Of a DNA stretch of 51,741 nucleotides, positions 1 to 51,741 are shown one piece after another. The position numbers and the translations under genes were made by a program. Each line of letters begins with the position of its first letter. Positions within the stretch are counted from its first letter, which is position 1. The notes below the pieces were generated by a model. That model had not been told where the DNA came from and searched no databases. It saw only the letters and a list, made by a program, of their open reading frames with translations. This DNA comes from an uncultured Candidatus Saccharibacteria bacterium (GTDB lineage Bacteria > Patescibacteriota > Minisyncoccia > Phycocordibacterales > UBA9973): contig CAZKJE010000003.1 of assembly GCA_964553015.1 (NCBI GenBank), forward strand, positions 1 to 51,741, read 5' to 3'.

Positions 1-456
1 TTATTGGAAAGATTGGCCTCCGGACATGCAGACGGAGAAAAAGTGAAAGGGGAAACACGCATTGGTTATTATAGGCAGGATTTTTCCACTTTAAATTTTG
101 AAGACACTGTTTACCAGTCTCTTGCAACGGCAATGGTAGATGGCGGCGAAAGTCTCGACGAAGAAAAAATGCGCTCCGTCGCTGCCGGATTTTTAATAAC
201 CGGAGAATTTATCCGGACCAAAATTGGAGACCTCTCCGAAGGACAAAAAGGCCTTGTGGCTTTTGCGCGGCTGGTGATGCAAAAACCCGGACTTCTCATT
301 TTAGACGAGCCGACCAACCATATAAACTTTAGGCATTTGCCGATAATTGCAAAGGCACTCGACGAATACAAAGGAGCCATGATCTTGGTCTCTCACGTTC
401 CGGAATTTGTAAAACAAATCAGGATTGATGAAGTACTTGATCTAGACCCCGCTTAA
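1..456 (+). CDS. ABC-F type ABC ATPase, C-terminal part (5' end lies outside the window)
   Basis: The reading frame is open to the window edge. It has an ABC signature-like LSEGQK followed by Walker B LLILDEPTNH and VSH. Confidence 0.8.
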   Translation, partial: LLERLASGHADGEKVKGETRIGYYRQDFSTLNFEDTVYQSLATAMVDGGESLDEEKMRSVAAGFLITGEFIRTKIGDLSEGQKGLVAFARLVMQKPGLLILDEPTNHINFRHLPIIAKALDEYKGAMILVSHVPEFVKQIRIDEVLDLDPA

Positions 457-1092
457 CAGACGGGGCAAAAAAGTAGACAGCTCTTTATCCGTTATTTTTC
501 TTAGGCCTCCGCCCTTTAGATTTCCTAGTTTTATATTCATTATTCTTTCACGTTTTAGGTCGGCTACTTCTTGAAACAAGGCCGAGCACATTCTGCGGAT
601 TTGATGTTTTTTTCCTTCAGTTAAAATTATTTTAAAAGTATTTGGTCCCAAAATTTTTACTTGGCATTTTTGGGTTAGGTAATCCTCAATTTTTACTCCA
701 GCTTCCATTTTTTGTTTAAAGCTAGAGCGAAGTTTTTCTTTAGTGCGAACCACATATTCTTTTTCATGAAAATATTTTGGATTTAAAAGACGGTCGGTGA
801 TGCGTCCGTCGTTGGTAAGTATCAAAAGTCCGTGGGAATTTTTATCTAGTCTGCCGATGGGGAACAGATCTGTCCTCGGCGAGTTCGTCTCAATTCCGAT
901 TGGCTTGTTGTACGCAAAATATTCGTATGTTTTTTCCGGAGCGCCTTTTATTTCTACTTTATCAGTTTCTTTTACTTTACTCCCTAGTACCGCGAGCTCG
1001 CCGTTAATAAAAACTTTTTTACTTCCCACCAATTCATCGGCTCCACGTCTCGTAGAGATTTTTTTGAACGCCAGATATTTATTTATGCGCAT
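442..1092 (-). CDS. Pseudouridine synthase, RsuA/RluB/RluF family
   Basis: S4-like N-terminus (MRINKYLA..RRGADELV) and catalytic GRLDKNSHGLLILTNDG motif. The start is set at ATG 1092 because the longer ORF runs into the upstream terminator hairpin. Confidence 0.85.
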   Translation of the reverse strand: MRINKYLAFKKISTRRGADELVGSKKVFINGELAVLGSKVKETDKVEIKGAPEKTYEYFAYNKPIGIETNSPRTDLFPIGRLDKNSHGLLILTNDGRITDRLLNPKYFHEKEYVVRTKEKLRSSFKQKMEAGVKIEDYLTQKCQVKILGPNTFKIILTEGKKHQIRRMCSALFQEVADLKRERIMNIKLGNLKGGGLRKITDKELSTFLPRLLSGV

Positions 1093-1114
1093 CGGGTACA
1101 TATAAACTTCTTCC

Positions 1115-1147
1115 ATAAAACAAATATAGCACACTTGCGTGCGCTAT
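1115..1147 (-). terminator. Intrinsic terminator after the large surface protein gene
   Basis: On the minus strand, ATAGCGCAC-gcaa-GTGTGCTAT (8 of 9 bp) is followed by ATTTGTTTTAT. Confidence 0.5.
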
Positions 1148-1172
1148 ATTTGATATTAATAATATTTGAATT

Positions 1173-4100
1173 TTAATGCTGTACGGTCGTGGTAACAGTT
1201 TTCCTTTCCAAAATGGCAGGAGTGGTGCCTGTAAACAGCGCTCTTACGAGCATTACAAGTACCAAGATCAGGATCAGGAAGAGTAGCCATCCAAAGAGGC
1301 TGGCTGGCCAGAATCCTGCGCCGAATACACTAGCACCAAGAGGGATAACTGTTCTTTCTTCAATTGTAGGATTTGGGTTGCTCCAAACCTGAGCAGAAAC
1401 ATTGGCGCTTACTGACTGAGGGAATCCCGCAGGGTCAGTGTATGAAAGTACCGCAGGGAAGTTTAAGAGTGCTCCGGCTGGGGCATCTTCTCTTACGCGC
1501 ACTCTTACGGTGACTGTTCCTTGTCCATTTGCCGGTAGAGTTCCGAGGCTAAAGATCAAAGTGTTGCCAGAGACCATCGGATTATTTGGATTTGAGAACA
1601 TGAAGTCAACTTCGCGAGGAAGATCCAATCTCAAAACAAGATTCCTAATAGCAGCGGTGCCTATGTTTTGGTAAGTTACAGTGTAATTTATTTCATCTCC
1701 GACGTGCGGGCGGGTATTGTCCAGTGTTGGCTGTATCGGCTGATTTCTGTCTATAGAAGAAGTTATCAATACTAGTGAAGTAGGAACAGGTCTTGGCGGA
1801 GTTCCTATGACCACAGTTCTTGGTCTGACATTTACTGTCACAGAATCTGTCGCAGATCCGGAGCCATTACTGCAAGTCAAAGTGTATGTTCGAGAGCTTG
1901 AAAGCGAGCCGGTGTAGAAAGATGCCGGACCGATACTTTTTGTGCCTGCCCACCCTAAAGATCCGCCGGAAGCATAGCAAGAAGTTGCGTTCGTTGTGTT
2001 CCAGCGCAAGAACGTAGCAGCATTGTATGCTATGTTTGTACTGTCAGCATAGAGATTTACCGTAGGCTGATTATTATTTACTATAATATTATTACCTACA
2101 CGGACTGTCACAGAATCAGAATCTGAGCCTTCGTCGTTAGTACAAGTTATGTTGAAAGTCGTATCGCTTGTAAGAAAGTTTGCATAAAACGTGCCTGAAC
2201 GCCCTCGGTTGCTAGAAGACCAGCCGCTTGTGCCGCCGCTTGATCGGCAATCATCTGCGTCTGTTGAGTTCCATGTGATTACGCTTGATCCGTTGTAGTT
2301 TACTGTACCCGGGTTAGCGTAAATATTCACTGTTGGCCTGTCCCCGTTATCATCATCGTCTACTCTAACTGTCACTGAATCAGACGCAGAATTTCCGGCA
2401 TTGTTGTAACAAGTAATGCTGTAGGTTGTATCTGAAAACAAATCTCCAGTGTCAAAGGTCCCAGAAGTGCCTACATTATTTAATGCCCAGCCATTTCTGC
2501 CGCCAGTCCTATTACAATAACTGGCATTATTTGAAGTCCAGCGAACTCTAGTGTCATCACCTTCATCAATCCTTGTATCATCTGCGGTAAGGTCTACGCT
2601 TACATTATTACTGATACTGCCTACATTTACCGTTACTGAATCATTAACCTGTTGTCCATTGGTTCCAATACAAGTGACGCTGAAAGTTGTAGTTGAAGTC
2701 AGATTGCTTATTGTATAAGAGAAAGTGCCATTGATATTTTTTCCTCCTGTCCATTGAGAATTAGACGGAGAGCTGTTTGCAGAACAGGAAGTCACATTGT
2801 TTGAGCTTAACGTTAACTGGGTCGGGTCTCCGGAACTGATGCTTGTAGGATTAGCAGTGAGATTTACGCTCGGCTGGTTGACGACGATATTTACACACAT
2901 TGATCCGTTCCAGCTGGTGCCGGAGGCGCAAGACGCGGTTGCCACTTCAGTATCTAGAATTGAGGCTCCATTTTTTAAGTCAAATGTCGTTGACGGAAAT
3001 GTCACCCAGACGGTGAGAGGAGGAGTCAGACGATTAGCAGAAGTTGAAAGAGTGTTGCCGGTATTTCTGTCTACTACAGCAGGCGAGGTTACATTTTGTG
3101 TAGACCAAGTCGCGCCGGTAGTACAAGTGCTTTGATTAGGGCCAATAGTACAGCTTGAAGGCGAAATGGTTAAGTTTCCGGTTGGCGGTTCAAAGGGAGG
3201 CTGTATGGGAGGAAATATGCACGTGCCTACTTGGCCATAGTTTATAGCGCCTGGGGTTTGGCAGACTTGTGGTGGAGTAGAAGGGTAGCGGCACGGAAGT
3301 AGACCTCCGTAATTTGTTGCTCTCGGGTCCTGGCATGTTGTTGGGGGAGGCGGCACAACATTACAAGTAATAGTTTTTGGCGAACCATTTAAAAGAAATC
3401 TATTGCCGGTTGGAGTACCCGTTGAATCCACATCAACACCATATACATATATTATGTGGGGAACACCATCTTTCAGCGAAGTTGGTGTCGCAATATGGAA
3501 AGCATGGTTGCCGGTTAAACCCAGATTATCATTAACATCTTTGCGAAATAGATTGGCCAATCCAGTAATAACACTTCTACCGAATGCATCGTCTACTTCG
3601 ATGTGTACGGGGGTGTCCGTTTTGTTATAATCAACAGACCAACCCCAAATAGCAGAACAATCAGCTCCATCCAAATATCCTTTCGGTAGAGTATTTGTCG
3701 GCGCAGGAGGAGGCGTAGTGCTGCATCCTCCGGTCGGAGTAAGGGATACAGAAGTAGTGGTGGTGCTAGAACCAGAGTAAGTACTGCCGGAGTTAGATGA
3801 AAATCCTGAAGCAGAAACCGTCCAACCTATGTTAGTATTTGAATATACGCCAAAGTCGGCGAATCCGGAACCGTCAGTAGTTCTAGTCGTGCCATTTCCG
3901 AAATCTTGATTTATAGAAACTAAAGCATTTTGGATATAGTTGCTGTTACAGCTGTTTCTAACTCTAAAATCAAAATTTACGAAAGTGGGGTTTGTCGGAG
4001 TGCCAGAGCAGGCGGGAGTGGTGAAATTTTCTATATTTACCGACGGTCCCCAGTTGGATGAGCTGGTTTTTTTAACTTCTAATCTATAAAAATACTGAGT

Positions 4101-4385
4101 GCTTCCGGAGAGGCCCGTAAGAAATGCCTCAATGTTTTGGTCTTGGTTAGCACGAACTGTCTGGGTCGGGGTGGTTTGCCCTCCCCCGTTGTCTACTGTG
4201 GAATAATCTGTAGCATATCTGAATCTTGCGTTGGTGTCATTGCCATTGGTGATAACATAGCCAGTAATTGTTCGACTATCACACGCTGCTGCGGAAACAG
4301 GGGTCGGTTTTGCAACCGCAAAAAGCCCCATAAGGACAAAAATACTTAGTATTGTTCCGACGAAACTCTTTGTTATTTTATTCAT
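1173..4385 (-). CDS. Large secreted, membrane-anchored surface protein (1070 aa) with tandem Ig-like repeats and a DUF11-like domain
   Basis: N-terminal signal peptide (ILSIFVLMGLFAVAKPTPVSA), Pro/Thr linkers and four repeats of about 85 aa. There is a DUF11-like block (NLVLRLDLP..GTVTVRVRV) and a C-terminal TM helix (WLLFLILILVLVMLV). Confidence 0.85.
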   Translation of the reverse strand: MNKITKSFVGTILSIFVLMGLFAVAKPTPVSAAACDSRTITGYVITNGNDTNARFRYATDYSTVDNGGGQTTPTQTVRANQDQNIEAFLTGLSGSTQYFYRLEVKKTSSSNWGPSVNIENFTTPACSGTPTNPTFVNFDFRVRNSCNSNYIQNALVSINQDFGNGTTRTTDGSGFADFGVYSNTNIGWTVSASGFSSNSGSTYSGSSTTTTSVSLTPTGGCSTTPPPAPTNTLPKGYLDGADCSAIWGWSVDYNKTDTPVHIEVDDAFGRSVITGLANLFRKDVNDNLGLTGNHAFHIATPTSLKDGVPHIIYVYGVDVDSTGTPTGNRFLLNGSPKTITCNVVPPPPTTCQDPRATNYGGLLPCRYPSTPPQVCQTPGAINYGQVGTCIFPPIQPPFEPPTGNLTISPSSCTIGPNQSTCTTGATWSTQNVTSPAVVDRNTGNTLSTSANRLTPPLTVWVTFPSTTFDLKNGASILDTEVATASCASGTSWNGSMCVNIVVNQPSVNLTANPTSISSGDPTQLTLSSNNVTSCSANSSPSNSQWTGGKNINGTFSYTISNLTSTTTFSVTCIGTNGQQVNDSVTVNVGSISNNVSVDLTADDTRIDEGDDTRVRWTSNNASYCNRTGGRNGWALNNVGTSGTFDTGDLFSDTTYSITCYNNAGNSASDSVTVRVDDDDNGDRPTVNIYANPGTVNYNGSSVITWNSTDADDCRSSGGTSGWSSSNRGRSGTFYANFLTSDTTFNITCTNDEGSDSDSVTVRVGNNIIVNNNQPTVNLYADSTNIAYNAATFLRWNTTNATSCYASGGSLGWAGTKSIGPASFYTGSLSSSRTYTLTCSNGSGSATDSVTVNVRPRTVVIGTPPRPVPTSLVLITSSIDRNQPIQPTLDNTRPHVGDEINYTVTYQNIGTAAIRNLVLRLDLPREVDFMFSNPNNPMVSGNTLIFSLGTLPANGQGTVTVRVRVREDAPAGALLNFPAVLSYTDPAGFPQSVSANVSAQVWSNPNPTIEERTVIPLGASVFGAGFWPASLFGWLLFLILILVLVMLVRALFTGTTPAILERKTVTTTVQH
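1827..2876 (-). repeat. Four tandem repeats of about 85 aa within the surface protein CDS
   Basis: Units start P(S/T)VN(L/I)(T/Y)A and end DSVTV(N/R)V. Each has two conserved Cys (..SC/YC/DC.. and ..(T/S)(V/I/L)TC..). They span about aa 504-853. Confidence 0.7.
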
Positions 4386-4425
4386 GTATATAAATGCCTT
4401 TTGGCGTTAATATCAATAATATTCT

Positions 4426-4454
4426 ATTATACACTACTTGAATGAAAATGTCAA
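4426..4454 (-). promoter_or_regulatory. Sigma70 promoter for the surface protein gene
   Basis: Minus strand reads TTGACA-17 nt-TATAAT, about 35 nt upstream of ATG 4385. Confidence 0.6.
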
Positions 4455-4583
4455 TACTTTTTCACTCTCTAAAAATATGACTGTACACATATGACGTATA
4501 TGCAACATTTTTGTTTCATAGCTTTAGAGAGTGCAGGAGGGGTATGACCTTCCGGCACTCCTCCTCCTGACACACACGATGTG

Positions 4584-5240
4584 TTAGAAATTTCCCCCGG
4601 TTATCCCGCCGGGGCCTTTGTTGTCGTCGCCCCCGCCAAGGGCACTTGCCCCTAGTCCGACAACCGCTGCGCCAACGACGAAGCAACCCCATCGCCGTCC
4701 GGTCTTCCATGATTCGCCACAGAGCGGGCGGCGCGGATGGCCGGACGTAATATTCCTGCCGACGGGACGGCAGTCGCGGCTGTCCCACCGACCGTCGCGA
4801 TTCATGTCTTCCTCCGGGTCACCGACGCCGTCGTTGTTGGTGTCCCAACAGCTCGTGCCAGCGGGGCCTGGTTCCCCATCCTCACCACGATGGGTGACAT
4901 TGAAAGTGATGATGGATTCGCGGGGAATCTCGTTGCCCTTTGGTCGTCCCGCCGTTATTTCATTCTTGCACAGGACGACGAGTGGGTTGCCTCCACCCGG
5001 CGGATAGGCGAGAACGTGGCCCGGAGGAAGCTCGCAGCGATACTCGCCGTGGCCACCGCGCTGGGTAACCGGCTCCGGCTGAGTTGTCTTGACGAGCTTC
5101 CAATCAAGTGGAGGCACCCACTGGTAAGTGGGATCGACGGGATCGGCTCCGACGTTGCAGGGTCGGAGCGTGTCAGCTCTTGCCACCGTGGCGAGAGCGA
5201 GAACTACGAACAACGCGAGAAGATGAAAGAAACGTCGCAT
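4584..5240 (-). CDS. GC-rich secreted protein with collagen-like and Ca-binding-like Asp repeats and a C-terminal hydrophobic segment
   Basis: Signal peptide MRRFFHLLALFVVLALATVARA, then GEDGEPGPAG, DTNNDGVGDPEED and DMNRDGRWDSRD. Strong SD AGGAGG lies 5 nt before the ATG. The other long ORFs here are alternative frames of the same GC-rich DNA. Confidence 0.7.
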   Translation of the reverse strand: MRRFFHLLALFVVLALATVARADTLRPCNVGADPVDPTYQWVPPLDWKLVKTTQPEPVTQRGGHGEYRCELPPGHVLAYPPGGGNPLVVLCKNEITAGRPKGNEIPRESIITFNVTHRGEDGEPGPAGTSCWDTNNDGVGDPEEDMNRDGRWDSRDCRPVGRNITSGHPRRPLCGESWKTGRRWGCFVVGAAVVGLGASALGGGDDNKGPGGITGGNF

Positions 5241-5317
5241 GACTTCCTCCTATTTTTTGTGAGTTGTTATGTTTTGGGGAACTTCGGGTGAAATTCCCCG
5301 ATTTCTATTCACTAGGT

Positions 5318-5345
5318 ATTATATCACCCTACAAAAATATGTCAA
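5318..5345 (-). promoter_or_regulatory. Consensus sigma70 promoter for the GC-rich secreted protein gene
   Basis: Minus strand reads TTGACA-16 nt-TATAAT. The roughly 70-nt leader contains a GGGGAA-N12-TTCCCC hairpin. Confidence 0.55.
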
Positions 5346-5427
5346 GTGGTCTGTAGACAATTGATTTATGTGTGGTTCTATGAAAAATAGGATGAATTTT
5401 AATAAAAATTTTTATTTTTTTGAATTG

Positions 5428-5499
5428 TGCTCCTGCCAAGAATCGAACTTGGATCACAAGATCCGCAATCTTGTATTCTATCCGTTGAACTACAGGAGC
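5428..5499 (-). tRNA. tRNA-Arg (anticodon GCG)
   Basis: Hand-folded cloverleaf: acceptor GCTCCTG/CAGGAGC, anticodon stem CAAGA/TCTTG with loop TTGCGGA, and T-arm CCAAG-TTCGATT-CTTGG. No CCA is encoded. Confidence 0.8.
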
Positions 5500-5544
5500 A
5501 ATTATTTTAGACTATCAGTTTTTAATCTCTAGGTAAAGGGATTT

Positions 5545-6039
5545 TTAAAACCCCATCACGTCCATAATCTTTTCGGATGGATGTTCTTTCATTTCAACTT
5601 CAGGTATATTTTGCGCGGACATTATTCCGTGTATTTCTTCTGCAATCTCCAAATCTATCGGAATAGAAAGTATAGGCATGAAAATTCTTTCAGAATGGAT
5701 AAACAGCAACGGTTTTACGATGGAGGCCGGAGTAAAATCTGCCTGAACCCAGAAAGCTTTGACGCTCTCGTACGGATATATGCGACTGTGTATTTTTAAG
5801 CCTTTCTCATTTAATTCGTAGGTCACAATCTCTGGCTTTTTCATTGCGAAAAATGCGAGCAGGAGCCCAGCGATGATTAGAAGCAGAGCAAAAAAATAAT
5901 TTCCAAAAATAATTGAAGCAATAGAGCTCGTCACTACAATAACTCCAAGAGCCCAAAACCAATCCTGGCTTCTTTCTTTTTCTTCGTATTCAAGCGCAGA
6001 CCAAACTAGTTTATATTCCTCGTTAGCGTTTCCTTGCAT
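5545..6039 (-). CDS. Hypothetical membrane protein (two TM helices plus a soluble C-terminal domain)
   Basis: Single long ORF with hydrophobic helices WFWALGVIVVTSSIASIIF and FFALLLIIAGLLLAFF. Confidence 0.6.
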   Translation of the reverse strand: MQGNANEEYKLVWSALEYEEKERSQDWFWALGVIVVTSSIASIIFGNYFFALLLIIAGLLLAFFAMKKPEIVTYELNEKGLKIHSRIYPYESVKAFWVQADFTPASIVKPLLFIHSERIFMPILSIPIDLEIAEEIHGIMSAQNIPEVEMKEHPSEKIMDVMGF

Positions 6040-6089
6040 GCGCTAATTATACCAAACTATGTCTGAATATGTCTAATATATTTCCAGTG

Positions 6090-6174
6090 CGGAGGCGGTG
6101 AGATTCGAACTCACGGTGCCTTGCGGCACTCCTGTTTTCAAGACAGGTGCACTAAACCACTATGCGACGCCTCC
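6090..6174 (-). tRNA. tRNA-Ser (anticodon UGA)
   Basis: Acceptor GGAGGCG/CGCCTCC, anticodon loop CTTGAAA, long variable arm GTGCC-gcaa-GGCAC, T-arm GTGAG-TTCGAAT-CTCAC, discriminator G. Confidence 0.9.
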
Positions 6175-6195
6175 GCACCGGAAACATTTATTTTT

Positions 6196-6435
6196 TTATT
6201 TAAACGACTCCCACGCTTTACTGAAATCCTCCTTCACCTCTGCCCAGCTTTTGCCGGCAATTTTAAAAATGTAAAAAATTTCTAAAATTCCTACAGTATT
6301 TAATATGAGCAAAGCTATAAACCACTTTTTATGATTACGCTTTACCGCCAGCCAGACAGCGTAAACTTTCCACGGAATCGTCCAGATTGTCAGTATAAGC
6401 AAAAGCAAAGTATTTGAATAATAAAACGGACTCAT
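6196..6435 (-). CDS. Small two-TM membrane protein
   Basis: 79-aa ORF with two hydrophobic helices. No recognised catalytic motif. Confidence 0.5.
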   Translation of the reverse strand: MSPFYYSNTLLLLILTIWTIPWKVYAVWLAVKRNHKKWFIALLILNTVGILEIFYIFKIAGKSWAEVKEDFSKAWESFK

Positions 6436-6481
6436 AAGCGCTAATATATCAGAAAAAACCTATTTATGCTAGTATCTTCTC

Positions 6482-6940
6482 ATGACACCTGCTTCTAGAT
6501 TTTTAGGAATTGACTATGGCACCAAAAGAATAGGTATTTCTATTTCGGATGAAAACTGTACTCTAGCTTTTCCAAAAGAAATTATTTTAAATGGCCCAAA
6601 TACTTTTAACAGATTAAGAAGTATAATAAAAGAAAAAAATATCAGCAACATAGTTGTAGGGGAGTCGGTAGACTTTTCTGGAAAATTAAATGCGCTCTCC
6701 GGAAGGATAGAAGTTTTTATTTTGGAACTCGAAGAAAAATTTAACCTGCCGGTTCATAAACAGAAAGAATTTCTGACCTCAGTGGAAGCCAGAAAAGCGG
6801 GAAGCACCAAACAAAGCTTGAGCCAGTCGCAGGTTCATAGCAAAATTAAGCAAATTAAGTCCGGCCGGATAGATGCTTCGGCTGCAGCGCTCATACTGCA
6901 GAGATATCTGGACCGAAGGTCCCGACAGAAGGGGAGATAA
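6482..6940 (+). CDS. ruvX: YqgF/RuvX-type putative Holliday junction resolvase / pre-16S rRNA nuclease
   Basis: N-terminal FLGIDYGTKRIGISISD motif and typical size. Confidence 0.8.
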   Translation: MTPASRFLGIDYGTKRIGISISDENCTLAFPKEIILNGPNTFNRLRSIIKEKNISNIVVGESVDFSGKLNALSGRIEVFILELEEKFNLPVHKQKEFLTSVEARKAGSTKQSLSQSQVHSKIKQIKSGRIDASAAALILQRYLDRRSRQKGR

Positions 6941-6954
6941 GATAAATAATAATT

Positions 6955-7293
6955 ATGACAGAAAAAATTAGCATAGATGATTTTAAAAAGGTTGATATAG
7001 TTGCAGGCATTATATTATCTGCAGAAAAAGTTCCGGAGACGGATAAGCTTTTAAAACTCTCTGTTGATCTCGGTGAAGCAGAGCCAAGGCAAATTGTTTC
7101 TGGTATTGCGTTATATTTTCCAGACTGTTCAGTCTTAGTCGGCAAAAAATGCATGTTTGTCGCAAACCTGGAACCAAGAGTGATAAAAGGCATTGAAAGC
7201 AACGGAATGATATTGGCTGTGTCTACCGAAGAAGGCAAATTCTCTTTACTTGAGCCAAATAGTGAAATTCCGGCTGGTGCCATGGCAAAATGA
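6955..7293 (+). CDS. tRNA-binding domain protein (CsaA / MetRS C-terminal-like OB fold)
   Basis: DDFKKVDIVAGIILSAEKVPETDKLLKLSVDLG..RQIVSGIA..ANLEPRVIKGIESNGMILA pattern. Confidence 0.8.
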   Translation: MTEKISIDDFKKVDIVAGIILSAEKVPETDKLLKLSVDLGEAEPRQIVSGIALYFPDCSVLVGKKCMFVANLEPRVIKGIESNGMILAVSTEEGKFSLLEPNSEIPAGAMAK

Positions 7294-7328
7294 TAGCGGT
7301 AAGTATCTAAATATAATATAATATTAAT

Positions 7329-8441
7329 ATGTTTAAGAATTCCAAGAACTCCAAGAACCGACTGAGCGGATTTCTCTTTAAATTTTTTCCGCCGCCTAAA
7401 TATCTCATGGCGCCGTCTTTCGGCTTGGATATTTCAGACGAATCTTTGAAATTTGTCGAGCTTGTTCCTACCAAAAATGGCATAAAGATAGGCCGGTACG
7501 GCGAGCGCAAGATACCAGTAGGAATTATTGAATCCGGCAAAATAAAAAATCCGGAAAAATTAAAAGAAGTGCTGAAAAATCTACGCCGAGAGGAAGGAAT
7601 AAGATTTGTACGGGCATCCTTGCCCGAAGAACAAGTGTATCTGTTTGCCCTTCGGCTGGAAAAATCAGGATTAAAAAATGTTCGCGAAGGCATAGAGCTC
7701 GCGCTTGAAGATCATGTGCCGGTGTCTGCGCAGGATGCTATTTTTGATTATGATTTTGTGGGCGAAGATGAGCAAAGCCTTGAAGTAGAAGTGGCCGCTA
7801 TTCCTAGAAATGTAATTGAAAATTATATAGATGTATTCAGGGATTCATATATATCTATCCAGTCTCTGGAGCTCGAAGCGCAGGCTGTCGGGAGAGCCGT
7901 CGTCAAAAAAGGAGACTTGGAAACTTATATGATAGTGGATTTTGGGCAGACGCGCACGGGCATATTTATCATGTCCCGCGGAGTCGTGGTGTTTACTTCC
8001 ACGCTTGACATCGGAGGCGAGCTCTTAAATAAAATGATAGAGAAAAATTTCAATGTAAGCAAAGAAGAAGCGGAAAAAATGAAAAGACAGTACGGGCTCG
8101 AACGCAATACCGAGAACCAGGAAGTTTTTTCTGTGCTTTTAAACAGCGTTTCAATTTTGCGGGACGAGATAGTGAAGCATTTTTTATACTGGAATACACA
8201 CAAAGACGAAGAAGGCAAAGATCGTCCGCCGATCAAAAAAATAATTTTATGCGGGGGAGATTCAAATTTGATAGGGCTTGCCGATTACATTGCTGTCAGC
8301 ATGAAGAGCACTGTGGAAATGGCAAACGTCTGGACGAACATAGCCGAAACGGATACATATATTCCGGAGATAAGCTTTAACCAGTCGCTTACATTTGCGG
8401 CAGCCTTAGGGCTTGCTTTGGGAGATTTTGACTATGAATAA
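7329..8441 (+). CDS. pilM: Type IV pilus assembly ATPase-like protein PilM
   Basis: Actin-like fold pattern (GLDISDESLKFVEL, DFGQTRTGI, ILCGGDSNL) and a position ahead of pilN/pilO-like genes. The exact start is uncertain. Confidence 0.75.
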   Translation: MFKNSKNSKNRLSGFLFKFFPPPKYLMAPSFGLDISDESLKFVELVPTKNGIKIGRYGERKIPVGIIESGKIKNPEKLKEVLKNLRREEGIRFVRASLPEEQVYLFALRLEKSGLKNVREGIELALEDHVPVSAQDAIFDYDFVGEDEQSLEVEVAAIPRNVIENYIDVFRDSYISIQSLELEAQAVGRAVVKKGDLETYMIVDFGQTRTGIFIMSRGVVVFTSTLDIGGELLNKMIEKNFNVSKEEAEKMKRQYGLERNTENQEVFSVLLNSVSILRDEIVKHFLYWNTHKDEEGKDRPPIKKIILCGGDSNLIGLADYIAVSMKSTVEMANVWTNIAETDTYIPEISFNQSLTFAAALGLALGDFDYE

Positions 8442-8481
8442 TCGGAGTAATTTGGAATAAGTTGGAATAATATGCAGTAAC
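8439..8481 (+). repeat. Tandem decamer spacer (TTGGAATAA-like units), each unit ending in TAA
   Basis: TAA occurs at 8439, 8448, 8458, 8468 and 8478. The units are TTTGGAATAA, GTTGGAATAA and TATGCAGTAA. Confidence 0.7.
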
Positions 8482-9024
8482 ATGATTAATCTAATACCAA
8501 ACCAAGAAAAGAAAAAAAAGATAAAAGATTTTTACTTTAGGCTCGGGGTAGTAATTTTCTTCATGCTTGGTCTCTCAGTTTTTGTAGCTGTTCTCTCGAT
8601 TGCTCCCTCATATTTTCTTTCTTCGGTTCTCAAAAATGTCGCAGCTAAAAGGCTCGAAGCGCAAAAAAGCGAGCCAGTGCCCGCGGTGGATCAAGATTCG
8701 CTGAAAATAATGGAAGAGCTAGATAGCAAACTGCGCTTAATAGAGAATTCGGAGAAAAATACATACCTTGTTTCCCGATATGTTATAAACGAAATTATCG
8801 TTCAAAAAATGTCGGATATAAAAATAAACAGCATTAGTTATAAAAATGATCCAATTTCCGGCAAAGAAATAAATCTTCATGGCATAGCGCCCTCGCGCGA
8901 GCGCCTGCTCTTGTTTCGCCGAGCTTTAGAGGACGATGTCTTGTTTAAAAAAGTTGATCTGCCGATATCAAATTTCATAAAGGGCTCCAACATAGAATTT
9001 TATCTTAAATTGATTCCCTCATAA
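8482..9024 (+). CDS. pilN: PilN-like pilus assembly protein
   Basis: N-terminal MINLIPNQ motif, a single TM helix, and its position after pilM. Confidence 0.6.
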   Translation: MINLIPNQEKKKKIKDFYFRLGVVIFFMLGLSVFVAVLSIAPSYFLSSVLKNVAAKRLEAQKSEPVPAVDQDSLKIMEELDSKLRLIENSEKNTYLVSRYVINEIIVQKMSDIKINSISYKNDPISGKEINLHGIAPSRERLLLFRRALEDDVLFKKVDLPISNFIKGSNIEFYLKLIPS

Positions 9025-9029
9025 ATATT

Positions 9030-9584
9030 ATGCAGAACGATTCAAAAAAATTTAAAAAATTCAAAAAAGCGCCATTGCTATTTTCTGTAATGTTCCTTAT
9101 TTTGTGTTTTTCAGCTTTTTTGTTTATATACCAGAAAATAGGCCAGAATGAAAAGATAAGAGAGAGCATGAATGGGGAGTGGCAGACAGAAGCAACCCGC
9201 CGAGACGAGATACGGTCGCTAGAGCGTTCCATAAAAGCAATACAGGCAGAGCGCGAGCAGGTCGAAACCCATTTTGCGCAGAGCTCAAACGTAGTTCCAT
9301 TTTTAGATACAGTTGAAAAACTTGCGCGGGACGCCGGAGTAAGCTCGGAAGTCAGGTCTGTGGACATCGCCGAAGACAAATCAGAATTGATAGTCTCGCT
9401 TGAGACAAAAGGCACTTTTACATCAACCTACAGATTTATAAGGCTTTTGGAAAATTCTCCATATGAACTGGAGATTACTTCTTTTGATATAGGAAAAGGA
9501 CCAGCATCCACAGATGCCACTGGCAGCACCGCTCCCGTATGGGGAGGATTTTTCACTATTAAACTTTTAAGCTTTACTAAATGA
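9030..9584 (+). CDS. PilO-like pilus assembly protein
   Basis: N-terminal TM helix plus coiled coil, lying in the pil operon. Called by context only. Confidence 0.45.
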   Translation: MQNDSKKFKKFKKAPLLFSVMFLILCFSAFLFIYQKIGQNEKIRESMNGEWQTEATRRDEIRSLERSIKAIQAEREQVETHFAQSSNVVPFLDTVEKLARDAGVSSEVRSVDIAEDKSELIVSLETKGTFTSTYRFIRLLENSPYELEITSFDIGKGPASTDATGSTAPVWGGFFTIKLLSFTK

Positions 9585-9889
9585 ATATAAAAATATTTAA
9601 AAATAAAAAAAAGTTCAAAAAAGGAGGATTTCATACCAATCCCAATATTGGCTGGGAAATAATACTTTTTATAAATCTTTTTCTGGTAGCGTTCATACTT
9701 ATATTTGGAGTTTATCTTTTTATGCTCACAAATAAAGAGTCTGAGGCAGACGGGAGAGAGAGCGGTTCCCAGATTAAAATAGTAAAAAAAGATCGGATAG
9801 ATAAAGTGCTGGAATATTTTTCTTTGCGAGAAAAAAAATCAGCAGATATATTAAATTCTCCGTCGCCTCTCATTGACCCTTCACTGTAA
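9581..9889 (+). CDS. Hypothetical single-TM protein, last gene of the pil operon
   Basis: Its start overlaps the previous stop (ATGA). It has one TM helix, ILFINLFLVAFILIFGVYLFML. Confidence 0.5.
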   Translation: MNIKIFKNKKKFKKGGFHTNPNIGWEIILFINLFLVAFILIFGVYLFMLTNKESEADGRESGSQIKIVKKDRIDKVLEYFSLREKKSADILNSPSPLIDPSL

Positions 9890-9913
9890 AAGTGCTACTT
9901 TAAATAAGTATTT

Positions 9914-9989
9914 GCGCGGTTAGCTCAGTTGGTAGAGCAACCCGTTTACACCGGGAAGGTCGTAGGTTCGAGTCCTACACCGCGCACCA
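9914..9989 (+). tRNA. tRNA-Val (anticodon UAC), CCA encoded
   Basis: Acceptor GCGCGGT/ACCGCGC, D-arm GCTCAGTTGGTAGAGC, anticodon loop TTTACAC, T-arm GTAGG-TTCGAGT-CCTAC. Confidence 0.9.
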
Positions 9990-10000
9990 GTGCCCGATTT

Positions 10001-10072
10001 GCCCTTGTAGTTTAATGGATAAAACGAGGCTCTTCTAAGGCCTTGATGGAGGTTCGATTCCTCCCGAGGGCA
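10001..10072 (+). tRNA. tRNA-Arg (anticodon UCU)
   Basis: Acceptor GCCCTTG/CGAGGGC, anticodon stem AGGCT/GGCCT with loop CTTCTAA, T-loop TTCGATT. Confidence 0.85.
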
Positions 10073-10075
10073 CAG

Positions 10076-10801
10076 ATGAAAATCAAAATCTTATACGAAG
10101 ACTCAAATATTCTCGCCATAGAAAAACCCTCGGGAATTTCTGTGCACGCTGATGGGCGCATTAAAGAAAAAACTATAGCCGACTGGATATTGAAAAATTA
10201 TCCAAAAATGAAAAATGTGGGTGAAGATGAAACTTACGAATTTAAAAACGAAAAAATAGAAATAAAAAAGCCGGGAATTGTGCACAGACTGGATCGTGAT
10301 ACATCAGGAGTTCTACTTCTTGCAAAAAATCAGAAAGCCTATGAATTTCTAAAAAAGCAATTCCAGAATAGAGAAATAAAAAAGATTTACGTAGCTATAG
10401 TTTCCGGCAATGTAAAAAACGAAAGAGGGATCGTAAACAAGCCAATAGGCCGAAGCCCGAAAGATTTCAGACGGTATTCTGCCGGCAGAGGCGCCCGTGG
10501 GGAAATGCGTGAAGCTGTGACGGAATATAGAGTTCTAAAAAGATTTGAAGAAAAAAAACTGCATTTTACAGTTTTAGAAGTCAGGCCAAAGACCGGCCGG
10601 ACGCATCAGATCCGCGTGCATATGAAATATTTAAATCATCCGATAGTCGGCGACGCGCTTTATAATCCCGACAATCCGTCGCCCAAAGGCATTTCCCGAA
10701 TGGCTCTACATGCCAAGTCTATTGAGTTTAAAAACTTAAAAGGTGAGACGTTAAAAATAGAATCTAAATTGCCGAAAGAGTTTGAAAAATTGCAAAAATA
10801 A
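10076..10801 (+). CDS. RluA/RluD-family pseudouridine synthase (no S4 domain)
   Basis: HRLDRDTSGVLLLAKN catalytic motif and GRTHQIRVH motif. The start is set at ATG 10076 because the longer ORF overlaps tRNA-Arg. Confidence 0.85.
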   Translation: MKIKILYEDSNILAIEKPSGISVHADGRIKEKTIADWILKNYPKMKNVGEDETYEFKNEKIEIKKPGIVHRLDRDTSGVLLLAKNQKAYEFLKKQFQNREIKKIYVAIVSGNVKNERGIVNKPIGRSPKDFRRYSAGRGARGEMREAVTEYRVLKRFEEKKLHFTVLEVRPKTGRTHQIRVHMKYLNHPIVGDALYNPDNPSPKGISRMALHAKSIEFKNLKGETLKIESKLPKEFEKLQK

Positions 10802-10827
10802 ACTCTTTATGTTAGATTAAACCGGCA

Positions 10828-11247
10828 ATGGCAGGAAATAAAATCAATACAATAAAGTTCAGTCCGGTAGACATGGAAGAGCGAAAAAAGCTTAATTTCA
10901 AGTCTGGAGACACTGTGAACGTATCTTCAAAAATTCTGGACGAAAAAGGCAAATACCGATTGCAGGCTTTTGAAGGCATCGTCCTAGCGCGAAAGCACGG
11001 CACTGAAGCAGGAGCGACTTTTACAGTTCGCAAAGTGGCCTCCGGCGTAGGCGTTGAAAGAATTTTCCCGCTGTACTCTCCGATGATAGGAAAAATTGAA
11101 ATAACTAAAAGATCTCGTGCTCGCAGATCCAAGCTGTACTACATTCGCACTAAGGCTGTGAAAGACGTGCGCAGCAAGATGCGTTCGGTAACTAATCAAG
11201 CTGACGTAGAGCTTGAAGCAGAAGCTGCAGAAAAATCCGCAGAATAA
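10828..11247 (+). CDS. rplS: 50S ribosomal protein L19
   Basis: FKSGDTVNV..RLQAFEGIVLARKH..TFTVRK...GVERIFPLYSP pattern. Confidence 0.9.
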   Translation: MAGNKINTIKFSPVDMEERKKLNFKSGDTVNVSSKILDEKGKYRLQAFEGIVLARKHGTEAGATFTVRKVASGVGVERIFPLYSPMIGKIEITKRSRARRSKLYYIRTKAVKDVRSKMRSVTNQADVELEAEAAEKSAE

Positions 11248-11284
11248 TTTTTCTCTAATTATTATTCTGATATAATATTCGAAT

Positions 11285-11371
11285 GCCCAGGTGGAGAAAC
11301 TGGTAGACTTTTATCCTTGAGGTGGATAAGTCCGTAAGGACGTGGGGGTTCGAGTCCCCCCCTGGGCACCA
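11285..11371 (+). tRNA. tRNA-Leu (anticodon GAG), CCA encoded
   Basis: Acceptor GCCCAGG/CCTGGGC, anticodon loop TTGAGGT, long variable arm GTCC-gtaa-GGAC, T-arm GGGGG-TTCGAGT-CCCCC. Confidence 0.9.
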
Positions 11372-11404
11372 GAAAAGAAGTTTTAGTGTAAAATATAGCT
11401 AATC

Positions 11405-14032
11405 ATGCAAATAATCAAACAATCATGGTCCTTGTCTGCGTCCGAAGTGTTTGACGAGCTTAAGACATCTGAAAGGGGTATAACCGAAAAAGAAGCGGAA
11501 TCACGTTTATTTAAATACGGCAAAAATATTTTTCATGGAAAGGGGAAAACTAATCCTGCCCTTTTATTTCTTAAGCAGTTTTTGAGTCCGCTCATATTCC
11601 TGCTGATAGGCTCTGTTGTGCTCACATCCATCCTTCATGAATGGCTTAATATGTGGGTAGTTTTGTTTGTCGTCATTTTAAACGTTGCTCTCGGATTTTT
11701 TCATGAATACAGCGCAGAAAACACTTTGGAAAAACTGAAGACATATATAAAAGACAGAGCAAGGGTGATAAGAGGCGGGGTAGAACAAGAGATAGATTCA
11801 GAGCTTGTTGTGCCCGGAGATGTAATCAAACTTTCTTACGGCGCTCGCATACCGGCGGACGGGCGCATAATATCTATTAACAATTTTAGTGTTGATGAAG
11901 CGATACTGACAGGAGAGGCCCTGCCAGTAGAAAAAACTGAAGGCCCAGTCAGCGTCAGCGCTCTTGTGGCCGAGAGAAAAAACATTGCGCACGCGGGAAC
12001 GCTCGTGGTGCAGGGGTACGCCATAGCCGTAGTCACGGCGACCGGCAATGACACAGAGATAGGACAGATCGCAGGCATAGTTTCCAAAACTACCAAAACA
12101 AAAACGCCTCTTCAGAAAGGAGTCGATCGCCTCGCATGGATTATTTTCTCTGTAGTTATTTTGATTGTGGCGGGAATTTTAGTTTTAGGAATTATTCGCG
12201 GCGAGTCTTTTATAGAAATGCTTTTATTATCCTCTGCCGTTGCCGTGGGGGCTGTGCCGGAATCTCTGCCTATTGCGCTTACTGTGATCTTGGCGATCGG
12301 CTCGCTGCGCATTGCCGAGAAAAGAGGAGTCGTCAGAAAACTAACCGCAGCAGAAACTCTGGGATCTACGACCGTGATCATGACAGATAAAACAGGGACG
12401 CTCACCATGGCAAACATGAAGCTCACCGGAATTTATGGAACGCACGACATTCTTAATTTCGGTAGTTCTTTGAAGGAAAATGATGCCTTTACTAGTGAAC
12501 AAAAATCCCTGCTTGAAATGGCGATGTTTAATGTGGATGTCTCGGTGGAAAATCCAAATGAAGATAAAAATAAATGGACTTTTAAAGGGCGTCCGTTTGA
12601 AGTGAACATCGTAAAAGCTTCCCGTTTACACGACATACCTCTTCATTTTTTCTCTTCTTCTATTTCACACTTGGTTCTGCCTTTCAATTCTACGAATAAA
12701 TTTTCTGTAGCGGAAAAAGACGGCATGTATATCCTGATGGGAGCGCCGGACATCCTTCTCAAAAAGTCAACGCTTTCCAAAGAAGAATATTTGAAGATAG
12801 AAGCTTGGATAGATAAAGAAAGCCGGGACGGCAAGAGATTGATAGGTATTGCAAAACTGGCAAAAAAACATCCTAAAAAACCTGCCCGCGCAGGCCGGGA
12901 ATTTTCGATTTCAGAATTAGAGAGAATTGATTTTCTCGGCATGTTCACTTTTGTGGATCCCATCCGGCCCGAAGTGCCAGCTGCTATAAAAAATATTAAA
13001 TCTCACGGCATAAAAATGGTTCTGGTGACGGGAGATTTGATAGGGACCGCGCTTTCTGTAGCTAAAGACTTGAACTGGCACGTAAAGGAAGATGAAGTTT
13101 TGGGAGGGGCCGACGTTCGGGCGCTATCTGACGAAGATCTGCTAAAAATAATTCCTAAAATTAAGATTTTTGCGCGGGTAACGCCGGAAGATAAATTGCG
13201 CATCGGACTCTTATATCAAAAGCTCGGCGAAGTTGTCGCCATGACCGGAGATGGAGTCAACGATGCTCCGGCTCTGAAGGCTATGGACATAGGTATATCG
13301 CTTGGTTCTGGCAGCGATGTGGCCAAAAGCGCAGCTGATCTTGTACTCCTTGATGATAATTTTGAAACTATCTCGCTTGCCATAGACGAAGGCAGAAAGA
13401 TATTGGCCAATATAAGGAAAACTTTCGTCTACCTCATGTCCAACTCTCTGGATGAAGTGTTTATCATAGGCGGAAGCCTTATTTTTTCTCTGCCTCTGCC
13501 TTTGACGGCGCTTCAGATAATCTGGGTGAATCTTTTTACAGGATCCTTGCCGGCGCTCGCTTTTGCTTTTGAAGAAGATATTGACGGAGAAAAGTTCACT
13601 GGCAGGGAGTTAACGCTTATTTTTTCCAAAGAAGTAAAATTGCTTACGTTCGGCATTGGCGTGCTTAGCTCACTTTTGCTTTTTTTGCTTCACTATGTAA
13701 TGACAAAAATAGGCTTGGATATGGCGGTGGCTCGGGCTATATTTTTTGTCTGCTTTTCTTCATATATATTATTTATTGCTTTTTCTTTTCGCTCTTTGCG
13801 GCTTCCTCTCTTTTCGTATAAAGTTTTTTCAAACAAAAAATTAAATTGGGGCATACTTGTCGGTATAGCGCTGCTCGTATTTACAATGAGCACGCCCTTT
13901 ATGCGCGAAATATTTACACTTTCGCCACTGCCTCTGTACTCTGCGCCGATAATTATCGGCTGGCTTATACTAAATATCTTGCTGGTAGAAGGCGCAAAAT
14001 ACATCATGAGAAAAAGCGGAGCGCATTCCTAA
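11405..14032 (+). CDS. P-type cation-transporting ATPase (Ca2+/Mg2+-type, P2-like)
   Basis: DKTGTLT phosphorylation motif, TGDLIGTA and MTGDGVNDAPAL hinge motifs, and multiple TM helices. Confidence 0.9.
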   Translation: MQIIKQSWSLSASEVFDELKTSERGITEKEAESRLFKYGKNIFHGKGKTNPALLFLKQFLSPLIFLLIGSVVLTSILHEWLNMWVVLFVVILNVALGFFHEYSAENTLEKLKTYIKDRARVIRGGVEQEIDSELVVPGDVIKLSYGARIPADGRIISINNFSVDEAILTGEALPVEKTEGPVSVSALVAERKNIAHAGTLVVQGYAIAVVTATGNDTEIGQIAGIVSKTTKTKTPLQKGVDRLAWIIFSVVILIVAGILVLGIIRGESFIEMLLLSSAVAVGAVPESLPIALTVILAIGSLRIAEKRGVVRKLTAAETLGSTTVIMTDKTGTLTMANMKLTGIYGTHDILNFGSSLKENDAFTSEQKSLLEMAMFNVDVSVENPNEDKNKWTFKGRPFEVNIVKASRLHDIPLHFFSSSISHLVLPFNSTNKFSVAEKDGMYILMGAPDILLKKSTLSKEEYLKIEAWIDKESRDGKRLIGIAKLAKKHPKKPARAGREFSISELERIDFLGMFTFVDPIRPEVPAAIKNIKSHGIKMVLVTGDLIGTALSVAKDLNWHVKEDEVLGGADVRALSDEDLLKIIPKIKIFARVTPEDKLRIGLLYQKLGEVVAMTGDGVNDAPALKAMDIGISLGSGSDVAKSAADLVLLDDNFETISLAIDEGRKILANIRKTFVYLMSNSLDEVFIIGGSLIFSLPLPLTALQIIWVNLFTGSLPALAFAFEEDIDGEKFTGRELTLIFSKEVKLLTFGIGVLSSLLLFLLHYVMTKIGLDMAVARAIFFVCFSSYILFIAFSFRSLRLPLFSYKVFSNKKLNWGILVGIALLVFTMSTPFMREIFTLSPLPLYSAPIIIGWLILNILLVEGAKYIMRKSGAHS

Positions 14033-14070
14033 TTGGCAATTCATCCTTTTTCTGTTAGATTAAAGTACAT

Positions 14071-14143
14071 GGTGCCTATGGTGTAATGGTTAGCACTAGA
14101 GCTTGTGGAGCTCTTAGTCAGGGTTCGAATCCCTGTAGGCACC
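14071..14143 (+). tRNA. tRNA-His (anticodon GUG) with encoded G-1
   Basis: G-1 plus acceptor GTGCCTA/TAGGCAC, anticodon loop TTGTGGA, T-arm CAGGG-TTCGAAT-CCCTG, discriminator C. Confidence 0.9.
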
Positions 14144-14146
14144 CAT

Positions 14147-14536
14147 TTATTTCTTCTCTATTTCTTTCTCCAGTTTGGAAATTTTTTCTTCCACTTTTTC
14201 CAGGCTCTCCTCTATGTTTTCAATATCGCGCGCTTCTTCTTTTATTACCGCTTCTTCCTTTTCGGTAAGCTTTTTTTCGCCGAGCAATCCGGATATGATG
14301 ACTTTGTTTCCGATAAAAGTTGATACAAATACTCCGGTAATAAGTAAAATTACCGAGCCGAGCACGATAGATTCTACGCTCCCCAGATTCACTTCGTCAG
14401 AAATATGCCAGACTCCGCGCCAAAATAAGACAACACCTATGCCGCCTAAAAATCCATAAATTATCGGATAGTGGCTCAAAGCCGCCCTTACTTTGTCTTC
14501 TAATTTGTCGAAAAATTTTACAATCTCTTTTACCAT
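14147..14536 (-). CDS. Hypothetical membrane protein with a Glu/Lys-rich coiled-coil tail
   Basis: Two TM helices followed by KEEAVIKEEARDIENIEESLEKVEEKISKLEKEIEKK. Confidence 0.55.
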   Translation of the reverse strand: MVKEIVKFFDKLEDKVRAALSHYPIIYGFLGGIGVVLFWRGVWHISDEVNLGSVESIVLGSVILLITGVFVSTFIGNKVIISGLLGEKKLTEKEEAVIKEEARDIENIEESLEKVEEKISKLEKEIEKK

Positions 14537-14637
14537 CCCAGTACTAAAATTTTAAGTAATAATCTTTATCGTTATGCCCCGTAATCAAAAATTTAGTACG
14601 GGACAAGTGTATTGCTTAATAATACACTAAGAGTAGA

Positions 14638-15237
14638 ATGATTTCCATAATGTGGAATGATGAAAATCTAATAAGAATATTAAAAGACGGGAGAATAGCC
14701 GTCATGCCGACTGATACTATATATGGAATTGTCGGAAGAGCTCTAAACGAGCCTACGGTTAATCGCATTTATAATATTAAAAAAAGGCAGCCGGAGAAGC
14801 CGTGCATAATTCTTATTTCCGGTATAAAAGAATTAGAAAAATTTTCAGTAGATATAACTGCATTACAGAAAGAAAAATTAGAAAATTATTGGACACAAAA
14901 TTCTTTATCCTTCAGGCAATCTCAGGATCTTCGACCGATAAGCATTATTTTAGATTGCGCAGATAGCAAATTTTCATATTTGCATCGCGGGACGAATACT
15001 CTGGCATTCAGAATGCCCGCTCAAGAAGAATTGAGAAACTTGCTAAAACAAACCGGCCCGCTCATCGCGCCCTCAGCTAATCCCGAAGGCCTGTCTCCGG
15101 CTCAAGATATTGCAGGAGCTAAAAAATATTTTGCTAATTCTGTTGACTTATATATAGATGGCGGGGAAATAGAAGGTAAGCCGTCCAGAGTTATAAAATT
15201 GCATAAAGATGGCGCAGAAAGTATACTTAGAGGGTAA
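14638..15237 (+). CDS. tsaC: L-threonylcarbamoyladenylate synthase (YrdC/TsaC family)
   Basis: PTDTIYGIVGRA, IYNIKKRQPEKP and APSANPEG motifs. Confidence 0.85.
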   Translation: MISIMWNDENLIRILKDGRIAVMPTDTIYGIVGRALNEPTVNRIYNIKKRQPEKPCIILISGIKELEKFSVDITALQKEKLENYWTQNSLSFRQSQDLRPISIILDCADSKFSYLHRGTNTLAFRMPAQEELRNLLKQTGPLIAPSANPEGLSPAQDIAGAKKYFANSVDLYIDGGEIEGKPSRVIKLHKDGAESILRG

Positions 15238-15767
15238 TGCCAAACAAACACCTTTCATTTTTAGCATCGCTTTTCGGCGAAACGGAGGAGGCTCGAAAGA
15301 GAATATTTCGCAGCATAAAAGCGAAAGCTGACGCAAAGCGAACACCTACCGAAAAAATAGCAGATTGGATGACTTGCAAGTTCGGCAGCAACACATTCTT
15401 GTTATTCAACATTGCGCTGTTTGTTGTATGGGTTCTAATAAACACTAACCAGATAAAATTTATTCCTTCGTTTGACCCGTTTCCTTTCAATTTGCTTACG
15501 ACGATAGTATCGCTGGAAGCTATTATTCTTGCGATATTTGTCCTTATTTCCCAGAATCGCACAGCCAAAGTAGACGATCTCCGCGAAGAAACCCACCTTC
15601 AGCTCAATCTTATTTCAGAAAAAGAAGTTACCAAGCTCATAAAGATGATGGCCTTACTTTTGGAAAAGCAGGGGATAGATTTGTCAGAGGATCCGGAATT
15701 GCACAAAATGATCCGTCCGGTTTCCGAGGAAGAAATAGAAAAAAGATTAGAAAGAGAAATTTTATAA
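15237..15767 (+). CDS. DUF1003-like membrane protein
   Basis: FDPFPFNLLTTIVSLEAIILAIFVLISQNR pattern. Confidence 0.6.
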   Translation: MPNKHLSFLASLFGETEEARKRIFRSIKAKADAKRTPTEKIADWMTCKFGSNTFLLFNIALFVVWVLINTNQIKFIPSFDPFPFNLLTTIVSLEAIILAIFVLISQNRTAKVDDLREETHLQLNLISEKEVTKLIKMMALLLEKQGIDLSEDPELHKMIRPVSEEEIEKRLEREIL

Positions 15768-15768
15768 T

Positions 15769-16800
15769 ATGAAGATTCATGAAAGCCATAATTTATCCAA
15801 ATTAAACACTTTTGGCATTTCCGCAAATGCTAAATTTTTCGTAGAAATAGAAAAAGAAGAGGAGCTCAAAGAACTTTTTACAAATTCAATTTTTACTGGT
15901 AATAAAAATTTTTTTCTGGGCGGAGGAAGTAATGTTTTATTTACAAAAGATTTCGACGGGATTGTGGTTTTAAATAAGTTAAAGGGTATAGAAATTTTAA
16001 GCGAGAACGAAAATTCAGTTACAATTCGGGCCATGGGGGGCGAAATATGGCACGACTTGGTGATATTTGCAGGACAGCGCGGCTATTGGGGCATAGAAAA
16101 TCTATCCCTTATTCCCGGAACAGTCGGCGCGGCGCCGATGCAGAATATAGGAGCGTATGGCGCAGAGCTAAAAAATACTCTTATTTCAGTTGAAGCATAT
16201 GAGATAGCAAACGGAGAAAAGAAAATTTTTACAAAAGAAGAGTGCAAGCTGGGGTACAGAGACAGTATTTTTAAAAATGACTTCAAGGGAAAATATTTTA
16301 TCTCGGCAATTACTCTAAATCTCAAAAAGCATGGCGAAGGAGATATACATTACAAAATACTTAGGGAATATTTTAAAAAAAATAACATAGAAGCAACGCA
16401 TCCGAAAGTTATCAGCGAAGCCGTGGCAGAAATACGAAGAAGCAAGCTGCCAGATCCGAAAATAATCGGAAACGCAGGCAGTTTTTTTAAAAATGTTTTT
16501 GTAACTGAAGAGAAATTAAAAAAACTGCAGACATCATATCCAGACATTTCTTATTTTGAAGAAGACGGAGTTTTCAAAATTCCCGCAGGCTGGCTGATAG
16601 AAAAATGTGGCCCCGAAAACGGGGCAAGCTGGAAAGGGCGTAGAGTTGGAAACGTGGGTGTACATGACAAGCAGGCTTTAGTTTTGGTAAATCACGGCGG
16701 AGCGACAGGGGCGGACATAGTAGAGCTCGCGAATAAAATAATAAAGTCAGTAAAAGACAAATTTGACCTTATCCTTGCTCCGGAGGTCAATATTGTGTAA
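15769..16800 (+). CDS. murB: UDP-N-acetylenolpyruvoylglucosamine reductase
   Basis: LSKLNTFGI.., FFLGGGSNVLF FAD-binding motif, and a C-terminal GSFFKN / GWLIEKCG pattern. Confidence 0.9.
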   Translation: MKIHESHNLSKLNTFGISANAKFFVEIEKEEELKELFTNSIFTGNKNFFLGGGSNVLFTKDFDGIVVLNKLKGIEILSENENSVTIRAMGGEIWHDLVIFAGQRGYWGIENLSLIPGTVGAAPMQNIGAYGAELKNTLISVEAYEIANGEKKIFTKEECKLGYRDSIFKNDFKGKYFISAITLNLKKHGEGDIHYKILREYFKKNNIEATHPKVISEAVAEIRRSKLPDPKIIGNAGSFFKNVFVTEEKLKKLQTSYPDISYFEEDGVFKIPAGWLIEKCGPENGASWKGRRVGNVGVHDKQALVLVNHGGATGADIVELANKIIKSVKDKFDLILAPEVNIV

Positions 16801-16829
16801 AAAATTATTAGGTATATAATAAAATTATT

Positions 16830-17276
16830 ATGGAAAAGAAAAAAGAAATGAATATAGTTTGGGCAGTATTGATCTGCTTAGCTTTAGCTGGAGTATTAAT
16901 TTTTATCAGTATAAACAAGAAAGTAAATATGGATTCAAGTAATGATTTAGGAGGAGGAGCGAATGTTGTAACGGCAGGAGAAGTTGCAAAAATAGGCGAC
17001 ACGGTTTCCATGAATTATACCGGACGGCTCGCTGACGGCACAGTTTTTGATTCAAATGTTGATCCGAAGTTTCAGCACGTAGAGCCTTTTGTGTTTTCTC
17101 TTGGTGCAGGGCAGGTGATTGCCGGTTGGGATGAAGGCATAGTCGGTATGAAAGTCGGAGAGAAAAAAACCTTAGTAATTCCACCGGAGAAAGCGTATGG
17201 ACCAAATGATTACGGCCCAATTCCCGGAAATTCTACGCTCACCTTTGATGTAGAGCTTGTAGAAATTATTAAATAA
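16830..17276 (+). CDS. FKBP-type peptidyl-prolyl cis-trans isomerase with an N-terminal membrane anchor
   Basis: YTGRLADGTVFDSN..FSLGAGQVIAGWDEGIVGMKVGEKK..IPPEKAYG pattern. Confidence 0.9.
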   Translation: MEKKKEMNIVWAVLICLALAGVLIFISINKKVNMDSSNDLGGGANVVTAGEVAKIGDTVSMNYTGRLADGTVFDSNVDPKFQHVEPFVFSLGAGQVIAGWDEGIVGMKVGEKKTLVIPPEKAYGPNDYGPIPGNSTLTFDVELVEIIK

Positions 17277-17285
17277 TTAAAATAT

Positions 17286-18086
17286 ATGGAAATATCAAGC
17301 AAAGAAAAATCAAATTTAATGAAAGCGGCGGGCATGCTCGCGATCGTAGTCGCTATCTTCTTTTTAGTAAAAATAGTGGCCGAGGTGAAAGGCCTGCGCT
17401 TTATAGGCGGAGGCGTACCATCAGGCAATACCATTAGCTTTGACGGCAAAGGAGAAGTAACAGCAGCTCCCGATCTCGCAGTGGTAAATCTTACTTTGAG
17501 AAGTGAAGCCAAGGAAGCAAAAGAGGCGCAAAGTAAAGTTACTACGACAGAGAAAGCAGTACTAAGTTTCTTAGAAAAAAGCGGCATAGCCAAGAAAGAT
17601 ATAAAAACCGAGAGCTATAATTCTTATCCGAAGTATGATTACGGTACGCCTTGTTATGGAGGCTACGGCATGCCTTGCAGGCAGGAAGCGCCTAAAGTTA
17701 TCGGCTACGAAGTGTCTGAAAATATCTCTGTAAAAATTCGTGATCTCGCTAAGGCTGGTGAAATTGTATCTGCTGTAGGCGCTTTAGGGGTCACAGAAAT
17801 AAGCGGACCGAATTTCTCGATTGAGAAAGAAGATGAGCTCAAAGCGCAGGCTCGCAAGATAGCTATCGATGAGGCAAAGGCAAAAGCCGAAACGCTCGCA
17901 AATGATCTCGGCGTTCGCCTTGTACGAATCGTAAATTTTTCTGAAAACGGAAATTATCCTATGCTATATGCGGCTAAAAGTATGATGGCGGAAGACAGTG
18001 TTTCTTCTCCGGCACCATCTCCTGAACTGCCTACCGGAGAGACAAAGATAACCTCCAACGTCACAATAACTTACGAAATCAGGTAA
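17286..18086 (+). CDS. SIMPL (DUF541) domain protein
   Basis: GKGEVTAAPDLAVVNLTL...KDIKTESYNSYPKYDY pattern with an N-terminal TM helix. Confidence 0.7.
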   Translation: MEISSKEKSNLMKAAGMLAIVVAIFFLVKIVAEVKGLRFIGGGVPSGNTISFDGKGEVTAAPDLAVVNLTLRSEAKEAKEAQSKVTTTEKAVLSFLEKSGIAKKDIKTESYNSYPKYDYGTPCYGGYGMPCRQEAPKVIGYEVSENISVKIRDLAKAGEIVSAVGALGVTEISGPNFSIEKEDELKAQARKIAIDEAKAKAETLANDLGVRLVRIVNFSENGNYPMLYAAKSMMAEDSVSSPAPSPELPTGETKITSNVTITYEIR

Positions 18087-18088
18087 AA

Positions 18089-18166
18089 CCCCTCCCAGCC
18101 TCCCCTTGTCAGGGGAGGAAGAATTCAAAAGTCCCCTTGATAAGGGGGATTTAGGGGGTTGTATTT
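18089..18166 (+). repeat. REP-like double-hairpin intergenic element, copy A
   Basis: CCTCCCCT-tgtc-AGGGGAGG and CCCCTT-gat-AAGGGG hairpins, then TTAGGGGGTTGTATTT. Near-identical to 36908-36980. Confidence 0.75.
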
Positions 18167-18169
18167 TGT

Positions 18170-18198
18170 TTGACTATTTTGAGTAAAAAGAGTACTAT
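18170..18198 (+). promoter_or_regulatory. Promoter of the secE-nusG-rplK unit
   Basis: TTGACT-17 nt-TACTAT. Confidence 0.55.
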
Positions 18199-18204
18199 TA
18201 AAAG

Positions 18205-18225
18205 AGCCCTGCGAGGGGCTTTTTT
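18205..18225 (+). promoter_or_regulatory. Hairpin plus U-tract at the predicted +1 of the secE transcript
   Basis: AGCCCT-gcg-AGGGGCT followed by TTTTT, starting about 7 nt after the -10. Confidence 0.45.
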
Positions 18226-18253
18226 AAGAGGTTAAAAAGTTCATATAAAAATT

Positions 18254-18439
18254 ATGTCAAAAATCACCGAATATTTTAGAGAAACAAAAACAGAATTAAA
18301 ACACGTGCTTTGGCCGACCAGAAGTCAGACCTTGTACTACACTCTTTTAGTTATATTACTGTCTGTAATTATTGCATACTATTTGGGTATTTTTGATTTC
18401 ATTTTCTCAAGAGGACTGGAAATGATAATCGGTTTTTAA
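18254..18439 (+). CDS. secE: Preprotein translocase subunit SecE
   Basis: 61 aa with ETKTELKHVLWPTR followed by a single TM helix, upstream of nusG. Confidence 0.85.
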   Translation: MSKITEYFRETKTELKHVLWPTRSQTLYYTLLVILLSVIIAYYLGIFDFIFSRGLEMIIGF

Positions 18440-18457
18440 ATTTTCTATATAATAATT

Positions 18458-19003
18458 ATGTCAAAACAGGAAACACAAGGAGTTAGAAATTGGTATGCGA
18501 TCCACACCTATGCGGGATATGAAAATGTGGTTCTTCGCAATTTGCGCCAGCGCATAGATTCCCTCGGCATGAACGATAAGATTTTTAATGTCATTGTTCC
18601 GGTTGAAAAGAAAATAAAAATCAAAGGCGGAAAAAGGGTAGAAGTGGAAGAAAAAATTTATCCGGGGTATGTACTCGTAGACATGATCGTTACAGACGAT
18701 TCCTGGTATGTAGTCAGAAATACTCCGAGGGTTACTGGTTTCGTCGGCGCGGGGGTAAATCCGGTTCCTCTCCGGAAGGACGAAGTGGATTATTTATTCA
18801 AGAAAATGGATGCCGGCACCGCCAAGCACAATATCGACATGGCAATCGGCGAGACCGTTCTCATCACCGATGGTCCTTTCAAAGATTTGGAAGGCAAAGT
18901 AAATTCGGTGGATCAAGACAGAGGCAAAGTCAAAGTGCTTGTTTCAATGTTCGGACGCGAAACTCCCGTCGAACTCGATTTCTTGCAAATCAAGAAAATT
19001 TAA
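18458..19003 (+). CDS. nusG: Transcription termination/antitermination factor NusG
   Basis: WYAIHTYAGYENVV NGN start and a KOW region GETVLITDGPFKDLEGKV. Confidence 0.9.
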   Translation: MSKQETQGVRNWYAIHTYAGYENVVLRNLRQRIDSLGMNDKIFNVIVPVEKKIKIKGGKRVEVEEKIYPGYVLVDMIVTDDSWYVVRNTPRVTGFVGAGVNPVPLRKDEVDYLFKKMDAGTAKHNIDMAIGETVLITDGPFKDLEGKVNSVDQDRGKVKVLVSMFGRETPVELDFLQIKKI

Positions 19004-19021
19004 GCTAGTCTATATACTTGT

Positions 19022-19444
19022 ATGGCAAAGAAAATAACCAAAAAAATAAAGTTACAAATACAGGCTGCAAAAGCTACTCCAGCTCCGCCGCTCGGACCTG
19101 CCCTCGGACAGGCCGGGATTAACATCGGAGACTTTGTTACGAAGTTTAACGCCGCAACTGCTAAAATGGCTGGCGACAAAGTTGGAGTTTCTATTACTGT
19201 ATATGAAGACAGGACGTATGATTTCGTAGTCAAAACTCCTCCGGTCACAGGGCTTATCTTAAAAGCAGCCGGCGTAGAAAAAGGCTCCGGCAAGAATGCT
19301 TCCACTAAAGTAGGCAAGATCACTCGCGCCCAGGCTTTGGAAATAGCTCAGAAAAAGCTCGCTGACTTAAACGCAAAAGACGACGAAGGTGCGATAAATA
19401 TTGTTGCCGGTTCTGCTCGCTCTATGGGTATAGAGGTGAAATAG
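19022..19444 (+). CDS. rplK: 50S ribosomal protein L11
   Basis: [26 protein letters not shown] motif. Confidence 0.95.
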
Positions 19445-19457
19445 TTCACTTAAAACT

Positions 19458-20171
19458 TTGAATATCAAGGTTCTAAAAACTAAAATTTTCCAGGAAGGCG
19501 AAGATCTAATAAGCTTCTTGTTTTCTTATTTTAAAAAAATTCCGGAAAATTCCGTTGTTGTTATAACTTCTAAAATTGTAGCTCTTTCTCAAAAAAGAGT
19601 TGTTGCCATAAATCCTAAAATTTCTTACGAAGAATTTCGGGGCAATTTAATTAAAAAGGAAAGTGATTTTTCGATAAAAACAAAATCATCATGGCTGACT
19701 ATCAAAGACGGCATAACTATGTCTTCTGCGGGCATAGATGAATCCAATGCGAATGGGAGAATAATACTTCTTCCTAAAAACAGTTTTAAAGCAGCAGAAA
19801 AAATTCGTCAGGCCCTAAAGAAAAAATATAAACTAAAAAATATAGGAGTATTAATTACTGACAGCCGGCGTTTTCCGCTCCGGCGGGGAATTTTTGGTGT
19901 TGCCGTAGGGTATGCAGGTTTCAAGGGAATTATAGATTATCGCGGAGCGCCCGATATTTTCGGCAGGCTTTTAAAATTTGCAGAAGCAAATGCGGCGGAT
20001 AGTCTGGCTAGCGCCGCAATTCTTTGCATGGGAGAGGGTAACGAGAAAAAACCTTTAGCCATTATACAAAAAGCGCCCGTAGTGTTTGCCGATAAAATAA
20101 ACAAAAAAGAACTGATTATAAACTGGAAAGAAGACTTGTATCTGCCTCTTTTCAGGAGTATATTAAAGTAG
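19458..20171 (+). CDS. CofE-like (F420-0:gamma-glutamyl ligase family) protein; TTG start
   Basis: ITSKIV..SAGIDESNA..VLITDSR..GVAVGYAGF..DYRG..D.FGR pattern typical of the CofE fold. Confidence 0.65.
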   Translation: MNIKVLKTKIFQEGEDLISFLFSYFKKIPENSVVVITSKIVALSQKRVVAINPKISYEEFRGNLIKKESDFSIKTKSSWLTIKDGITMSSAGIDESNANGRIILLPKNSFKAAEKIRQALKKKYKLKNIGVLITDSRRFPLRRGIFGVAVGYAGFKGIIDYRGAPDIFGRLLKFAEANAADSLASAAILCMGEGNEKKPLAIIQKAPVVFADKINKKELIINWKEDLYLPLFRSILK

Positions 20172-20695
20172 TGAAAAAGCCGCCAAAAAACACACTTCCA
20201 AAATCTGCGGTAGATGTGTGGGTCAGGCCCTCTTGGGATGAATATTTTTTAGGCATGGCAAACTACGTCGGCGGCAGGGCGACTTGCGACAGGGGCAGGA
20301 GCGGCTGCGTGATTGTTCGCGACAAAAGAGTTATTTCTACCGGCTATGTCGGCTCTCCGCCGGGGCTACCGCATTGCGACGACGTCGGACATGAAATGCA
20401 CAAAGTAACAAATGAAGATGGCAGCGAATCCATGCACTGCGTCCGGACAGCTCATGCCGAAGAGAATGCAATCGCCCAAGCGGCGCGGTTTGGGGTAAAA
20501 GTTGACGGTGCTACTATTTATTCCAGAATGGTGCCTTGTTTTGTGTGCTCAAAATTATGCATTACAGCCGGAATAAAAAGAATAGTGGCTGAAAAAGATT
20601 ACCATACGTCAAAACGCAGTAAAGAAATCCTAAAAAAAGCAGGAATACAACTGGACATTATAAACGAAGAAGTTGAAACTTATAAGAATATGTAA
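20171..20695 (+). CDS. dCMP deaminase (ComEB family)
   Basis: HAEENAI zinc motif and PCFVCSKL motif. GTG start overlaps the previous stop. Confidence 0.85.
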   Translation: MKKPPKNTLPKSAVDVWVRPSWDEYFLGMANYVGGRATCDRGRSGCVIVRDKRVISTGYVGSPPGLPHCDDVGHEMHKVTNEDGSESMHCVRTAHAEENAIAQAARFGVKVDGATIYSRMVPCFVCSKLCITAGIKRIVAEKDYHTSKRSKEILKKAGIQLDIINEEVETYKNM

Positions 20696-20696
20696 T

Positions 20697-21026
20697 ATGG
20701 TAGACCTCAAAACACTCCAAAAAGAAGTTATAAAAAATAAAATAGAGAAAGGCTTTAATATGACGGACGCCGCGCTTGAATTCTGCCGCGCGCACGAAGA
20801 ACTTTCGGAAGCATTTTCAAAATATAACAAGGGGCAGAACGGCGTCGCGGAAGAATTTGCCGATGTTATGATATTTATTCTCGGCATGTGCGAGACTATG
20901 GGCTTTGATCTCGAAAAAGAACTGATCAGGAAAATAGAAATAAACAAAAAGAGGATTTACAAAAAAGAAAAATCTCCGGACGGGAAGGATGTCTTTATCC
21001 GTGTCCGAACAGACGAGGATCCTTAA
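20697..21026 (+). CDS. MazG-like nucleotide pyrophosphohydrolase (small all-alpha NTP-PPase)
   Basis: EELSEAF...EEFADVMIFILGMC...EKELIRKIEINKKR pattern. The start is set at ATG 20697, just after the previous stop. Confidence 0.7.
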   Translation: MVDLKTLQKEVIKNKIEKGFNMTDAALEFCRAHEELSEAFSKYNKGQNGVAEEFADVMIFILGMCETMGFDLEKELIRKIEINKKRIYKKEKSPDGKDVFIRVRTDEDP

Positions 21027-21029
21027 AGT

Positions 21030-21548
21030 TTAACTAAACTTTTCGTAGACTGAAAAAGTATATGGCAGGGGATTTTTATCGTCAGCTTCGTGTTCTTCGT
21101 GCGAGATCTCATTCCAGGCTATCGGAATAATTTCGGGAAAGAATGCATCGGCAGAGTCATCTTCCGCTTTTATGTGAGTTATATAAAGCCTGTCGGCGAT
21201 CGGCATGGTTTGCTTATAAAGCTCTGCTCCGCCTATAATAAAAATTTCTTCGTTTTGATCTGGGAACAAATCCAGTGCTCCCGCCAAAGAATGCACGACT
21301 TCTACCCCCTCTTTTTTATAATTTACGTCGCGGGTGATGACTACGTTTCTTCTATTTGGCAGGGGTTTCCCAATAGGCTCGCCCGTAGGGCTACGCCCGA
21401 GGGATTCAAAAGTTTTTCGGCCCATTACCACAGCATGCGCCGAAGTAGTTTTAATAAAATGTTTCATGTCGGCAGGCATGCTCCAAAGCAGGGTGTTGCC
21501 TTTGCCTAATTCGTTATTTTTTCCTATAGCGGCTATGAGTGAAATCAT
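21030..21548 (-). CDS. folA: Dihydrofolate reductase
   Basis: ISLIAAIGKNNELGKGNTLLW..MGRKTFESLG..IIGGAELY motifs. Confidence 0.9.
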   Translation of the reverse strand: MISLIAAIGKNNELGKGNTLLWSMPADMKHFIKTTSAHAVVMGRKTFESLGRSPTGEPIGKPLPNRRNVVITRDVNYKKEGVEVVHSLAGALDLFPDQNEEIFIIGGAELYKQTMPIADRLYITHIKAEDDSADAFFPEIIPIAWNEISHEEHEADDKNPLPYTFSVYEKFS

Positions 21549-21556
21549 AAATATTT

Positions 21557-22537
21557 CTATACTGCTATGGGTGCCTTAATAGAATCGTGGGGATTATAAT
21601 CAAGTAATTCAAAGTCTTCAATTGTAAAATCTTCGATCTTTTTTTTATTTGGATTTATTTTCATTTTTGGCATCGGGCGAATATCATTTCGGCGGGAAAG
21701 TTGCAGCTCGGCCTGCTCCATATGATTTGAATATAAATGTACGTCGCCTCCTGTCCAGACGAATTCTCCGGCTTCCAGTCCGCAAATCTGCGCGATGATC
21801 ATGGTGAATAGAGCATATGATGCAATGTTGAACGGAACTCCGAGAAATGTATCACACGATCTCTGATAAAGCTGGCAGGAAAGCTTGCCGTCTACGACAT
21901 AAAACTGAAAAAAACAATGGCAAGGGGGAAGCCCCGCTTTTGCCATTTCTTCCAAATCAGCTACATTCCAAGCCGAGACTATGAGCCGACGCGAGTCCGG
22001 AGTTTTTTTAATTTCTTCTATAACATTCTTTAATTGGTCAATGTGATACTTGTGAGCGGGCTTGGAGCTCGTTGCCTCGGCGTAGGCGGGCCAGCTCCTC
22101 CACTGGTATCCATATATTGGTCCCAAATTTCCATAATCTTTTGCAAAAACCTCATCCGTTTTTATTTTCTCAATAAATTCTTTAATGCCCGCATTCCATT
22201 CTTCGGAGCCTGTTTTCGGTACTGGAATTTTATTTCGGATCAAATAAGCTTTGTAAGGCCATTCGTCCCAGATGTGCACATTGTTATCTGCAAGATATTT
22301 TAAATTTGTGTCTCCGCGCATAAACCACAAAAGTTCATGAATTATGGATTTTATTGGAACCTTTTTGGTCGTAAGGAGAGGGAAGCCGTCGGCCAGATTG
22401 AATCGCATCTGATAGCCGAGCAGGCTCTTTGTGCCCGTGCCTGTGCGGTCAGTCTTTACCGCGCCATTTTTCATGATGTGTTCCAGAAGATCTAAATATG
22501 ATTCGTCTACATGTTTGCCTGTTAGTTTATTTTCCAT
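21557..22537 (-). CDS. thyA: Thymidylate synthase ThyA (long form with a small-domain insertion)
   Basis: DRTGTGT, IHELLWF, catalytic LPPCH, and [17 protein letters not shown] motifs. The start is set at MENKL (22537). Confidence 0.9.
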
Positions 22538-22573
22538 GCTTCCAGTATAACTTTTTCCAAGACCAATAAAACA

Positions 22574-22602
22574 TTGACAATTTAATACCAAAATGCTATA
22601 CT
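22574..22602 (+). promoter_or_regulatory. Promoter of the DEAD-box helicase gene
   Basis: TTGACA-17 nt-TATACT with an extended -10 TGC. A leader of about 45 nt carries GGGAGTGA before the ATG. Confidence 0.6.
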
Positions 22603-22654
22603 TTATGTATCATTCTCTCGCTGCATTCTTTTTGCATATTGGGAGTGACCCATT

Positions 22655-23899
22655 ATGTATAAACCACATTCGGCAAATCCGAGTAGATTCGGACGTCGCC
22701 CGTCTTCTTTTAAGGGAAGACCGCCAAGAAAAAATTTCAGCCAGAAAAAGAATAATATGAGATCTCGCGGCCAAAGAGGCGAGCGCATAGACTTTTCTCG
22801 TTTCATAAAAAAAGGAGTATATGTGGAAGAAAAACCATATATTTCTAAACATACTTTCGCAGATTTTCCTTTTAACGAACAAGTTCAGACAAATATTTTA
22901 CGATCGGGATATATGCACCCGAGACCGATTCAGGATCAGGCAATTCCCGTGGTTCTTTCCGGCAAAGATATTTTCGGAATGGCCAATACAGGTACCGGGA
23001 AGACCGCGGCGTTTCTTTTACCGCTCATAGAAAAGATCGCAAAAACCAAAGGACAAAAGAAAAGAGAAACAGTACTCATCATGGCGCCGACTCGCGAGCT
23101 TGCGCTCCAAATAGAAAGCGATTTTAAAAATCTGGCTTTCGGGCTCGGCATGTTCTCTGTCGCCTGCGTCGGCGGGCTGCCGATTAGTAAGCAGATCCGC
23201 GAAATCAAAATGGGTGTGTCATTTGTAATTGGTACGCCTGGCAGGTTGCGAGATTTAATTAATCAAAAAGTTTTAGATTTGTCTGCATGCCACAGCGTGG
23301 TGCTAGACGAGGCCGACAGGATGCTCGATATGGGCTTCCGCGACGACATGCTTTACATAATTGGCAAAACCCCAAAAGAGGACAGGCAGACCCTTTTCTT
23401 CTCCGCTACGCTGTCTCCCGATATTAAAAAATTAACCGAACAATACCTAATAGATCCTATTTTTATTTCGGTGGTTTCTGGAGAAACAGCAAAAAATATA
23501 GATCAGGATGTTGTGCGCTACAGAGGCAAAGATGAGCAATTAGAAAAACTACATGAAGTTTTGAAGCAAGATGGCTCAGATAAAGTTTTAATTTTCCGTG
23601 AGATGAAACATGCGACCGATACGCTTGCGAAAGAGCTCTCTCGTGCCGGATTTAAAGTCGGCGCTATTCACGGCGACAAAAGAAGTCGAGAGCGCATCCG
23701 TATTTTGGATTCATTTAAAAAAGATCAGATAAATATTTTAATAGCGACAGACGTCGCTGCGAGGGGGCTGGATATTCCAGACGTCACGCACGTCATAAAC
23801 TTCGATGTGCCGCAGACCTACGATACATACGTGCATCGCATAGGCCGCACCGGCCGCAGTGGCAAAAAGGGTACCGCACTGACTTTTGTGCCACAGTAA
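22655..23899 (+). CDS. DEAD-box ATP-dependent RNA helicase with a basic N-terminal tail
   Basis: Q-motif, TGTGKTAAF, VLDEADRMLDMGF, SAT and HRIGRTGR motifs. Confidence 0.95.
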   Translation: MYKPHSANPSRFGRRPSSFKGRPPRKNFSQKKNNMRSRGQRGERIDFSRFIKKGVYVEEKPYISKHTFADFPFNEQVQTNILRSGYMHPRPIQDQAIPVVLSGKDIFGMANTGTGKTAAFLLPLIEKIAKTKGQKKRETVLIMAPTRELALQIESDFKNLAFGLGMFSVACVGGLPISKQIREIKMGVSFVIGTPGRLRDLINQKVLDLSACHSVVLDEADRMLDMGFRDDMLYIIGKTPKEDRQTLFFSATLSPDIKKLTEQYLIDPIFISVVSGETAKNIDQDVVRYRGKDEQLEKLHEVLKQDGSDKVLIFREMKHATDTLAKELSRAGFKVGAIHGDKRSRERIRILDSFKKDQINILIATDVAARGLDIPDVTHVINFDVPQTYDTYVHRIGRTGRSGKKGTALTFVPQ

Positions 23900-23944
23900 A
23901 TATTGTTTCTATCGAACGCTAGGAATTGCTGGTATACTTAATCA

Positions 23945-24403
23945 ATGCAAAATTTTAGAGTAAATCGAGCCTATAGAAGTAGTCTTTATTTTCTATTATT
24001 AACTCTAATATCCATAGGAGCAATTTTCTTATCTGATAATTTACGTTTGTATGTATTTACTGCTGTATTTGTATTTTCAGTTCCGGTATTATTCCTTATA
24101 GCTTTTTTACTGAGAGTTGCTTCTTTGGATCCATCAAAACGTTGGATAGATATTATTTTTATTTTTGTGGGAGCAATCCTACACTTTTTTATAAGTATAA
24201 TGTCGCATACTTGCCCTACATACGTAGTATTAAATGGTCAAACATATCCTTCTCTTCAATGGACTCCGGTGTCACTTATTGATATTTGTTCTCCGTATAA
24301 TATTTTTAGAGGAATTCAAATAATGGTATGGATATTTGTTTTTATTTCTGTAATCTTAGCCTTAAGATTTTTAATATTAGACCTTAAAAAAGGAAGAAAA
24401 TAA
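23945..24403 (+). CDS. Hypothetical polytopic membrane protein, very AT-rich
   Basis: 152-aa ORF with 4-5 hydrophobic helices. A sample line is 15/60 GC. The layout looks leaderless: TGGTATACT-N6-ATG. Confidence 0.55.
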   Translation: MQNFRVNRAYRSSLYFLLLTLISIGAIFLSDNLRLYVFTAVFVFSVPVLFLIAFLLRVASLDPSKRWIDIIFIFVGAILHFFISIMSHTCPTYVVLNGQTYPSLQWTPVSLIDICSPYNIFRGIQIMVWIFVFISVILALRFLILDLKKGRK

Positions 24404-24472
24404 AGCCAGTAGTTAATTAAAAAGATTTTACCCTATAGTTTAACGGCCGTCTAAATATGGTATACTATACCC

Positions 24473-24958
24473 ATGCATAAACATTGGGAAGACGAAGCAT
24501 CTTTTAGTGATTTTATTATTAGTCATTTGCTCTCTTGCCGTTCTATTCGAATCCAAAAGAAAATTCTTTACGGGTTAGTACAAAAAAGACGAATGCTGAG
24601 TAAACAGCTTTTTAACAACAACTTGTATCGACTTAAACAAAAAGGTGTTCTTGATTTTGATTCAGAAAAAAATATTATCATTAACAAAAAGAGCTTGCAA
24701 CATCATGTCCTATTTTCAAGGATAAAGTCACTTCCACTAGGTGATACAAAGATTATGGTCTTATTTGATATACCTGAAATGAAAAGGAAGACCAGAAACT
24801 GGCTTCGTATGCAGCTGAAATTATGGGATTTTAAAATGTTACAGCAGAGTGTCTGGTTGGGGAGAGGTCCTTTACCACAAGAATTTATAGATAGGCTTCG
24901 TTCACTTGGTATTCATGAATGTATAAAAATATTTAAAATTCAAAATATAAAAACGTAA
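24473..24958 (+). CDS. wHTH plus Cas2-like (PaaX-type) domain protein, orphan
   Basis: The C-terminal half, KIMVLFDIPEMKRKTRNWLRMQLKLWDFKMLQQSVWLG, resembles the Cas2/PaaX ferredoxin-like core. The N-terminal half looks winged-helix-like. No cas genes or array lie nearby. Confidence 0.5.
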   Translation: MHKHWEDEASFSDFIISHLLSCRSIRIQKKILYGLVQKRRMLSKQLFNNNLYRLKQKGVLDFDSEKNIIINKKSLQHHVLFSRIKSLPLGDTKIMVLFDIPEMKRKTRNWLRMQLKLWDFKMLQQSVWLGRGPLPQEFIDRLRSLGIHECIKIFKIQNIKT

Positions 24959-25032
24959 AAATATACATCATTTTTGAACGGCCGTCTAAAAGTGATGTTT
25001 TGGTTAAATCTTTTAAGAATTGAGTATTTTAA

Positions 25033-25080
25033 TATAAAAATGAAGAAGTCCCGAGAGACCTCTTCGGTACTACGGGACTT
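25033..25080 (-). terminator. Intrinsic terminator, apparently bidirectional
   Basis: AAGTCCCG-N19-CGGGACTT, with CTTCATTTTTAT on the minus strand and GTTTTACTTC on the plus strand. Confidence 0.6.
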
Positions 25081-25104
25081 GTTTTACTTCTTACTTCACT
25101 CCCG

Positions 25105-25308
25105 CTATGCCAGCCTTTTCCTCGCGCGCTGACGCATAAGAACGAACCTGAGACCACGAGGCGTTAGCTGTCGCAAATCCTCGATGAGGTCTGCGACGGA
25201 GAAACCTTCTCCTGCACCCCAGATGTCTTTTTTTTCCAGATTCGGCATTTTGATGAACTCCTCAATGAGTTCATCAGCTACTTCTCTGTCGGAACGTGGT
25301 TCGGTCAT
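25105..25308 (-). CDS. Small GC-rich hypothetical protein (67 aa; acidic N-terminus, basic C-terminus)
   Basis: SD GAGGAGGT lies 7 nt before the ATG. It has its own TTGACA-16-TATAAA promoter (about 25330-25357) and terminator. A sample line is 34/60 GC. Confidence 0.55.
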   Translation of the reverse strand: MTEPRSDREVADELIEEFIKMPNLEKKDIWGAGEGFSVADLIEDLRQLTPRGLRFVLMRQRARKRLA

Positions 25309-25395
25309 TACTGTTACCTCCTCTCTGTTTATTTATATATTTTAATGAAAAAATGTCAAGCTAATCGTAATAAAAAATCCCCTTATTGGGATTTT

Positions 25396-25647
25396 TTAAC
25401 GAGCTTGGATTAGTCCGGCTTTTAGGAGAGTGGCGTAAGTGCCGCGTTTCTTCATGGTGCGCATGCCACGAGCAGAGATTTCTAAATTGATAGATTTGTT
25501 GAGTTCAGGAATAAAAAGCTTCTTTTTCTGAAGGTTAGGGTACTTTCGCTTCTTGCCGGTCGGGTTGAATTTAGTCGCACGAGTCCTGTTTGAGTACCCG
25601 CCGCCTATGATTGAGCCCTTATTTGTGATCGCACAGATTTTTTTCAT
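25396..25647 (-). CDS. rpmB: 50S ribosomal protein L28
   Basis: MKKICAITNKGSIIGGGYSNRTRATKF..N pattern. The start is set at the internal ATG 25647. Confidence 0.85.
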   Translation of the reverse strand: MKKICAITNKGSIIGGGYSNRTRATKFNPTGKKRKYPNLQKKKLFIPELNKSINLEISARGMRTMKKRGTYATLLKAGLIQAR

Positions 25648-25746
25648 CCCATTAAAAAATTTAAATAATAAACTTACTATTTTTCTACAAGTCCGCTGAT
25701 TTTCTAACGGGACAGGTAGCGAGTTGTATGCTATCATAGAATTCAC

Positions 25747-26367
25747 ATGGAAGCAACCAACGCAATTTTTTATATAATAATACTTATTATGTCCGTAGTG
25801 ATTCACGAAGTTTCGCATGGTTTTATGGCGGAATATTTTGGGGACAACACAGCGAGAAATGCTGGACGCCTGACCTTAAACCCTCTCAAGCATCTGGATA
25901 TGTTCGGCTCTATCATTCTGCCGGCTGTGCTCATTTTATCCAAAGCCGGTTTTATTTTTGGCTGGGCCAAGCCGGTGCCTTACAATCCTGATAATCTAAG
26001 CAATAAAAAATGGGGAACTATTGCCGTCGCCAGCGCAGGAGTATTGGCAAACTTTTTTATTGCGCTGGTGTTCGGATTAATTATTCGCTTTTCTGCTGAT
26101 TTAAACCTGCCTTCTAATTTTTATTTTATAACTTCAGCAATTGTAATTGTGAATTTGGCTTTAGGTATTTTTAACTTAGTGCCTATTCCGCCCCTAGATG
26201 GCTCTAAAGTATTATTTTATCTTTTACCTGAATCCTTATACTCAAGAATCTTCAAGCTGGAGCAGTATTCTCTTATTCTTTTGCTCGTATTTATCGTTTT
26301 CTTTGCGGATTACCTATATCCCGTTCTTGCCTTTCTTTTTCATCTTGTTACCGGTTTACCTCTCTAG
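25747..26367 (+). CDS. Site-2 protease family (M50) zinc metalloprotease
   Basis: HEVSHGF zinc motif, NLVPIPPLDGS motif, and multiple TM helices. Confidence 0.85.
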   Translation: MEATNAIFYIIILIMSVVIHEVSHGFMAEYFGDNTARNAGRLTLNPLKHLDMFGSIILPAVLILSKAGFIFGWAKPVPYNPDNLSNKKWGTIAVASAGVLANFFIALVFGLIIRFSADLNLPSNFYFITSAIVIVNLALGIFNLVPIPPLDGSKVLFYLLPESLYSRIFKLEQYSLILLLVFIVFFADYLYPVLAFLFHLVTGLPL

Positions 26368-26380
26368 GTGCCCTTAAGGT

Positions 26381-26409
26381 TTGCAATTTTTAGAAGTATG
26401 TAGTAGATT
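26381..26409 (+). promoter_or_regulatory. Candidate promoter of the rpsL-rpsG-fusA unit
   Basis: TTGCAA-17 nt-TAGATT, followed at the predicted +1 by the hairpin GAGTC-ttttgg-GACTC and TTTTATTTT (26416-26440). Confidence 0.45.
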
Positions 26410-26455
26410 ATAGCTGAGTCTTTTGGGACTCTTTTATTTTGTTTGAGACATATAA

Positions 26456-26884
26456 ATGCCAACAATAAACCAATTAATTAAGAAAAACCGAGTGAAAATT
26501 CACTCCAAACACAAGACCGTCGCCTTGGCGAAGGGTTTTAACGTTCTCAAGAACCGACCAGTGTTTTACCCCGCTCCTTTCAAGCGAGGCGTATGCGTGA
26601 AAGTTTCTACCACCACTCCAAAGAAGCCAAACTCGGCGCTTCGAAAGATCGCGAGAGTGCGATTAACTAACGGCATGGAAGTTACGGCCTATATTCCGGG
26701 AGAAGGGCACAATTTGCAGGAACACTCCGTGGTCATGCTTCGCGGAGGGCGCGTGAAGGACTTGATCGGAGTACGATATCACATCGTTCGCGGAGTACTC
26801 GACACACAGGGAGTGGAAAAGCGCCGACAAGGGCGGTCGTTATACGGAAATAAAAAACCCCGAGAGGGAAAAGCTAAAGCCTAG
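26456..26884 (+). CDS. rpsL: 30S ribosomal protein S12
   Basis: [10 protein letters not shown].., [10 protein letters not shown] and LRGGRVKDL motifs. Confidence 0.95.
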
Positions 26885-26906
26885 CGCCTAATGCCTAGAG
26901 CCTAAA
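26879..26906 (+). repeat. Tandem heptamers GCCTAGC GCCTAAT GCCTAGA GCCTAAA spanning the rpsL stop
   Basis: Four 7-nt units, each carrying TAG or TAA, which places stops in all three frames. Confidence 0.75.
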
Positions 26907-26911
26907 AATTT

Positions 26912-27382
26912 ATGAGACGCAAAGTAAAAAATAGAAATAAAGTAGAACCGGATTTTATATACAACTCAGAAAAGCTCGAGAAGTTTATTAATTACATCAT
27001 GTGGTCCGGGAAAAAAGAGACTGCGCGTAAAGTTATGTATTCAGCCTTTGATACGATAAAAGAAAAAACCGGCAATCCAAACCCGCTTGAAGTTTTTGAT
27101 CTTGCTCTCCGAAACGCCGGCCCGATGACCGAAGTTCGTTCAAAAAGAATTGGAGGCGCAAACTATCAGGTGCCTATCGAAGTCCGCGCAGAACGCAGGC
27201 TTGCTTTAGCAATGCGCTGGATCCGCGATGCCGCTCGTGGGGGCAAAGGACGCCCAATGCATCTGAAGCTTGCAGACGAAATTATAGCGGCTTCCAAGAA
27301 CGAAGGTTCAGCTATTAAAAAGAAAGAAGATACTCACAAAATGGCAGAAGCCAACAAAGCTTTTGCCCACTTTGCGTGGTAA
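26912..27382 (+). CDS. rpsG: 30S ribosomal protein S7
   Basis: GKKETARKVMY...EVRSKRIGGANYQVPIEV pattern. Confidence 0.95.
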   Translation: MRRKVKNRNKVEPDFIYNSEKLEKFINYIMWSGKKETARKVMYSAFDTIKEKTGNPNPLEVFDLALRNAGPMTEVRSKRIGGANYQVPIEVRAERRLALAMRWIRDAARGGKGRPMHLKLADEIIAASKNEGSAIKKKEDTHKMAEANKAFAHFAW

Positions 27383-27394
27383 TTTTTATAAAAT

Positions 27395-29551
27395 ATGGAA
27401 AGAGATTATCCTTTAGAAAAAGTTAGGAATATTGGAATTATCGCGCACATTGATGCGGGCAAGACGACGACCACCGAGCGCGTGCTTTTTTATACCGGCG
27501 TATCCCACAAAATAGGAGAAGTGCATGACGGCGAAACTACTACCGACTGGATGGAACAGGAACGAGAACGCGGAATCACTATTACCTCTGCGGCGGTTAC
27601 TTGTTTCTGGACCCCGACTTACGCTTTGACTGACAAAACCAAGAAGCACAGATTTAATATTATTGACACCCCGGGGCACATAGATTTCACCGTGGAAGTG
27701 AAGCGTTCTCTTCGCGTGCTCGACGGCGCAGTCGTTGTTTTCGACGGCGTGGCCGGAGTAGAACCTCAGTCAGAAACAAACTGGCGCTATGCCGACGAAG
27801 CCAAAGTGCCTCGTATTTGTTTTATAAATAAACTAGACCGAACCGGCGCCTCTTTTGAACATTCTTTCGCTACTATTTTAGACCGCCTATCAAAAAAAGC
27901 TGTGCGCATGCAGATACCTATCGGACTCGAAGAAAAGCATGAAGGCGTCGTGGATCTTCTTCGCATGAAGGCTTACTATTTTGAAGGAGATATGGGGAAT
28001 AAAGTTGTTGAAAAAGACTTAGATTCTTTGCCGGAAGAAATGAAAGCAGCCGCAGAAGGATTTCACTCTGAACTTATTGAAAAAATAGTTGAGACAGATG
28101 ATGTGATGATGACCGAATATTTGGAAGGAATTATTCCCGACATGGATGTTTTGAAAAAGACGCTTCGCAAAGCTGTGATTGCAAACGAAATTTTCCCAGT
28201 GTTCGCCGGTTCTGCGCTAAAAAACAAAGGTGTGCAGCTCGTGCTCGACGCTGTGGTGGATTACCTGCCAGCTCCGACAGACATTCCCCCTATTCCCGGA
28301 ATAAATCCAGACACCGAAGAGCCAATGCTTCGGCATGCATCTGACGCCGAGCCTTTCTCGGCGCTTGCTTTCAAAGTGGCGACCGATCCATTCGTCGGGC
28401 AGATTATTTTCTTCCGCGTATATTCTGGAAGCCTCACCGCAGGAAGCTATGTATACAATCCTAGAACCCGAAACAAAGAGCGCATCGGCCGAATACTCCG
28501 CATGCACGCAAACGATCGCGAAGAAGTGAAGCAAGTTTTTGCCGGAGAGATCGCCGCCGCTGTAGGACTGAAAGATACAATTACTTCAGATACAATTTGT
28601 GATGAGGCAAACCCAATCGAATTAAACAGAATTGTTTTTCCAGAACCAGTTATTTCGCTTCGCATTGAGCCAAAGACAAAAGCTGACCAAGAAAAAATGG
28701 GTATGGCTTTGAACCGCCTTGCGCAGGAAGATCCTACTTTTAAAGTTACAACTGACCAAGAAACAGGAGAGACTATCATCGCCGGCATGGGAGAGCTTCA
28801 CCTTGAAATTATCGTGGATCGCATGAAGCGCGAATTTACTGTGGAGGCTAATGTCGGCAAACCGCAGGTTGCTTATAGAGAAACTATCAATGGCAACGCT
28901 GAAGCAGAAGGAAAATATATCAAGCAATCCGGCGGCCGCGGAAACTACGGACACGTGAAAATAAAAGTGAAGCCGATGGAAATGCTTACCAAAGAAGAAC
29001 TGGAAGATCTGCCAAAAAATACCAAGAGATCTCCGGGATTTGAATTTATCAACAACATCAAGGGAGGTGTGATTCCGCAGGAATACATCGCTCCTTGTGA
29101 AAAGGGATTCAAAGAGGGTCTTGATCGCGGAATTTTGGCCGGATTTAAAATGGTAAATGTATCTGTGGATCTTTGGGACGGTAGCTATCACGAAGTGGAC
29201 TCCAACGAAATGGCTTTCAAAATTGCTGCATCTATGGCTATCCAGGATGCCTGCCGAAGGGCGAACCCTGTAATTCTCGAGCCTATGATGAAAGTAGAAG
29301 TTATCACTCCGGATAAATTCATGGGAGACGTTACCGGAAACTTGTCTTCAAAACGCGGACTAATCGAAGGCATGGAAGACAGGGGAATGAACAAAGTCGT
29401 CAAAGCCATCGTACCTCTATCTGAAATGTTCGGATACATGACCGGCCTGCGCTCTATGACCGAAGGCCGCGCCGGCTTTACCATGGAATTCTTCCGCTAC
29501 GATATCGTTCCAAACAACGTCGCTGAAACAATCATCGCAGCTAGGAAATAA
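27395..29551 (+). CDS. fusA: Elongation factor G
   Basis: [21 protein letters not shown] and NKLDR GTPase motifs, at 718 aa. Confidence 0.95.
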
Positions 29552-29555
29552 ATCT

Positions 29556-29584
29556 AAAAAACTACTCGAAAGAGTAGTTTTTTG
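29556..29584 (+). terminator. Strong intrinsic terminator after fusA
   Basis: AAAAA-ACTACTC-gaaa-GAGTAGT-TTTTTT. Confidence 0.75.
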
Positions 29585-29598
29585 TTAATATTAAAGAT

Positions 29599-30675
29599 AT
29601 GCTTCAAACCCCTTTCTACGATCCGAATAAATCATATGAAGAAAACTTTACAGAAGGGCCTTTTGGAGCTTTTGCTAATGGAGAAATTTTTGAAAATATC
29701 GGCGGGTCGCAGTACGACTTTCTTGGAGTAAAAATAAATTCTCCTTTTGGAATTCCTGCTGGTCCGCTTTTGAATAGTAATTTTTGCAAATCTGCATTTG
29801 AAAAAGGTTTTGATATTTGTGTGTATAAAACTGTCCGGTCCGGAGTATATCCGTGCCATCCGTTTCCAAATGTTTTATCGGTAAAAGTGGATGGTGATTT
29901 AACATACGAAAAGGCGCAAGGTAAGTTAGTCGCTGATTATAATTATAACGAGCCTATTTCTATCACCAATTCTTTCGGCGTACCGTCGCGCGAACCTGCG
30001 GTATGGGCTGTTGATGTAAAAAAAGCTGTGTCTTATGCTCGCGAAGGTCAAGTTTTAGTTCTAGGCTTTATGGGCACAGTCAAAGAACACCAAACAGCAG
30101 AAGAATTTATCGCAGACTATGCCTTGGCCGCGAGACAAGCGATGCAAACCGGAGTAAAAGTTTTGGAAACAAATTTGTCCTGTCCGAATATCGGCAACGA
30201 AGGTCTTGTTTGTTACAATTTGGATATGACCGAAAAAGTATGCGAAGCTATTAGAAAAGAAATCGGAAATACCCCGCTTATTTTAAAAGTCGGCTACTAT
30301 AAAAATTATGAAGATGTAAAACTTCTGGCAGAGATTTGTAAAAAATATGCGCAGGGGATTTCTGCGATCAATACCATTCCCGCAGAAGTTGTGGACAAAG
30401 AAGGGAAGCCGGCATTGCCGGGCCCAAACAGATTAAAGTCCGGCGTGTGCGGAGCAGCTATAAAGTGGGCGGGGCTTGAAATGGCAGAAAAATTAAGCAA
30501 AGCACGGAGGGATACAGGAGGCGATTTTAAAATTATCGGAGTCGGCGGAGTGACAACACCGGAAGATTTCTTTGAATACCGAAAGGCCGGCGCGGATTTT
30601 GTAATGTCGGCGACGGGAGCGATGTGGAACCCGTATCTTGGAAAAGAAATTGCAGCGCGATTAAATAAGAGCTAG
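29599..30675 (+). CDS. pyrD: Dihydroorotate dehydrogenase-like flavoprotein (class 1 type)
   Basis: SPFGIPAGP, NLSCPN (Cys base) and GVGGV..G motifs of the DHOD/DHPD TIM-barrel family. Confidence 0.75.
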   Translation: MLQTPFYDPNKSYEENFTEGPFGAFANGEIFENIGGSQYDFLGVKINSPFGIPAGPLLNSNFCKSAFEKGFDICVYKTVRSGVYPCHPFPNVLSVKVDGDLTYEKAQGKLVADYNYNEPISITNSFGVPSREPAVWAVDVKKAVSYAREGQVLVLGFMGTVKEHQTAEEFIADYALAARQAMQTGVKVLETNLSCPNIGNEGLVCYNLDMTEKVCEAIRKEIGNTPLILKVGYYKNYEDVKLLAEICKKYAQGISAINTIPAEVVDKEGKPALPGPNRLKSGVCGAAIKWAGLEMAEKLSKARRDTGGDFKIIGVGGVTTPEDFFEYRKAGADFVMSATGAMWNPYLGKEIAARLNKS

Positions 30676-30684
30676 AATAAGATA

Positions 30685-31305
30685 ATGGATATTATTTCTA
30701 TTTTAAAAAACGTCGGAGCGGTATTGCCAGACAGCCATTTTGTCGGTACGTCCGGCAGGCATCTCGGTACGTATATAGTTAAAGACGCTTTGTTTCCACA
30801 TGTATTGGAAGTAGAAAAAGTTTGTAAAATGTTTGCAGAGAAAAATAAAGATCTGGATATCGATGTGGTCGCAGCTCCGGCCCTCGGCGGAATTATTTTG
30901 GCGCAAGGCACGGCGTATGCGCTTTCAAAACTAAAAGGCAAAGAAATACTGGCAGTTTTTACGGAAAAAACTTCCGAAGGAGATCAAATTTTCACGAGAG
31001 GATATGATGCATATGTAAAAGACAAAAATGTTTTAGTGCTGGAAGATCTAACTACTACCGGCGGCTCCGTCCAAAAAGTAATAAGTAGTGTAAAAAATTC
31101 CGGAGGCAACGTAGTAGCTGTATCCGTCATGGTTAATAAAAATCCTAAAGGGGTAACGAGTGCTTTGTTCGGAGCACCGTTCAACTCACTAGGGGAATTA
31201 GAAGTTGAAACGTTTGATGAAAAAGACTGCCCGCTTTGCAAAAATAATGTTACCGTAAATACGCAGTTTGGCCACGGGAAAAAGTTTTTAGAATCCAAAA
31301 AATAA
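30685..31305 (+). CDS. pyrE: Orotate phosphoribosyltransferase
   Basis: PRPP-binding motif VLVLEDLTTTGGS. Confidence 0.8.
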   Translation: MDIISILKNVGAVLPDSHFVGTSGRHLGTYIVKDALFPHVLEVEKVCKMFAEKNKDLDIDVVAAPALGGIILAQGTAYALSKLKGKEILAVFTEKTSEGDQIFTRGYDAYVKDKNVLVLEDLTTTGGSVQKVISSVKNSGGNVVAVSVMVNKNPKGVTSALFGAPFNSLGELEVETFDEKDCPLCKNNVTVNTQFGHGKKFLESKK

Positions 31306-31337
31306 TTAATGTTATCAATTTAGACGACCGTACAAAA

Positions 31338-32159
31338 GTGATAATAGATAAATACAACCAAAGGGCCAAGAAAATAAATTCGCTTCTTTGCGTAGGGCTT
31401 GATTCGGATTTTGAAAAAATTCCGGAAAAATTTAAGTCGCTGGAATTTCCGCAGTTTGAATTTAATAAATGGATCATAGAAGAGACACACAATTTCGCGG
31501 TCGCGATAAAGTGTAACAGCGCTTTTTATGAGGCTAGGGGAGATGCAGGAATAAAAGAATTAAAAATGACTATGGATTATTTAATCAAAAATCACCCTGA
31601 TATTTTTACAATTCTTGATGCCAAGCGCGCAGATATTGGAAATACAAACAATGGCTATGTCACTTCAATTTTCGACTGGCTCGGATTTGATGTTGTAACT
31701 CTTCACCCATATTTGGGCGAAGAAGCGCTTATGCCTTTCTTGGATAGAAAAGATAAAGGTTCTATAATTCTTTGCAGGACTTCAAATCTAGGCGCGAGCG
31801 AATTGCAAGATTTAGTCGTAGAAGATCCGCGCCATGGCGGGGCAGGCAAGCCAATTTGGCAGATTGTGGCGGAAAGGGTTAGCGAAGTATGGAATAAAAA
31901 TAATAATTGCATGCTCGTCGTCGGCGCTACATATCCGGAAGAAATGAAGAAAATAAGGGAAATTTCTGGTGAAATGACTTTCCTGGTGCCGGGCATCGGC
32001 GCGCAGGGCGGAAGCGTAGAAGAAGTTATGAAAGCGGGTCTCAACAGCGAAGGCCTTGGCTTAATTATTAATTCTTCTCGCGGAATAATTTTCTCTGAAA
32101 ATCCAAAAGAAGAGGCTCGAAAACTTTGCGAAGAGATTAGGAAATATATTAAAAAGTAA
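31338..32159 (+). CDS. pyrF: Orotidine 5'-phosphate decarboxylase (type 2); GTG start
   Basis: LCVGLDSD, ILDAKRADIGNT and PGIGAQGG motifs. Confidence 0.85.
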   Translation: MIIDKYNQRAKKINSLLCVGLDSDFEKIPEKFKSLEFPQFEFNKWIIEETHNFAVAIKCNSAFYEARGDAGIKELKMTMDYLIKNHPDIFTILDAKRADIGNTNNGYVTSIFDWLGFDVVTLHPYLGEEALMPFLDRKDKGSIILCRTSNLGASELQDLVVEDPRHGGAGKPIWQIVAERVSEVWNKNNNCMLVVGATYPEEMKKIREISGEMTFLVPGIGAQGGSVEEVMKAGLNSEGLGLIINSSRGIIFSENPKEEARKLCEEIRKYIKK

Positions 32160-32171
32160 TGTAATCTTTTT

Positions 32172-32486
32172 ATGGCTGAAACATTTAACGGAGGCGAAGA
32201 GAGAATTCCTCCATTGTATCTAAAAAATAAAGAAATAAAAGAAAAAATAGAACATCTATACTCAAGCATTACGAAAGAAAAAAGAGGAGCGTTTTATAGT
32301 GAAATTATTTCCTATGCAAAATATTTACAAAGCAAATACCCAGATCATAGAAAATGGGAGGTGTTTCATGTGATTTCATTCAGCACTATAACCCCAGAAA
32401 TGGGAGAGCTTATAAAAGAGGACTTTCCGGGAGAAGACTCTGTGGAAGCCTTTGTTAATAAATTAATGTCTAAGTACAAGATTTGA
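32172..32486 (+). CDS. Hypothetical protein (104 aa)
   Basis: Clean ORF in host-like composition. No recognised motif. Confidence 0.45.
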   Translation: MAETFNGGEERIPPLYLKNKEIKEKIEHLYSSITKEKRGAFYSEIISYAKYLQSKYPDHRKWEVFHVISFSTITPEMGELIKEDFPGEDSVEAFVNKLMSKYKI

Positions 32487-32510
32487 CAATGGTTTAGAAT
32501 CTGCTATTAT
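32483..32510 (+). promoter_or_regulatory. Promoter of the tuf-S10 unit
   Basis: TTGACA-16 nt-TATTAT with an extended -10 TGC. It is followed at +1 by AACTGCA-ctttt-TGCAGTT and then TTTATTAT (32517-32543). Confidence 0.6.
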
Positions 32511-32702
32511 CTGTGGAACTGCACTTTTTGCAGTTTTTATTATGGCTAGCGAGTGATATCGTGGAAAACCTTGGTTTTACATGATTCGCGAGCAAAGACA
32601 TAACAAATTTATTTATTATGGTTTTTTAATTTTAGTTAATAATTAGGCCTTAGCGACTGGTTCTCGTACGTTAAGTTTTAATTAGTAACATCAAATAAAC
32701 AT

Positions 32703-33896
32703 ATGGCAGAAGAATTTAAAAGAGATAAGCCGCACATCAACGTCGGCACCATCGGTCACGTCGACCATGGAAAGACCACTTTAACAGCTGCAATCTTGCA
32801 CGTGTTAAACATGGCAGGAAAGACTGTTCGCCTTCGAGGTGTTGATCAGATCGACAACGCTCCGGAAGAAAAAGCGAGAGGAATCACTATTAACATTTCC
32901 CACAACGAGTACGCTACCGATGCCCGCCATTACGCGCACATCGACGCTCCGGGTCACGCTGACTACATAAAAAACATGATCACTGGTGCCGCTCAGATGG
33001 ACGGCGCAGTTCTTGTCGTTGCTGCTACTGACGGAGCAATGCCTCAAACCCGCGAACACGTTCTCCTTGCAAAGCAAGTCGGCGTTCCAAAGATCATAGT
33101 TTTCCTAAACAAGTGCGACATGGTTGACGATAAAGACATGGTTGACCTTGTGGAAGAAGAAATCCGAGAATTACTTACAAAACAAGGCTTTGACGGCGCA
33201 GGCGCTCCGGTTATCCGAGGTTCTGCTCTCAAGGCTCTTGAAGCAAAGTCTATGGATGATGAATGGGCAAAGAAAGTTATGGACCTTGTAAATGCTCTTG
33301 ATACTTATATTCCAGTTCCAGAACGAGATGTTACCAAGCCTTTCCTTATGCCGGTTGAAGACATCTTCTCTATCGAAGGCCGCGGAACAGTTGTTACCGG
33401 TAAAATAGAAAGAGGAGTGGTCAAAGTCGGTGAAGACGTCGAAGTCGTCGGAATAAAGCCTACTGCGAAGACTACTGTAACCGGAATTGAAATGTTCAAC
33501 AAAAATCTTCAGGAAGGTATGGCTGGAGACAACGCCGGTATACTTCTCCGAGGACTCAAGAAAGAAGACATCACTCGCGGACAGGTTCTCGCAAAGCCGG
33601 GAACTGTTACCCCTCATGATAGCTTTACAGCAGAAATTTATGTTTTGAAAAAAGAAGAAGGCGGACGACACACTCCATTCTTCAAGGGTTACAAGCCTCA
33701 GTTCTACATCCGAACTACGGATGTGACCGGAGACGTTACCCTCGCTGAAGGAGTTGAGATGGTGATGCCGGGAGATACCGTAAAGATCACTGTTAAACTT
33801 GTTACCCCAGTTGCGCTTGAAGAATCCCAGAGATTCGCTATCCGAGAAGGAGGCAAGACTGTCGGCGCGGGGGTGGTTACAAAGATCTTAGGTTAA
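32703..33896 (+). CDS. tuf: Elongation factor Tu
   Basis: [18 protein letters not shown] and NKCD motifs, at 397 aa. Confidence 0.97.
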
Positions 33897-33964
33897 TTAC
33901 GAATTAAAGATTATGAGTTACGAATTGAAATTGAAAATTCGTAATTGTTAATTGACAATTGATT
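33894..33964 (+). repeat. AT-rich spacer with 7-nt periodicity and an internal 9-bp hairpin
   Basis: TAATTAC GAATTAA AGATTAT GAGTTAC GAATTGA, then AATTGAA AATTCGT AATTGTT AATTGAC AATTGAT. The hairpin is TTACGAATT-N9-AATTCGTAA at 33918-33944. Confidence 0.6.
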
Positions 33965-34387
33965 ATGGCAACAACAGAGACCAAAACAAAAAAGCTTCCG
34001 ACAAAGAAGGTCGGGGCCAAAAAAGCACCAAAAGCTTCTCCTAAAAGAGAAAAACCTGTCCGCGCAGGTGGGGCGGAAGGAAAAGTTGTGCTTCGCATCC
34101 GAGTCCGCGCTTACGAGAGCAAGGTGCTCGATGCTTCTGTGAAGCAGATCATGGATACTGCCATGAGATACGACGCGAGTATTGTAGGTCCTGTGCCGTT
34201 GCCAACTGAAATAAAGAAATATACGGTCAATCGTTCATCTTTTATTTACAAAAACACACGAGAGCAGTTTGAAATAAGGGTGCACAAAAGACTGATCGAT
34301 ATATTAAACCCAAACGCAAAGACGATAGAAGCTCTCACAAATCTGACGCTCCCTTCTGGAGTAGATATTGACGTGAAGATGATGTAG
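33965..34387 (+). CDS. rpsJ: 30S ribosomal protein S10 with a Lys-rich N-terminal extension of about 40 aa
   Basis: The core LRIRVRAYESKVLD...GPVPLPT...FEIRVHKRLIDI is preceded by MATTETKTKKLPTKKVGAKKAPKASPK.. The start could also be TTG 33959. Confidence 0.9.
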   Translation: MATTETKTKKLPTKKVGAKKAPKASPKREKPVRAGGAEGKVVLRIRVRAYESKVLDASVKQIMDTAMRYDASIVGPVPLPTEIKKYTVNRSSFIYKNTREQFEIRVHKRLIDILNPNAKTIEALTNLTLPSGVDIDVKMM

Positions 34388-34392
34388 ATAAA

Positions 34393-34427
34393 TAGGCACT
34401 AGACTTTAGGCGCTAGGCATTAGCAAA
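34393..34427 (+). repeat. Tandem heptamers TAGGCAC TAGACTT TAGGCGC TAGGCAT TAGCAAA
   Basis: TAG occurs at 34393, 34400, 34407, 34414 and 34421, between rpsJ and rplC. Confidence 0.75.
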
Positions 34428-34428
34428 A

Positions 34429-35046
34429 ATGAAATTCATATTAGGTACAAAAGAAAATATGGCGGAGTACTTTGCAGAAGACGGCAAGGTAGTTCCTGTG
34501 ACAATAATTTCTGCGGCTCCTTCCACAGTCACCCGTATTTTTTCCAAAGATAAAGACGGCTATGATTCCGTGCAGGTTGGCTTTGGTTCTCAAAAGAAAG
34601 AAAGAGTTACAAAGGGGCGAGCCGGAGCCATGAAAGGCGCTTTTTACAAGACCCTAAAGGAATTCAGGCTTAAATCTGCAGACAAAGTAGAAATGAAGGA
34701 AGGGGACGTTATAGATGTTTCTTCTTTTGTAGCGGGAGACAAAATTACAGTTTCAAGCATTTCCAAAGGTAAGGGTTTTCAGGGTGTGGTAAAGAGGCAC
34801 GGCTTTGCCGGAGGCCCCCGAACACACGGCCAGAAACATTCCGAGCGCGAACCAGGAAGTATCGGCGGAGGTTTGCGTACACACGTTCCAAAAGGCATGA
34901 GAATGGCGGGCAGAATGGGCTCCGATAGAATAACCCAGAAGAATCTCTCGGTTGTTCTTGTAGATAAGGAAAATAATTTTATGCTTATAAAAGGGGCGGT
35001 CGCCGGCAAGCGTGGAACTTTGGTAGAAATAATAAGCAGAGGTTAA
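34429..35046 (+). CDS. rplC: 50S ribosomal protein L3
   Basis: GKGFQGVVKRHGFAGGPRTHGQ motif. Confidence 0.95.
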   Translation: MKFILGTKENMAEYFAEDGKVVPVTIISAAPSTVTRIFSKDKDGYDSVQVGFGSQKKERVTKGRAGAMKGAFYKTLKEFRLKSADKVEMKEGDVIDVSSFVAGDKITVSSISKGKGFQGVVKRHGFAGGPRTHGQKHSEREPGSIGGGLRTHVPKGMRMAGRMGSDRITQKNLSVVLVDKENNFMLIKGAVAGKRGTLVEIISRG

Positions 35047-35064
35047 AAATAGTTTTATAAAATC

Positions 35065-35748
35065 ATGGAAGCAAAAATCGAAAATAAAATACAGACAAAA
35101 ATATATAATCAAAAAGGCGCTGAAGCGGGAAGCATAAATCTTCCGGAGAAAGTTTTTGCTGCGAAGTGGCGTTCCGACCTGGTACACCAAGTAGTAGAAG
35201 GCATGCGCTCAAACAAGCGCGCAGGAACCGCAGACACCAAAGGCCGCGGAGAAGTTCGCGGAGGAGGCAAGAAGCCATGGAAGCAAAAGGGTACAGGCCG
35301 CGCTCGCCACGGATCATCTCGCTCCCCAATATGGGTAGGCGGAGGCGTTACCCACGGACCGCTTGCTGAAAAGAACTATAAAAGAAAAATCACAAAGAAA
35401 ATGCGAGCTCAAGCGCTTTTCTCTGTGCTTTCTAAAAAACTAAAGGATAATGAAATTATTTTTGTGGATTCTCTTGAGATGACTGATATCAAAACAAAGA
35501 AAGCTGAAGGAGTAATAAACAATTTGATAAAAGCCGGAAGCTTTAAGGTTGCAAAAAGCGCAAAGAAGGCAAGGATACTGACTGCCTTATTTGAAAGAGG
35601 TGAGAAAACCGAAAAAAGCTTCAGAAATCTATCCCAGCTTGAGATAGTTTTTGTTAAAAATTTAAATCCGCTCGATGTGCTTAACCACAAATATCTTTTG
35701 ATAGAAAAACCGGCTGAAGCAGTTAAATTTTTAGAATCTAGAGTCTAG
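35065..35748 (+). CDS. rplD: 50S ribosomal protein L4
   Basis: GGGKKPWKQKGTGRARHGSSRSPIWVGGG motif. Confidence 0.95.
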   Translation: MEAKIENKIQTKIYNQKGAEAGSINLPEKVFAAKWRSDLVHQVVEGMRSNKRAGTADTKGRGEVRGGGKKPWKQKGTGRARHGSSRSPIWVGGGVTHGPLAEKNYKRKITKKMRAQALFSVLSKKLKDNEIIFVDSLEMTDIKTKKAEGVINNLIKAGSFKVAKSAKKARILTALFERGEKTEKSFRNLSQLEIVFVKNLNPLDVLNHKYLLIEKPAEAVKFLESRV

Positions 35749-35768
35749 TTGAATATAAAAAATATTTT

Positions 35769-36044
35769 ATGAACACCCAGATAATCAAAAATCCAAGAGT
35801 AACAGAAAAAGCATCATTTGCAGTCGAGCAAAATATTTACACTTTTGATATTTCAGCGCGAGCAAATAAAACCGAAATCAAGAAAGCAATCTTCACGCTA
35901 TATAAAGTAAGACCTCTGCGCGTAAACGTTCTTGCTGTTCCGAAAAAGACAGTTATGCGGGGCAGGAACAAAGAAGGTGTACGAGGCGGCGGGCGCAAGG
36001 CGCTTGTGTATTTAAAAAAGGGCGACAAAATAGAATTCATTTAA
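35769..36044 (+). CDS. rplW: 50S ribosomal protein L23
   Basis: Position in the cluster plus the IKNPRVTEKA..FDIS..ANKTEIKKAI pattern. Confidence 0.9.
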   Translation: MNTQIIKNPRVTEKASFAVEQNIYTFDISARANKTEIKKAIFTLYKVRPLRVNVLAVPKKTVMRGRNKEGVRGGGRKALVYLKKGDKIEFI

Positions 36045-36063
36045 TACAAAGAAGAAATAAGAA

Positions 36064-36903
36064 ATGAAAACATACAAACCGACAAGTAAATCCAGAAGAC
36101 AGATGACCAATGTGAACTACAGAGGAGTTTTGACGACGTCCACTCCGACCAAGTCTCTCACATATGGTTTTCGCCGCGCAGTCGGCAGGAACAGCGCCGG
36201 ACGCATCACTATGCGCCACAAGGGATCCGGCCACAAGCGCTTGTATCGAGACGTTGATTTTCTATATAACAAAAAAGATATTCCTGCGAAAATAAAAACT
36301 ATTGAGTACGACCCAAACAGAAGCGCCTTCATCGGGTTAGCTGTTTACAAAGACGGTGAGAAGCGATACGTGGTTATTCCAAAAACTGTAAAGACCGGAG
36401 ATTCTTTTATAGTTTCTGCGAAGGCTCCACTGTCTGCAGGGAACAGACTGCCTCTTAAAAATATTCCAGTCGGAACATTTGTGTATAACATAGAAATAAA
36501 GCCTATGGGCGGAGCAAAGATAGGCAGGAGCGCTGGCATATTTGCACAAGTTGTTGCCAACGCTGATGGATATACGAATTTGAAAATGCCTTCTACGGAA
36601 ATCAGAAAGATAAATGAAGAATGCTGGGCGTCTGTCGGCACCGTATCAAACGAAGAACACCATTTAGAAAATTATGGCAAGGCTGGACGCAGTCGCTGGA
36701 AAGGAATCCGCCCGACAGTTCGCGGTACAGCCATGAACCCTGTAGACCATCCATACGGAGGAGGTGAGGGCAGGCAGGGACGTGGAACCAAGAGGCCCAA
36801 AACAATGTGGGGCAAGGTTACCGGCGGAAGAAAAACTCGCGGTCCTAAGAAATACTCAAACGTCTTCATCGTTTCTCGACGCAAGACTGGAAAGAATAAA
36901 TAA
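36064..36903 (+). CDS. rplB: 50S ribosomal protein L2
   Basis: GRNSAGRITMRHKGSGHKRLYR and GTAMNPVDHPYGGGEGR motifs. Confidence 0.95.
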   Translation: MKTYKPTSKSRRQMTNVNYRGVLTTSTPTKSLTYGFRRAVGRNSAGRITMRHKGSGHKRLYRDVDFLYNKKDIPAKIKTIEYDPNRSAFIGLAVYKDGEKRYVVIPKTVKTGDSFIVSAKAPLSAGNRLPLKNIPVGTFVYNIEIKPMGGAKIGRSAGIFAQVVANADGYTNLKMPSTEIRKINEECWASVGTVSNEEHHLENYGKAGRSRWKGIRPTVRGTAMNPVDHPYGGGEGRQGRGTKRPKTMWGKVTGGRKTRGPKKYSNVFIVSRRKTGKNK

Positions 36904-36907
36904 GAAA

Positions 36908-36980
36908 CCCCTCCGACCTCCCCTCATCAGGGGGAGGTTTTTGATTTCCCCTGACAAGGGAGACTAAGGGGGTTGTATTT
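36908..36980 (+). repeat. REP-like double-hairpin intergenic element, copy B
   Basis: CCTCCCCT-catc-AGGGGGAGG and CCCCTGACAAGGG hairpins, then CTAAGGGGGTTGTATTT. It aligns with 18089-18166 over nearly its whole length. Confidence 0.75.
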
Positions 36981-37032
36981 ACTTTTCCACATCTTGACAT
37001 TGCATTTTAAAATATGTGTGGTACTATTAAAC

Positions 37033-37474
37033 CGGATGCCAAGAAAGGGGGTGAGTCAATGTCCAAGGGGCACAGAGAAGAACAGACACGACGCGACAAG
37101 AACGGGAAAACACGACCGAAGAACAAGTAACTAACGACACAACACGAAGAGAGTGAAGGGACGAAAGAACCATGAAAAATATCCAGGTTCCCCCAAACCA
37201 GAAAGTTGTTGTTAGAGTCGTACAACCCGTCATCGTCGCGCGCTCTGCCGAACACGGCTGGCAGAGAAAGACCGTTCTCGGTCGAATCTCTTCTCGATAG
37301 TCGTACATCGTCTCGGGACGGATAAGGGGACACAGTCCTCTAATCCTTCCTAACCCTTCCGCGCAGGAACGACTATTCGAGAACCATCCGTTCTCTAGTT
37401 TTTCCTCAAAGTCCTCCGTAGGTAGTATTGAGAAAGTTGGCGCTTGGTCTGGAAACTGAGCGCCTTTCTTTTTG
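37033..37474 (+). ncRNA. Candidate novel GC-rich transcript (structured RNA and/or small-ORF mRNA) between rplB and rpsS
   Basis: An extended -10 TGGTACTAT (37019-37027) lies upstream and an intrinsic terminator sits at the 3' end. GC is about 57% on a sample line. It has several local hairpins and no match by eye to RNase P, tmRNA, SRP or 6S core motifs. Confidence 0.35.
37439..37474 (+). terminator. Intrinsic terminator of the inserted transcript
   Basis: GGCGCT-N14-AGCGCC followed by TTTCTTTTTG. Confidence 0.65.
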
Positions 37475-37480
37475 CCTAAT

Positions 37481-37508
37481 TTGACATTTTTAGCCAATTT
37501 GCTATTAT
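37481..37508 (+). promoter_or_regulatory. Promoter of the rpsS-rplE unit
   Basis: TTGACA-16 nt-TATTAT with an extended -10 TGC. At +1 lies the hairpin AGCTC-gttag-GAGCT (37516-37530), then ATTTTTT and the ATG. Confidence 0.6.
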
Positions 37509-37537
37509 GAAATCAAGCTCGTTAGGAGCTATTTTTT

Positions 37538-37888
37538 ATGACAAGATCAATCAAAAAAGGACTAAATATAGACGAAAGGCTCTTAAAAAAGATAGAGGGC
37601 CTTAACCCGCTCCAAACCCCGATGGTGAAGACATGGAAGCGCGCTTGTATGATATCTCCGGAGATGCTTGGTTTTACTTTTGGCGTTTACAATGGAAAAA
37701 CGCACGTGGAAGTATTGGTTACCGAAGACATGGTAGGACACAGGCTCGGAGAATTTTCACCGACAAAGAAATTTATGAAACACGGAGGAAAAATGCAGAA
37801 AGAGCTTGAGATGAAAAAGAAAGAAGCAGAAATAGCCGCTGCGAAGGGAGCGACCGCTGCAGCAGACGATGCAAAGAAGGCCAAATAG
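37538..37888 (+). CDS. rpsS: 30S ribosomal protein S19 with a Lys/Ala/Glu-rich C-terminal extension
   Basis: SIKKG..., YNGKTHVEVLVTEDMVGHRLGEFSPT core plus a tail of about 25 aa. Confidence 0.95.
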   Translation: MTRSIKKGLNIDERLLKKIEGLNPLQTPMVKTWKRACMISPEMLGFTFGVYNGKTHVEVLVTEDMVGHRLGEFSPTKKFMKHGGKMQKELEMKKKEAEIAAAKGATAAADDAKKAK

Positions 37889-37911
37889 CACACAGCACAT
37901 AACATAAAACA
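37886..37911 (+). repeat. Spacer with 7-nt periodicity: TAGCACA CAGCACA TAACATA AAACA
   Basis: Direct reading of the rpsS-rplV spacer. Confidence 0.5.
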
Positions 37912-38298
37912 ATGAAAGCATTTTTAAAAAATTACAGACAATCACCCCGAAAAGTTCGCCTTGTAGCCGGACTGGTAAAAGGCAAGAACGTAGCCGATGC
38001 GGTAGCTGAATTAGATTTCTTGGCCAAGCGCGCAGGAGATCCCGTCAAGAAGCTTTTGCTTTCTGCGGTCGCAAACGCAAAACAACAAGGAATGGAAGCA
38101 GAAAATTTATTTATAAAAGAGCTAAGGGTAGATAAAGGTATAGTCATGAAGCGAATGATGCCGGCGGCCATGGGAACAGGACACAGGATAAACAAGCGCA
38201 CGAGCCACTTAAGCATTCTTTTGGCAGAAAAGGTTGCAAAATTAGCCAAGATCAAAAAATCACCCCGCGCCCTTAAAGCTAAGCAGGGCAAGAAATAA
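37912..38298 (+). CDS. rplV: 50S ribosomal protein L22
   Basis: Position in the cluster plus the RQSPRKVRLVAGLVKGKNV..A pattern. Confidence 0.93.
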   Translation: MKAFLKNYRQSPRKVRLVAGLVKGKNVADAVAELDFLAKRAGDPVKKLLLSAVANAKQQGMEAENLFIKELRVDKGIVMKRMMPAAMGTGHRINKRTSHLSILLAEKVAKLAKIKKSPRALKAKQGKK

Positions 38299-38312
38299 TT
38301 TAAATAAATAAC

Positions 38313-39035
38313 ATGTCAAAAATAGTTCACCCATATGCGCATAGGTTAGTAATACTAAGAGACTGGAAATCTCGCTGGTTTGCTGATCCCAAAAAATATG
38401 TAGCCTATTTAAAGGGTGATGTTTTGATACGTCATTGGCTGGAAAAGAAATTGCGCGGCATGTATGTTTCCAGCATTGAAATAGAACGCAGCCGAAAAGC
38501 CACCCGATTTATCATCAAGACTTCTCGTCCGGGATTAATTATCGGCAGGAGTGGCGAAGGCGCGACAAAACTAAAAGAAGAAATTTTAAAAAAGATGGAT
38601 CACCTCAAGCTTCCACGGCCGGAAGATTTCAAGCTTGAAATAATGGAAATTTCAAATCCGGAAGCCGATGCCGCTATCGTCGCCTATATGATCGCGGAAG
38701 GACTGGAAAAGAGAATGCCATATCGCCGAGTCATCAAGCAGATAATTGAAAAAGTAATGCAGGCGCACGGCGTGGAAGGAGCTAGAATAGTGCTGGGAGG
38801 CCGTTTAGGAGGAGCAGAAATTGCCCGTACGGAAGAGCTTAAGAGGGGCTCCGTCCCTCTCCAGAGCTTCCGCGCAGACATAGATTTTAAGCGTGAGCGT
38901 GCGACTCTTTCATATGGAGTGATCGGCATCAAGGTATGGATATACCGAGGCAAAATTTTTGCCGACAAGAAGCCTGCCCGCACATACAACACTGCGCCAA
39001 AGGGAGAAAAGGAAAGCCAATTAAAAACAGATTAG
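38313..39035 (+). CDS. rpsC: 30S ribosomal protein S3
   Basis: KVHPYAHRL...W.S.WFA start, KH domain, and the GRLGGAEIARTE motif. Confidence 0.95.
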   Translation: MSKIVHPYAHRLVILRDWKSRWFADPKKYVAYLKGDVLIRHWLEKKLRGMYVSSIEIERSRKATRFIIKTSRPGLIIGRSGEGATKLKEEILKKMDHLKLPRPEDFKLEIMEISNPEADAAIVAYMIAEGLEKRMPYRRVIKQIIEKVMQAHGVEGARIVLGGRLGGAEIARTEELKRGSVPLQSFRADIDFKRERATLSYGVIGIKVWIYRGKIFADKKPARTYNTAPKGEKESQLKTD

Positions 39036-39068
39036 CAAAAACCAAGTAAACATCAGTAAGAAATTTTT

Positions 39069-39500
39069 ATGTTAATACCGAAAAAAGTAAAATTTAGAAA
39101 ATGGCAGACCGGACGCAGTCTTAAAAAGACTACCAAGGCACGGGATACCCGCGGCATAAAACTTGCCTTCGGTTCTTTCGGCCTCAAATCCGAATCGCAA
39201 GCCCGCATAAAATCCACCCAAATAGAATCAGCCCGCAAAGTTATTTCTCGAACACTTACCAAGACCGGCAAATACTGGGTTCGAATTTTTCCCGACAGGC
39301 CGTATACGGCGAAAGCCGCAGAAGTGGGCATGGGAAAAGGAAAGGGAGATCCGCAGGGATATTGCTTTGACGTATTGCCGGGCAGAATTATTTTCGAAGT
39401 TGACGGCGCTGAAGAAAAAGTCTCGCATGAGGCGCTTCGAAAAGCTGGCAGCAAGTTGCCGATAAAGACGAGAATTGTAAGCCGGGCGCATAACCAATAA
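39069..39500 (+). CDS. rplP: 50S ribosomal protein L16
   Basis: MLIPKKVKFRKWQTGR start. Confidence 0.95.
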   Translation: MLIPKKVKFRKWQTGRSLKKTTKARDTRGIKLAFGSFGLKSESQARIKSTQIESARKVISRTLTKTGKYWVRIFPDRPYTAKAAEVGMGKGKGDPQGYCFDVLPGRIIFEVDGAEEKVSHEALRKAGSKLPIKTRIVSRAHNQ

Positions 39501-39506
39501 AATAAT

Positions 39507-39710
39507 ATGGCAAAGTCAAAGAAAAATTCAACAAAAGATATGAAAGGTATGAGCAAGGGAGAATTGGATAAGAAGCTCGCTATTTTAAGAGAAGAAGTTC
39601 GAGTTATTCATTTTAAATCTGAAGGCTCACGTTCAAAGAACGTGAAAGAGCTTGCGGGATTAAAGAAGCAGATAGCCCGAGTTTTAACCCAAATCAAACA
39701 AGCAAAATAA
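39507..39710 (+). CDS. rpmC: 50S ribosomal protein L29
   Basis: Size, position and a helical [11 protein letters not shown] pattern. Confidence 0.9.
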
Positions 39711-39714
39711 ATTT

Positions 39715-39975
39715 ATGGCAACAAAAGCAAAACAAGAGAATATGGAAAAGGAGGGTAACGTCTTAAAAGGCGTGGTCACTTCTGACAAGATGGATAAGAC
39801 TGTCGTCGTGTCTGTTTCTCGATTCATCAAGCACCCTCTTTACGGAAAATTCTACAAAGTCAGCAAAAAATACAAGGCACACGACGAGGGGAATAAATTT
39901 AAAGTCGGAGACAAGGTGGAAATAATAGAAACCAAGCCAATTTCTAAAGACAAGAGATTTAAAGTAGTTAGTTAA
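39715..39975 (+). CDS. rpsQ: 30S ribosomal protein S17
   Basis: [16 protein letters not shown]...HPLYGK...[15 protein letters not shown] pattern. Confidence 0.95.
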
Positions 39976-40005
39976 TAATTAATTTCCCGCCAGAGGCGGA
40001 TAAGT

Positions 40006-40377
40006 ATGATTCAAAACGAAACATTAGTAAAAATAACAGATAACGCCGGAGGCACCGTAGGCAAGGTGTTCAAAATTATAGGCTCTTCAAAAAAGAGATA
40101 TGCAACTTTGGGCGAGATCGTTATCATATCTGTCAAAGTAGCCAGCCCCCGAAAAGCGGTAAAGAAAAAGGATGTGCATCAGGCTGTCGTCGTGCGTACA
40201 CGCGGAGCTTACAGGCGTAAAGATGGTTCTTATATCCGTTTTGATGATAATGCTGTGGTGATTTTAGAAAAAGGCAAGAAAGATCCAAAAGCGGGCCGAG
40301 TATTCGGGCCGATCCCGAGAGAACTCGCAGAAAAAGGTTTCCAGAAGATAATTTCTTTAGCGCAGGAAGTAATTTAA
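40006..40377 (+). CDS. rplN: 50S ribosomal protein L14
   Basis: MIQNETLVKITDNAGG start. Confidence 0.95.
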   Translation: MIQNETLVKITDNAGGTVGKVFKIIGSSKKRYATLGEIVIISVKVASPRKAVKKKDVHQAVVVRTRGAYRRKDGSYIRFDDNAVVILEKGKKDPKAGRVFGPIPRELAEKGFQKIISLAQEVI

Positions 40378-40385
40378 ATAAATAT

Positions 40386-40601
40386 ATGAAAATAAAGAAA
40401 GGAGACAATGTAATAATCATAGCCGGCAAAGATAAGGGCAAGAAGGGAAAAGTTGTTCGAGCTTTACCCAAGGCTAATAAAGTGGTTATAGATGGTATTA
40501 ATATACAGAAACGCCACCAGCGTCCGCGAAAGTCCGGAGAAAAAGGATCTATCGTTGATACGGCGATGCCCTTAAACGTTTCTAATGTAAAAAAAGCGTA
40601 G
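40386..40601 (+). CDS. rplX: 50S ribosomal protein L24 (short, 71 aa)
   Basis: KOW motif MKIKKGDNVIIIAGKDKGKKGKV. Confidence 0.9.
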   Translation: MKIKKGDNVIIIAGKDKGKKGKVVRALPKANKVVIDGINIQKRHQRPRKSGEKGSIVDTAMPLNVSNVKKA

Positions 40602-40617
40602 TAAGAAAATAAAATTT

Positions 40618-41184
40618 ATGAAACATTTAACTGTAAAAGAAAAGGAAGCGCAGGTATTTGTAAAAATGAAAGATACTTTTCATTACAAAAACGTCATGGC
40701 TGCGCCAAAAATAAAGAAAGTCGTCATCAATACCGGCACTGGCACAGCGATGAAAAAGGACAAGAATAAAAATGAAGCTATTGCGCTGCGTATTTCTAAG
40801 ATTACCGGACAGAAGGCAGCACTTCGCGGAGCAAAGCAGTCTATTTCTTCCTTCAAGATTCGTCAGGGGGATCCCGTTGGCATCGTAGTTACTTTGCGCG
40901 GAGGCAGAATGTACGCTTTCTTGGAAAAACTAATCAACATCGCTCTGCCTAGAACCAAAGACTTTCGCGGAATAAACCGGACAGCAGTAGACAACATCGG
41001 AAATCTCACCATCGGCATAAAAGAACACACAATTTTTCCGGAAACAGCAGATGAAGATATCCGCGACGTGTTCGGCATGGCTATCACAATAGTATCTTCA
41101 GCAAAAACCAAAAAAGAGGGCACCACATTTTTCGAAGCTCTCGGCGTGCCTTTTAAGAAAGAGGAAGAAAGTAAGAAAAAATAA
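40618..41184 (+). CDS. rplE: 50S ribosomal protein L5
   Basis: Position in the cluster plus the NVMAAPKIKKVVINTG and DFRG patterns. Confidence 0.93.
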   Translation: MKHLTVKEKEAQVFVKMKDTFHYKNVMAAPKIKKVVINTGTGTAMKKDKNKNEAIALRISKITGQKAALRGAKQSISSFKIRQGDPVGIVVTLRGGRMYAFLEKLINIALPRTKDFRGINRTAVDNIGNLTIGIKEHTIFPETADEDIRDVFGMAITIVSSAKTKKEGTTFFEALGVPFKKEEESKKK

Positions 41185-41186
41185 AT

Positions 41187-41215
41187 TTGACTATTTGAGC
41201 TTATTTTGATAGTAT
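41187..41215 (+). promoter_or_regulatory. Promoter of the rpsN-secY unit
   Basis: TTGACT-17 nt-TAGTAT with an extended -10 TGA, 2 nt after the rplE stop. The TTTGACTATTTGAG block resembles the secE promoter region. Confidence 0.5.
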
Positions 41216-41275
41216 GAAACCAAGGGAATAGAGCTTTGATTAATCCGCTTTTCTCCTTTAGATTCAATCTTTTCG

Positions 41276-41306
41276 CCCCTGTTAAGGGGAGATTAAGAGG
41301 GGTTTT
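41276..41306 (+). repeat. REP-like element, partial copy C (second hairpin only)
   Basis: CCCCTGTTAAGGGG followed by AGATTAAGAGGGGTTTTA. Compare CCCCTTGATAAGGGGGATTTAGGGGGTTGTA in copy A. Confidence 0.55.
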
Positions 41307-41363
41307 AAAGAAAAAAAGTGAGATATTAACAAAACACTCCCGTTATTATTTAATATTTTTTAG

Positions 41364-41549
41364 ATGGCAAAAACATCAGTTGTAGCGCGAAGCAAAAAGA
41401 CACCGAAATTTTCCACTCGAAAGAAAAATCGATGTTTTCGATGTGGCAGGGGAAATGCCTTCATGCGCGACTTTGGCATTTGCCGTATTTGTTTCAGAGA
41501 ATTAGCAAACGAAGGAATGCTGCCGGGAGTTCGCAAATCAAGCTGGTAA
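41364..41549 (+). CDS. rpsN: 30S ribosomal protein S14, zinc-binding short type
   Basis: 61 aa with CFRCGR...CRICF Cys pairs. Confidence 0.93.
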   Translation: MAKTSVVARSKKTPKFSTRKKNRCFRCGRGNAFMRDFGICRICFRELANEGMLPGVRKSSW

Positions 41550-41580
41550 TCGTAATTCGTAATTGAAAATTTTTAATTAA
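41547..41580 (+). repeat. Spacer with roughly 7-nt periodicity: GTAATC GTAATTC GTAATTG AAAATTT TTAATTA
   Basis: TAA recurs at 41547, 41553, 41560 and 41574. It shares TTCGTAATTG with the tuf-rpsJ spacer. Confidence 0.55.
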
Positions 41581-41585
41581 ATCAA

Positions 41586-41972
41586 ATGGATTCAATTTCA
41601 AACATGATAATAATAATGAAGAATGGCTCGCTTGCAGGCAAGGAGTCTGTGTCTATTCCATATTCAAAAATGAAAAACGCGATAGGCGTTTGTTTACAGA
41701 AGGCCGGTTATGTTTCGGAAGTTTCCAAAAAAGTAAAAAAAGGCCAGCCGATTTTGGAGGTGAGCCTCGTATACATAGACCAAAAGCCAAAGATCACTGA
41801 AGTAGAAAGAATTTCCAAGCAGTCCCGCCGAGTATATTTTGGCATGAAAGATATTCATTCTGTAAGAAACGGTTCAGGCTTGCTGGTGCTTTCAACACCC
41901 AAAGGAATTTTATCAGGCAAGGATGCACGTAAAGAACAAGTCGGAGGCGAAGCGTTATTTAGAATTTGGTAA
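41586..41972 (+). CDS. rpsH: 30S ribosomal protein S8
   Basis: Position in the cluster plus DSISNMIIIMKNG and a C-terminal GGEALFRIW. Confidence 0.93.
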   Translation: MDSISNMIIIMKNGSLAGKESVSIPYSKMKNAIGVCLQKAGYVSEVSKKVKKGQPILEVSLVYIDQKPKITEVERISKQSRRVYFGMKDIHSVRNGSGLLVLSTPKGILSGKDARKEQVGGEALFRIW

Positions 41973-41979
41973 TAATTTT

Positions 41980-42513
41980 ATGTCAAGAATTGGAAAACAA
42001 GAAATATTAATACCAGCCGGAGTCAAAGTCACGCAAAGTGATAATACTATTACCGTAACCGGTCCAAAAGGAACAGTAAGCAAAGTTTTCCGAGACGATA
42101 TCACCATAGCAATAACAGACAAAAACGTAACTTTAAATATAAAAAGAAACGATAAATTTTCCAAATCTCTCTGGGGCACATATGCTTCTCATATAAAAAA
42201 TATGATAGCAGGCGTCGTTACTCCATATCAGAAGAAATTAATTTTGGAAGGAGTCGGCTTTAAGTCAGAAGTCAAAGGAAAAGAATTGCATTTTGCGCTT
42301 GGCTTTTCTCATCCTGTAATAGTTCCGATTCCGGATACAATCACAGCCACAGCAGAAAAGAACAACATAACGATCACCGGCGTAGATAAAGAATTAGTAG
42401 GAAGCTTTACCGCGATGGTTCGCGCCTTGAAAAAGCCGGAGCCATACAAAGGAAAAGGAATGCGCTACGACACTGAAGTTATAAGACGCAAGCAAGGAAA
42501 GAAAACTGTATAA
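41980..42513 (+). CDS. rplF: 50S ribosomal protein L6
   Basis: [17 protein letters not shown] start. The upstream part of the ORF overlaps rpsH. Confidence 0.93.
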
Positions 42514-42517
42514 AAAT

Positions 42518-42895
42518 ATGAATAATAAAACTGACAAAAGAATAAGGCTAAAGAAAAAGATACGAGTGAAAATCTCCGGCACTATTGCCCGTCCTCGCCT
42601 TACTGTTTTTCGTTCCAATAAATTTATATATGCACAAGTGATAGACGATGCAACGGGAAAGACTATAGCGCAGGCAAGCGACCTGCCTCGACTAGGCAAG
42701 GCAGGTGTAAAAATAGCCAAAAAAGAAGATAAGAGGACTAAAACAGAACGCGCGAAAGAAGTCGGCAAGATGATCGCAGAGGCTGCTTCTAAAGCGAAAA
42801 TCAAAAAAGTAGTTTTTGACCGCAATGGATTTAAATATACCGGACGAATAAAATTAGTAGCGGACGCTGCAAGAAGCAATGGTCTTGAGTTTTAA
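42518..42895 (+). CDS. rplR: 50S ribosomal protein L18
   Basis: [20 protein letters not shown] motif. Confidence 0.93.
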
Positions 42896-42913
42896 GGATT
42901 AAATTTTAATTAT

Positions 42914-43522
42914 ATGGATAAACCAAAAGAAAACAATTCAAACACAAGAGACGTAAGAGACACGAGAGAAAAAAGAAGCTCTCCTCGACGAGGCTCTTCT
43001 TTCAACAGAGTAAAGCCGGAGTTTGATCAGAAAATACTGGATATCAGACGCGTGACTCGTGTCGTCGCCGGAGGACGCCGATTCTCTTTTTCTGTGGCGC
43101 TTGTCGCCGGAGATAAAAAAGGCGCAGTCGGTTTGGGTCTGGGAAAAGCAGGGGACACAGCGCTTGCGATAAACAAAGCGCTCCGAAATGCCAAGAAGAA
43201 TATGATAAAACTAAAACTTTCGAAAACCATGTCCATCTCTCACGAGCTTTCTGCAAAATTTTCCAGTTCGAAGGTTGTGCTTTTGCCGAACAAAGGCCGA
43301 GGGCTCGTCGCAGGATCTGTCATCCGAGACATCATCAAGCTTTCTGGCATGAAAGATATTACGGGGAAAATTCAGTCTAACAGCAAGAACAAACTGAACA
43401 ATGCCAAAGCAGTAATGGCGGCGCTTTCTCAGATTTCTTCCAGATACACGAAAGCTATTCCTGAAACTACTGTTGTGGCCAATAAAGAAGTCGTAGCGGG
43501 AGAAGAAGTTACTAAAAACTAG
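42914..43522 (+). CDS. rpsE: 30S ribosomal protein S5 (with N- and C-terminal extensions)
   Basis: RVTRVVAGGRRFSFSVALVAGDKKGAVGLGLGKA motif. Confidence 0.93.
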   Translation: MDKPKENNSNTRDVRDTREKRSSPRRGSSFNRVKPEFDQKILDIRRVTRVVAGGRRFSFSVALVAGDKKGAVGLGLGKAGDTALAINKALRNAKKNMIKLKLSKTMSISHELSAKFSSSKVVLLPNKGRGLVAGSVIRDIIKLSGMKDITGKIQSNSKNKLNNAKAVMAALSQISSRYTKAIPETTVVANKEVVAGEEVTKN

Positions 43523-43540
43523 AAGCTATAACCCAATCAC

Positions 43541-43843
43541 ATGCAAATACATAATTTAAAAAGAATTCATAAAAATAAAGGAGACAGGCTGGTGGGCCGA
43601 GGAGGCAAGCATGCCAAGACGTCCGGCCGCGGGGGCAAGGGGCAGACCGCCCGCGCCGGAAACAAGCGCCGTCCGGAGCTTCGTGATATTATAAAGAAGC
43701 TTCCAAAAATGCGAGGTTATCAGTTCAAATCCATTCAGAAAGTTACAGTAGTAGAAAAAGACAAGCTCGTAGCCAAAGGTGAAAAATTTTCTGAAATCAG
43801 AAAGAGACTCGGACTAAAGGGAAAGAAGATCAGAATTAAATAA
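43541..43843 (+). CDS. rplO: 50S ribosomal protein L15 (short, 100 aa)
   Basis: GRGGKHAKTSGRGGKGQTARAG motif. It follows rpsE directly, with no L30 gene between. Confidence 0.85.
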   Translation: MQIHNLKRIHKNKGDRLVGRGGKHAKTSGRGGKGQTARAGNKRRPELRDIIKKLPKMRGYQFKSIQKVTVVEKDKLVAKGEKFSEIRKRLGLKGKKIRIK

Positions 43844-43844
43844 C

Positions 43845-45116
43845 ATGCAAAACTTCCTGAATAAACTAAAGTTAATATGGACCGACAAAGGGCTGCGGGC
43901 GAAAGTGCTCTTTGTGCTTTTTGCACTAGTGGTGTTCAGATTTCTAGCCGTAATTCCAATTCCCGGTATTGATACTATTGCGCTCAATAGATTTCTTTCA
44001 AACAATCAATTCTTCGGAATTTTAAACATATTCTCCGGAGGCGGACTTTCAAATCTTTCCATAATCATGCTCGGCGTCGGCCCATACATTACTGGCTCTA
44101 TCATCATGCAGCTTCTTACCATCATGGTGCCTGCCTTAAAAAAGATGTACCAGGAAGACGGGGAAGCAGGCAGGAAAAAATTTGCGCAGTACGGCAGGAT
44201 TCTTACGGTGCCCTTGGCTGCTATCCAGGGATTCAGCCTGCTCTTTATTTTGGAACAGCAGGGCATCTTATTTAACCTAACCTCTTTTGACCGTATCGTA
44301 AACTTGTTCATAATTATCGGGGGTTCCGTGCTTCTCATGTGGATCGGAGAGCTCGTATCCGAGTTTGGAATAGGAAACGGCGTGTCTCTTATAATCTTCG
44401 CGGGGATAGTTTCTCAGCTTCCATCAACCGTCAGCCAGCTTATTTTCACTTTTGATGTTTCTCAGATACCTTTATATCTTGGTTTCCTCGTCGCCGGAGT
44501 GCTTATTATTGCCGGCATTGTCCTTGTTACTGAAGCCGAGCGCCCTATTCCTGTCACGTATGCGAAACAAGTGCGCGGTGCAAAGATGTACGGCGGAGGT
44601 TCCACCTATCTGCCTCTTCGCGTAAACCAAGCCGGAGTTATCCCGATAATTTTTGCGCTTTCCATACTGCTTTTCCCGCAAATGATTGGAACATTCTTAT
44701 CACGATTTAGTCAGCCTATTTTAACTAAAATTTCAGGAGTTCTTCTTTCATTTACCCAAACATCTGTCTTGTATGCTTTCTTGTATTTCGGATTCGTATT
44801 TCTATTTACCTATTTCTACACTGCAGTTACGTTTGATCCGGAAGCTTTGTCTACAAATCTGCAGAAAAATGGCGCGTTTATTCCCGGTATCCGCCCCGGC
44901 GCTTCCACTTCAGAATATATTTCAAAAGTACTGACTCGCATCACTCTCCTTGGAGCGGTATTCCTCGGCTTCATAGCTGTCTTGCCTCTCATTATGCAGC
45001 GCCTCACGGGAATATCATCTCTTGCTCTCGGCGGTACCTCTATCCTCATCGTTGTCTCCGTAGTTCTCGATCTTATGAAAAAGGTTGACGCTCAGGTTTC
45101 AATGAGAGAGTACTAA
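43845..45116 (+). CDS. secY: Preprotein translocase subunit SecY
   Basis: 10-TM pattern, GIMPYI-like GVGPYITGSIIMQLL, and its position after rplO. Confidence 0.95.
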   Translation: MQNFLNKLKLIWTDKGLRAKVLFVLFALVVFRFLAVIPIPGIDTIALNRFLSNNQFFGILNIFSGGGLSNLSIIMLGVGPYITGSIIMQLLTIMVPALKKMYQEDGEAGRKKFAQYGRILTVPLAAIQGFSLLFILEQQGILFNLTSFDRIVNLFIIIGGSVLLMWIGELVSEFGIGNGVSLIIFAGIVSQLPSTVSQLIFTFDVSQIPLYLGFLVAGVLIIAGIVLVTEAERPIPVTYAKQVRGAKMYGGGSTYLPLRVNQAGVIPIIFALSILLFPQMIGTFLSRFSQPILTKISGVLLSFTQTSVLYAFLYFGFVFLFTYFYTAVTFDPEALSTNLQKNGAFIPGIRPGASTSEYISKVLTRITLLGAVFLGFIAVLPLIMQRLTGISSLALGGTSILIVVSVVLDLMKKVDAQVSMREY

Positions 45117-45133
45117 AAACGGCTAGGTCTTGC

Positions 45134-45715
45134 CTAATCGTTTTGCTTGTTTACTAACCACTTTTTGTATTCCGAAACGACGATATTAACAACCTGCTCA
45201 AGGTTGTTTTTGTTCGTGTCTATTACTATATCAAAATTATTTTTATTGGTGTGATCTTGTATGTTATACAAATCTTTGTACCTTTTTTTCTCTGATTCTC
45301 GGCGGGAAATTATTTTCTGGTGAATTTCTTCGGATGTAGCAGATTCTTCACTTTGTCTTCGGAGTTCATTTTCTTTCAGATTATTTAAAATTCTTTCTTT
45401 TGCAATTTCGGGAGGCAGGTCGAGATACACTTTGAAAGATTCAGGTATCCAATGAAATGCCAAACGAGAGTCGATAACTATATTTTCCATTTTTCCAGCT
45501 TTTCTTACCTCTTCATCTATTTTTTTGTCTATACTTTCGTCGGTCTGTGCTTTCATGCTTAAGTCATTTAGCGAAATTCCCATGTCTAGAGCAATTTTGC
45601 GCATAAAATCTCCGGAAGAAAAACGTCTAAAGCCAAGCTCTTTAGCGACGAGATCTGCAGTGCTGGATTTTCCGCTACCTAGGGTGCCTGTGATAGTAAT
45701 AATTTCTTTCTTCAT
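45134..45715 (-). CDS. Cytidylate kinase-like nucleoside monophosphate kinase
   Basis: P-loop ITITGTLGSGKSS and SSGDFMR pattern. The start is set at MKKEIITI (45715). Confidence 0.7.
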   Translation of the reverse strand: MKKEIITITGTLGSGKSSTADLVAKELGFRRFSSGDFMRKIALDMGISLNDLSMKAQTDESIDKKIDEEVRKAGKMENIVIDSRLAFHWIPESFKVYLDLPPEIAKERILNNLKENELRRQSEESATSEEIHQKIISRRESEKKRYKDLYNIQDHTNKNNFDIVIDTNKNNLEQVVNIVVSEYKKWLVNKQND

Positions 45716-45719
45716 AATT

Positions 45720-45736
45720 TGTGCTATTATAGCACA
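45720..45736. promoter_or_regulatory. 17-bp palindrome holding two divergent extended -10 promoters
   Basis: TGTGCTATTATAGCACA reads TGCTATTAT on the plus strand and TGCTATAAT on the minus strand. The ATGs lie at 45738 (plus) and 45715 (minus). Confidence 0.55.
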
Positions 45737-45737
45737 T

Positions 45738-46325
45738 ATGGAACCGCAAACTTTTATATTTTTTGGGATAGTGGGCTCCGGAAAGGGCACACAGGTAAAG
45801 CTCCTGATGGATTTCCTAAAAGCCAAAGATGGCAAGGAATGTGTTTATGTTTGTCCAGGCGATGAATACAGAAAACTCATAAAATCTGGCAATTATACCG
45901 GTTCTCTTATTCAAGAATCTGTTTCCATGGGATATCTTCAGCCGGGCTTTTTAACTGATGCAATTGTTGCAAATATTCTAATGTCTTCTTTGACTTCCGG
46001 AAAAGATTTGATAGCTGATGGATATCCCAGGGAAGTAACTCAATCCGAGAGCTTCGAAAAAATGATGAAGTTTTACAAAAGAAAAAATATAAAAATTATT
46101 TATATTGAAGTTGGAAAGGAAGAAGCCATGAAGCGCAATCTTTTGCGCGGTAGGCATGACGACACCAAAGAAGGCATAGAAAAAAGATTTGATGAATATG
46201 TAAACAAAGTATTGCCTGCTATGGATTATTTTAAAGAGAAAGATGGTTACACAATTTATACTATTAACGGCGAGCAGAGCGTGGAGGATGTGCATAAAGA
46301 CATAATTAAAGCTTTAAAATTTTAG
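45738..46325 (+). CDS. adk: Adenylate kinase (short form)
   Basis: FFGIVGSGKGTQ P-loop, DGYPRE motif and RGRHDD lid remnant. The start is set at MEPQTF. Confidence 0.88.
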   Translation: MEPQTFIFFGIVGSGKGTQVKLLMDFLKAKDGKECVYVCPGDEYRKLIKSGNYTGSLIQESVSMGYLQPGFLTDAIVANILMSSLTSGKDLIADGYPREVTQSESFEKMMKFYKRKNIKIIYIEVGKEEAMKRNLLRGRHDDTKEGIEKRFDEYVNKVLPAMDYFKEKDGYTIYTINGEQSVEDVHKDIIKALKF

Positions 46326-46332
46326 TACTGGA

Positions 46333-47106
46333 ATGGTTATAATTAAAACTCCGGAAGAAATAGAAATAATACGTGAAGGCGGCAGACGGCTTGCGACAGT
46401 GCTTCATAAAGTGAAAGAAAAAGTCACAGCTGGAATATCCACAAAAGAACTGGACCTGTATGCCGAAAAATTGATCCGCGATATGGGGGATACTCCGGCT
46501 TTTTTAGATTACCGACCCGAGGGAGCACACAAGCCGTTTCCGGCGTCGCTCTGCATTTCGGTAAACGACGAAGTTGTGCACGGAATTCCGAAGAAAAGTA
46601 AAATTTTAAAAGAGGGAGATATAGTCGGACTTGATTTGGGAGTTAAACATCGGGAACTTTTTACGGATATGGCCATGACTGTGCCAGTCGGCAAAGTGAA
46701 TGGAACAGATTTAAAACTTATCGCAGTTACCGAACAAGCGCTACAAGAAGGAATCAAGGCGGCACAAGCTGGAAATACTGTGGGTGATATTGGTTACGCT
46801 ATTGAAAGCTTTGTACGTGCTCAAAAAAATAAATATGGCATTGTGGAAGTTTTGTCGGGCCACGGCGTCGGGCAGGAGATTCACGAAGATCCATATATTC
46901 CAAACTTCGGACGACCGGGCACGGGCGCCAAGCTAAAAGCGGGGATGATCATAGCGCTTGAGCCGATGCTGAACTTAGGCACAAAACATGTCACCATAGA
47001 TGACGACGGCTATACGATCCGCACCGCCGATGGCAAGCGAAGCGCGCATTTTGAGCACACAATTCTTATTACAGGAGGCGCGCCGGAGATTCTTACCAAG
47101 ATATAG
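46333..47106 (+). CDS. map: Methionine aminopeptidase type I
   Basis: VHGIP, DIVGLDLG, GHGVG and EPM metal-ligand motifs. Confidence 0.93.
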   Translation: MVIIKTPEEIEIIREGGRRLATVLHKVKEKVTAGISTKELDLYAEKLIRDMGDTPAFLDYRPEGAHKPFPASLCISVNDEVVHGIPKKSKILKEGDIVGLDLGVKHRELFTDMAMTVPVGKVNGTDLKLIAVTEQALQEGIKAAQAGNTVGDIGYAIESFVRAQKNKYGIVEVLSGHGVGQEIHEDPYIPNFGRPGTGAKLKAGMIIALEPMLNLGTKHVTIDDDGYTIRTADGKRSAHFEHTILITGGAPEILTKI

Positions 47107-47206
47107 CAAGAAATTAATAAATTTAGGGTCGGATATTTTTTTACTAAAAATTCCTTCTGCTCGGCTCGACAGCCTGCGCAAAACCCTAAATTTATTAATT
47201 TCTTGC
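47106..47206. repeat. Perfect 24-bp inverted repeat with a 53-nt loop
   Basis: GCAAGAAATTAATAAATTTAGGGT (47106-47129) pairs with ACCCTAAATTTATTAATTTCTTGC (47183-47206), followed by TTTCTTTG. Confidence 0.8.
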
Positions 47207-47230
47207 TTTCTTTGTGGTATTATTAAATTA

Positions 47231-49999
47231 ATGGAGCCGACATTCTTTAAAGAAATGCCGAAGTTTAATACGCCGCAAGAGGAGCTCGATTATTTGCGCG
47301 CGCATGTGAGAGAGCGGGAAGAGCAGCTCATAAAAATCGGGCATGTGGAGCACGTTTCAGACACCGCGGCAAAAGATATTATTCAAGAATATAGCAATGT
47401 TCCGGTAGAAAAAGTTCTGCATAGAGCTAGTGTTTTAGAGAAAGAGGAAGCTGAAAGTATAATCTTGGCTTTGAGGCCTGAACCTCACGATAATGTAATG
47501 GAAGAGCTTCTGGGGATAGTTATTACCAAGGGAATACGAAATGCGCTCTCTGTTGTAGAAGCGATGAACAGCGCGCACATAGATGACGATTTTCACCGGC
47601 TTCTGGTGCAGTATTTAAAAACTGGGCAAGTTATTTCTGATTTTAAGGAAGGCACGCCTCTGTATAAATCCCTCAACATGACGCTTTTTGAGATCACTCT
47701 GCCTCCGCCTACCGACGAAGCCGACAAATCAAAAGGTTTTAAGGAATTCATCGGCGCCATGGAGCAGTTCTATGCGGGTATGCATTCTATCAGCGAAGGC
47801 AAAGCCAACGCTAAAGAAAATTATTTTACTTTAGAAGTGGCTCTCGGAAATCAAAATGATGAAGTTGTGGTGTATGCCGGAATTCCAAATAAGCATTTAT
47901 CGCTTTTTGAAAAACAAATTCTGGCTTTTTATCATGATGCAAAAGTGCGGGAGGTAACAGATGATTACAATGTTTTCAATGAAAACGGAGGATCAGTCGG
48001 GGCATATGCTGTATTGTCCGAGCGGGGGGTGATGCCGATAAAGACGTATGACAACATCGAGCACGACCCGATGAACACGATTCTGAATGTGTTTTCCAAA
48101 TTAAAAACTACGGGCGAAGGCGCGGCGATACAATTGGTAATTGCTCCTGCAGGAGATAAATTTATAAACGAGTTTCATATTATCTTGGACGATGTTAAGG
48201 AGGGCTATTCTGTAAAATACGCCGATGACAATTTTTACAAATTCCATAGAGCTTTTACAAAAGTAGGCAAAGAATTGATCTTTGGCAAAAAAGAGCCGGA
48301 AAACGGAGAAAGTAAAGAAAAAAACATGAAAGGCCGGCGCGCGGTGGATGAAGGAGCGGTGGAAAAGATCGGCAACAAAATAAAAAGCACGATAATGAAA
48401 GCAAATATTCGCGTGATAGCTTCGGGGGAGACCAAGGAGCGCGCGGAGGCGATACTGCGGGAAATAGAATCCTCCTTCAACCAGTTTTCCGAAGCAGCCA
48501 GCAACTCTTTTATTTTTAAACAGGCGCGCGGAAGCGAACTCAAAAAACTTTTTCATGATTTTTCTTACCGCACATTTTCAAGCGATAAAATAATGCCTCT
48601 CAATTTAAAAGAGTTGTCTTCGGTATTTCATTTTCCTGTGGGCATAGGCAGCCAGCCCCAGCTTAAAGAAGCAAAAGCGGGTATTGCTCCCGCACCTATT
48701 GAAATGGGCCAAGAGGGAATAATTCTCGGCATAAATAGCTACCGAGGCAGGGATACCGAGATTCATCTTGCGAGAGAAGACAGGATGCGACACTTTTATG
48801 CCATTGGTCAGACGGGTACCGGTAAGACGAATATTATGCTCAATATGATAACGCAGGATATAAAAAATGGAGACGGCTGCTGCTATATCGATCCGCATGG
48901 CACGGATATTCAGACTATTCTTTCGCGTATACCAAAAGAGCGCATTGACGATGTCATTTATTTTGACCCTGCGTACACCGCGCGTCCGATGGGCTTAAAC
49001 ATGCTGGAATACGATCCGAAATATCCGGAACAAAAAACTTTTGTGGTGAATGAAATGATGGGTATTTTTAATAAGCTTTTCGACATGAAAGTCGGCGGCG
49101 GGGCGATGTTTGAGCAGTATTTCAGAAATAGCGCTTTTCTCGTGATGGAAGATCCGGAATCCGGCTCGACTCTGCTTGAGATCACGCGCGTTTTAGCTGA
49201 TAAAGAATTTCGCGATTTAAAACTTGCGAGGTGCAAAAATCCGATCATCAAGCAGTTCTGGATCTCGGCCGAACAGACTTCGGGAGATCAGTCGCTTGCG
49301 AACTTTGTGCCTTATATTTCCTCAAAATTTGATAACTTTATCTCAAACGACATCATGCGGCCGGTCGTGCTTCAGCAGAATTCCGTTTTCAACTTCAGGA
49401 AGATCATGGATGAAAAGAAAATTCTTTTGGTGAATCTTTCCAAAGGGCGGCTCGGCGACATAAATGCAAATCTGATAGGTCTGGTGCTCGTCGGCAAGAT
49501 ACAGATGGCGGCTCTTTCCCGCGTAGATATGTTTGGCAAGCCGATGAATGATTTTTATCTGTACATAGATGAGTTCCAGAATGTTACCACAGACTCTATT
49601 GCTTCTATTTTGTCAGAGGCAAGAAAATACAGGCTGTCTTTAAACATTGCACATCAATATATCACCCAGCTTGAGGAAAATATCAAAAATGCTGTTTTCG
49701 GCAACGTCGGTTCCATGGCCGTGTTCCGAGTCGGCACTGAAGATGCGACATTTCTGGAGCCAAAATTCAAACCGCAATTTACCGCGCAGGATATTACCAA
49801 ATTAGATAACTATAATGCGTACGTAAATATGTTAGTACGAGGCCAGCCCACCAAGCCATTTAATCTAAAGACTTTGGCACCCGAGAAAGGAAATCCCGAC
49901 ATTGTGGACAGTCTTAAAGAACTTTCTTATGTAAAATACGGCCGGGATCGCGAAGAAGTGGAAGCCGAAATCATGGCCCGCTATAACACGATGGAATAA
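47231..49999 (+). CDS. TraD/VirD4-like (type IV coupling protein family) P-loop ATPase with a large unassigned N-terminal region
   Basis: Walker A GQTGTGKT, Walker B-like FYLYIDEFQN, and an ARKYRLSLNIAHQY pattern typical of TraG/TraD C-terminal domains. The start is set at MEPTFF because the upstream ORF part overlaps map and the inverted repeat. Confidence 0.7.
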   Translation: MEPTFFKEMPKFNTPQEELDYLRAHVREREEQLIKIGHVEHVSDTAAKDIIQEYSNVPVEKVLHRASVLEKEEAESIILALRPEPHDNVMEELLGIVITKGIRNALSVVEAMNSAHIDDDFHRLLVQYLKTGQVISDFKEGTPLYKSLNMTLFEITLPPPTDEADKSKGFKEFIGAMEQFYAGMHSISEGKANAKENYFTLEVALGNQNDEVVVYAGIPNKHLSLFEKQILAFYHDAKVREVTDDYNVFNENGGSVGAYAVLSERGVMPIKTYDNIEHDPMNTILNVFSKLKTTGEGAAIQLVIAPAGDKFINEFHIILDDVKEGYSVKYADDNFYKFHRAFTKVGKELIFGKKEPENGESKEKNMKGRRAVDEGAVEKIGNKIKSTIMKANIRVIASGETKERAEAILREIESSFNQFSEAASNSFIFKQARGSELKKLFHDFSYRTFSSDKIMPLNLKELSSVFHFPVGIGSQPQLKEAKAGIAPAPIEMGQEGIILGINSYRGRDTEIHLAREDRMRHFYAIGQTGTGKTNIMLNMITQDIKNGDGCCYIDPHGTDIQTILSRIPKERIDDVIYFDPAYTARPMGLNMLEYDPKYPEQKTFVVNEMMGIFNKLFDMKVGGGAMFEQYFRNSAFLVMEDPESGSTLLEITRVLADKEFRDLKLARCKNPIIKQFWISAEQTSGDQSLANFVPYISSKFDNFISNDIMRPVVLQQNSVFNFRKIMDEKKILLVNLSKGRLGDINANLIGLVLVGKIQMAALSRVDMFGKPMNDFYLYIDEFQNVTTDSIASILSEARKYRLSLNIAHQYITQLEENIKNAVFGNVGSMAVFRVGTEDATFLEPKFKPQFTAQDITKLDNYNAYVNMLVRGQPTKPFNLKTLAPEKGNPDIVDSLKELSYVKYGRDREEVEAEIMARYNTME

Positions 50000-50028
50000 A
50001 TTTGTTTTTTATTCAATAACGTGTTAGG

Positions 50029-50382
50029 ATGACACTCATGGATAAATTAAAAGATCAATCTTTCCATGGGGGAAATTCAGAAGAAACTGTACCGTTGGAA
50101 GCGATGTCTATTGCTGAGTTGGAAGAATTTGAGAACCAAATTATAAGAGAAACTCAGGAAATTCTAGAGCAAAAACTGGCGGTTATACGAGCAAGAGTTA
50201 ATGAAAAATTACACATGGCTTTTGCTAAATATAAAGAAGATTTATTAAAAGTTGATGAAGAGAAAAAAGCAGGTACCCACGGAGATGATTTTATTAAAAT
50301 GTTTGAAAAAATGATTTTAGAGAATTTTCTTGACAAGATAAACGGCATAAAAGAAGATACCAAAAAGGGCTTATCAGTTTAA
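50029..50382 (+). CDS. Hypothetical coiled-coil protein (117 aa)
   Basis: Clean ORF, Glu/Lys-rich heptad-like sequence. Confidence 0.45.
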   Translation: MTLMDKLKDQSFHGGNSEETVPLEAMSIAELEEFENQIIRETQEILEQKLAVIRARVNEKLHMAFAKYKEDLLKVDEEKKAGTHGDDFIKMFEKMILENFLDKINGIKEDTKKGLSV

Positions 50383-50399
50383 TTTAACAAGCAAGGAAT

Positions 50400-50984
50400 A
50401 TGAAACATCCAAAACAAGAAAGAACATATGTAATGATAAAGCCGGACGGGGTACGGAAAGGCCTCACGGGCGAGATAATTTCTCGTTTTGAAAAGAGGGA
50501 TTTAAAGATCGTAGCGCTGGAAATGTTCCAGCCTTCGCATGAGCTTTTAGACAATCATTATCCCAAAAACGAAGAGTGGATCACAAGGCTCGGCAAGAAA
50601 ACTCTTTCAACTTACGAAAAATACGGCTACGATGCAATGTTGGATTTCGGCACGATGGATGCCGCTGTTATCGGTCCCGAAATTCGCAAATGGCTTATTG
50701 ATTACATGAAGACTTCTCCGTTAGTAAAAATCGTGGTGCAGGGGATACACGCCGTAGACGTTGTCAGGAAAATTGCCGGAGAAACTATGCCGTATTTGGC
50801 AGCCGTGGGAACAATTCGCGGAGATTTCTCAATTGATTCTCCTGCGTTGGCCAATAAAGAAAAAAGAGCAGTGATGAACATAATTCACTGTTCCGAAACT
50901 CCGGAAGAAGCCGAGCATGAAATAAAGCATTGGTTCGGTGATGGTAAAACTTACGACTATAAACGCTTTGGAGTGGATGAGTAA
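50400..50984 (+). CDS. ndk: Nucleoside diphosphate kinase (long form)
   Basis: ERTYVMIKPDGV start, TIRGDF, and the NIIHCSE active-site His motif. Confidence 0.88.
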   Translation: MKHPKQERTYVMIKPDGVRKGLTGEIISRFEKRDLKIVALEMFQPSHELLDNHYPKNEEWITRLGKKTLSTYEKYGYDAMLDFGTMDAAVIGPEIRKWLIDYMKTSPLVKIVVQGIHAVDVVRKIAGETMPYLAAVGTIRGDFSIDSPALANKEKRAVMNIIHCSETPEEAEHEIKHWFGDGKTYDYKRFGVDE

Positions 50985-50991
50985 AAAATAA

Positions 50992-51012
50992 AGCCCCTTC
51001 ACGGGGCTTTTG
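50992..51012 (+). terminator. Intrinsic terminator after ndk
   Basis: AGCCCC-ttcac-GGGGCT followed by TTTTG. Confidence 0.65.
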
Positions 51013-51028
51013 TGTTAATATTATTTTT

Positions 51029-51568
51029 ATGCAGGAAATTGAAACAAAAATTCTAGAGGTGGACGTAAATAAAATAAAAGAAAAAATGCTTGGGCTCGGA
51101 GCAGAAAAAACACAAGACACTCGTCTTTCTGTGGACTGGTTTAAGGCGCCCGAACATGAGGAAGGAAAATATCCCTGGTTTCTGCGGATAAGGACAGATA
51201 GCGGAGGCAATAGTGAAGTCACATGGAAAGGCAAGAGGGAGCATTTAGGTGTTTCCAGTACCAAAAAAGAAATAAATCTGCAAGTTGCTGACAGAGATGC
51301 ATGCACAGAGCTTTTCAGAGAGATAGGATTAGAGCTTTATGGGCATCAGGAAAAAGATCGTATTTCATGGAAATACAAAAATTGGAGATTTGACTTAGAT
51401 ACATATCCGAAGATGCCGACATATTTGGAAATAGAAGGAGAGAGTGAAGAAGATATTGTAGAAGCAATAAAATTACTAGAATTAGAAAAAAATGTCGCAA
51501 CCCCAAAAGGAGAAAGAGATGTGATATCTCAAAACTATGGTCTAGACTGGTATAATATGAGATTTTAG
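51029..51568 (+). CDS. CYTH-domain protein (class IV adenylate cyclase / triphosphatase family)
   Basis: N-terminal EIETK (ExExK) motif and a typical size of about 180 aa. Confidence 0.7.
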   Translation: MQEIETKILEVDVNKIKEKMLGLGAEKTQDTRLSVDWFKAPEHEEGKYPWFLRIRTDSGGNSEVTWKGKREHLGVSSTKKEINLQVADRDACTELFREIGLELYGHQEKDRISWKYKNWRFDLDTYPKMPTYLEIEGESEEDIVEAIKLLELEKNVATPKGERDVISQNYGLDWYNMRF

Positions 51569-51741
51569 ACGCCTAATAATTCCGAAACGAAATAAATAAT
51601 TCGTCCATATTGCCAGAATTTTGGAGAAGAGTATACTTTAGGTAGGGTTATTTCCGATTATTACCTAGAACACTAATTTATGGGAGCGTCGATCGATTAG
51701 AGCCTTGGTTCCAAACGTCTCGCACCCACCTAGCACCTAGC

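Follow-up and report, generated by a model that had tools for sequence, protein, structure and literature searches.

The rplB-rpsS gap and its composition

In the window, the whole stretch of 51,741 nucleotides that we analyzed, a Nomurabacteria-like (CPR) bacterium carries an S10 operon in which rplB (36064-36903) and rpsS (37538-37888) are separated by a 634-bp gap. An earlier interpretation made from the letters alone (the sequence-only reading) had placed 634 bp between the two genes, and the gene coordinates bear this out. Ribosomal-protein genes occupy 2.5 kb on each side, and the gap opens with a terminator and a promoter, continues with a unique sequence of about 440 nt (the core) and closes with a second terminator and a separate promoter for rpsS. 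The S10-spc cluster is the most conserved bacterial gene array, and CPR phylogenomics is built on it. CPR genomes are compact; in 51 kb, the rplB-rpsS gap is the sole large unassigned one. A Logan contig (SRR12113420_325389), which may derive from the same sample as the window, is 100% identical to it over 2272 bp and spans both gap junctions; an assembly chimera at this site appears unlikely.

Two composition counts reported earlier were reproduced, namely 3 T within 37071-37170 and 34 G+C among the 60 nt of 37201-37260. The accompanying value of about 37% GC for the neighboring genes was wrong, since the flanking ribosomal-protein genes have 40-47% GC. GC content is 41.9% for the window, 47.0% for the gap, 50.4% for the core and 31-42% for true spacers. 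The insert thus stands out against true spacers only and not against the flanking genes, and the argument drawn from its GC contrast was overstated.

Predicted transcription signals within the gap

A REP-like double hairpin lies directly behind rplB on the plus strand (36906-36980), with an outer closing stem of AACCCCT...AGGGGGTT. The element had been recognized before, and we additionally found it to be repeated, with copies at 18084-18171 and 41263-41307 in the window and further copies inside the rplB-rpsS gaps of two relatives (L004 and L090); the hairpin motif gave 8 matches versus 0.35 expected. A terminator scan scored the first of the two hairpins, 36915-36939 with TTTTTGATTT, as an intrinsic terminator, and it is taken as that of rplB. 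By a repeat search, the core itself is single-copy within the window.

The next element is a predicted promoter on the plus strand, P1 (37000-37027), recognized purely by consensus match: a -35 TTGCAT (37000-37005), a 16-nt spacer and an extended -10 (TGGTACTAT, TGG-TACTAT, 37019-37027). The extended -10 had been noted from the sequence and is confirmed. The same account had considered the TTGACA at 36994-36999 too distant to serve as a standard -35; that hexamer is present, but the difficulty disappears with TTGCAT located 16 nt upstream of the -10. P1-type sequences (TTGC[ATG]T-N16-TGnTAnAAT) occur at the same place in seven relatives (L002, L163, L152, L168, L082, L085 and L161).

At the other end of the core, a plus-strand intrinsic terminator (37439-37474) consists of a 10-bp stem with 6 G-C pairs followed by TTTCTTTTTG; the terminator scan agrees with the earlier description of GGCGCT..AGCGCC plus a T-run. 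A promoter upstream and an intrinsic terminator downstream on the same strand, as would be expected of an independent sigma-70 unit, are therefore both predicted, each by consensus match only. The earlier proposal of an autonomous unit is also backed by comparative architecture, as relatives carry the same platform at this site. Between ORF2 (described below) and the terminator lies a pyrimidine-richer 3' untranslated region on the plus strand (37301-37438), with local hairpins and CCUCC-like motifs. All three local hairpins and the AGTCGTACA direct repeat that the sequence-only reading gave for the 3' half of the insert are as described there. The segment 37300-37475, terminator included, has a folding z-score of -3.3.

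Transcription of rpsS is predicted to restart from a plus-strand promoter of its own at 37481-37508 (TTGACA-16-TATTAT with an upstream TG, an 11/12 match), which had also been proposed and which is conserved across the clade. It is followed by a conserved hairpin at the 5' end of the rpsS mRNA (AGCTC-GTTAG-GAGCT plus a U-run, 37516-37537, plus strand). Among 29 distinct sequences of this leader hairpin, 2 of the 6 predicted pairs show compensatory changes (AU to GC). In about 30 loci, blastn matches are confined to the last ~60 nt of the gap.

Two short reading frames behind a strong Shine-Dalgarno site

A Shine-Dalgarno (SD) sequence, AAGGGGGTGA, lies at 37045-37054 on the plus strand, 4 nt upstream of the ATG of ORF1 (37059-37130), so that the region combines a strong SD, an appropriately spaced start codon and an open frame of 23 codons. 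ORF1 would encode a 23-aa peptide, MSKGHREEQTRRDKNGKTRPKNK, with 39% Lys+Arg and not a single hydrophobic residue after the Met; its DNA contains 4% T. Past the TAA, the frame continues to specify hydrophilic residues until a TGA at 37173-37175, which overlaps the ATG of ORF2 (ATGA). ORF2 (37172-37300, plus strand, 42 aa) is preceded by a weak SD, GAAGGGA, 11 nt upstream. Both frames are as the sequence-only reading gave them.

The 5' 140 nt of the core are unstructured (z +1.25), which fits the expectation for a translation start. The T-poor composition reaches 40 nt beyond the ORF1 stop, which points to a truncated frame or else to a constraint acting on the nucleotides. The A-rich, T-poor character of this stretch also led us to consider a DGR template repeat, for which a window-wide repeat search returned no variable-repeat copy. 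Codon periodicity is weak in this insert, and random ORFs read from a fixed start in GC-rich, T-poor DNA would reach a similar length and Lys/Arg content to the 23-codon ORF1. ORF1 and ORF2 have no homologs in which purifying selection could be seen, and this counts against a coding cassette.

The SD sets ORF1 apart from its surroundings. Ribosomal-protein, tuf, fusA and secY genes of the host have no comparable SD, and of the intergenic ORFs between ribosomal-protein genes in the window, ORF1 alone is led by one. When cassette ORFs of the clade, a set chosen partly by SD presence, were compared with host ribosomal-protein genes, SD sites were found in 28 of 30 and in 4 of 103, respectively. 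The 16S anti-SD has been reported absent in about half of Parcubacteria (PMC9297842), and in such a lineage the putative SD could not function as such; no 16S gene lies in the window. Elsewhere in the window, downstream of rpmB, another orphan unit is built alike (25105-25308, minus strand) and comprises a promoter, an GAGGAGGT SD, a 67-aa ORF and a terminator.

The same junction in relatives

The sequence-only reading had taken it as the rule that rpsS follows closely behind rplB, and had asked whether the junction is occupied in relatives. Distant bacteria do have close spacing (median 26 bp). In the clade of the window, by contrast, the gap is never short: all 37 relatives with rplB at least 80% identical have gaps of 69-1552 bp (median 507). 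These gaps contain one to three tandem units, each laid out as a promoter (TTGCnT-N16-TGnTAnAAT), a strong SD, a Lys/Arg-rich ORF of 19-100 aa and a terminator. Across 29 close-clade gaps, units of extended -10, strong SD, start codon and ORF were found 10 times on the plus strand and never on the minus strand, versus 0.99 +/- 1.0 in shuffled sequences. At the gap, annotation pipelines called either nothing or spurious antisense ORFs.

Individual loci indicate what such units carry. The minimal units of L007 and L011 consist of a promoter, an SD, a Lys/Arg-rich ORF of 20-31 aa and a terminator, nothing more, so that the ORF is the only payload in both. Module 1 of L163 has two tandem ORFs and a long 3' UTR, as in the window. 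As far as the SD, L163 matches L152 at about 97% identity, and it does so again starting at the last stop codon, whereas the stretches in between are unrelated; with homology breaking at the SD/start codon and at the stop codon, the exchanged unit is the coding payload. L163, L152 and L168 share a 3' UTR motif that is absent from the window and from the other loci.

Payloads are unrelated between species, even where the rpsS leaders are near-identical. Comparing all gap DNA and all gap ORFs against each other revealed no cross-lineage families, apart from dgkA in distant relatives and copies within a species. Several cassette ORFs have strong codon periodicity, with GC3 of 0.81-0.88 versus GC2 of about 0.5, and codon usage in the partly SD-selected cassette set differs from that of the host (AAG 73% versus 42%; GGG 44% versus 9%). 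In more distant relatives, the junction is occupied by ordinary genes (proC, sodA, ftsW, pyrE, pyrF, dgkA, Bro-N), and "empty" gaps of relatives measure 131-170 bp. The earlier alternative of a small-ORF module fits better than an RNA, given that relatives with the same promoter/SD/terminator platform carry other small ORFs.

Searches for homologs and known RNA families

We compared the gap with 168 related loci, drawn from 80 species-representative genomes, 80 metagenome loci and 8 further contigs. DNA matches were limited to the REP element, P1 and the rpsS promoter and leader; the segment 37030-37475, for which such a search had been proposed, had no homolog in this set by blastn (word size 7), nhmmer or tblastx. 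A tblastx match to rpsC (34% over 35 aa, with a stop codon) was dismissed as chance, and it recurred because rpsC is conserved across the loci. Nothing of the core was found in phages or plasmids, or in viral contigs by exact-pattern scans of IMG/VR. ORF2 had no match among 1.84e9 representative proteins, and ORF1 is too short for such large protein searches. ORF1, ORF2, the antisense ORF and nine peptides from relatives had no match in Pfam, NCBIfam, PHROGs or PDB, and the 86-aa cassette ORF of one relative had no homolog among 5.8e9 proteins. The coding reading thus gained neither a synonymous-type conservation pattern nor membership in a family. Our literature search on the rplB-rpsS junction and on CPR micro-genes returned nothing relevant.

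The headline proposal of the sequence-only reading, a novel structured RNA, received no positive support, as Rfam, homology and shared-motif searches all came back empty. At the gathering threshold, Rfam matched only tRNAs in the whole window; at E<=10, the region 36700-37700 gave only hairpin noise, miRNA-like and located on the REP element, at no more than 24 bits versus cut-offs of 72-84. No covariance model matched the insert (RNase P, tmRNA, SRP, 6S, riboswitches and ribosomal-protein leaders included), and none matched in the loci of 20 relatives. A k-mer search through the payloads of 45 related gaps revealed no common motif other than promoter and terminator k-mers. Covariation is not measurable in a core that has no homologs. 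Neither homologs nor covariation-supported helices were found as far as sequence data allow, which is the sequence part of the outcome that the sequence-only reading had itself named as refuting its proposal; the other part was an absent transcript.

Alternative explanations

We consider it improbable that the ~440-nt transcript acts as a non-coding structured small RNA, whose SD-like and CCUCC-like segments would pair into helices and whose ORFs would be fortuitous. The plus strand of the core does fold better than its shuffles, with z -3.2, where four coding controls reach -0.9 to -1.5 and the antisense strand -1.8; this excess is moderate, part of it is supplied by the terminator, and the 5' 140 nt do not share in it. 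A GC content above that of other spacers and an avoidance of T that reaches past ORF1 would also suit an RNA, as would the predicted pairing of GGGGGUGAG (37047-37055) with 37405-37417. That pairing, however, is not stronger than with shuffled 3' UTRs when 10 modules are considered, and SD sequestration by a 3' anti-SD mimic was rejected as a selected feature. The RNA reading is further opposed by the empty Rfam, homolog and motif searches, and by the minimal units of L007 and L011, which leave no room for one besides the ORF and terminator.

Somewhat less unlikely is that the insert is non-functional filler, the neutral or decaying leftover of a cassette or of foreign DNA, trapped between terminator and promoter where the break in the operon permits recombination, perhaps transcribed, with no selected product. 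The insert is a complete orphan, payload turnover is extreme, and relatives with 131-170 bp gaps show that the payload is dispensable; the weak periodicity of the window's copy points the same way, as does the apparent truncation of ORF1, whose hydrophilic, T-poor frame runs through the TAA to the ATGA junction. Neutral DNA should nevertheless drift AT-rich in a genome of 42% GC with spacers of 31-42%, yet the core has 50% GC; promoter, near-perfect SD, start codon and strong terminator are all intact, and filler would be out of place as the one large unassigned gap in a compact genome. Two further proposals concern other products of the same DNA. A leader peptide or attenuator controlling the downstream rpsS operon would explain a short Lys/Arg-rich ORF before a terminator directly 5' of ribosomal-protein genes, but is very improbable: 310 nt separate the ORF1 stop from the terminator, a strong, clade-conserved promoter lies between terminator and rpsS, and species with near-identical rpsS leaders have unrelated payloads. 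We give hardly any credence to a minus-strand gene (37027-37497) for a protein of 156 aa, although it is the longest frame in the gap and gene callers report similar antisense ORFs in relatives' gaps. Its TTG start lies within the rpsS promoter and has no SD, it crosses the terminator and promoter elements of the plus strand, it has no Pfam match, and the gene calls of the Logan contig do not include it. The frame is open because the T-poor plus strand leaves its complement few stop codons.

Proposed nature of the insert

Collectively, the arrangement of signals and the comparison with relatives argue, with a probability of about 0.5, for an independently transcribed, lineage-specific micro-gene cassette located in a clade-specific break of the S10 operon. 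In its best reading, the insert is an orphan cassette for a putative 23-aa polycationic peptide, possibly coupled to the 42-aa ORF, in a cassette-replacement hotspot. rplB would end in the repeated terminator element and be followed by P1, conserved in relatives. About 25 nt past P1, the near-perfect SD would direct translation of the 23 codons for a polycationic, fully hydrophilic peptide, with the 42-codon ORF2 starting where its ATG overlaps, as ATGA, the end of the prolonged ORF1 frame. The unit would be closed by a structured 3' UTR of about 140 nt and by the strong terminator, and rpsS transcription would begin anew at the conserved promoter and 5' hairpin of that gene. The product would be one or more peptides and not an RNA.

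The payload probably arrived by replacement between the conserved platform sequences, likely through homologous recombination, either in the flanks that promoter/SD and terminator/rpsS-promoter provide or within the genes rplB and rpsS. GC3-rich, SD-led payloads in a genome whose own genes have no SD suggest an origin that is foreign or at least atypical. The peptide would most plausibly act through its charge, binding RNA or ribosomes, and an activity based on composition, not on sequence, would tolerate the rapid turnover seen. Because ORF1 looks truncated by the TAA, the present copy may be partly decayed. A bolder version, which we regard as doubtful, is that Nomurabacteria-like Paceibacteria use the rplB|rpsS break as a dedicated slot for expressing micro-genes, in which recombination swaps unrelated, GC3-rich ORFs for polycationic peptides into a conserved platform of promoter, 5' UTR, SD and terminator, although genes of the host itself initiate without an SD. 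The peptides, the Thx-like 23-mer of the window among them, would then be fast-evolving ribosome- or RNA-binding effectors and not junk, serving for example in conflicts with hosts or with phages.

If the cassette interpretation is true, one clade has made a junction within the S10-spc cluster hypervariable, and strongly signaled micro-genes, which use an SD signal foreign to the host's core genes, are replaced wholesale between near-identical genomes. The junction would then be a defined locus for studying the birth, acquisition and turnover of micro-proteins in episymbionts that are uncultivated, initiation with or without an SD among CPR bacteria, and the behavior of annotation pipelines. 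For the 634-bp insert itself the message is more modest: an orphan cassette in place of the new RNA family that had been proposed.

Comparison with known systems

The double hairpin resembles REP/BIME-type intergenic palindromes in being repeated at operon breaks and in serving also as a terminator. Unlike in those systems, repetition is limited to this 70-nt element (36906-36980); the ~440-nt core does not have the multiple genomic copies of a REP or MITE. Type I toxin-antitoxin modules were rejected, as ORF1 has no hydrophobic residue and ORF2 no hydrophobic run of transmembrane length.

In size (23-27 aa), charge and ribosomal-operon context, ORF1 recalls the small ribosomal proteins bTHX/Thx, bL37 and bS22. 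A resemblance to the sequence of bL37 was rejected (z -0.6 versus shuffles). ORF1 aligns with Thermus Thx beyond composition, with 13 identities and z of about 5 versus shuffles, and shares the C-terminal G-K-x-R-P-K-N-K; the Thx tail pattern G-x-x-R-P-[KR] is present as GKTRPKNK, compared to GKYRPRKK in Thermus and GNARPKNK in spinach. In contrast to Thx, the GD motif is absent (KGH, not KGD) and the GK[RI][FW]..[FY]G core is deleted. ORF1 had no Pfam or NCBIfam match to the bTHX family at E<=10 and no PDB match (phmmer), and a 4-sequence Thx HMM aligned only with its last 8 residues (6.5 bits, p ~0.008). Relatives carry unrelated peptides at the site, a poor fit to a structural ribosomal protein, and the Thx resemblance is a weak lead.

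Integron cassettes are likewise small, mostly orphan tandem ORFs at one locus, variable among close relatives and located downstream of a conserved expression signal. They differ from the units described here, which share no attC-like repeat across 45 gaps, have a promoter and terminator each, and are accompanied by no integrase in the flanks examined. Another parallel is with strain-variable genomic islets, hotspots of horizontal gene transfer that carry orphan small genes between conserved core genes. Like them, the rplB-rpsS site is a fixed slot between two highly conserved genes, differs wholly in content between close relatives (here with flanks about 97% identical) and holds cargo of atypical GC and codon usage. 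Unlike such islets, it has no integrase, transposase or tRNA and lies inside the S10 ribosomal-protein operon; its cargo consists of micro-genes of 19-100 codons, and the promoter/SD/terminator platform is kept while the coding payload alone is swapped.

A broken S10 operon at the rplB–rpsS junction

The window derives from a CPR bacterium of the Paceibacteria related to Candidatus Nomurabacteria; its rplB product shares 92-95% identity with those of Nomurabacteria MAGs. The end of rplB (36903) and the start of rpsS (37538) are 634 bp apart. Every element listed in the sequence-only reading was recovered in place: the double hairpin downstream of rplB, the extended -10 TGGTACTAT (37019-37027) of the insert's promoter P1, the terminator at 37439-37474, the TTGACA-16-TATTAT promoter of rpsS, three local hairpins, the direct repeat AGTCGTACA, a stretch with only 3 T per 100 nt and two short ORFs. 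An assembly chimera at the insert is unlikely, because 2272 bp of a Logan contig (SRR12113420), both junctions included, match the window at 100% identity. P1 had been said to lack a proper -35, but TTGCAT lies at 37000-37005, 16 nt from the extended -10; P1 (37000-37027, + strand) is therefore a standard promoter, and it is kept in relatives. The neighbouring genes, put earlier at about 37% GC, have 40-47%. With 50.4% GC in the core of the insert (37030-37475), 41.9% in the window and 31-42% in true spacers, the claimed GC contrast holds against true spacers only and not against the neighbouring genes.

The assumption that a few nucleotides normally separate rplB from rpsS is inapplicable to this clade, as shown by a survey of gap lengths in related loci. 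Gap length tracks clade: at rplB identities of at least 80% (37 loci) it was 69-1552 bp, with a median of 507 and none of 60 bp or less; at 62-80% it reached 2.1 kb in 19 loci, and rpsS lay more than 2.4 kb away in 19 further loci; below 62% (48 loci from other CPR and ordinary bacteria) the median was 26 bp. Ordinary genes fill the junction in loci of 62-80% identity, namely proC, sodA, ftsW/rodA, pyrE, pyrF and dgkA and a gene for a Bro-N protein. We conclude that in this lineage the S10 operon is broken at this junction. Other cargo was seen in loci L093, L115, L008, L013, L016, L024, L030 and L108: besides the housekeeping genes and the Bro-N domain protein there is, at gap positions 207-500 of L093, an ORF that by eye resembles GIY-YIG/UPF0213 and lies behind a duplicated rpsS promoter.

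A single design of micro-gene unit

Beyond a terminator, "empty" gaps of 131-170 bp hold only the rpsS promoter and a 5' hairpin, both of them conserved. Filled gaps of the close clade carry one to three tandem units of a single design: a P1-like promoter (TTGC[ATG]T-N16-TGnTAnAAT), a short 5' UTR, a strong GGAGG-type Shine-Dalgarno sequence (SD), a T-poor ORF of 19-100 codons very rich in Lys, Arg and Glu, often a GC-rich tail, and a terminator. The units of L007 and L011 consist only of promoter, SD, an ORF of 20-31 aa and terminator. Under strict scoring, in which a unit had to combine an ORF and its start codon with both a strong SD and an extended -10, there were 10 units on the + strand and none on the - strand, compared to 0.99 +/- 1.0 in shuffles.

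In the window, P1 is followed on the + strand by a putative SD, AAGGGGGTGA (37045-37054), ORF1 (37059-37130, encoding MSKGHREEQTRRDKNGKTRPKNK), ORF2 (37172-37300; 42 aa, weak SD), a pyrimidine-richer 3' UTR of 140 nt and the terminator. ORF1 is the only SD-led intergenic ORF in the ribosomal-protein cluster. Because its frame stays hydrophilic and T-poor beyond the TAA until a TGA overlapping the ORF2 start (ATGA), the sequence suggests an ancestral ORF of about 38 codons, translationally coupled to ORF2; the window's copy of the cassette may be decaying. Module 1 of L163 is similar in having a long 3' UTR behind a tandem pair of ORFs. Neither ORF matched Pfam, NCBIfam, PHROGs or PDB, and ORF2 had no match among 1.84 billion representative proteins. 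A 156-aa antisense ORF was rejected as a gene, being an expected artefact of the T-poor sense strand that also overlaps the rpsS promoter. Automatic callers gave spurious ORFs in GC-rich, stop-poor cassettes (L162-L165; L168, 848-1132): they called either an antisense ORF of 150 aa or an ORF in the wrong frame that overlaps the promoter, and missed the SD-anchored small ORFs.

Two UTR elements recur among cassettes. A 3' UTR motif of about 110 nt (GGGTGYTCGG..AAAC..CGAGC..GCGGGA..CCCGC), forming two hairpins with some compensatory changes, is common to cassettes with unrelated ORFs (L163 1910-2021, L152 895-1002, L168 1195-1305) and was absent from the window and the other loci searched. A hairpin, AAATGRAYC..CTGCTC...GAGCAG..RTTC, recurs between the -10 and the SD (gap positions ~95-165 and ~425-500 of L161, where it is duplicated, ~205-270 of L090 and ~85-135 of L086); the window's 5' UTR is shorter and does not carry it.

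Structured RNA or exchanged coding payload

The sequence-only reading had put first a novel structured RNA, which our searches did not bear out. Rfam, at the gathering threshold and at E<=10, gave no family in the gap, the sole matches being miRNA-like hairpin noise on the terminator element, and no known family in the loci of 20 relatives. We then compared the gap with 168 related loci (80 from species-representative genomes, 80 from metagenome contigs and 8 from contigs reached via near-identical uS19 proteins) by blastn with word size 7, nhmmer and tblastx. Only three parts had homologs: the REP-like terminator, P1 and the last ~60 nt, where the rpsS promoter and leader lie. For the core there was no match in any of these loci, closest relative L082 (rplB 95%) included, nor in phages, plasmids or viral contigs. 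The + strand of the insert does fold better than shuffles (z -3.2; coding controls -0.9 to -1.5); the terminator contributes part of this excess, and over the 5' 140 nt folding is weaker than in shuffles (z +1.25). These data lend no positive support to the insert acting as a non-coding RNA, which is the less likely reading. Two mechanistic ideas were dropped: the SD is predicted to pair with a CCUCC motif that lies 360 nt further downstream, but no more strongly than with shuffled 3' UTRs across ten modules, and an attenuator model fails because a strong conserved promoter lies between terminator and rpsS and 310 nt separate stop codon from terminator.

No similarity was found between lineages in payload (coding part) DNA or peptides. 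L163 and L152 are ~97% identical across the rplB terminator, P1 and SD, and ~97% identical again from the last ORF's stop codon to the rpsS promoter, with 0.8-1.2 kb of unrelated sequence in between. Payloads thus appear to have been replaced rather than to have diverged, and the unit of exchange would be the coding payload within a conserved expression platform. No attC-like repeat was found at unit boundaries. Our preferred reading of the insert is an orphan, putatively coding micro-gene cassette; the site that it occupies would be a clade-specific hotspot of cassette replacement, which splits the S10 operon.

Related elements in the window and the rpsS leader

The window contains another orphan unit built on the cassette plan, on the - strand (25105-25308) downstream of rpmB (bL28). 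It comprises a REP-like terminator hairpin, a TTGACA-N17-TATAAA promoter and the SD GAGGAGGT (25309-25360), a 67-aa ORF (MTEPRSDREVADELIEEF...RARKRLA) whose only match among 5.8e9 proteins was itself, and a terminator (~25040-25075). The REP-like family (AACCCCT, two TCCCCT-N4-AGGGG hairpins, then AGGGGGTT) has copies in either orientation at 18084-18171, 36906-36980 and 41263-41307 and in the L004 and L090 gaps; its hairpin motif matched 8 times against 0.35 expected. The copies mark operon breaks before secE-nusG and at rplB|rpsS and rplE|rpsN, with promoters coming next.

The rpsS transcript would begin with a hairpin, (A)AGCTC-loop-GAGCT(T), plus U-run (37509-37537), also found in about 40 related loci. 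It starts 6-8 nt past the rpsS -10 and shows compensatory AU-to-GC changes in five loci; stems differ (CAGC/GCTG) in more distant relatives. Possible roles are stabilisation of the mRNA by a 5' stem-loop, or action as a ribosomal-protein leader or attenuator not recognised so far. The region upstream of secE (18172-18226) has the same layout: TTGACT-N17-TACTAT, 6 nt, then a terminator-like hairpin, AGCCCTGCGAGGGGCTTTTTT.

Cassette ORFs compared with host genes and known ribosomal proteins

In the window, the upstream regions of 28 genes (those for ribosomal proteins, tuf, fusA, secY and nusG) are A/T-rich and carry no SD. A 5-mer SD preceded 4 of 103 ribosomal-protein genes in the close clade as against 28 of 30 cassette ORFs, a set partly selected on SD presence. 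This points to a clade that would initiate core-gene translation without an SD. GC3 was 0.64 in cassette ORFs versus 0.42 in the host, some reaching 0.81-0.88 with clear codon periodicity, and G-ending codons were favoured relative to the host (AAG 73% versus 42%, GGG 44% versus 9%, CGG 25% versus 3%). The payloads thus look foreign to the host's translation style. We consider this locus-level pattern, in which GC3-rich, SD-led micro-genes are swapped within a conserved platform in an SD-less host, more interesting than the insert's own sequence. As far as our searches show it is apparently new, no description having been found in the literature searched.

Aligned to Thermus Thx (bTHX), ORF1 has 13 identities and scores 5 SD (standard deviations) above composition-preserving shuffles, a score seen in none of 19 relatives' peptides; bL37 does not align with it. 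The C-terminal GKTRPKNK resembles GNARPKNK of spinach bTHXc. We do not file ORF1 as bTHX, because a four-sequence Thx HMM matched the C-terminal octapeptide only (6.5 bits, p ~0.008), curated HMMs gave no match, and the GD motif and aromatic core of bTHX are missing. About half of Parcubacteria 16S genes are without the anti-SD motif, a set that overlaps the uL1-lacking group (PMC9297842). The window has no 16S gene and apparently encodes uL1, an assignment by gene order only. Its uS19 ends in an Ala/Lys-rich extension of ~25 aa (37790-37885) that matches the Parcubacteria-specific extension described in the same study (PMC9297842).
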